Source: Minisyncoccota bacterium (lineage in GTDB: Bacteria > Patescibacteriota > Minisyncoccia > Phycocordibacterales > JBAYGS01). Taken from it: a stretch of 64,000 nt of DNA. The notes under the pieces were generated by a model that saw nothing but the letters and a program-made list of their open reading frames with translations, ran no database searches and had not been told where the DNA came from. Shown piece after piece: positions 1 to 64,000 of this stretch. The stretch lies in contig JBAYGS010000002.1 of the NCBI GenBank assembly GCA_041666545.1, positions 106,395 to 170,394 of the forward strand. Reading direction: 5' to 3'. The translations under genes and the position numbers were made by a program. Position 1 is the stretch's first letter; the number at the start of each line of letters is the position of its first letter.

Positions 1-35519: not shown

Positions 35520-37124
35520 ATGAAAATAAAATCAATAAAAATAAATAATTTCCGCTCAATCAAAGAAGTTGAAATAACTGGACCCCTTGATGATGTGTGG
35601 ACATTCGTCGGTCAAAACAATGCCGGCAAATCATCAGTAATGCATGCAATCAGAGCTTTTTATGGTGAATATGATGTGAAAGCCGAGGACTTTTGCCGAG
35701 CAGATGGTTCCAATAAGCCAATAGAGATTACTATGGAGTATAAGCTTTCCGACGATGAATTCTTACAGCTTCCTGAGCAATACAAATTACCCAATAATAT
35801 TCTTTCTGTAGTCAAAAGATATGCGAGAGATTCTTTGAAGGGTGAATCACACGGATTTACTAAAGATTCGACAACTAGTGAAATAAAGGAAGTAGAGGAA
35901 GAATTTTTTGGAGCAAAAAACGTTGCTGTGGGAAAATTAGGAACGGTTATTTATATCCCCGCTGTTAAAGATTTAGGGGAGGAATTAAAAAAGACAAAAT
36001 CATCCCTATTTTCAAAACTAATAAGTCGAATACTTACAGAGACGCTTACAGACCTTCCTTCGTGGAATAATCTTATTAAAAATACTGAGGAATTTGCGAA
36101 TGATTTAAAGAGTCCAGTTAAAGCGACTGGCGAATTTAGAAGTGTGACTGAGATTGAAGAAAATTTATCAAACCGACTTAGTGGTTGGGGTTTAAAATCT
36201 CAAATAACAATTTCCGCTCCTTCTCCGGAAGACATTATTTTGTCGGGAGCCAAACTAAGATTAATTTCAAATGAAACAGGGGTTGAAGAAGACCCAATGA
36301 ATCTTGGTTCAGGTGCCCAACGTTCGATTGTAAATAACCTACTTCTTTTGTGGGCTGAGATAGAAAGCAAAAAAATAAAGACTGATAAAAAGAAATTTAG
36401 CGGTGAGATAACCCTTCTCTTGTATGAGGAACCGGAGGCACTTCTTCATTATGATCAAGAGTGTAAGTTGTTAAGAAATCTTGAAGATCTTTCTAAGACC
36501 AATAACAGCCAGGTACTTATTTGTACGCATTCACCCAATCTCATTAGTGCAAAAAATGAATCTCTAAAATGTGTATCAAGATTTGTAAAAAATTCTGGTA
36601 TTTCTACTAAGTACAGTGCAACAGAAATTTTTTTGAATAATCTTAAAACAAATGCACCAGATTTTGATTTTGTACTTTGGCTTAACCCTGATCGTAATAC
36701 TATGTTTTTTGTTGATAAGGTTATTCTAGTGGAAGGCCCATCTGATAAAGCCTTCTTAAATTATCTTACGAGAGAAAATAGCCTTGATAAAAATTCATAC
36801 ATAGTTGATTGTGGGAATAAAAGCAACTTGCCTAATTTTATGAAACTATGTGAGCAGTTTGGCATCAAGCATTCCGTTATGTTTGATAAAGATGGTGATA
36901 CTTCAGCAAACCATAAAGCTTGGAATAAAGCTGTTGTAGATGCAAAAAATTTATTCACCGTAGACATTAAAGACTTCCCGATAGACCTTGAGACGTATAT
37001 TAGATTTGATAAAGTTCCAGTTACAGGCAAGTTTAAAAAACCTCTTGAAGTTCTACGCCAGTTAAAAGAAGGTAAACTGTCTGTTGTTCATAATACAGAA
37101 TTTGTAACTTTTTTAAATAACTAA
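35520..37124 (+). CDS. OLD-family (overcoming lysogenization defect) ATPase-Toprim nuclease
   Basis: N-terminal ABC-type ATPase (MKIKSIKINNFRSI...VGQNNAGKSSV Walker A). C-terminal Toprim with VILVEGPSDKAFL (catalytic E) and DKDGD (DxD). Confidence 0.7.
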   Translation: MKIKSIKINNFRSIKEVEITGPLDDVWTFVGQNNAGKSSVMHAIRAFYGEYDVKAEDFCRADGSNKPIEITMEYKLSDDEFLQLPEQYKLPNNILSVVKRYARDSLKGESHGFTKDSTTSEIKEVEEEFFGAKNVAVGKLGTVIYIPAVKDLGEELKKTKSSLFSKLISRILTETLTDLPSWNNLIKNTEEFANDLKSPVKATGEFRSVTEIEENLSNRLSGWGLKSQITISAPSPEDIILSGAKLRLISNETGVEEDPMNLGSGAQRSIVNNLLLLWAEIESKKIKTDKKKFSGEITLLLYEEPEALLHYDQECKLLRNLEDLSKTNNSQVLICTHSPNLISAKNESLKCVSRFVKNSGISTKYSATEIFLNNLKTNAPDFDFVLWLNPDRNTMFFVDKVILVEGPSDKAFLNYLTRENSLDKNSYIVDCGNKSNLPNFMKLCEQFGIKHSVMFDKDGDTSANHKAWNKAVVDAKNLFTVDIKDFPIDLETYIRFDKVPVTGKFKKPLEVLRQLKEGKLSVVHNTEFVTFLNN

Positions 37125-37137
37125 CTTTTTCATTTCG

Positions 37138-38535
37138 ATGACAAAAATGTATCAAACAAAAGAGCAAGTTTTGGAGAAAGCAGAAACAATTTTGCATAAA
37201 TCTTTGCGTAGAGCTATCTCTACAGAAGCAATCGGAATTATTGAGGCCCAAATTGGAGAATACGGAATGAAGCGCAAAGGCTTCTTGGGTGATTTGGTAG
37301 AAAAATACTTTTTCGACATTAATCCAGGAAATATTAGCGAGCCAGATTTTAAAATTGCAGAAGTTGAACTTAAAACAACTCCGCTAAAGAAACATAGCAA
37401 TAACAAATTGGTTTCAAAGGAAAGATTAGTTTTTTCGATGATTAACTACGACACTGTTGTAAATGAAACATGGAAGCTAAGCTCTTTCTTGAAGAAAAAC
37501 AAGTCACTGTTATTAATGTTTTACTTATGGATAGAAAATAAGAGCATTCTTGATTATGAATTTAAATTTGTTCATTTATTGAATTTACTAGAAGATATTT
37601 CCAATGAGGATGTTTTTCAAATTCAGAAAGATTGGGAGTATATTGTTTCTAAAATAAAACGAGGAGAAGCGCATCTTCTATCTGAAGGCGATACCTATTA
37701 TCTTGGTGCTTGTACGAAGGCTGCGAACAGTAGAGTTGTAAGAGACCAGCCAATGAATCGTGCACCTGCAAAACCTCGTGCATTTTCCTTCAAACAACAA
37801 TATATAAATTACCTAATTAAAACAAAACTACTTGGCGAAAAAACAAATACGGATTCAATTTTTAAGAAACAGAGACGGATTGAAACCATCGAAGATTTAA
37901 TTAAGGAAAAATTTTCTGCATTTATAGGAAAAACTGATAAAGAGATACTTAAGAAACTTGGCTCAAATCTTGGCACAAAAGCAAAAAGTTATAAGAGATT
38001 GATTGTTAATAGGATTCTTGGTGTTAATTCAAATAATATTGAGGAACTAGAAAAGGCTAATATAACTCTTAAAGTAATAACACTTGAATCTAGTGGAACA
38101 CTCAGGGAATCTATGTCATTCCCTGCGTTTGATTATAAAGATTTAATGATCCAAATTTGGAATGATGACGAAGAAGAATCAATGGCTGATTTTCACCTGC
38201 AACTTGAGACTAAAAAATTCTTATTCGTTGTGTTTCAAAAACAAAAAGGAAGTGGTGACATACTACTCAAAAAAACTATGTTTTGGAATTTCCCAATGAA
38301 AGATATTGCTGAAGCAGAAAATGTTTGGAAAAAAACTGTTGATTGTATTAATGATGGAAGATATGACGAATTACCAAAAATTAAAGATAGTAAGGTTGCA
38401 CATGTTCGCCCGCACGGGAAAGATTCTACGGACACAATAGAAACACCTCAAAAAACATTAGAAATGAAGCGCTGTTTCTGGTTAAACGCTAAATATATAC
38501 AGCAAGCCATAGAAAACAGTCAAGATCAAGATTGA
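37138..38535 (+). CDS. Sau3AI-family type II restriction endonuclease (MutH-like catalytic N-domain + duplicated C-domain). GATC specificity is inferred by homology, not seen directly.
   Basis: MutH/Sau3AI catalytic motif KGFLGDLVEKYF...PDFKIAEVELKTTP. Extended collinear similarity to R.Sau3AI (KERLVFSMINYD, GEAHLLSEGDTYYLGACTKAAN, PRAFSFKQQY, ESMSFPAFD, KKFLFVVF, AHVRPHG). Confidence 0.75.
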   Translation: MTKMYQTKEQVLEKAETILHKSLRRAISTEAIGIIEAQIGEYGMKRKGFLGDLVEKYFFDINPGNISEPDFKIAEVELKTTPLKKHSNNKLVSKERLVFSMINYDTVVNETWKLSSFLKKNKSLLLMFYLWIENKSILDYEFKFVHLLNLLEDISNEDVFQIQKDWEYIVSKIKRGEAHLLSEGDTYYLGACTKAANSRVVRDQPMNRAPAKPRAFSFKQQYINYLIKTKLLGEKTNTDSIFKKQRRIETIEDLIKEKFSAFIGKTDKEILKKLGSNLGTKAKSYKRLIVNRILGVNSNNIEELEKANITLKVITLESSGTLRESMSFPAFDYKDLMIQIWNDDEEESMADFHLQLETKKFLFVVFQKQKGSGDILLKKTMFWNFPMKDIAEAENVWKKTVDCINDGRYDELPKIKDSKVAHVRPHGKDSTDTIETPQKTLEMKRCFWLNAKYIQQAIENSQDQD

Positions 38536-38566
38536 TCTTTTTATCTCTATTTGTTAGAATGGGAAC

Positions 38567-39982
38567 ATGAAAAGAATTCGAGTTGTTGAACTGTTTGCAG
38601 GCGTAGGTGGCTTTCGTGTTGGTTTGGAGACTGCTACAAGAAATAATGGGCACATCAGGTATGAGGTAGTTTGGAGTAGTCAGTGGGAACCGGGTGCAAG
38701 TACTCAGCATGCTTCTCAAATCTATGAAGTAAATTTTGGTAAAGATGGACACTCGAATGAGGATATTCAAAAAATTATTGATAATAAATTCCACGAAATT
38801 CGAGACCATGATCTTTTAGTCGGAGGATTTCCTTGTCAAGATTACTCAGTAGCTAGGACATTAAGTCAGGCGAAGGGCTTAGAAGGGAAAAAGGGTGTTT
38901 TGTGGTGGTCAATATACAATATTCTTCAAAGGAAAGGTAAAAAGGCCCCTTCGTTCCTTTTATTGGAGAACGTCGACCGTCTGCTCAAATCCCCATCAGT
39001 ACAAAGAGGTCGTGATTTTGCTGTGATGCTTTCCTCACTTAATAATTTGGGCTATGCCGTTGAGTGGAGGGTCATAAACGCCGCAGAATACGGGATGCCT
39101 CAAAGAAGAAGGAGAGTCTATATTTTGGGCTATAAAAAAGGCACGGAAATTTATAAAAATCTCGAAGCGCAAGAAGATAAGGAAAGATGGATAAATAAAG
39201 ACGGGGTTACCGCCAAGGCTTTTCCGGTAAAAAATATAGTCCTAAATAAAAATAAATTCACATTGGAAAAAGATCTCGTAAAATTAACTAAAAATTTTTC
39301 AATGGGCAGTCCCCAAAAAAGTCCTTTTGAAATTTCTGGCATCATGATAAATGGTGAAGTTTATACGTACAAAGTTACCCCTGATTATGACGGCAAATTT
39401 ATTATTTTGAAGGATATTATTGAGCCGGATGAGAAAAAAATACAAAAAGAATTTTTCATTGATAAAAAAGATTTGCCAACATGGAAATATTTGAAGGGAG
39501 GGAAGAAGGAGGCCCGAAAAAGTAAGGGAGGTTTTACCTATGATTATTCAGAAGGCTCTATGGTCTTTCCCGATTCTCTTGAAAAGCCGTCCCGAACAAT
39601 TGTGACCGGTGAAGGAGGTATCTCACCTTCCAGATTCAAGCATGTGATAAAAACAAAGACCGGTAAGTTGCGTAGATTGACCTCAGAGGAGCTTGAGAGG
39701 TTGAATATGTTTCCGGAAGGCCACACAAAATTTATGCATAACGGGAAGATTACTCCAGATACAAAGAGGGCGTTTATTATGGGAAATGCGTTAGTTGTCG
39801 GTGTCATTGAAGGTCTTGGCAAAGCTCTGATTGAATTTATAAACAAGAAGCCAAAAAAGGGCAGGATGAGTGGAAAAAGGAAAAAATATTTAAGGGGCGA
39901 ACGCTCGCCACAACCACTAGGTGAAGATGTCCCCAAGAGGCTCGTGAGAACCGTTCTTGTGAGGGGGACATATTTAAGTTAA
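38567..39982 (+). CDS. DNA (cytosine-5)-methyltransferase (cognate M of the Sau3AI-like system)
   Basis: Motif I ELFAGVGGF, motif IV GGFPCQDYSVA, motif VI ENV, and a variable target-recognition domain. 471 aa. Confidence 0.9.
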   Translation: MKRIRVVELFAGVGGFRVGLETATRNNGHIRYEVVWSSQWEPGASTQHASQIYEVNFGKDGHSNEDIQKIIDNKFHEIRDHDLLVGGFPCQDYSVARTLSQAKGLEGKKGVLWWSIYNILQRKGKKAPSFLLLENVDRLLKSPSVQRGRDFAVMLSSLNNLGYAVEWRVINAAEYGMPQRRRRVYILGYKKGTEIYKNLEAQEDKERWINKDGVTAKAFPVKNIVLNKNKFTLEKDLVKLTKNFSMGSPQKSPFEISGIMINGEVYTYKVTPDYDGKFIILKDIIEPDEKKIQKEFFIDKKDLPTWKYLKGGKKEARKSKGGFTYDYSEGSMVFPDSLEKPSRTIVTGEGGISPSRFKHVIKTKTGKLRRLTSEELERLNMFPEGHTKFMHNGKITPDTKRAFIMGNALVVGVIEGLGKALIEFINKKPKKGRMSGKRKKYLRGERSPQPLGEDVPKRLVRTVLVRGTYLS

Positions 39983-39991
39983 TAATTTATG
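39939..39991 (+). repeat. 52-bp direct repeat DR-left (hairpin + GGGGG RBS + ATG)
   Basis: GCTCGTGAGAACCGTTCTTGTGAGGGGGACATATTTAAGTTAATAATTTATG is about 90% identical to 41766-41818. Confidence 0.7.
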
Positions 39992-40510
39992 AAAAAAGGC
40001 AAAGAAAAAGTTTTGGCAGGGATTGTTTTGAAATACTATCGTCTCTCCGATAAAAATGAAAAACCGGAAGGCGGACCCTCTGGAATTACTTGCGCGTATT
40101 GCCTCCTCCAAAATATTGTGCATATCGGCAGTGGTTTTAAGGACAAGAAGGGTAAGATCCATCACATCTGTGAACGATGCGCGGTAGAGGCCTATCGCAA
40201 GGAACATGGTTTTAAGACTTTGGCTGTGGCCGAGGCTAGGCGGAGGCGAATGTTTGATGTTGGGTATCTCTTCAACGAGATATTAGTTGACGAGTATATG
40301 AAGATTAAAGGGATTAAAGACTCTAAAAGTCTCGGTGAAAAAATTAATGATATTTTTGTCAGAGCTCCGGAATTGTATAACTATCTATTCAGTAAGGAGG
40401 AGAAAGTGAGGATTGAGGAAATCGAAGTTCAAGCTGAAATTGAAGCAGAATTAAGGGGAAAGATTGGAATTGTTGACCTTAAGCAGTTTTTCATTGAGGT
40501 CGGGTTGTAG
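39989..40510 (+). CDS. hypothetical Cys-rich protein (173 aa, CxxC...CxxC zinc-ribbon-like)
   Basis: Last gene of the radC-old-R-M operon. CAYC and CERC pairs. Followed by a 12-bp-stem GC hairpin at 40513-40540. Confidence 0.35.
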   Translation: MKKGKEKVLAGIVLKYYRLSDKNEKPEGGPSGITCAYCLLQNIVHIGSGFKDKKGKIHHICERCAVEAYRKEHGFKTLAVAEARRRRMFDVGYLFNEILVDEYMKIKGIKDSKSLGEKINDIFVRAPELYNYLFSKEEKVRIEEIEVQAEIEAELRGKIGIVDLKQFFIEVGL

Positions 40511-40618
40511 TTTTTGGCCCCGCCGTGTCCCACGGCGGGGCCTCACTGGGCCGATAGGGCAATAATATCTGTATTCTAAGGCCCGCATTTTGGATGTCAA
40601 GTTATCAACAGAAATTGC

Positions 40619-41359
40619 TTGATTTTTTTACAAGTTTTGTATATACTTTTTGGTATGACCAACAAGTATATACAAAAAATTAAGGAATTTCGTCTTAAAA
40701 AAGGTCTTTCTCAGGAACAAGTCGCGCAAGCTATCGGGGTCTCCCGCCCGACGTATACGGCAATTGAAGCTGGGAAAAAACAGAATCTCGATCTTGATGA
40801 GGCTCAAAAGCTTGCTAACTTTTTTGGAATCGGCTTGAACGAGCTAGTCTCTGGAACAATAGAAAATGTTGAGAAATATAAGCAGATGATACTTGCTTAC
40901 CTTAGGATGAACCTTTCAATTTCTAGAAATGGAAGGGTTACAAAGACTAAGCTTGCCAAACTTCTTTATTTTGCAGATTTTGCGTGGTTCTATGACCATC
41001 TAGAAAGTATGAGTGGAATGCAATATAAAAAATTTGCCTACGGTCCGGTGCCCGATACTTTTTTTCGTGTTCTCGATGAGTTGGAGGAAGATGGAAAAAT
41101 TAATATTGAAAGGAAGAAAGAGGACGGAAAGGATGTTTTCTTAATTACGGAATCGGAAAGTAATAAAAATGAGAAAATTACAACTATCTCTGCCGAGGAA
41201 AGGAAGTTGATGGAGAGGATTGCCAAAAAATGGAGAGGCAAAAACACTCAAGATATTGTTACTTTTACGCACAATCAATTTCCTTACACTGTTTGTCGAG
41301 ATAATGAAGTGATACCTTATGAATTGATAACCCAGGAAGACGCCGATAAGGTGTACTGA
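40619..41359 (+). CDS. XRE-family HTH protein fused to a Panacea (DUF4065, SocA-like) antitoxin domain
   Basis: HTH_XRE (LKKGLSQEQVAQAIGVSRPTYTAIEAG). C-terminal KTKLAKLLYFADFAWFYDHLESMSGMQYKKFAYGPVPDTF matches the Panacea/DUF4065 signature (KLxKLLYxxD...G.....GPV). Confidence 0.55.
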   Translation: MIFLQVLYILFGMTNKYIQKIKEFRLKKGLSQEQVAQAIGVSRPTYTAIEAGKKQNLDLDEAQKLANFFGIGLNELVSGTIENVEKYKQMILAYLRMNLSISRNGRVTKTKLAKLLYFADFAWFYDHLESMSGMQYKKFAYGPVPDTFFRVLDELEEDGKINIERKKEDGKDVFLITESESNKNEKITTISAEERKLMERIAKKWRGKNTQDIVTFTHNQFPYTVCRDNEVIPYELITQEDADKVY

Positions 41360-41364
41360 TTGAA

Positions 41365-41766
41365 ATGGTCATGCAAGGTAATTATTCCGTACGGATTGAG
41401 AAATATGCTGAAAGGCACTTCATAAGTAGTTTCGCTAAGAAGTATAACCAGCATTGGGATGTCACGCTTAGAGCGATTGTTTTTTCGCTTGAGCATATAG
41501 ATTCACTGCTTCTCACCGATAAGGCCGAGACGATATCTGATGTCGATGGCGTAAAGATAATTAAGATGAAGTTTACTGTGGCCAAAAGTGGAGAATCGGC
41601 TAAGTCCTCTGGCAATAGGTGTATTGTTGCCTGGCATAAGGACAAGCAGTTCGTGTCCGTATTGCTTGTATACGGTAAGACGGACTTAAGTGGTCATAAC
41701 GAGACTGCGGAGTGGAAAATGCTGATTCGAGAAAATTACCCAGAGTATAAAGAGCATTGCAAATAG
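41365..41766 (+). CDS. small hypothetical protein (133 aa) encoded immediately after the Panacea-like gene; candidate cognate toxin, family unknown
   Basis: 6-nt gap after the Panacea gene. No recognisable catalytic motif. The C-terminal RCIVAWHKDKQFVSVLLVYGKTD only loosely resembles the RelE/ParE-fold C-terminus. Confidence 0.3.
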   Translation: MVMQGNYSVRIEKYAERHFISSFAKKYNQHWDVTLRAIVFSLEHIDSLLLTDKAETISDVDGVKIIKMKFTVAKSGESAKSSGNRCIVAWHKDKQFVSVLLVYGKTDLSGHNETAEWKMLIRENYPEYKEHCK

Positions 41767-41818
41767 GCTCGCAAGAACCGTTCTTGCGGGGGGGACATAT
41801 TTAAGTAAACAATTTATG
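41766..41818 (+). repeat. 52-bp direct repeat DR-right (hairpin CGCAAGAA-CCGT-TTCTTGCG + GGGGGGG RBS + ATG of the denV-like gene)
   Basis: Copy of 39939-39991. The two repeats bracket a 1.83-kb three-gene cassette. Confidence 0.7.
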
Positions 41819-42169
41819 CGCGTCTGGGACATACACCCAAAACATTTATGCAGAAAGCACCTGCTGGGAGAACACCGGGAGCTTCATGGTCTTTGGAATA
41901 TTTTGACCAAACACGGCGGTAAGGGCGGGTATTCTCAGCATCCGGAAACTAAAAGGTGGGTAGGGAAAACTCGCGCGCTTTTTGGTAGACATCAAGCGTT
42001 GGTAAAAGAGATGGAGAAGCGAGGCTATAAGCATCAGTCATTGCTTGATAGGAAACTTGCAAAAGGTAAAGGTGGTCAAATTGTTTTTATAAATACCATC
42101 AAGGAGCAAAGAGTGATATTGAGAAACAAGCCTTGCGAGTGCTTTGCTCTGCATCATCGGAGTAAGTGA
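41816..42169 (+). CDS. pyrimidine dimer DNA glycosylase (T4 endonuclease V/denV-like, Pyr_excise family)
   Basis: MRVWDIHPKHLCRKHLLGEHRELHGLW...GYSQHPETKRW matches the conserved N-terminal region of the bacterial denV-like family. Confidence 0.55.
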   Translation: MRVWDIHPKHLCRKHLLGEHRELHGLWNILTKHGGKGGYSQHPETKRWVGKTRALFGRHQALVKEMEKRGYKHQSLLDRKLAKGKGGQIVFINTIKEQRVILRNKPCECFALHHRSK

Positions 42170-42254
42170 GGGGATGTGACAATTTAGGGTAAAAGAGATA
42201 AAGGGGGTCGGGCGTCATTGTTGCAACCTTCCGAAGAAAAGATTTGGAATAATC

Positions 42255-42896
42255 ATGGCTAAGTCTGTTTGTGCTAAAATGGGGCTTATGTCCGACGAAC
42301 AAACACAAACTCCGACCGACACCTCAATACCTCCGCCTGAACCGGAAGTAGTAACCCCAAGCTCCGAAATGGCCCCACCTGAAATTGCACCTGAAGTGGG
42401 GGCGCCAAGTGGAACATTGGCGCCTGAGGGGCCGTCTGGGGCCGTGGGAGGCTCTGGGGAAAGCGGAAATTTGGAGGGGGTGAAAGATATCATTTCGAGT
42501 TCGGATTTGCCGGTGGGCCAACCTTTGGCCGAGGTGGCTTCCGCCCCGCCGACTTCGGAGGCGGCGGGGCCGGCCCCAGAGGTTTCTGCACCTGTTTCAG
42601 TTCCGATTTCAGGCCAGAATGCAGCTCTGATTAATCGGGGCAATTTGCCGAAGGCTTGGGCCAAGATTCAAGAGACCAAGAGTAGGAAACTTGAAAAAAT
42701 TATGGCGGCACTTGATGGAAAAGTCCCCACTACGCTAAAGCTACGCGGGGCAGGCAAAATTTCAAATGACGAAGCAGAGAAATTGCTTCGGGTATCTGAT
42801 GCTACGGCAACGAGGTATCTTGAAGTGTTGGAAAGGGAGAACCGGATTAGGCAAGTTGGAAAGATCGGTCAAGGTGTTTTCTACGAGAAAATTTAG
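42255..42896 (+). CDS. Pro/Ala/Glu-rich protein with C-terminal winged-helix DNA-binding domain
   Basis: Low-complexity PEPE/APE repeats, then ISNDEAEKLLRVSDATATRYLEVLERENRIRQVGKIGQGVFY (wHTH-like). Confidence 0.35.
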   Translation: MAKSVCAKMGLMSDEQTQTPTDTSIPPPEPEVVTPSSEMAPPEIAPEVGAPSGTLAPEGPSGAVGGSGESGNLEGVKDIISSSDLPVGQPLAEVASAPPTSEAAGPAPEVSAPVSVPISGQNAALINRGNLPKAWAKIQETKSRKLEKIMAALDGKVPTTLKLRGAGKISNDEAEKLLRVSDATATRYLEVLERENRIRQVGKIGQGVFYEKI

Positions 42897-42908
42897 TATA
42901 TTGAGGAC

Positions 42909-43268
42909 ATGAAAATAAAAGGAACTGATTTTGTTTTATACAATGTGACTGATTATGAGCGAGCGGTTAAGTTTTACCGTGATGTGTTGGGACTCAAATT
43001 TGTCAGCGAATATGGTGGATACTGGGGAGAGTTTGATGCCGGAAATGTTGTTCTGGCAATCCACGCAAACAAGCAACCAATCAAAGGCGGCTCAGCGGTA
43101 GCTTTGGCCGTTGATGATGTTGATAAATTTGTCAAAACCCTGAAGGATAAAGGAGTAAAAATCAGCGAGGAGCCGAGCGAGACTGAAGTGTGTTTTATAG
43201 CTACGATTTGCGACCCGGACAATAATGAGATTATTCTCCATCAGAGAAAAGATGGAACTGTAGGCTGA
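42909..43268 (+). CDS. VOC/glyoxalase-bleomycin-resistance family protein
   Basis: 119 aa with paired beta-alpha-beta-beta-beta modules (VLGLKF...AIHANK...). Confidence 0.7.
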   Translation: MKIKGTDFVLYNVTDYERAVKFYRDVLGLKFVSEYGGYWGEFDAGNVVLAIHANKQPIKGGSAVALAVDDVDKFVKTLKDKGVKISEEPSETEVCFIATICDPDNNEIILHQRKDGTVG

Positions 43269-43299
43269 AGTTGTTGGAAAAAATTTAAGGAATAAACAA

Positions 43300-43845
43300 A
43301 TGGAAATTAAATTAGGCACACTAAGTTTTCTTTCAGCTGCCACACACAAGGATTTACTAGCCAATTCTACCGCTCAAACGCTGTTAGCTTTGCCGCAACA
43401 GGGGGCGGTGGGTGTGGTAGAGATTGACCCGTCATTTTCTGATACAGCTCAATTCTGTCAAAAATATAAAAATGAAGCCGGAATAGTAGCTAATTGTGTG
43501 ATTCTAGAGGCGAAACGAGCCGAAAAAGTTTGGTACGCAGCTTGTGTGATTTTAAGTAATACTCGAGCGGATGTGAATGGCTTGGCTAGACGGACTTTGG
43601 ATGCCCGCAAGGTTTCCTTTGCCCCAATGGAACTTGCGGTAGAAAAAACTCGCATGGAGTATGGTGGAATTTGTCCAATTGGGTTGCCGAATGACTGGCC
43701 GATTTTGATTGATAAAGCTGTGGCAGATTTAGACTACGTAATTATCGGGAGCGGGATTAGAAAATCGAAAATTGCAGTTCCGGGGGAAATTCTTGCTTCC
43801 TTACCTAATGCTCAAATTCTGGTCGGCCTCGGGCAATCAAAGTAG
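43300..43845 (+). CDS. YbaK/ProX-family aminoacyl-tRNA deacylase domain protein
   Basis: C-terminal MEYGGICPIGLPNDWPILIDKAV matches the YbaK GGxSPxG...P...D motif. Confidence 0.55.
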   Translation: MEIKLGTLSFLSAATHKDLLANSTAQTLLALPQQGAVGVVEIDPSFSDTAQFCQKYKNEAGIVANCVILEAKRAEKVWYAACVILSNTRADVNGLARRTLDARKVSFAPMELAVEKTRMEYGGICPIGLPNDWPILIDKAVADLDYVIIGSGIRKSKIAVPGEILASLPNAQILVGLGQSK

Positions 43846-43851
43846 TTTCAA

Positions 43852-43925
43852 ACGGCTCACTTCTAAAGCCGAACGGCTCATTTAACGGTTAAATGAGCCG
43901 TTCGGGTATTTGGGTGAGCCGTTGG
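43852..43925 (+). repeat. ~60-bp repeat with a perfect internal palindrome (CGAACGGCTCATTTAACGGTTAAATGAGCCGTTCG), copy 1
   Basis: Second copy at 45083-45140. Each is followed by a GC-rich hairpin (CCCCGCCACAC...GTGTGGCGGGG, and GGCCCCGCCGACGGGGACGGCGGGGC). Confidence 0.6.
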
Positions 43926-44011
43926 TTTCTGGAGAGACCCCGCCACACTCTTTGGCCCCGTGTGGCGGGGTCGGGTGTGAATGGTGGCGCCCTATGATAT
44001 TCTTTGTGAAT

Positions 44012-52874: not shown

Positions 52875-53075
52875 GAAATTAGTTGGTAGTTGGTAGTGAG
52901 TAGTGAGTAGTTTGGAACTCAAAATCACTATCAACCAATAAGATAATGGTTGATAACGGCCTCATAAATGATTGGTCTTAATGATAGCCAAAGGGGATTA
53001 ATTGTAAAGAGTTGACATCCTTAGTATCGAGTGCTAGTTTTTGACTAGAAAAGGCAACTCAAAAGGTGGTTTATT

Positions 53076-53324
53076 ATGACGAAAACTGAATTGGCCAAAC
53101 TTGATTTGGACGCGACCAAGTCTCCGCGGGTCTTAATTGTTAATATTGTCGGGCTGGGTGACACCAACATCGATGCCCCGCCAGGTGACAGCCTTTTTGA
53201 TGTCATTTGTCTGGCCCACTGCGTTCTCTCTAATGAGGCGGTCGCCAATGATGATTTGAGAGGCAGGATTACGGTTCTTGCTTTCACAAGAGACCGAATT
53301 AAAGTCTCAATTTCAGGTACCTGA
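53076..53324 (+). CDS. small hypothetical protein (82 aa) between ftsZ and ftsA, with strong RBS and terminator
   Basis: AAAGGTGG RBS 8 nt before the ATG. Terminator AAAACCGCCCCGAGCTTCGAGGGGCGGTTTTTCTTG at 53325-53365. Confidence 0.4.
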   Translation: MTKTELAKLDLDATKSPRVLIVNIVGLGDTNIDAPPGDSLFDVICLAHCVLSNEAVANDDLRGRITVLAFTRDRIKVSISGT

Positions 53325-53365
53325 AAAACAAAACCGCCCCGAGCTTCGAGGGGCGGTTTTTCTTG
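53325..53365. terminator. bidirectional intrinsic terminator
   Basis: GC hairpin flanked by an A-run and a T-run. Serves the small + gene and the convergent ftsA. Confidence 0.65.
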
Positions 53366-53394
53366 TCTGGGGAATTAATATTTTTTGAAATGAG

Positions 53395-54567
53395 TTATGG
53401 CAAAAATCTCTGAATCATTTTCATCAAATCGCCACCGCCCTGTTTGATCATTTTGGTGCCGAGCGAGGCGTCGTCGCTTGTGGTGAGTCCCCAAATGCAA
53501 AGACCGTAGGCCACTGACCAAGTCGCATCTTTGATATGGTCGCCAAGGTGGGCGCCAAAACTTAGGGTGCCGATTCGCGATGGCAATTTAAGAGCGGCCT
53601 TGGCCAAGTCCTCGATGGTAGTAATTCCTGAACCGCCACCGGTGATGATAATACCGGCCGGCAGAAGGCCACTACGACCAACTTTTTTCAAGTGAGCTTC
53701 GATGAGGTCAAAAATGTCGGAAAGTCTGGCCAAAATAATTTCCTCCAATTTCTTGCGCGGGTACTGGATTTCGCCGTCAGTGCCGACTTTCAATTTCTCG
53801 GCGTCTTCGAGAGAAATTTTTAGACCCAGAGCAATATCGTTGGTAATGTCGGTCGAGCCAATGGGAAAAACATCGAGCGAGATTGGAATGTTGTTTTCAA
53901 AAATAGCGATTGAGACAGTTTCGGAACCGATGTTGGCAAGGACGCAGCCGGCAATTTTTTGCTGTTTGGAAAGGGTGACCAGACTGGCCGCAAGCGGGGC
54001 AGCCATAACATCTTCGACATCAACACCGGCCTCGGCGACGGCCTGAATCAAATCATTCAAATGCTGTTCAAGTGAAGTGATGAAGAGAGTTCGGACTTCA
54101 AGTTTGCTCCCACGCATACCATGTGGCCTTCCCAAAACCGGTTTACCGTCGACTTTGTATTGCAGGGGAATGGTGTGCAAAATTTTCCGGTTGGCTGATT
54201 GTGAAGCCGGAATATCGCGTTCGCTTTGTTCCAAAACCTTCTTAACATCAAGCTCGGTAATTTCGGAATCGGCTTTGGAAACCACGACCGAAGCCTGGGA
54301 CGTCACACTGCCAAGACCGATGCCTCCAACCGAAACGAAAGCTTTGCGAATTTTTATTTTGGCAGTTTTCTCGGCCTGTTCAATCGCGACACGCAGACTT
54401 CTGGCGGCGTCGCTTAGGCTGATGATGTAGCCGTGTCTAAGGCCCCGACTCTCGGCGTAACCCATGCCTAAAATTTGAGGATTTGGTTTATCCTTCAGGT
54501 GTTCGGCCACTACCACTTTGATTTGATATGACCCGATGTCAATGCCGACTGCGATTTTGCGCGCCAT
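53395..54567 (-). CDS. ftsA: cell division protein FtsA
   Basis: Actin-like ATPase motifs (IAVGIDIGSYQIKVVVAE, GGGSG) at typical FtsA length. Confidence 0.85.
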   Translation of the reverse strand: MARKIAVGIDIGSYQIKVVVAEHLKDKPNPQILGMGYAESRGLRHGYIISLSDAARSLRVAIEQAEKTAKIKIRKAFVSVGGIGLGSVTSQASVVVSKADSEITELDVKKVLEQSERDIPASQSANRKILHTIPLQYKVDGKPVLGRPHGMRGSKLEVRTLFITSLEQHLNDLIQAVAEAGVDVEDVMAAPLAASLVTLSKQQKIAGCVLANIGSETVSIAIFENNIPISLDVFPIGSTDITNDIALGLKISLEDAEKLKVGTDGEIQYPRKKLEEIILARLSDIFDLIEAHLKKVGRSGLLPAGIIITGGGSGITTIEDLAKAALKLPSRIGTLSFGAHLGDHIKDATWSVAYGLCIWGLTTSDDASLGTKMIKQGGGDLMKMIQRFLP

Positions 54568-54662
54568 AAGATTTTATGGGCCAATTATAGCACTAAAAAG
54601 AAAAGGCCGAATGCCAAAATTTGGCTTAACTGTGGATTAGGTTTGGCGATTGGTGTCTTGGC

Positions 54663-55070
54663 TTAGATTTGGAAATGCCGGCGACAGGTCACCTCCAATT
54701 TTTCCATTTTAGCGCCATGGTCGAGGCCCTTGAGATGAAAAAGTCCGTGGATAAAAAGGAAAAGCAAAAAGTTTTCAAAAGGCCGGTCAAATTTGACGGC
54801 TTCGGTGGCGCTGGTTTTCAAATCCAGATAAATTTCGCCCTCGTCTTTGGAAAGCGGGAAGCTTAAAATGTCGGTTGAGTGATTTTTCGCGCGATATTTC
54901 AAGTTTAATTTTTTTGATTCGGCCGGAGTGATGAGGTTTAGGTTAAGCTGGTATTTCGGGCCCAAAACATGATTTTTAATCGGCTCAAAGGGAAGCCCCG
55001 CCGCGCTCTTAAGCGCGGCGGGGCCCGTAACTAACTTTGAAATATTGAGATTGAAGGTCGCCTCCTTCAT
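54663..55070 (-). CDS. ybeY: rRNA maturation endoribonuclease YbeY
   Basis: HGLFHLKGLDHG metal-binding H3xH5xH motif. Confidence 0.75.
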   Translation of the reverse strand: MKEATFNLNISKLVTGPAALKSAAGLPFEPIKNHVLGPKYQLNLNLITPAESKKLNLKYRAKNHSTDILSFPLSKDEGEIYLDLKTSATEAVKFDRPFENFLLFLFIHGLFHLKGLDHGAKMEKLEVTCRRHFQI

Positions 55071-55071
55071 T

Positions 55072-55326
55072 TTAGGCGGTTCGCTTGCCGTGGACGACTT
55101 TCTCGGCCATCTTGCCGAGTTTGATTAGTTTGGCAACTTCAGCGCGTCTGGCTAGAACCTTTAGGGTCTTCATTTTGACCTTGTATGATGAAAGTTTTCG
55201 GGTCTGATAACGGATTCCGCGAACTCGAGGCAAAACGCCAGAACCTTGGACGCGTTTGGTAAAACGGCGCAAAGCGCTTAGGTTATTCTCGGTCGGATTT
55301 CTAGTTATTTCAACATTAATTGGCAT
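55072..55326 (-). CDS. rpsU: 30S ribosomal protein S21 (probable)
   Basis: ALRRFTKRVQGSGVLPRVRGIRY parallels the S21 core [24 protein letters not shown]. Basic C-terminus. Start taken at the internal MPINVEI. Confidence 0.5.
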   Translation of the reverse strand: MPINVEITRNPTENNLSALRRFTKRVQGSGVLPRVRGIRYQTRKLSSYKVKMKTLKVLARRAEVAKLIKLGKMAEKVVHGKRTA

Positions 55327-55509
55327 GGGGCATAGCTTAACATGACTCTGAATTGCGGGCAAGTGCGAATAGCTAGGCGATTTTAAGGCTTAGGATGTGT
55401 TCTGAAATGAAAATGTAAATCTCAAAAATGAAAATGACAGTTGAAAAGGCAAAAATTTCTTAAAAATTTAGAATTTTAATATGTCATTTTCCATTTTGAC
55501 ATTTCCGAT

Positions 55510-56748
55510 TTAGATTTTCCTCAGGTATTTCGGCAAGTCGGCGATTGGCACAGTTTCTTGCGAACGGTTGGCCAGATTGCGGACAATGACCGAGTTTTCG
55601 ACGGCTTCTTTCTGGCCCATAATCATAATATAAGGAACGCCCATTTTTTCGGCGGCGGCAAATTGACTGCCAAGGCGGTCGCGGGAGATAGACTGGTAAA
55701 CCGGAATTTTGGCGTGGCGCAAAAGTTCGATGACGCCCAAGCTTTTGCGCTTGGCTTCAAAACCGAGCTGGATGTAAAAAACTTTCGGCTTCTTGATTCG
55801 ATGGTTGGTTCCGGCCGATTTGTTTTTTCTTTCATAACTTACCGAGATGCCGACACTCGGAATGTCCCGTCTCGCGCCCAATTTTCTGGCCAAGCCCTCA
55901 TAGCGCGCGCCGTAGGCCAGGGGTGGTTTACTGCGGTCATTGCCGTCTTCGCGAATTTCAAAAATTGTGCCGGTTTCAAAATTGCGATTGCCGACGAGCG
56001 AGTTGTTGATTTGGTAGGAGACACCGGTGCTCTCGAGAAACTCCAAAATTTCCTGGAAGTGAATGCGGTCGGTTTCGTTCAGAAAGCTCACAGCTCGCGG
56101 GGCGCTCTCGGTCAATTTCAAACAGCAATCGTGGCTGTTGCAACCCAAGACCTCAAAAGCTCCGTCTTTGAAAGCCTGCCGACAACCAGCCGAAAGGTCA
56201 CCCAAGTGTTTGCGATAATAGGCGGTAAGCTCTCGGCTAAATTTAGTGGCCGAATCGCTGTTGCCTAGACTGTTGATTTCAATGTGGAGATTTTCAAAAC
56301 CCTCTTCTTTCAAAATAGCGATGACAGTTTCCAAAATCAAAGCCTCGGCGATGCTCTTGGTGGTGCCCATAATTTCCAAACCGAAACTCACATGTTTGGA
56401 GCCGGCTTTAGTCGACTTTTTTTCACCCGGCAGAGGCGTGCGGTAAAAGATTGAAACTGGCGGATTTTCGGCGCCCCAGTTTTTCTCGGCAAAAGTTCGC
56501 ATGATTGCCACGCGTTCTTCAAGCGGGAAGCGCGGGCCGTCGGCGCCTTTGCGCGGGTCGGATTCTTCCAGACCCTTAGCCTTGGCGATGTCGTCCTTTT
56601 TGATGATCGGGTCGGTAGTGGTTTTGAAACCGTAATAAACGGCAACCTCAGCCGGTGTATCCATTTTGCCTTCGAGATAAATTTCTTTCTCGGTGCTTTT
56701 CTTGGCAGATTTAGAAGTTTTCTTTTTGGCTGAAGCTTGTTTTTTCAT
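55510..56748 (-). CDS. hisS: histidyl-tRNA synthetase-like class II aaRS (divergent N-terminal region)
   Basis: HisRS-like core (FGLEIMG..., EINSLGN, VLGCNSHDC, LVGNRNFETGTIFE) and a class IIa anticodon-binding domain (GVPYIMIMGQKEAVENSVIVRNL). Lys-rich N-terminal extension. Motif 2 appears degenerate. Confidence 0.55.
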   Translation of the reverse strand: MKKQASAKKKTSKSAKKSTEKEIYLEGKMDTPAEVAVYYGFKTTTDPIIKKDDIAKAKGLEESDPRKGADGPRFPLEERVAIMRTFAEKNWGAENPPVSIFYRTPLPGEKKSTKAGSKHVSFGLEIMGTTKSIAEALILETVIAILKEEGFENLHIEINSLGNSDSATKFSRELTAYYRKHLGDLSAGCRQAFKDGAFEVLGCNSHDCCLKLTESAPRAVSFLNETDRIHFQEILEFLESTGVSYQINNSLVGNRNFETGTIFEIREDGNDRSKPPLAYGARYEGLARKLGARRDIPSVGISVSYERKNKSAGTNHRIKKPKVFYIQLGFEAKRKSLGVIELLRHAKIPVYQSISRDRLGSQFAAAEKMGVPYIMIMGQKEAVENSVIVRNLANRSQETVPIADLPKYLRKI

Positions 56749-56765
56749 AAGCGTTTTGTTTTTAG

Positions 56766-57362
56766 TTAAAAATCATATTCTCCCGGAAAGGCTGCAAAGG
56801 TCGAAATTGGGGCAAGACGAAACAGTGCGCGACCGACGATTAATTTCTCCGGTAGCGGTCCCCAGAATCGGGAATCCGAACTCGCAGCGCGATTGTCGCC
56901 CATCACGAAGTATTCGTCCGGTCCCAAAACTCGCTTTTGGTTGCCACCCAGCGGATATTTAATATACGGTTCGCTAAGCTCTTGGCGCACACCTTTGGTA
57001 TTTCTAATCTCGATTTTCCCATCCTTGATTGTGATGGTCTCGGTGGGCAAGCCGATGATTCGCTTGATGAAAAATTTGGTCGTGTCTTTCGGATAGTGGA
57101 AGACGATGACTTCGCCGCGCTTGGGTGCCTCAAAATGATAGCTAAGCTCGTCGATAATTAAGTATTGGCCAGAGAGAAAGGTCGGCTCCATTGAAGAACC
57201 GGAGACAATAAAAGGCGAGGCGATGAAAAGACGGATTGGAATGACAATGACAAGGGCGACAATGGCAAAGCGAACGAGTTCGCCCCAGGAGTTTGGGCGC
57301 TTTTTCGGAGTTTCAACTAGAATTTCTTTCGGCTCGGAATTTTCTAATTTGTTTTCCTCCAT
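56766..57362 (-). CDS. lepB: signal peptidase I
   Basis: SGSSMEPTF (catalytic Ser box), GDNRAASSDSRFWG (box E). Confidence 0.8.
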   Translation of the reverse strand: MEENKLENSEPKEILVETPKKRPNSWGELVRFAIVALVIVIPIRLFIASPFIVSGSSMEPTFLSGQYLIIDELSYHFEAPKRGEVIVFHYPKDTTKFFIKRIIGLPTETITIKDGKIEIRNTKGVRQELSEPYIKYPLGGNQKRVLGPDEYFVMGDNRAASSDSRFWGPLPEKLIVGRALFRLAPISTFAAFPGEYDF

Positions 57363-57679
57363 CCCGTTAGAGATAGGAAACGCCCGGGTTGTTGTGATAT
57401 TGGGGCATTTTCCTATAAGTTATCATTGCTAATAATTTATCCGACTTTTTGTTTGGTGGCGTTTCCGCGGAGTTATTGAATGTAATTCTGAACTTTAGCT
57501 TGCTGTGAAATTTCCAACTGTCTTTGCGTATCGAAACAAAATATCTCTAACGGGATCCATAAGTGGGGCAATTGTATTACAACCGCTATGATTTACACAA
57601 GGGTGTTTCGTGTGTCGTGTTGAATTTAGTGCCCGAGGTGGTCATGCTATAATCTTTTCATCTTAATTCAAAATTTTTT

Positions 57680-58276
57680 ATGTCTTACATCATCGCTGGT
57701 TTAGGTAATCCCGGAGAAGAATATTTAAATACTCGACACAATGTCGGGCGAATCGTTTTGGAAGTGTTTAGAAAATCTCAAGAATTGCCGGATTGGGAAT
57801 TTGATAAAAAACTTAAGGCCCTTGTATCCAAAGGTAAAGGGTCAAATGTCAAAGGTCAATTGTCACTTGTTCTTCCTGAGACTTTCATGAATAAATCCGG
57901 CGAGACACTTAAACAGTTGGTGAAGAGTAAAAAAGCGGCGCTTGGGCTTGCGGTGATTCACGACGATTTGGACATTCCGCTTGGCAAATATAAAATTTCT
58001 TTTAATAAGAGCTCCGGTGGTCATCGCGGAGTCGAGTCGATTATCCGCACGATTAAAACTCAAGAGTTTGTGCGAATTCGGGTCGGCATCTCGCCGGCGA
58101 CGCCGTCCGGCAAAATCAAAAAACCGCAAGGGGAGAAAGCGGTGGGAGATTTTATCATCAGTGAATTTAAAAAGCCGGAGCTTGAAACTATCAAAAAAAT
58201 TGCCAAAAGAATTGCCGAAGCGCTCGAATGTCTGGCGAATGAGGGGAAGGATAAGGCGATGAGTCAGTTTAACTAG
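57680..58276 (+). CDS. pth: peptidyl-tRNA hydrolase
   Basis: IIAGLGNPGEEYLNTRHNVG N-terminal signature. HDDLDIPLG. Confidence 0.85.
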   Translation: MSYIIAGLGNPGEEYLNTRHNVGRIVLEVFRKSQELPDWEFDKKLKALVSKGKGSNVKGQLSLVLPETFMNKSGETLKQLVKSKKAALGLAVIHDDLDIPLGKYKISFNKSSGGHRGVESIIRTIKTQEFVRIRVGISPATPSGKIKKPQGEKAVGDFIISEFKKPELETIKKIAKRIAEALECLANEGKDKAMSQFN

Positions 58277-58350
58277 CCCCGACGCTTTGTCAGACAAAGG
58301 TCGGGGTCCCGACTTCTGACGTTGGGATTAGTAGTGGGTAGTAAGTAGTT
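58277..58350 (+). repeat. composite double-hairpin element (copy 2) + GTAGT repeat
   Basis: CCCCGACGCTTTGTCAGACAAAGGTCGGGG + TCCCGACTTCTGACGTTGGGA + TTAGTAGTGGGTAGTAAGTAGTT, immediately after the pth stop. Confidence 0.6.
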
Positions 58351-58514
58351 AGGAAAACAAAGAGAGAAACAAAGAGAGAAAAGAGGCCGAAGTTTCGCCA
58401 CGAAACTTCGGCCTCTTGACATTTTAAATAAGTCCTGTAGCATGAGTGGTAGAAATTTGGGCAACTTTTTACTGGTGTAAATAAGCTCCGCTCAAACAAT
58501 CTGAAAGGTGTTCT

Positions 58515-59519
58515 ATGAAAACTGCCGAAACTGTCGTGTTGGATTACGCTCCGGGTGCCGGAATCAAACAGGCTTTGGCCCATGCCAGAGTCGTTCCGGT
58601 CACCGACGATCTCGCTGAACGCGAGTCTTGTCTCAAGAAGATCCAAGGAATTCGCTCTCGACTTTTGCCGGTTGAGGCAGAAGCCTCGGCAGAGTTGGCC
58701 AAACAGGAAAGGGTGGCTCTCGAAGAAGTTGGCCTAGCCAAGACGATGAACAACATTTCACATCTCGGCGAAGCCAAATTGCTCGACCCGGCCGCGTTTG
58801 CTGTGCGCAACAAAGATGGTCTGCCGCTTTTGGCGCCATTTAGTTTGGGGAGCGCTGAAGCGACCATTCAGAGTGAAGGCAATGATGTCCTTCCGGTCTG
58901 CTGTCTAAATTATTACCGGGATGTCAAGGAAAAGTTGGCCGCCCGGAATGGTTTCTTGGGAAGTCTGATTTTTCCCATTTTCGCCGTCGCTTTGGCCTAC
59001 CTGTTTTTCTGGCTCAGTGACCTGACTGTTTCGTCTGTCTTGGATCAGACTTTTCCGGCGTCGATTTTATTCGGCACCGTTTTATTTATAACCGCGATTG
59101 TGGCGGAAGCGACTGAAGGCAGACTCAAGCAGGGTATAATTTTCGGGGCTTGCTTTCTTTTGTTGATGGTACTCTGGCCAATCGCAGGTCTTCTTATTCT
59201 GGGAGCCTTTTCGCAAATCTCTTTCAGGCGTCTCTGGGTCGCGAGTGCCAAATTCTCTGGCATGATTCCGGCTTCGGCCCGTGCCAAGATTAACGAAGCT
59301 AAGTTGTGTGGCGGTTTCAAGGAAATCTTCCTGCTCGCCGAAGTGCCGAGATGGGAAGTCAGGAATGAACCGATGCCGATGCCGACTTTGAAGGGTGACC
59401 CTCTCACGGTCGGTTTCGACGGCGAGCGGTTCTGGCTTATTGATGCGTGGGAAACGACCACGGCCGAGCAGTATGTTGCCGATGAGTTCGTCACCAAGCC
59501 AAATGATCCGGCGGTCTAA
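58515..59519 (+). CDS. hypothetical membrane protein, paralog A of a tandem pair
   Basis: Shares YYRDVKEKLAARN...LIFPIFAVALAYLFF and the C-terminal GMIPASARAK...EVPRWEV blocks with the next gene. Identical RBS/start context GAAAGGTGTTCTATGAAAA. Confidence 0.4.
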   Translation: MKTAETVVLDYAPGAGIKQALAHARVVPVTDDLAERESCLKKIQGIRSRLLPVEAEASAELAKQERVALEEVGLAKTMNNISHLGEAKLLDPAAFAVRNKDGLPLLAPFSLGSAEATIQSEGNDVLPVCCLNYYRDVKEKLAARNGFLGSLIFPIFAVALAYLFFWLSDLTVSSVLDQTFPASILFGTVLFITAIVAEATEGRLKQGIIFGACFLLLMVLWPIAGLLILGAFSQISFRRLWVASAKFSGMIPASARAKINEAKLCGGFKEIFLLAEVPRWEVRNEPMPMPTLKGDPLTVGFDGERFWLIDAWETTTAEQYVADEFVTKPNDPAV

Positions 59520-59756
59520 TTGTCTCAGCAGTTCCTCGCAACCACTCGATTGATTCGGGTGGTTTTTTAGTTAGCTTTTAGCTACTAGCTATTGGCTGTT
59601 AGGAAGAAGGGGAAGCAGAAGAGCCCCGAAAACTTGCCGCAAGTTTTCGGGGCTCTTCTGCTTTACAAACCAAGTTTTTTGTTTATCATGGCAAACAGAC
59701 TCCCGACAACTCTTTGCTTCCGCAAAAAGCTCTGTTTGGAAAAAGAAAGGTGTTCT

Positions 59757-60758
59757 ATGAAAAAAGCTGACTTGCCGGTCGAAAACCTCGCAGATTTTCT
59801 TGAGGAGCCTCTTGCTCTTGTTGATATCGAGGCTCTTGAGGCGAAGCTTCAGGAGGCGCAAAGCAGGATTTCATCAGCCAAAAGTCACGCGGAGACGCGG
59901 CCCTGGTGCGCCTTGCGAGATGACTTGGGAAATCAAATCTGGAAAGGCGTGGCGCTTAACCGTATCTTGAGTCTGGGAGAAGTCCGGCCGCTCAAGCCGG
60001 AGATCTTCACCGAGCGAGACAAAAATGGCTGGCCGACTTGGGTGCCATTTGAGCTCAATCGTCGTCCTGTGGAATTTGTCGGTGGTCTTGGCTGCGACCT
60101 GCCGGGCCATTGCGCCGAATTTTATCGTGATGTTTACCGGAAACTGGAGAAGCGGAACTCCTACTTGAACTGCCTGCTTTTTCCGGTTCTCGCCCTGATT
60201 CTTTGTTTCCTTGGGCTGACTTATTGGCCCGCAGGAACCTTGAAATTTTTCTCGGTGATAAACTGGATTGCCGGCGGCGTTTTTGTAGTCGGGGTTGTCG
60301 CTTTGGTCTCAATCTTTTTCGGTAACAATGGTTCAGGATTGGATCCGGACAAAGTGTCAACTGAAGACTTTGCTTTTGGAATTGGTATTCTGCTTTTACT
60401 GGCTGCGGCCCTCTGGCATTGGTCGATTACGGTTATATTTACCTTGGGAATCTTGTCGCATCGTTGCCTCAAGCGAACCTGGTGGATGAAAGCGCGACTT
60501 GTCGGTTTCATGCCGACTTCGGTTAAGGCCTTACGGAGGCGTGCCGATGATGGGCGTTGCTTCAGTCGCGTCTTTCTGGTTGCGAGGGTGCCGAAATGGC
60601 GAGTCGGTGTCGCGCCCGAAGCGGTACCGACGAGTTTCAAGAGTCATCTGCTGGTCGGTTATCGCGATCACGGCTACTGGTTGATCAGCAGGTTTGATGC
60701 CCTCGAAGACGGAGTCTCCAATCTGGAGACCGATTTAATTGGCGCGTTCAATTATTGA
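59757..60758 (+). CDS. hypothetical membrane protein, paralog B (start at MKKADLPVE)
   Basis: Paralog of 58515-59519 (FYRDVYRKLEKRN...LLFPVLALILCFLGL; GFMPTSVKAL...RVPKWRV). Followed by the terminator CCCCTCACTTGCGAGCAAGTGGGGGGTTTT. Confidence 0.4.
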   Translation: MKKADLPVENLADFLEEPLALVDIEALEAKLQEAQSRISSAKSHAETRPWCALRDDLGNQIWKGVALNRILSLGEVRPLKPEIFTERDKNGWPTWVPFELNRRPVEFVGGLGCDLPGHCAEFYRDVYRKLEKRNSYLNCLLFPVLALILCFLGLTYWPAGTLKFFSVINWIAGGVFVVGVVALVSIFFGNNGSGLDPDKVSTEDFAFGIGILLLLAAALWHWSITVIFTLGILSHRCLKRTWWMKARLVGFMPTSVKALRRRADDGRCFSRVFLVARVPKWRVGVAPEAVPTSFKSHLLVGYRDHGYWLISRFDALEDGVSNLETDLIGAFNY

Positions 60759-60838
60759 AAACCGCCCCTCACTTGCGAGCAAGTGGGGGGTTTTAAATTT
60801 AAAAGCCCCGCGCATGTTGCATGCGCGGGGCGAAGTCG

Positions 60839-61177
60839 TCAGCCGATTTTGCTGGCGTAGGTCGAAGGATTAGGGTCCGGATTTTTTCGGTCGAATTCGG
60901 CGCCGGCCTTTTGCATGAAATCCAATTTGGCGAGATTGTGCATCTGTTTCTTGATTTGACGGTCGGCATCGACACGCCGGAGTCTCTCAAACTCCCTCTT
61001 TGTTCGGAATTTTTCTGCTCGGATTTTTTTGGCGAGAGCTTTCGGCAGAGTTTGCCCGGTCTCGAGTACGGATTTCACTCTGGCCAGTAGGTCTTCCAGG
61101 AATTCCGAGCGACACTCGGGATGCCAAGGCGTAGTAGTCATTCTTTCGCAGTAAGGACAGGGTCTGATACAAGCCAT
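60839..61177 (-). CDS. hypothetical CxxC protein (112 aa)
   Basis: CIRPCPYCE...C cysteine cluster and a basic helical C-terminus. Terminator GCCCCGCGCATGTTGCATGCGCGGGGC downstream on the minus strand. Confidence 0.3.
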   Translation of the reverse strand: MACIRPCPYCERMTTTPWHPECRSEFLEDLLARVKSVLETGQTLPKALAKKIRAEKFRTKREFERLRRVDADRQIKKQMHNLAKLDFMQKAGAEFDRKNPDPNPSTYASKIG

Positions 61178-61235
61178 AATTTTCCTTTCTCTTCTCGGCT
61201 TAGATTACATCTTTAAATTAGTTTGTCAATCAAAA

Positions 61236-61262
61236 CCCCCGCTCGTTTCGAGCGGGGGTTTT
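61236..61262. terminator. bidirectional terminator (CCCCCGCTCGTTTCGAGCGGGGG)
   Basis: GC hairpin between an A-run and a T-run, downstream of rpsA (minus). Confidence 0.6.
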
Positions 61263-61296
61263 GTCTTATTCTCCACTACTTACTACTACCTACTAA

Positions 61297-61347
61297 TCCT
61301 GACGTCAGAAGTCGGGACCCCGACCTTTGTAAGACAAAGCGTCGGGG
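61297..61347 (-). repeat. composite double-hairpin element (copy 3, inverted) flanked by GTAGT repeats
   Basis: TGACGTCAGAAGTCGGGA + CCCCGACCTTTGTAAGACAAAGCGTCGGGG, with CTACTTACTAC tracts on both sides (61273-61296 and 61348-61362). Confidence 0.6.
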
Positions 61348-61354
61348 CTACTTA

Positions 61355-62572
61355 CTACTTAGTCGCCTCAACAAAAGACAGCGCCATCTTCTGCTCCTTG
61401 GCATCAAAGAGGGCAATCTTGAATGAGTAGGTTTTGCCGAGCTCCAATTTCTCGCGCAACTTTTCTTCACTGCCAAATTCGCTCACATGGACCAAACCGG
61501 CCACACCCTCTTCAATTGAGGCGAGAGCGCCATGCTTGTTGAATTTGATGACCACGCCCTTGACCAGCTGATCTTTCTTGTATTTCTTGCCGGCCTCAAT
61601 CCAAGGGTTCGGCTTCAGGGCCTTGATGGAGAGGGAAATTTTGCCATCTTTGACATCGATGACTTTGACGCGGATTTTGTCGCCGACTTTGTAAAGCAAT
61701 TTTGGATTTTCAACCAGCGCCCAATCCATTTCGCTGATGTGGACCAAACCTTCGAGACCGTCTTCAACTTTCACGAAGACTCCGAAATCAACGATGCCGG
61801 TGACTTCGCCATCCAAAACATCGCCAATCGTGTATTTCTCGACAATTTTTTCCTTTTCCTTCTGTTCAGGATTTTTCTCGGAGAAAATCAGCTTGCCTTC
61901 TTTAGGGTTGGCGCCGATAATCGCGACGGCAATTTTCTGGCCGAGCAATTTTTTCAATTCTTCCAAAATTCGGTCCTTGTCGCCATCCTCAACGCGAGGG
62001 TAGTGCTCTGGCTTCAACTGGGAAGCCGGCAAGAAACCGGAGATGCCTTGCCATTCCAAAATCAAACCGCCTTTGTTGGCCTCTTTGACTGGCAATTCGA
62101 AAATAGTTTTCGAGGCGATAGCCGCTTCGGCTTCGCTCCAAACAATCGCTTGGCGAGCTTCCTTGAGGGAAAGTTCCCAATAACCTTCTTCGTGGTCGGT
62201 GCCGACAACCTTGGCCGCGATGACATCGCCGACATTGATTTTTTTAATGATTTCTCGGGCAACGATAAATTCCCGGCCGTAAATGATACCGGTTCCGTAC
62301 GGAGCGAGGTCGACATAGACGGAAGCTTTTTCGATGGCAATCACCGGACCTTCAACCAAGTCGCCAACTGATGGCGGGTTCTTGGTTTCGGACATCAACT
62401 TGCCCATCAAGCTCTGCTTCTTTTGGCGGGCTTCTTTTTCTTCGTTGGTTTCCTCGACTTTATCTTTTTCTTTAATTTCTTTGGTGGCCTTCTTGGCCTC
62501 CTTGGTTTCTACAACTTCTTCGGCCACTTTGACTTCATCAGTCTTGGCCGACTTTCTGCTAAAAATTCCCAT
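61355..62572 (-). CDS. rpsA: 30S ribosomal protein S1 (four S1 domains)
   Basis: Repeated S1 OB-fold modules (GxV.G.V..I..FG.FV) and a Lys/Glu-rich N-terminus. Confidence 0.8.
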   Translation of the reverse strand: MGIFSRKSAKTDEVKVAEEVVETKEAKKATKEIKEKDKVEETNEEKEARQKKQSLMGKLMSETKNPPSVGDLVEGPVIAIEKASVYVDLAPYGTGIIYGREFIVAREIIKKINVGDVIAAKVVGTDHEEGYWELSLKEARQAIVWSEAEAAIASKTIFELPVKEANKGGLILEWQGISGFLPASQLKPEHYPRVEDGDKDRILEELKKLLGQKIAVAIIGANPKEGKLIFSEKNPEQKEKEKIVEKYTIGDVLDGEVTGIVDFGVFVKVEDGLEGLVHISEMDWALVENPKLLYKVGDKIRVKVIDVKDGKISLSIKALKPNPWIEAGKKYKKDQLVKGVVIKFNKHGALASIEEGVAGLVHVSEFGSEEKLREKLELGKTYSFKIALFDAKEQKMALSFVEATK

Positions 62573-62682
62573 ATATTTAAAAAGCCGGCAGGTTTCGCTA
62601 CTCGTGGACTGAATGATCCCTAAGCGAGGTTACTTGCCAGTACTTCTAATAATGGGAGAGAGTATACCTGAGGAAGGGGAAA

Positions 62683-62790
62683 TAGTAAATAGATAGTAGT
62701 TAGTAGTAAGTAGGTAGTAGTCAGTAGTGAAGAAGATAAAAGCCCCGACGCTTTGTCTGACAAAGGTCGGGGCGGGGTCGGGGACAGGGT
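62683..62790 (+). repeat. GTAGT repeat tract + composite hairpin element (copy 4) upstream of rpsA
   Basis: AATAGATAGTAGTTAGTAGTAAGTAGGTAGTAGTCAGTAGTG ... CCCCGACGCTTTGTCTGACAAAGGTCGGGGCGGGGTCGGGG. Confidence 0.6.
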
Positions 62791-62801
62791 CAGGAAGCAA
62801 A

Positions 62802-63023
62802 TCACTCATAATCGATTTGGTGGGTGACCAAAATGTAGGACGGTCGCTTTTTCGTATCGATGTGGTTCGGGAACCTTGAAGCCTCAACGATAGTTTTCAT
62901 ATCGGAGATTTTGGCCTTCAAATTGGCGATTTCCTTTCTGGTCCTCAGGTGGTCCAGTGCACCAAGGGTCAAAATCAAAAGGATGAGGACATAAATGGCG
63001 GCAATATCGTTTCGGTTTTGCAT
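62802..63023 (-). CDS. small bitopic membrane protein, FtsL/DivIC-like (hypothetical)
   Basis: TM helix followed by a short coiled-coil (RTRKEIANLKAKISDMK). Confidence 0.3.
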   Translation of the reverse strand: MQNRNDIAAIYVLILLILTLGALDHLRTRKEIANLKAKISDMKTIVEASRFPNHIDTKKRPSYILVTHQIDYE

Positions 63024-63084
63024 AAAATAAGAACAGGTTTTCTATCTTAACTATACGAATTTAATTCAAGAAATCAATAGCACA

Positions 63085-63241
63085 CGACACAAATACACGA
63101 ATGAGGACGAATGACACGAATAGCTGAATTCGTGTGTGCGTATTCGTGGTTTCGCTATGCGCATACCTTATTCGTGTGCCCTATTCGTAAGGGTTCTCAA
63201 CAGCTTTTTATTCGTGTGCCCTATTCGTAAGGGTTCTCAAC
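63085..63241 (+). promoter_or_regulatory. dense cluster of ATTCGT/ACGAAT half-sites including a tandem pair of the 34-nt motif (63168-63201, 63208-63241)
   Basis: ACACGAATGAGGACGAATGACACGAATAGCTGAATTCGTGTGTGCGTATTCGTGG...TTATTCGTGTGCCCTATTCGTAAGGGTTCTCAAC x2, upstream of the ftsL-like/rpsA operon on the minus strand. Confidence 0.5.
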
Positions 63242-63794
63242 AAAAAGCCCCACGAAAGCTTGCGCTTCGTGGGGTTCGGGGGACAAATGGTTTTGCCTTG
63301 GCTTCAGGTTGCCGAAACATTGGTTCGGCAAGTCACTTGGAATTTCCTGATTCCAAAGGAAGCCTGATTCTCCGACTGGTCCGATTATTCAGGGTAGTCG
63401 GGCGGCCAGTGTCAGGTGCCTGATGTGGCTGGTCTGACTTGGTTATCGGATACTTGGGAGAGTCCGCAATCTCGATCTGCTATCCTGCCACCATTTTGGC
63501 AGAATGCAGTCGGGTTTGGTTTACATTGCAAGCAATGTCGGACTTTCCCACGACTCCGTAGGGGGTTCCTACGTTTAGGCTGCTCCGGTCTTTGTTCACT
63601 CCCGGAATCGTGTATTCCATTCCCACGGCCCTCTCGGGCCGTGGGCTTTGTCCTGAAATCATCCTACCCATAAAAAGCCTTTTGGCAAGCTTGATAAAAA
63701 CAAATTTTGTTGTCTAATTTTATCTGCGATTTTGCCAATCCAAGAAAAAAGCCCCTCACCGCAAGCGGCGAGGGGCAATCGGGGAATAGTGACT

Positions 63795-64000
63795 TGGTTT
63801 AACCTTACCTGCTATGTCGCTATGACACTCAAGTGTTTTTCTGATCACCTGATTGCAGGCTAATTCTCCAACGCATGACTGATTTCAGATTATCAGGTCT
63901 GCTTGCGCTGTACGGCGCTTCAGGATACTCGGGATAGTGCCGCTAAAGCAAGACGCGCTCGACTTCGACCCCTTTGGCCTACTTGGAGTGGCTTGCCCAA
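63795..64000 (-). rRNA. probable 3'-terminal ~200 nt of a 23S rRNA gene (partial; continues beyond the window)
   Basis: The minus-strand sequence is collinear with the E. coli 23S 3' end: UCCUGAAG, AUGCGUUGGAG...UUAGCC...CAAUCAGGUGAUCAG...GGUUAAACC versus AUGCGUUGAGCUAACCGGUACUAAUGAACCGUGAGGCUUAACC. Followed by the hairpin GCCCCTCGCCGCTTGCGGTGAGGGGC + T-run at 63735-63770. Confidence 0.4.

What the first reader, a model, noticed from the sequence alone, without database searches (positions are those of the whole stretch)
39939..41818. 1.8-kb cassette (Zn-ribbon gene + XRE-Panacea-like protein + unknown small protein) bounded by ~52-bp direct repeats that each carry hairpin + RBS + ATG
GCTCG(T/C)(G/A)AGAACCGTTCTTG(T/C)G(A)GGGGGACATATTTAAGT(T/A)AA(T/C)AATTTATG occurs at 39939-39991 and 41766-41818. 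The left copy ends in the start codon of the Zn-ribbon gene. The right copy ends in the start codon of the denV-like gene. Each contains an 8-bp-stem hairpin and a G-run RBS. This looks like a recombination or cassette boundary: the three intervening genes may have been inserted between the methyltransferase and denV by duplicating a translation-initiation region. It also looks like a portable regulatory unit. Gene cassettes that carry their own hairpin-RBS-ATG junctions are reminiscent of integron-like or recombination-hotspot organisation, but no integrase is nearby.
Basis: seen in the sequence. Interest (0 to 1): 0.6.

Follow-up and report, generated by a model that had tools for sequence, protein, structure and literature searches.

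The report
Duplicated hairpin spacer at gene-module junctions
A 53-base stop-to-start spacer carrying an RNA hairpin occurs twice in an accessory-gene island of a Patescibacteria chromosome, each copy at a seam between separately acquired gene modules; it is real and slightly unusual, but it is not an integron-like cassette boundary or a ribosome-binding-site switch.

Summary
The repeat is real: 53 nt, 39939-39991 and 41766-41818, 47/53 identical. It is unique within the 64-kb window and absent from three public collections scanned. It is the same in four independent assemblies of one Ca. Paceibacterota species.

Each copy has a 10-bp hairpin, an invariant 17-mer and an AU-rich stretch ending in the true ATG of the Zn-ribbon gene or denV. 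All four stem differences keep pairing, and only on the + strand.

- The G-run lies 21 nt from the ATG, and this genome shows no Shine-Dalgarno usage.
- The hairpin does not occlude the start codon.
- The segment between the copies is not one cassette. The XRE-Panacea/RelE-fold toxin pair (40587-41765) is a separate module with its own promoter. It occurs in at least three other genomic contexts without the repeat or the Zn-ribbon gene.

Both copies do sit at module seams. The right copy starts at the base after the TA module ends. The left copy lies in a non-conserved read-through tail of the methyltransferase.

Best reading: a duplicated intercistronic stem-loop plus leader serving two promoter-less genes. 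The closest analogue is phage PeSL linkers, but it has no promoter or SD. No empty site or recombinase was found. Interest is modest.

The parts
39939..39991 (+). Left copy of the 53-nt repeat (hairpin + invariant box + AU-rich leader + ATG of the Zn-ribbon gene). It is translated as the last codons of the methyltransferase ORF.
41766..41818 (+). Right copy of the 53-nt repeat. It starts at the G that completes the toxin's TAG stop and ends in the ATG of denV.
39941..39963 (+). Left hairpin: stem 39941-39950 / 39954-39963, loop CCG, three G-U pairs, -6.5 kcal/mol.
41768..41790 (+). Right hairpin: stem 41768-41777 / 41781-41790, loop CCG, -13.3 kcal/mol.
39963..39979 (+). Invariant 17-mer GGGGGACATATTTAAGT, left copy.
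41790..41806 (+). Invariant 17-mer GGGGGACATATTTAAGT, right copy.
38567..39850 (+). Conserved part of the C5 cytosine methyltransferase, part of a low-GC OLD / MutH-like REase / MTase block. It has its own TTGATC-17-TAGAAT-6-ATG promoter-like site.
39851..39982 (+). Non-conserved C-terminal read-through tail of the MTase ORF (residues about 430-471). It contains the left repeat copy. The TAA stop lies 6 nt before the Zn-ribbon ATG.
39989..40510 (+). 173-aa Zn-ribbon (CxxC...CxxC) + helical protein. It belongs to a small Patescibacteria-only family of unknown function.
40516..40542 (+). GC-rich 12-bp hairpin after the Zn-ribbon gene (no U-tract).
40587..41765 (+). Independent TA module. It holds a promoter-like site with a 20-bp inverted-repeat operator (40619-40677), the XRE-HTH+Panacea antitoxin (40655-41359) and a RelE/HigB-fold toxin (41365/41371-41766).
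41816..42169 (+). denV-type pyrimidine-dimer DNA glycosylase, served by the right copy.

Best explanation
The 53-nt unit is a complete stop-to-start intercistronic spacer that has been duplicated locally. It now precedes two unrelated genes, the Zn-ribbon gene and denV, neither of which has a recognisable promoter of its own.

I infer that it acts in the mRNA. The stem-loop would be an intercistronic structural element: a 3'-end protector, a weak attenuator or an insulator for the upstream cistron. The unpaired AU-rich stretch would be the SD-independent ribosome entry zone for the downstream cistron. At the left copy this would be helped by termination-reinitiation, because the MTase ORF stops 6 nt before the Zn-ribbon ATG.

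The segment between the copies is not one cassette. The most economical history is [spacer]-Zn-ribbon-terminator-[spacer]-denV. Two foreign modules then arrived immediately 5' of each copy: the low-GC OLD/REase/MTase block on the left and the Panacea TA module on the right.

Shown: the repeat, its uniqueness, the hairpin-preserving substitutions, the absence of SD usage, the module boundaries, and the non-conserved MTase tail.
Inferred: RNA-level function, co-transcription, and the order of events.
For: Repeat and uniqueness.

Hairpin: 10 bp in both copies. All four stem differences are transitions between a Watson-Crick and a G-U pair, so all 10 pairs hold on the + strand. On the - strand 3 (left) and 1 (right) would be A-C mismatches. 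The chance of four random stem substitutions keeping all pairs is 0.007-0.03.

Leader: the 17-nt box is invariant. The two remaining differences lie in the AU-rich leader.

Promoters: neighbouring genes (MTase, XRE, glyoxalase and others) have TAnAAT 6-8 nt before the ATG. Zn-ribbon homologues in other genomes have canonical -10-type boxes close upstream of the ATG, 8 nt before it in L043. The Zn-ribbon gene and denV here have the repeat there instead.

Translation: the genome shows no SD usage and encodes a multi-domain S1 protein. The start region is unpaired in the left-copy fold and only weakly paired in the right.

Left seam: the MTase family ends at residue about 423-430 in the PADLOC model and in the best-scoring aligned stretch of all 150 best homologues. 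The tail containing the left copy is therefore read-through.

Right seam: TA-module homology to L049, L051 and L053 ends at 41765, and the right copy starts at 41766.

Composition: GC3 is 0.23-0.27 for RadC/OLD/REase and 0.37 for the MTase, against 0.44-0.46 for the Zn-ribbon gene and denV.
Against: There are only two copies and no orthologous sequences, so there are no double-compensatory changes and no phylogenetic support. There are no transcript data.

The left hairpin is weak (-6.5 kcal/mol) and is translated through. Whole-region folding is not better than shuffles (z -0.2 and -1.2). There is no U-tract, so it is not a canonical terminator. Rfam finds nothing.

A minimal TAnnnT (TAAGTT) sits 8 nt before the Zn-ribbon ATG in the left copy only, so a weak leaderless promoter there cannot be fully excluded.

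The strict invariance of a 17-mer is more than an 'unstructured AU-rich leader' needs. It hints at a sequence-specific partner that I have not identified.
Confidence: 0.45

Rival explanations
1. An active recombination linker that works like phage PeSLs. Conserved stop-to-start spacers would serve as short homology patches, or as sites for an unidentified recombinase, so that genes between two copies can be excised as circles and inserted at another copy. On this view the repeat is the vehicle of gene shuffling in this accessory island.
For: The geometry matches PeSLs: it spans from stop codon to ATG, has a stem-loop, and flanks an ORFan-like gene (PMC2839356). Both copies lie at seams between modules. 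The TA module ends at the exact base before the right copy. The island is a mosaic downstream of tRNA-Glu with relics of integration. A second hairpin-bearing repeat pair flanks another gene 2 kb away.
Against: Only two copies are known. The longest identical runs are 17 and 13 nt, which is short for RecA-type exchange. There is no recombinase within the 64 kb. No empty-site or alternative-cargo variant exists in any collection. The TA module moves between genomes without this repeat. The repeat has no promoter or SD, both of which PeSLs have.
Confidence: 0.2
2. A DNA-level operator. The perfect palindrome AGAAC-C-GTTCT would be bound by a dimeric regulator that co-regulates the Zn-ribbon gene and the UV-repair gene denV, for example a damage-response regulon.
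For: The 11-bp palindrome core is identical in both copies, and all stem differences lie outside it. GAAC/GTTC half-sites recall Gram-positive SOS boxes (own knowledge). denV is a DNA-repair gene.
Against: No correctly placed promoter overlaps it. The only sigma-70-like match (TTGTGA-18-AATAAT) would start transcription inside the ORFs. The half-site spacing (N1) differs from known SOS boxes (N4). There is no enrichment of the palindrome elsewhere in the window. The strand-specific wobble pattern would have to be coincidence.
Confidence: 0.1
3. A functionally neutral scar. A single illegitimate or Campbell-type insertion duplicated about 53 bp of the denV upstream region, and the copies are simply drifting.
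For: There are only two copies, adjacent to each other, in a recombination-prone island. The left copy has the weaker stem and is overprinted by an ORF.
Against: Six substitutions have accumulated, yet none breaks a pair, and a 17-mer is untouched. The duplication ends exactly at two real start codons. The intervening DNA is composite, so one insertion event cannot explain it.
Confidence: 0.15
4. Ends of a non-autonomous single-strand transposon of the IS200/IS605 type (PATE-like), whose two subterminal hairpins lie in the same orientation. Or attL/attR of an integrative element. Or an integron cassette with attC sites.
For: The hairpins are directly repeated and strand-specific, with no inverted terminal repeats.
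Against: No Y1 transposase, TnpB, integrase or IntI appears in the window's scanned ORFs. All three intervening genes are accounted for. Similarity continues 27 nt past each hairpin to the ATG, which transposon ends do not predict. There are no attC R''/R' core sites (RYYYAAC / GTTRRRY) in the sequence.
Confidence: 0.04

Closest known systems
PeSL (promoter-early stem-loop) regulatory cassettes of T4-type phages (Arbiol et al. 2010, PMC2839356; PMC4122927)
   Same: A short conserved unit that fills the whole space from an upstream stop codon to the downstream ATG. It contains a stem-loop with G-T/G-U pairs, flanks non-essential ORFan-like genes in a plastic region, and has copies in direct orientation either side of a gene.
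   Different: PeSLs contain a strong sigma-70 promoter and a Shine-Dalgarno site; this unit has neither. PeSLs number about 50 per phage genome and are linked to observed indels and mini-circles; here only two copies are known and no polymorphism has been seen. The host here is a cellular CPR chromosome, not a phage.
Integron attC sites and gene cassettes
   Same: Promoter-less genes separated by structured, strand-specific repeats. TA cassettes are common cargo in chromosomal integrons.
   Different: No IntI, no attI, no R''-L''/L'-R' architecture or GTTRRRY core. The repeat lies 5' of genes up to the ATG rather than 3' of the cassette. There are only two copies.
REP/BIME-type intergenic palindromes and intercistronic mRNA-stabilising hairpins (e.g. 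malE-malF; own knowledge)
   Same: An intercistronic stem-loop on the transcribed strand, without a U-tract, that could protect upstream mRNA and modulate the relative expression of cistrons.
   Different: REPs are high-copy and genome-wide, and are associated with RAYT transposases. This unit is low-copy and includes a conserved 27-nt leader reaching the start codon.
IS200/IS605 subterminal hairpins / PATEs
   Same: Directly repeated, strand-specific hairpins at both ends of a segment, with no terminal inverted repeats and no short target duplication.
   Different: No TnpA or TnpB. Homology extends beyond the hairpin to the ATG at both ends. The cargo is composite.
PanA (Panacea-domain) toxin-antitoxin systems (Kurata et al. 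2022, PMC8832971)
   Same: The XRE-HTH+Panacea protein followed by a small toxin (here with a RelE/HigB fold) is a standard PanAT pair. It is an autonomous, mobile two-gene module.
   Different: This concerns the cargo, not the repeat. The TA module neither needs nor carries the repeat in other genomes.

Membership tests
PeSL-type regulatory linker | Stem-loop within a unit spanning upstream stop codon to downstream ATG | tested here: met
   The right copy runs from the G of the toxin TAG to the denV ATG. There is a 10-bp stem in both copies. The left copy is overprinted by the MTase read-through tail.
PeSL-type regulatory linker | Consensus sigma-70 promoter inside the unit, driving the downstream gene | tested here: not met
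   The only match (TTGTGA-18-AATAAT, 9/12, left copy) ends 2 nt before the ATG, so transcription would start inside the ORF. There is no TAnAAT at -6 to -8, unlike neighbouring genes.
PeSL-type regulatory linker | Shine-Dalgarno site before the ATG | tested here: not met
   The G-run is 21 nt from the ATG. The genome shows no SD usage.
PeSL-type regulatory linker | Many copies concentrated in plastic regions, with indels between close relatives at the copies | tested here: inconclusive
   Two copies in 64 kb. The four available contigs of the species are identical, so no closer relative could be compared.
Integron cassette / attC | Integron integrase (IntI) and attI nearby | tested here: not met
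   No integrase or recombinase among the called genes from about 30 to 50.5 kb, or among the 30 other long ORFs scanned outside that range. Three ORFs of at least 110 aa (26607-27698, 27695-30550, 60839-61177) were not fully covered.
Integron cassette / attC | attC architecture: R''(RYYYAAC)-L''...L'-R'(GTTRRRY) imperfect palindrome with extrahelical bases | tested here: not met
   The stem reads CTCG(T/C)(G/A)AGAA/TTCTTG(T/C)G(A/G)G. GTTCTTG does not fit GTTRRRY, and there are no bulged bases.
IS200/IS605-type element or PATE | Y1 transposase (TnpA) in the element or genome region | tested here: not met
   No PF01797-type or TnpB protein among the window ORFs scanned.
IS200/IS605-type element or PATE | Subterminal hairpins in the same orientation at both ends, with flanks otherwise unrelated | tested here: inconclusive
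   The hairpins are in the same orientation. However, homology continues 27 nt 3' of both hairpins, to the ATG.
Intrinsic (Rho-independent) terminator | GC-rich hairpin followed directly by a U-tract | tested here: not met
   The hairpin is followed by GGGGGACAUAUUU. The terminator scan does not report it, whereas a canonical terminator exists at 45593.
RNA thermometer / RBS-sequestering riboregulator | SD and/or start codon paired within the regulatory hairpin | tested here: not met
   The hairpin ends 25 nt before the ATG. The start codon is unpaired in the left-copy MFE and only weakly (5-bp A/U) paired in the right. There is no functional SD.
REP/BIME-type high-copy intergenic palindromes | Tens to hundreds of copies genome-wide | tested here: inconclusive
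   Only two copies in 64 kb. Among the public collections scanned, the 17-mer scans of the species-representative genomes and the JGI metagenomes gave only chance hits, none with the hairpin, and the hairpin-plus-box pattern gave no match in the JGI metagenomes or viral contigs. The remaining roughly 130 kb of the contig and the rest of the MAG could not be read.
PanA-type (Panacea) toxin-antitoxin pair (cargo genes 40655-41766) | Panacea (SocA-like) domain antitoxin adjacent to a toxin gene, conserved as a pair | tested here: met
   HTH_3 + SocA_Panacea. The partner has a RelE/HigB fold (1wmi_A, E 5.5e-4, prob 1.0; HigB2, PfiT). The pair is conserved in every full-length locus examined (L049-L057).

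The most novel reading that the evidence does not exclude
The 53-nt unit is a cellular counterpart of phage PeSL linkers. It would be a portable stop-to-start spacer whose hairpin foot is a preferred insertion point, letting promoter-less or self-contained defence modules (R-M, TA, ORFans) be slotted in and expressed in the streamlined, SD-poor genomes of Patescibacteria without any dedicated integrase.
Probability: 0.15. Interest if true: 0.6.

Novelty: new variant of a known kind. Interest (0 to 1): 0.3.

Why it matters
If the unit is only a duplicated intercistronic leader, it is a small illustration of two things. It shows how promoter-less genes are expressed in a genome that lacks Shine-Dalgarno sites. 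It also shows how acquired modules pile up at the same seams: an R-M methyltransferase reads through into a neighbouring spacer, and a TA module is fused so precisely that its stop codon is completed by the spacer.

If such spacers turn out to be recurrent recombination linkers in CPR bacteria, they would provide a recombinase-free route for building defence islands in very small genomes, parallel to PeSL-mediated shuffling in T4-like phages.

Tried and rejected
- **Public scans for the repeat.** GAACCGTTCN{4,10}GGGACATATTTAAG gave 0 hits in JGI metagenome contigs and IMG/VR. The 17-mer GGGGGACATATTTAAGT gave 11 hits in GTDB representative genomes and 24 metagenome loci. All were in unrelated taxa, none had the hairpin, so they are chance matches. 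Neither collection contained the source species. A negative result there therefore says only that no other sampled lineage has the repeat.
- **Empty-site search through denV homologues.** The closest are 80-85% identical (L005, L006, L007, L048). They have unrelated upstream sequences and almost no synteny.
- **Zn-ribbon homologues.** There are only 15. Their contexts vary and none has the repeat.
- **Strain variation.** L002 and L003 are 100% identical to the window.
- **Rfam.** Nothing relevant.
- **A third, degenerate copy.** ATATTTAAG also occurs at 39886 in the MTase tail. The similarity is only this 9-mer, and about 3.5% of random windows score as high. Rejected as evidence.
- **GGGGACACATTT before the ATG at 49406.** Within chance expectation.
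- **Similarity between the DNA upstream of the left copy and the DNA that preceded the right copy before TA insertion.** None found.
- **Palindrome as a regulon operator.** No enrichment in the window.
- **Structure of the Zn-ribbon protein.** pLDDT 75. No PDB match better than E = 1.8, so the function remains unknown.
- **Remnant ORFs in other frames of the MTase tail.** None found.


Full report
**1. Observation**

The repeat finder reports 39935-39991 and 41762-41818 (57 nt, 88%, spacing 1827). Comparison with other genomes shows that on the right side the first four bases belong to the end of the toxin gene. The repeat proper is therefore 39939-39991 and 41766-41818: 53 nt, 47/53 identical.

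Both halves of the unit occur only at these two places in the 64-kb window. None of 100 dinucleotide-preserving shuffles gave two matches, and no other copy appears in a whole-window repeat search. The arrangement is identical in four independent assemblies (ENA 194-kb contig, NCBI MAG, JGI, Logan), so it is not an assembly artefact.

Each copy ends in a genuine start codon. The Zn-ribbon family starts MKK/MKN at this position, and denV homologues start MRVWD/MRIWD.

**2. Setting**

The window is an ordinary chromosome of a Candidatus Paceibacterota (Patescibacteria/CPR) MAG. It carries housekeeping genes: RNR, MurJ, LepA, aminoacyl-tRNA synthetases, FtsZ/FtsA, YbeY, Pth and ribosomal protein S1.

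Downstream of tRNA-Glu lies a low-GC accessory stretch, with relics of tRNA duplications next to the tRNA gene. In order, it holds:
- RadC
- an OLD-family ATPase
- a MutH/Sau3AI-like restriction enzyme
- a C5 methyltransferase
- the Zn-ribbon gene
- an XRE-HTH+Panacea gene
- a 131/133-aa gene
- denV

GC3 is 0.23-0.27 for RadC/OLD/REase and 0.37 for the MTase. It is 0.44-0.46 for the Zn-ribbon gene and denV, which is close to the surrounding genes. No integrase, transposase or resolvase is encoded among the called genes from about 30 to 50.5 kb or among the other long ORFs scanned. Three ORFs of at least 110 aa outside the annotated range were not fully covered.

**3. Anatomy of the unit**

Each copy has four parts:
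- GG
- a 10-bp stem with loop CCG
- an invariant 17-mer, GGGGGACATATTTAAGT, whose first G is the last stem base
- 9 AU-rich nt (differing at two positions), then the ATG

All four stem differences between the copies switch between a Watson-Crick pair and a G-U pair. All ten pairs therefore hold on the + strand in both copies. On the - strand, three (left) and one (right) would be A-C mismatches. Simulating four random stem substitutions keeps all pairs in only 0.7-3% of trials. This is modest but real evidence that the stem is maintained on the transcribed strand. It rests on only two sequences and no double-compensatory change.

The left stem is much weaker than the right (-6.5 vs -13.3 kcal/mol). 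Folding of the 71-nt regions is not better than shuffles. Rfam has no match.

**4. What the unit is not**

- **Not a Shine-Dalgarno site.** The G-run lies 21 nt from the ATG. Among 55 ORFs of the window, SD-like motifs at functional spacing are no more frequent than chance. Many genes instead carry TAnAAT 6-8 nt before the ATG, the leaderless pattern.
- **Not a start-codon mask.** The hairpin ends 25 nt before the ATG and the start region is unpaired in the left-copy MFE and only weakly paired in the right.
- **Not a canonical terminator.** No U-tract follows the hairpin. The terminator scan skips it but finds a textbook terminator at 45593.
- **Not a correctly placed promoter.** The only sigma-70-like match would start transcription inside the ORFs. 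A minimal TAAGTT 8 nt before the Zn-ribbon ATG exists in the left copy only.
- **Not an attC site**.

**5. The segment between the copies is composite**

The 131-aa protein belongs to a well-conserved Patescibacteria family of 390 proteins. Its predicted structure (pLDDT 86) has a RelE/HigB fold (1wmi_A E 5.5e-4, HigB2, PfiT). In every full-length locus examined it directly follows an XRE-Panacea gene, making a PanA-type TA pair (PMC8832971).

These pairs sit in at least three unrelated contexts, often beside R-M genes. None has a Zn-ribbon gene or the repeat. Nucleotide homology (about 76%) between the window and these loci runs from 40587 to 41765. It stops at the last A before the stop codon's third base, and downstream sequences are unrelated.

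All homologues end in TAA. In the window the stop is TAG, and its G is the first base of the right repeat copy. The module has its own promoter-like site (TTGATT-17-TATACT, 7 nt before the ATG) and a 20-bp inverted repeat spanning it.

The Zn-ribbon protein has only 15 homologues, all from Patescibacteria. Their contexts vary, and canonical -10-type boxes lie close upstream of the ATG (8 nt before it in L043). Its fold gives no functional lead.

The 'three-gene cassette' therefore breaks down into two parts: [unit + Zn-ribbon gene + GC hairpin] and an independently mobile TA module.

**6. The left copy lies in a read-through tail**

The PADLOC MTase_II model and the best-scoring aligned stretch of all 150 best homologues stop at residues about 415-440 of the 471-aa ORF. 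Many of these proteins end there. The last 40 or so codons (about 39851-39982) are therefore lineage-specific. They run through the left hairpin and box to a TAA 6 nt before the Zn-ribbon ATG.

This fits an R-M block whose right-hand junction removed the native MTase stop codon. It also sets up termination-reinitiation for the Zn-ribbon gene.

**7. Interpretation**

Both copies are whole stop-to-start spacers placed in front of genes that lack a promoter of their own. Both lie at seams where foreign modules abut. On the right, the seam fits to the nucleotide.

I consider it most likely (about 0.45) that the unit is a duplicated intercistronic mRNA element: a stem-loop plus an AU-rich ribosome entry zone suited to an SD-free genome. 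On this view its position at seams reflects insertions being tolerated, or favoured, just 5' of such spacers.

The main rivals are:
- **An actively recombinogenic PeSL-like linker (0.2).** The geometry and setting fit, but there are only two copies, no variants and no promoter or SD.
- **A neutral duplication scar (0.15).** This is hard to reconcile with six substitutions that break nothing and with a boundary exactly at two start codons.
- **A DNA operator on the AGAAC-C-GTTCT palindrome (0.1).** There is no promoter and no other sites.
- **Transposon, att or integron ends (<0.05).**

The invariance of the 17-mer is not explained by any of these. It suggests an unidentified sequence-specific partner.

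**8. Limits**

The genome outside the window could not be read. The species is absent from the two large DNA collections that can be pattern-scanned. No close relative exists in the protein-context index.

**9. Verdict**

This is a real, lineage-restricted feature. It is best described as a new variant of known 'regulatory linker' repeats: PeSL-like in geometry, but without a promoter or SD, and in a CPR chromosome. Interest is modest (0.3) because only two copies are known and there is no comparative or expression evidence.

Noticed in passing
window 43855-43913 and 45090-45148: A second local pair of direct repeats (59 nt, 93% identical), each containing an 18-bp perfect palindrome (CCGAACGGCTCATTTAAC|GTTAAATGAGCCGTTCGG) and each followed by a GC-rich hairpin. 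The pair flanks the AAA_18 kinase-like gene (43994-44572) plus about 500 nt. Hairpin repeats on either side of single genes therefore recur in this island.
   Followed up: partly
window 33804-33844, 34109-34149, 20851-20891, 44840-44880: Four copies of a 28-bp perfect palindrome, ATTCTAGCTTTTTGCAAAAAGCTAGAAT. Two of them flank the 90-aa HTH_20 (ArsR-like) gene at 33866-34138, the second overlapping its 3' end. This is probably an operator family.
   Followed up: no
window 33346-33393, 33538-33610, 33760-33783: tRNA-Glu has a 94%-identical duplicate of its 5' half 190 nt upstream. A diverged copy of its 3' end (GGGTCGAATCTCCCCGTAGGATCA) lies 150 nt downstream. These look like relics of integration events at the head of the accessory island.
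   Followed up: partly
whole window (e.g. 38555-38569, 40642-40657, 42897-42911, 45708-45726, 47419-47435): SD-like motifs are essentially absent. Many genes have a TAnAAT box (often TG-extended) 6-8 nt before the ATG, which suggests widespread leaderless mRNAs in this Paceibacterota genome.
   Followed up: partly
window 40619-40677: Promoter-like site of the XRE-Panacea antitoxin gene (TTGATT-17-TATACT, 7 nt before the ATG). It is embedded in a 20-bp inverted repeat (40635-40654 / 40658-40677, 95% complementary) that spans the -10 box and the start codon. This is a likely autoregulatory operator, conserved in the homologous modules of other genomes.
   Followed up: partly
window 40573-40600 (- strand) and 40516-40542: The best sigma-70-like match in the region (TTGACA-16-TAGAAT, 11/12) points leftwards from the edge of the TA module towards the 12-bp GC hairpin after the Zn-ribbon gene. 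In other genomes a small divergent ORF (50-72 aa) sits at this position. Here it may drive a short antisense or orphan transcript.
   Followed up: no
window 6351-6431, 63169-63248, 25415-25446, 45625-45656: A family of about 32-40-nt repeats, TATTCGTGTGCCCTATTCGTAAGGGTTCTTAAC. It occurs as tandem pairs at two distant sites and as single reverse copies at two others, all intergenic. Its function is unknown.
   Followed up: no
window 13792-13817, 15509-15620, 17625-17694, 20289-20360, 33310-33343, 51556-51723, 52857-52933, 58333, 62681: Short tandem arrays of heptamer-like units (TAGTGAG/TAGTGGG, and the complement CTACTNA, including a 14-nt x about 10 array at 51556-51723) lie in many intergenic regions upstream of genes.
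   Followed up: no
window 39886-39894: The only other ATATTTAAG in the window lies 84 nt upstream of the left copy, inside the non-conserved MTase tail, next to a small hairpin (GGCGAACGCTCGCC). The similarity does not extend beyond this 9-mer (about 3.5% of random windows score as well), so it may be chance.
   Followed up: yes
window 39989-40510; loci L043, L044, L046: The 173-aa CxxC...CxxC Zn-ribbon + helical protein defines a small family (15 proteins) found only in Patescibacteria. It has invariant RRRxFDxGY and NYLFSKE motifs and no Pfam, NCBIfam, PADLOC or PDB match. In two of three other genomes it sits beside R-M or NYN-nuclease genes and small TA-like ORFs, so it may be an uncharacterised defence-associated gene.
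   Followed up: partly

Follow-up and report, generated by a model that had tools for sequence, protein, structure and literature searches.

The window analysed here, i.e., the whole 64,000-nucleotide stretch of DNA from an ultra-small bacterium of the Patescibacteria, carries two adjacent open reading frames, ORF A followed by ORF B, both confirmed on the plus strand and accompanied by a promoter, a long palindrome and two flanking inverted repeats (Table 1). As the longest ORF, ORF A spans 40619–41359 and opens with TTG, which yields the 246-aa protein of a preliminary description of this DNA. However, the real start is almost certainly ATG 40655, giving 234 aa, because the identical database protein P0403 has 234 aa and the homologues have 226–234 aa. 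Homologous genes begin at the equivalent ATG, and TTG 40619, first taken as the start codon, coincides with the -35 hexamer of the promoter. The intergenic gap, earlier given as six nucleotides, measures 5 nt when the small gene is taken to start at ATG 41365 and 11 nt when it is taken to start at ATG 41371; the 131-aa product from the latter start is identical to P0001 from a Candidatus Paceibacterota MAG. Residue numbers of the small protein follow the 133-aa form throughout.

Table 1. Features of the two-gene module, numbered from the first letter of the window
Feature	Position	Strand	Description and evidence
G+C-rich perfect 12-bp hairpin	40516..40542	+	GGCCCCGCCGTG / CACGGCGGGGCC, 3-nt loop, no T-tract; repeat search; probable left boundary or terminator ahead of the module
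-35 hexamer TTGATT	40619..40624	+	Promoter scan; same offset in homologous loci, TTGACT in most
Palindrome, 43 bp	40635..40677	.	TTTTGTATATACTTTTTGGT-ATG-ACCAACAAGTATATACAAAA; 19/20 arm positions complementary; candidate operator
-10 hexamer TATACT	40642..40647	+	17 nt after the -35 hexamer, 7 nt before ATG 40655
panA-type candidate antitoxin gene	40655..41359	+	234 aa; Pfam, 100%-identical database protein P0403, AF2 model, Foldseek
XRE HTH	about 40679..40846	+	About aa 9–64 of the 234-aa protein
Panacea domain	about 40952..41278	+	About aa 100–208 of the 234-aa protein
Shine-Dalgarno-like AAGGTG	41348..41353	+	Inside the 3' end of the candidate antitoxin gene, 11 nt before ATG 41365
panT-type candidate toxin gene	41365..41766	+	133 aa, or 131 aa from family-consensus ATG 41371; RelE/ParE-superfamily fold, HigB-2-like
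Inverted repeat	41770..41788	+	CGCAAGAAC-C-GTTCTTGCG; 4 nt after the stop codon of the small gene, no T-tract; read from the sequence; probable right boundary or terminator stem

ORF A encodes a two-domain protein. Pfam assigned HTH_3 to residues 21–76 of the longest ORF (E 1.3e-17) and SocA_Panacea, PF13274, to residues 112–220 (E 1.8e-15), the latter match spanning profile positions 1–109 of 113. At 58.2 bits against a gathering cut-off of 25.7, this domain search confirms the Panacea/DUF4065 call that had been made by motif recall, and PF13274 was likewise precomputed for all 120 homologues listed. The remaining matches in PADLOC and PHROGs were only to generic HTH proteins, DarG and "transcriptional regulator". 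The AF2 model (pLDDT 76) places the HTH at residues 4–66 and the Panacea core at 72–208, with an embedded helix and a beta-hairpin inside the core. The C-terminal tail (209–234) is highly conserved and modelled with low confidence. Its motif P-[YW]-x5-E-[VI]-x-[YP]-YE also occurs in a Panacea antitoxin with a different partner, and the shared part of the tail probably belongs to the Panacea domain. In a Foldseek search with the model, the HTH domain alone found matches, with no solved Panacea structure among them; it superposes at 1.2–1.7 Å on C.AhdI, C.BclI, SinR, DdrO, 434 Cro, CapH and HipB. These proteins are dimeric operator-binding repressors.

The product of ORF B had been described as an unknown protein with no recognisable catalytic motif, and we found no match in Pfam, NCBIfam, PADLOC or PHROGs. 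A word-indexed search retrieved 390 relatives, all titled "hypothetical protein" and mostly from Patescibacteria MAGs. Clustering of the family at 90% identity gives about 390 clusters and at 50% identity 219, the latter count coming from an exhaustive profile search of 1.84 billion representatives; the family is small and discrete. The AF2 model, built on a 42-sequence alignment (pLDDT 85, pTM 0.82), runs from a strand (8–11) through a long helix (13–43) and four strands (54–103) to C-terminal helices (113–132). This compact alpha/beta fold with an antiparallel sheet matches solved members of the RelE/ParE superfamily, and its low-confidence loop (70–84) corresponds to the disordered basic beta2-beta3 loop of HigB-2. 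The loose RelE/ParE resemblance noted at the outset is therefore real and demonstrable by fold; the fold search led to a toxin fold and not to a housekeeping fold, the outcome named beforehand as speaking against a toxin.

At sequence level, the connection to HigB-2 is borderline and extends over no more than about 45–60 residues. Five Vibrio cholerae HigB-2 entries were the only PDB sequence matches, at E about 0.2–0.6 with the single sequence or a close profile. With a 95-sequence family profile spanning 28–55% identity, the same five entries reached E 0.012–0.017 and the next match 1.1, still below the usual confidence thresholds. A direct hhalign comparison of the family profile with HigB-2 returned a probability of 78.7% (E 1.7e-5, 59 columns), also below the usual confidence threshold, against 1.3% for Escherichia coli RelE, 0.3% for RK2 ParE and 0.3% for YoeB; of the four reference sequences in these comparisons, only that of HigB-2 was checked against a PDB alignment, at residues 52–96. 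The HigB-2 sequence used matches Pfam PF06296 "RelE" at 34.5 bits. The window protein matches no curated RelE, ParE, HigB, YoeB, YafQ or Gp49 model in Pfam or NCBIfam, and relaxed Pfam scans of 42 and then 95 family members gave scattered chance matches, with no RelE/ParE-type model reaching threshold. Just one of the 95 members touches PF06296 (E 0.014).

Most of the catalytic residues of HigB-2 have aligned counterparts in the family. The family motif S-G-N-R-C-I-V ... L-L-V-Y-G-K-T-D aligns with HigB-2 G-G-S-R-I-I-Y ... L-L-T-I-Y-G-K-N-E, so that R85, Y103 and K105 align with R64, Y82 and K84 of HigB-2. Together with R51, these HigB-2 residues are required for ribosome-dependent mRNA cleavage, and their substitution by alanine causes 170- to 3000-fold losses (Hadzi et al. 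2017, PMC5416850). In the 95-sequence alignment, K25, K67, F70, S78, G83, R85, L100, Y103, K105 and T114 are at least 90% conserved, and E113 is invariant. The position of HigB-2 R51 is occupied by T71 in the window protein and by R or K in most close relatives, and it varies across the family at large; K67, itself near-invariant, belongs to the same strand as position 71. The chemistry of the small protein may differ from that of HigB-2, because E113-T114 has no counterpart among the validated HigB-2 residues.

We conclude that ORF B would encode a divergent RelE-superfamily toxin, missed by current models and most similar to HigB-2-type ribosome-dependent mRNases. That its product is itself a ribosome-dependent mRNase we consider fairly likely. 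The preliminary description had suggested an undescribed toxin. This stands in so far as the family has no Pfam or NCBIfam model and is always titled "hypothetical protein", but the protein belongs to the RelE/ParE superfamily and is nearest to HigB-2-type mRNases. As a new type of toxin the suggestion does not hold, since the fold is the most common toxin fold and a cognate cluster has already been catalogued.

The two genes are almost invariably found together. An ORF B relative is encoded at 69 loci from distinct GTDB species genomes, a set found with a tighter family alignment, the broad one having no conserved peptide stretch. By title, nearly all of these loci belong to Patescibacteria (Paceibacterota, Taylor-, Nomura-, Zambryski-, Andersen-, Adler-, Kaiser- and Campbellbacteria, Minisyncoccia, and TPA-labelled "Saccharibacteria"), and one short contig was binned as Methanosarcinales. 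Two loci have no upstream DNA, leaving 67 assessable for pairing. At 65 of these, a protein that matches ORF A in its HTH half as well as in its Panacea half is encoded directly upstream on the same strand, separated from the small gene by 2–13 nt or overlapping it by 4–14 nt when longest-ORF starts are used. The co-occurrence raised as a check in the preliminary description is thus borne out. The two other loci are decayed. In L072, the upstream gene is reduced to a C-terminal remnant ("...LITQEDPDYVY") ahead of a small ORF that looks intact but carries W31R and W117R at otherwise invariant positions, as expected of an inactivated toxin; in L076, the two genes are present as fragments. The pairing goes far beyond what chance would give: 65 of 67 loci are intact and the other two carry antitoxin remnants. 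We consider it very probable that the module is a toxin-antitoxin pair, an assignment first made as a candidate and now well supported by the confirmed domain, the strictly conserved two-gene order, the toxin fold and the decayed copies.

The surroundings of the module vary widely. In the window, the module occupies the margin of a GC-poor block (32–39% versus about 45% in the flanks) that encodes an OLD/GajA-like ATPase-TOPRIM protein, a Sau3AI/MutH-like restriction enzyme and a C5 methyltransferase. At L002–L007, a copy lies within a type I restriction-modification (R-M) operon, between hsdS and hsdR; at two independent loci, the module adjoins a MazG-like gene and a Schlafen-type helicase/S24 peptidase, and at two others it is located among housekeeping genes. 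Such behaviour is that of a two-gene unit that is autonomous and moves horizontally, and the module is nearly confined to Patescibacteria. It is often located in defence islands, and its biological role is for this reason probably to stabilise the island or genome, to defend by abortive infection, or both. Among IMG/VR viral contigs no relative was detected, which leaves carriage of the module by phages unsupported. L002 also carries a second HTH-Panacea pair, whose 111-aa partner has no significant similarity to the ORF B family (hhalign probability 8%).

The regulatory region is conserved along with the genes. TATACT occurs at the fixed offset in 25 of 63 unique loci, with versions shifted by 1 nt in others, and the homologous loci keep the layout gcTTGACTtttttaca...TATACT-7 nt-ATG. 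With the ATG following the -10 hexamer after a spacer of just 7 nt, this layout implies an mRNA for ORF A that would be leaderless or nearly so. The palindrome is centred on the start codon of the same gene and covers the -10 box and codons 2–8. Near the ATG, 34 of the 63 unique loci carry a palindrome whose arms measure 14 nt or more, a feature seen in 0.16% of shuffled sequences and at 0.8% of positions drawn at random from the same loci, and in 32 of these 34 the centre lies no more than 1.5 nt from the middle of the ATG. The arms co-vary between loci (GTAT/ATAC, GCAT/ATGC, CTAT/ATAG, CCAT/ATGG). We consider it likely that the palindrome is an autorepression operator, one that overlaps the -10 box together with the sites where transcription and translation would begin.

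Hairpins flank the module on both sides. The upstream hairpin lies directly 3' of a 173-aa ORF and is a probable left boundary or terminator, and the inverted repeat behind ORF B, absent from the terminator scan output, is its probable counterpart on the right. The position of AAGGTG suggests that translation of the small protein either uses this Shine-Dalgarno-like sequence or is coupled to, or closely follows, translation of ORF A.

Taken together, we favour a type II module of the PanAT class, a reading that we hold to be reasonably probable as a whole, in which a HigB-2-like mRNase toxin is directly neutralised by an HTH-Panacea antitoxin that represses its own operon at the 43-bp palindrome. 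The free toxin would enter the ribosomal A site and cleave the mRNA being translated, leading to growth arrest; cleavage would depend on R85, Y103 and K105 together with the basic beta2-strand residue K67. The antitoxin would bind and neutralise the toxin directly, through the Panacea domain and/or the conserved C-terminal tail. As a dimer, it would also place its HTH domains on the palindrome, which takes in the start codon and the transcription start as well as the -10 box, and would thereby repress its own leaderless operon.

Other explanations of the protein pair have to be weighed against this reading. The main mechanistic rival is a ParE-type poison, which would share the RelE/ParE fold but inhibit DNA gyrase and leave mRNA uncleaved. 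The residue pattern disfavours it: near-invariant R85, Y103 and K105 coincide with the residues that the RNase activity of HigB-2 needs. ParE also ranks below RelE, HigB, YoeB and HigB-2 among the fold matches, and RK2 ParE falls far behind HigB-2 in the hhalign comparison. A gyrase poison of this class would be expected to combine ParE similarity with the absence of RelE-type catalytic residues, a combination that the window protein does not show, and we regard the gyrase reading as very unlikely. We give marginally less credence to a type VI arrangement like SocAB, in which the Panacea protein, rather than blocking the toxin by binding, would serve as an adaptor that hands it over to a housekeeping protease (ClpXP, for example). 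The Panacea domain family has SocA as its founding member, as the name of PF13274 records, and ORF A has weak matches to the NCBIfam SocA model (E 5e-4) and to DarG. However, it scores 19.7 bits against the SocA equivalog NF047745, whose cut-off is 190, the toxin is RelE-like rather than SocB-like in fold, and an N-terminal HTH with a palindromic candidate operator is the classic type II arrangement. Furthermore, every PanAT pair tested so far neutralises by complex formation (PMC8832971, PMC10440598). Equally unlikely is a pair that does not arrest growth at all, with the small protein serving as a non-toxic RelE-fold partner, e.g., a co-regulator, of an HTH-Panacea transcription factor. The family does fall under the thresholds of all toxin HMMs, and L072 retains an intact-looking small ORF without an intact antitoxin; yet the two substitutions in that orphan copy are those expected of an inactivated toxin. 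The strong conservation of catalytic-type residues, the strictly bicistronic arrangement with autoregulatory features, and the patchy, mobile distribution with decayed copies also speak against a harmless partner.

The palindrome, too, admits a second interpretation, as an RNA hairpin that sequesters the start codon of ORF A on read-through transcripts rather than as a DNA operator. When both arms are transcribed, the RNA folds at -20.6 kcal/mol with the AUG in the loop and a z-score of -6.6, and read-through from the upstream gene is conceivable since the hairpin at 40516–40542 has no T-tract. Nevertheless, a transcript starting at the module's own promoter would be without the left arm, because that arm contains the conserved -10 box, with the ATG following 7 nt later. 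G.T pairs account for only 2 of 25 arm mismatches across the 34 loci, so that G-U wobble is not enriched and there is no sign of selection for RNA pairing. No Rfam family matches the palindrome, and a known-RNA identity was rejected, Rfam giving only sub-threshold miRNA-hairpin matches. The HTH of the gene product, moreover, belongs to a class whose members form dimers on palindromic operators. We consider the RNA hairpin improbable and retain the operator as the preferred reading of the palindrome.

With this assignment, a family annotated solely as "hypothetical protein" gains a proposed function and a testable mechanism, in Patescibacteria, which host nearly the whole family and in which few genes beyond core metabolism are understood. 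The Panacea network gains a RelE/HigB-2-like partner from candidate-phyla-radiation genomes, along with a strongly conserved regulatory architecture of promoter, start-codon-centred palindrome and predicted leaderless mRNA. The practical value lies in better annotation and possibly a new Pfam or NCBIfam family. A more speculative extension, to which we assign a rather low probability, is a Patescibacteria-wide abortive-infection system in which Panacea senses a phage cue and frees a catalytically variant HigB-2-like RNase (E113-T114, T71), under an unusual start-codon-centred operator and with a leaderless mRNA, so that one DNA element would set both transcription initiation and the 5' end for leaderless translation. 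Were this true, the toxin family would deserve its own family definition and might give an entry point for studying how ultra-small episymbiotic bacteria defend themselves against phages.

The module falls within a known landscape. Panacea was introduced as a hyperpromiscuous antitoxin domain, with an N-terminal HTH in 343 PanAs, partner toxins including ParE, PemK, MqsR, Fic/Doc and toxSAS, and complexes formed between PanA and its toxin (Kurata et al. 2022, PNAS, PMC8832971). Panacea has been shown to neutralise toxins directly as a standalone domain; other segments can take over this task in multidomain PanAs, where Panacea may act as a sensor, and PanAT networks have been linked to OLD/TOPRIM-type defence systems (Ernits et al. 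2023, PMC10440598). The window module shares with PanAT modules the PF13274 antitoxin with N-terminal HTH, the antitoxin-then-toxin order, and a gap of a few nucleotides or an 11-nt overlap. PanA antitoxins with an HTH, PanT toxins of RelE fold and type II operons under autorepression were all established before, and current concepts are unchanged by our results. What is new is a family for which no curated model exists, evidence across many Patescibacteria genomes, and a promoter, operator and leaderless layout not previously described.

The closest precedent is the predicted PanT cluster pT15/T14 in Dataset S1 of the Panacea survey, marked "notest", one representative of which has an HHpred match to HigB-2 at 99.7% (PMC8832971). 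T14 is paired, antitoxin first, with HTH-PanA in Candidatus Saccharimonas aalborgensis and a TM7 genome (gap -11), Pedobacter, Flexibacter and Cryosericum (PMC8832971); WP_015641600.1, from Ca. Saccharimonas aalborgensis, and WP_129619247.1 are T14 accessions. Compared by description rather than by sequence, T14 and the window family agree in architecture, host group, the -11 gap and HigB-2 affinity; the T14-like -11 overlap occurs in about 11 of our loci, L035, L055–L058, L060, L062, L067–L069, L073 and L075 among them. Because its HigB-2 signal is much weaker (hhalign 79% versus 99.7% for the T14 representative), the window family may be a sister family of T14 or a divergent Patescibacteria branch. 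No RefSeq accession from the T14 dataset was recovered with ten divergent cluster representatives and a homology search seeded with the Saccharibacteria member P0202. The promoter and operator architecture seen here is not described for T14 in Dataset S1. In either case, the combination of an HTH-PanA antitoxin with a RelE-fold toxin like HigB-2 has been catalogued before, and the window family is at most a divergent, unannotated branch of it.

Among characterised toxins, V. cholerae HigB-2 of HigBA2 is the nearest in detail. It shares with the window toxin the RelE-like fold, the motif G-x-R-[CI]-I ... LL-x-Y-x-K with conserved counterparts of R64, Y82 and K84, the flexible beta2-beta3 loop, the C-terminal helix, and a partner antitoxin with an XRE-type HTH. 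Unlike HigB-2, the window toxin falls below the PF06296 threshold, has a single long N-terminal helix (13–43) and about 20 extra residues, and carries T71 for R51 and the invariant E113-T114. The gene order also differs, with the antitoxin first in the window and the toxin first in higBA2, and the toxin-facing part of the antitoxin would be the Panacea domain here but is a disordered N-terminal segment in HigA2. Archaeal RelE (PHS013, PDB 1wmi), bacterial RelE, YoeB and YafQ are likewise listed among the closest known proteins and are ribosome-dependent mRNases, but RelE and YoeB show no detectable sequence similarity to the window toxin in hhalign, and this group has different catalytic residue sets and RelB, YefM or DinJ rather than Panacea antitoxins. 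On the regulatory side, the window module resembles C.AhdI, HipB, HigA-type autorepressors and the C proteins of R-M systems in having a palindromic site that overlaps the promoter of its own operon, and the HTH domain superposes at 1.3–1.7 Å on C.AhdI, C.BclI, SinR and HipB. Unlike in these systems, the candidate site in the window is centred on the start codon of a probably leaderless mRNA, so that half of it is coding sequence.

The toxin-antitoxin module, an HTH-Panacea antitoxin gene followed by a gene for a predicted RelE/HigB-2-like toxin, lies directly downstream of a small defence island formed by a low-GC block of three ORFs. Among its products, an OLD/GajA-like ATPase-TOPRIM protein matches PADLOC Old at E 1.3e-56 and a Sau3AI/MutH-like type II restriction enzyme matches PADLOC REase_II at E 1.4e-79; the third is a C5 cytosine methyltransferase. 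GC content between window positions 35000 and 40000 is 32–39%, compared with about 45% in the flanks. The 173-aa ORF that follows the methyltransferase gene had no family match in any library, and its cysteine pairs (CAYC...CERC) may form a zinc ribbon.

On the downstream side, the toxin gene is adjoined by an accessory repair gene encoding a pyrimidine-dimer DNA glycosylase. The inverted repeat beyond the toxin stop codon, after which comes a G-run, looks from its sequence like a terminator stem lacking a T-tract, and it was absent from the output of the consensus terminator scan. The product of the 213-aa ORF has a low-complexity N-terminal half rich in P, E, A, S and G and a short, structured-looking C-terminus, and it found no match in Pfam or PHROG.

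Features around the toxin-antitoxin module and at homologous loci (L) in other genomes; positions without a locus prefix refer to the window
Feature	Position	Strand	Remark
Three ORFs of low-GC block	35520-37124, 37138-38535, 38567-39982		
173-aa ORF	39989-40510	+	between methyltransferase and toxin-antitoxin module
Perfect 12-bp G+C-rich hairpin	40516-40542		3' of 173-aa ORF
Inverted repeat CGCAAGAAC-C-GTTCTTGCG	41770-41788		starts 4 nt past toxin stop codon
Pyrimidine-dimer DNA glycosylase, T4 endonuclease V-like	41816-42169	+	Pfam Pyr_excise, E 5.7e-26
213-aa ORF	42255-42896	+	
Recurring block next to toxin-antitoxin pair	L077:788-4187, L079:1-3818		
Decayed copy	L072:3900-4393		
Decayed copy	L076:900-1285		both genes fragmentary
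Second HTH-Panacea antitoxin and 111-aa partner	L002:7252-8308		Candidatus Andersenbacteria MHHO01000003.1

In two unrelated Patescibacteria genomes (L077 and L079), the pair lies directly 3' of a recurring block. This block, which may be a separate defence module, combines RhuM or Bro-N and a MazG-like gene with a large Schlafen-group-3 helicase that carries a fused S24 peptidase. Of the decayed copies, L072 retains a full-length toxin but carries W31R and W117R at invariant positions, and its antitoxin is reduced to the last ~25 codons, 5' of the toxin. The Candidatus Andersenbacteria locus exemplifies Panacea partner swapping inside a single genome: both of its PanAT (Panacea antitoxin plus partner toxin) pairs flank a type I R-M hsdR, the second antitoxin shares 27% identity with that of the window, and its 111-aa partner has no Pfam match and no significant similarity to the window toxin family.
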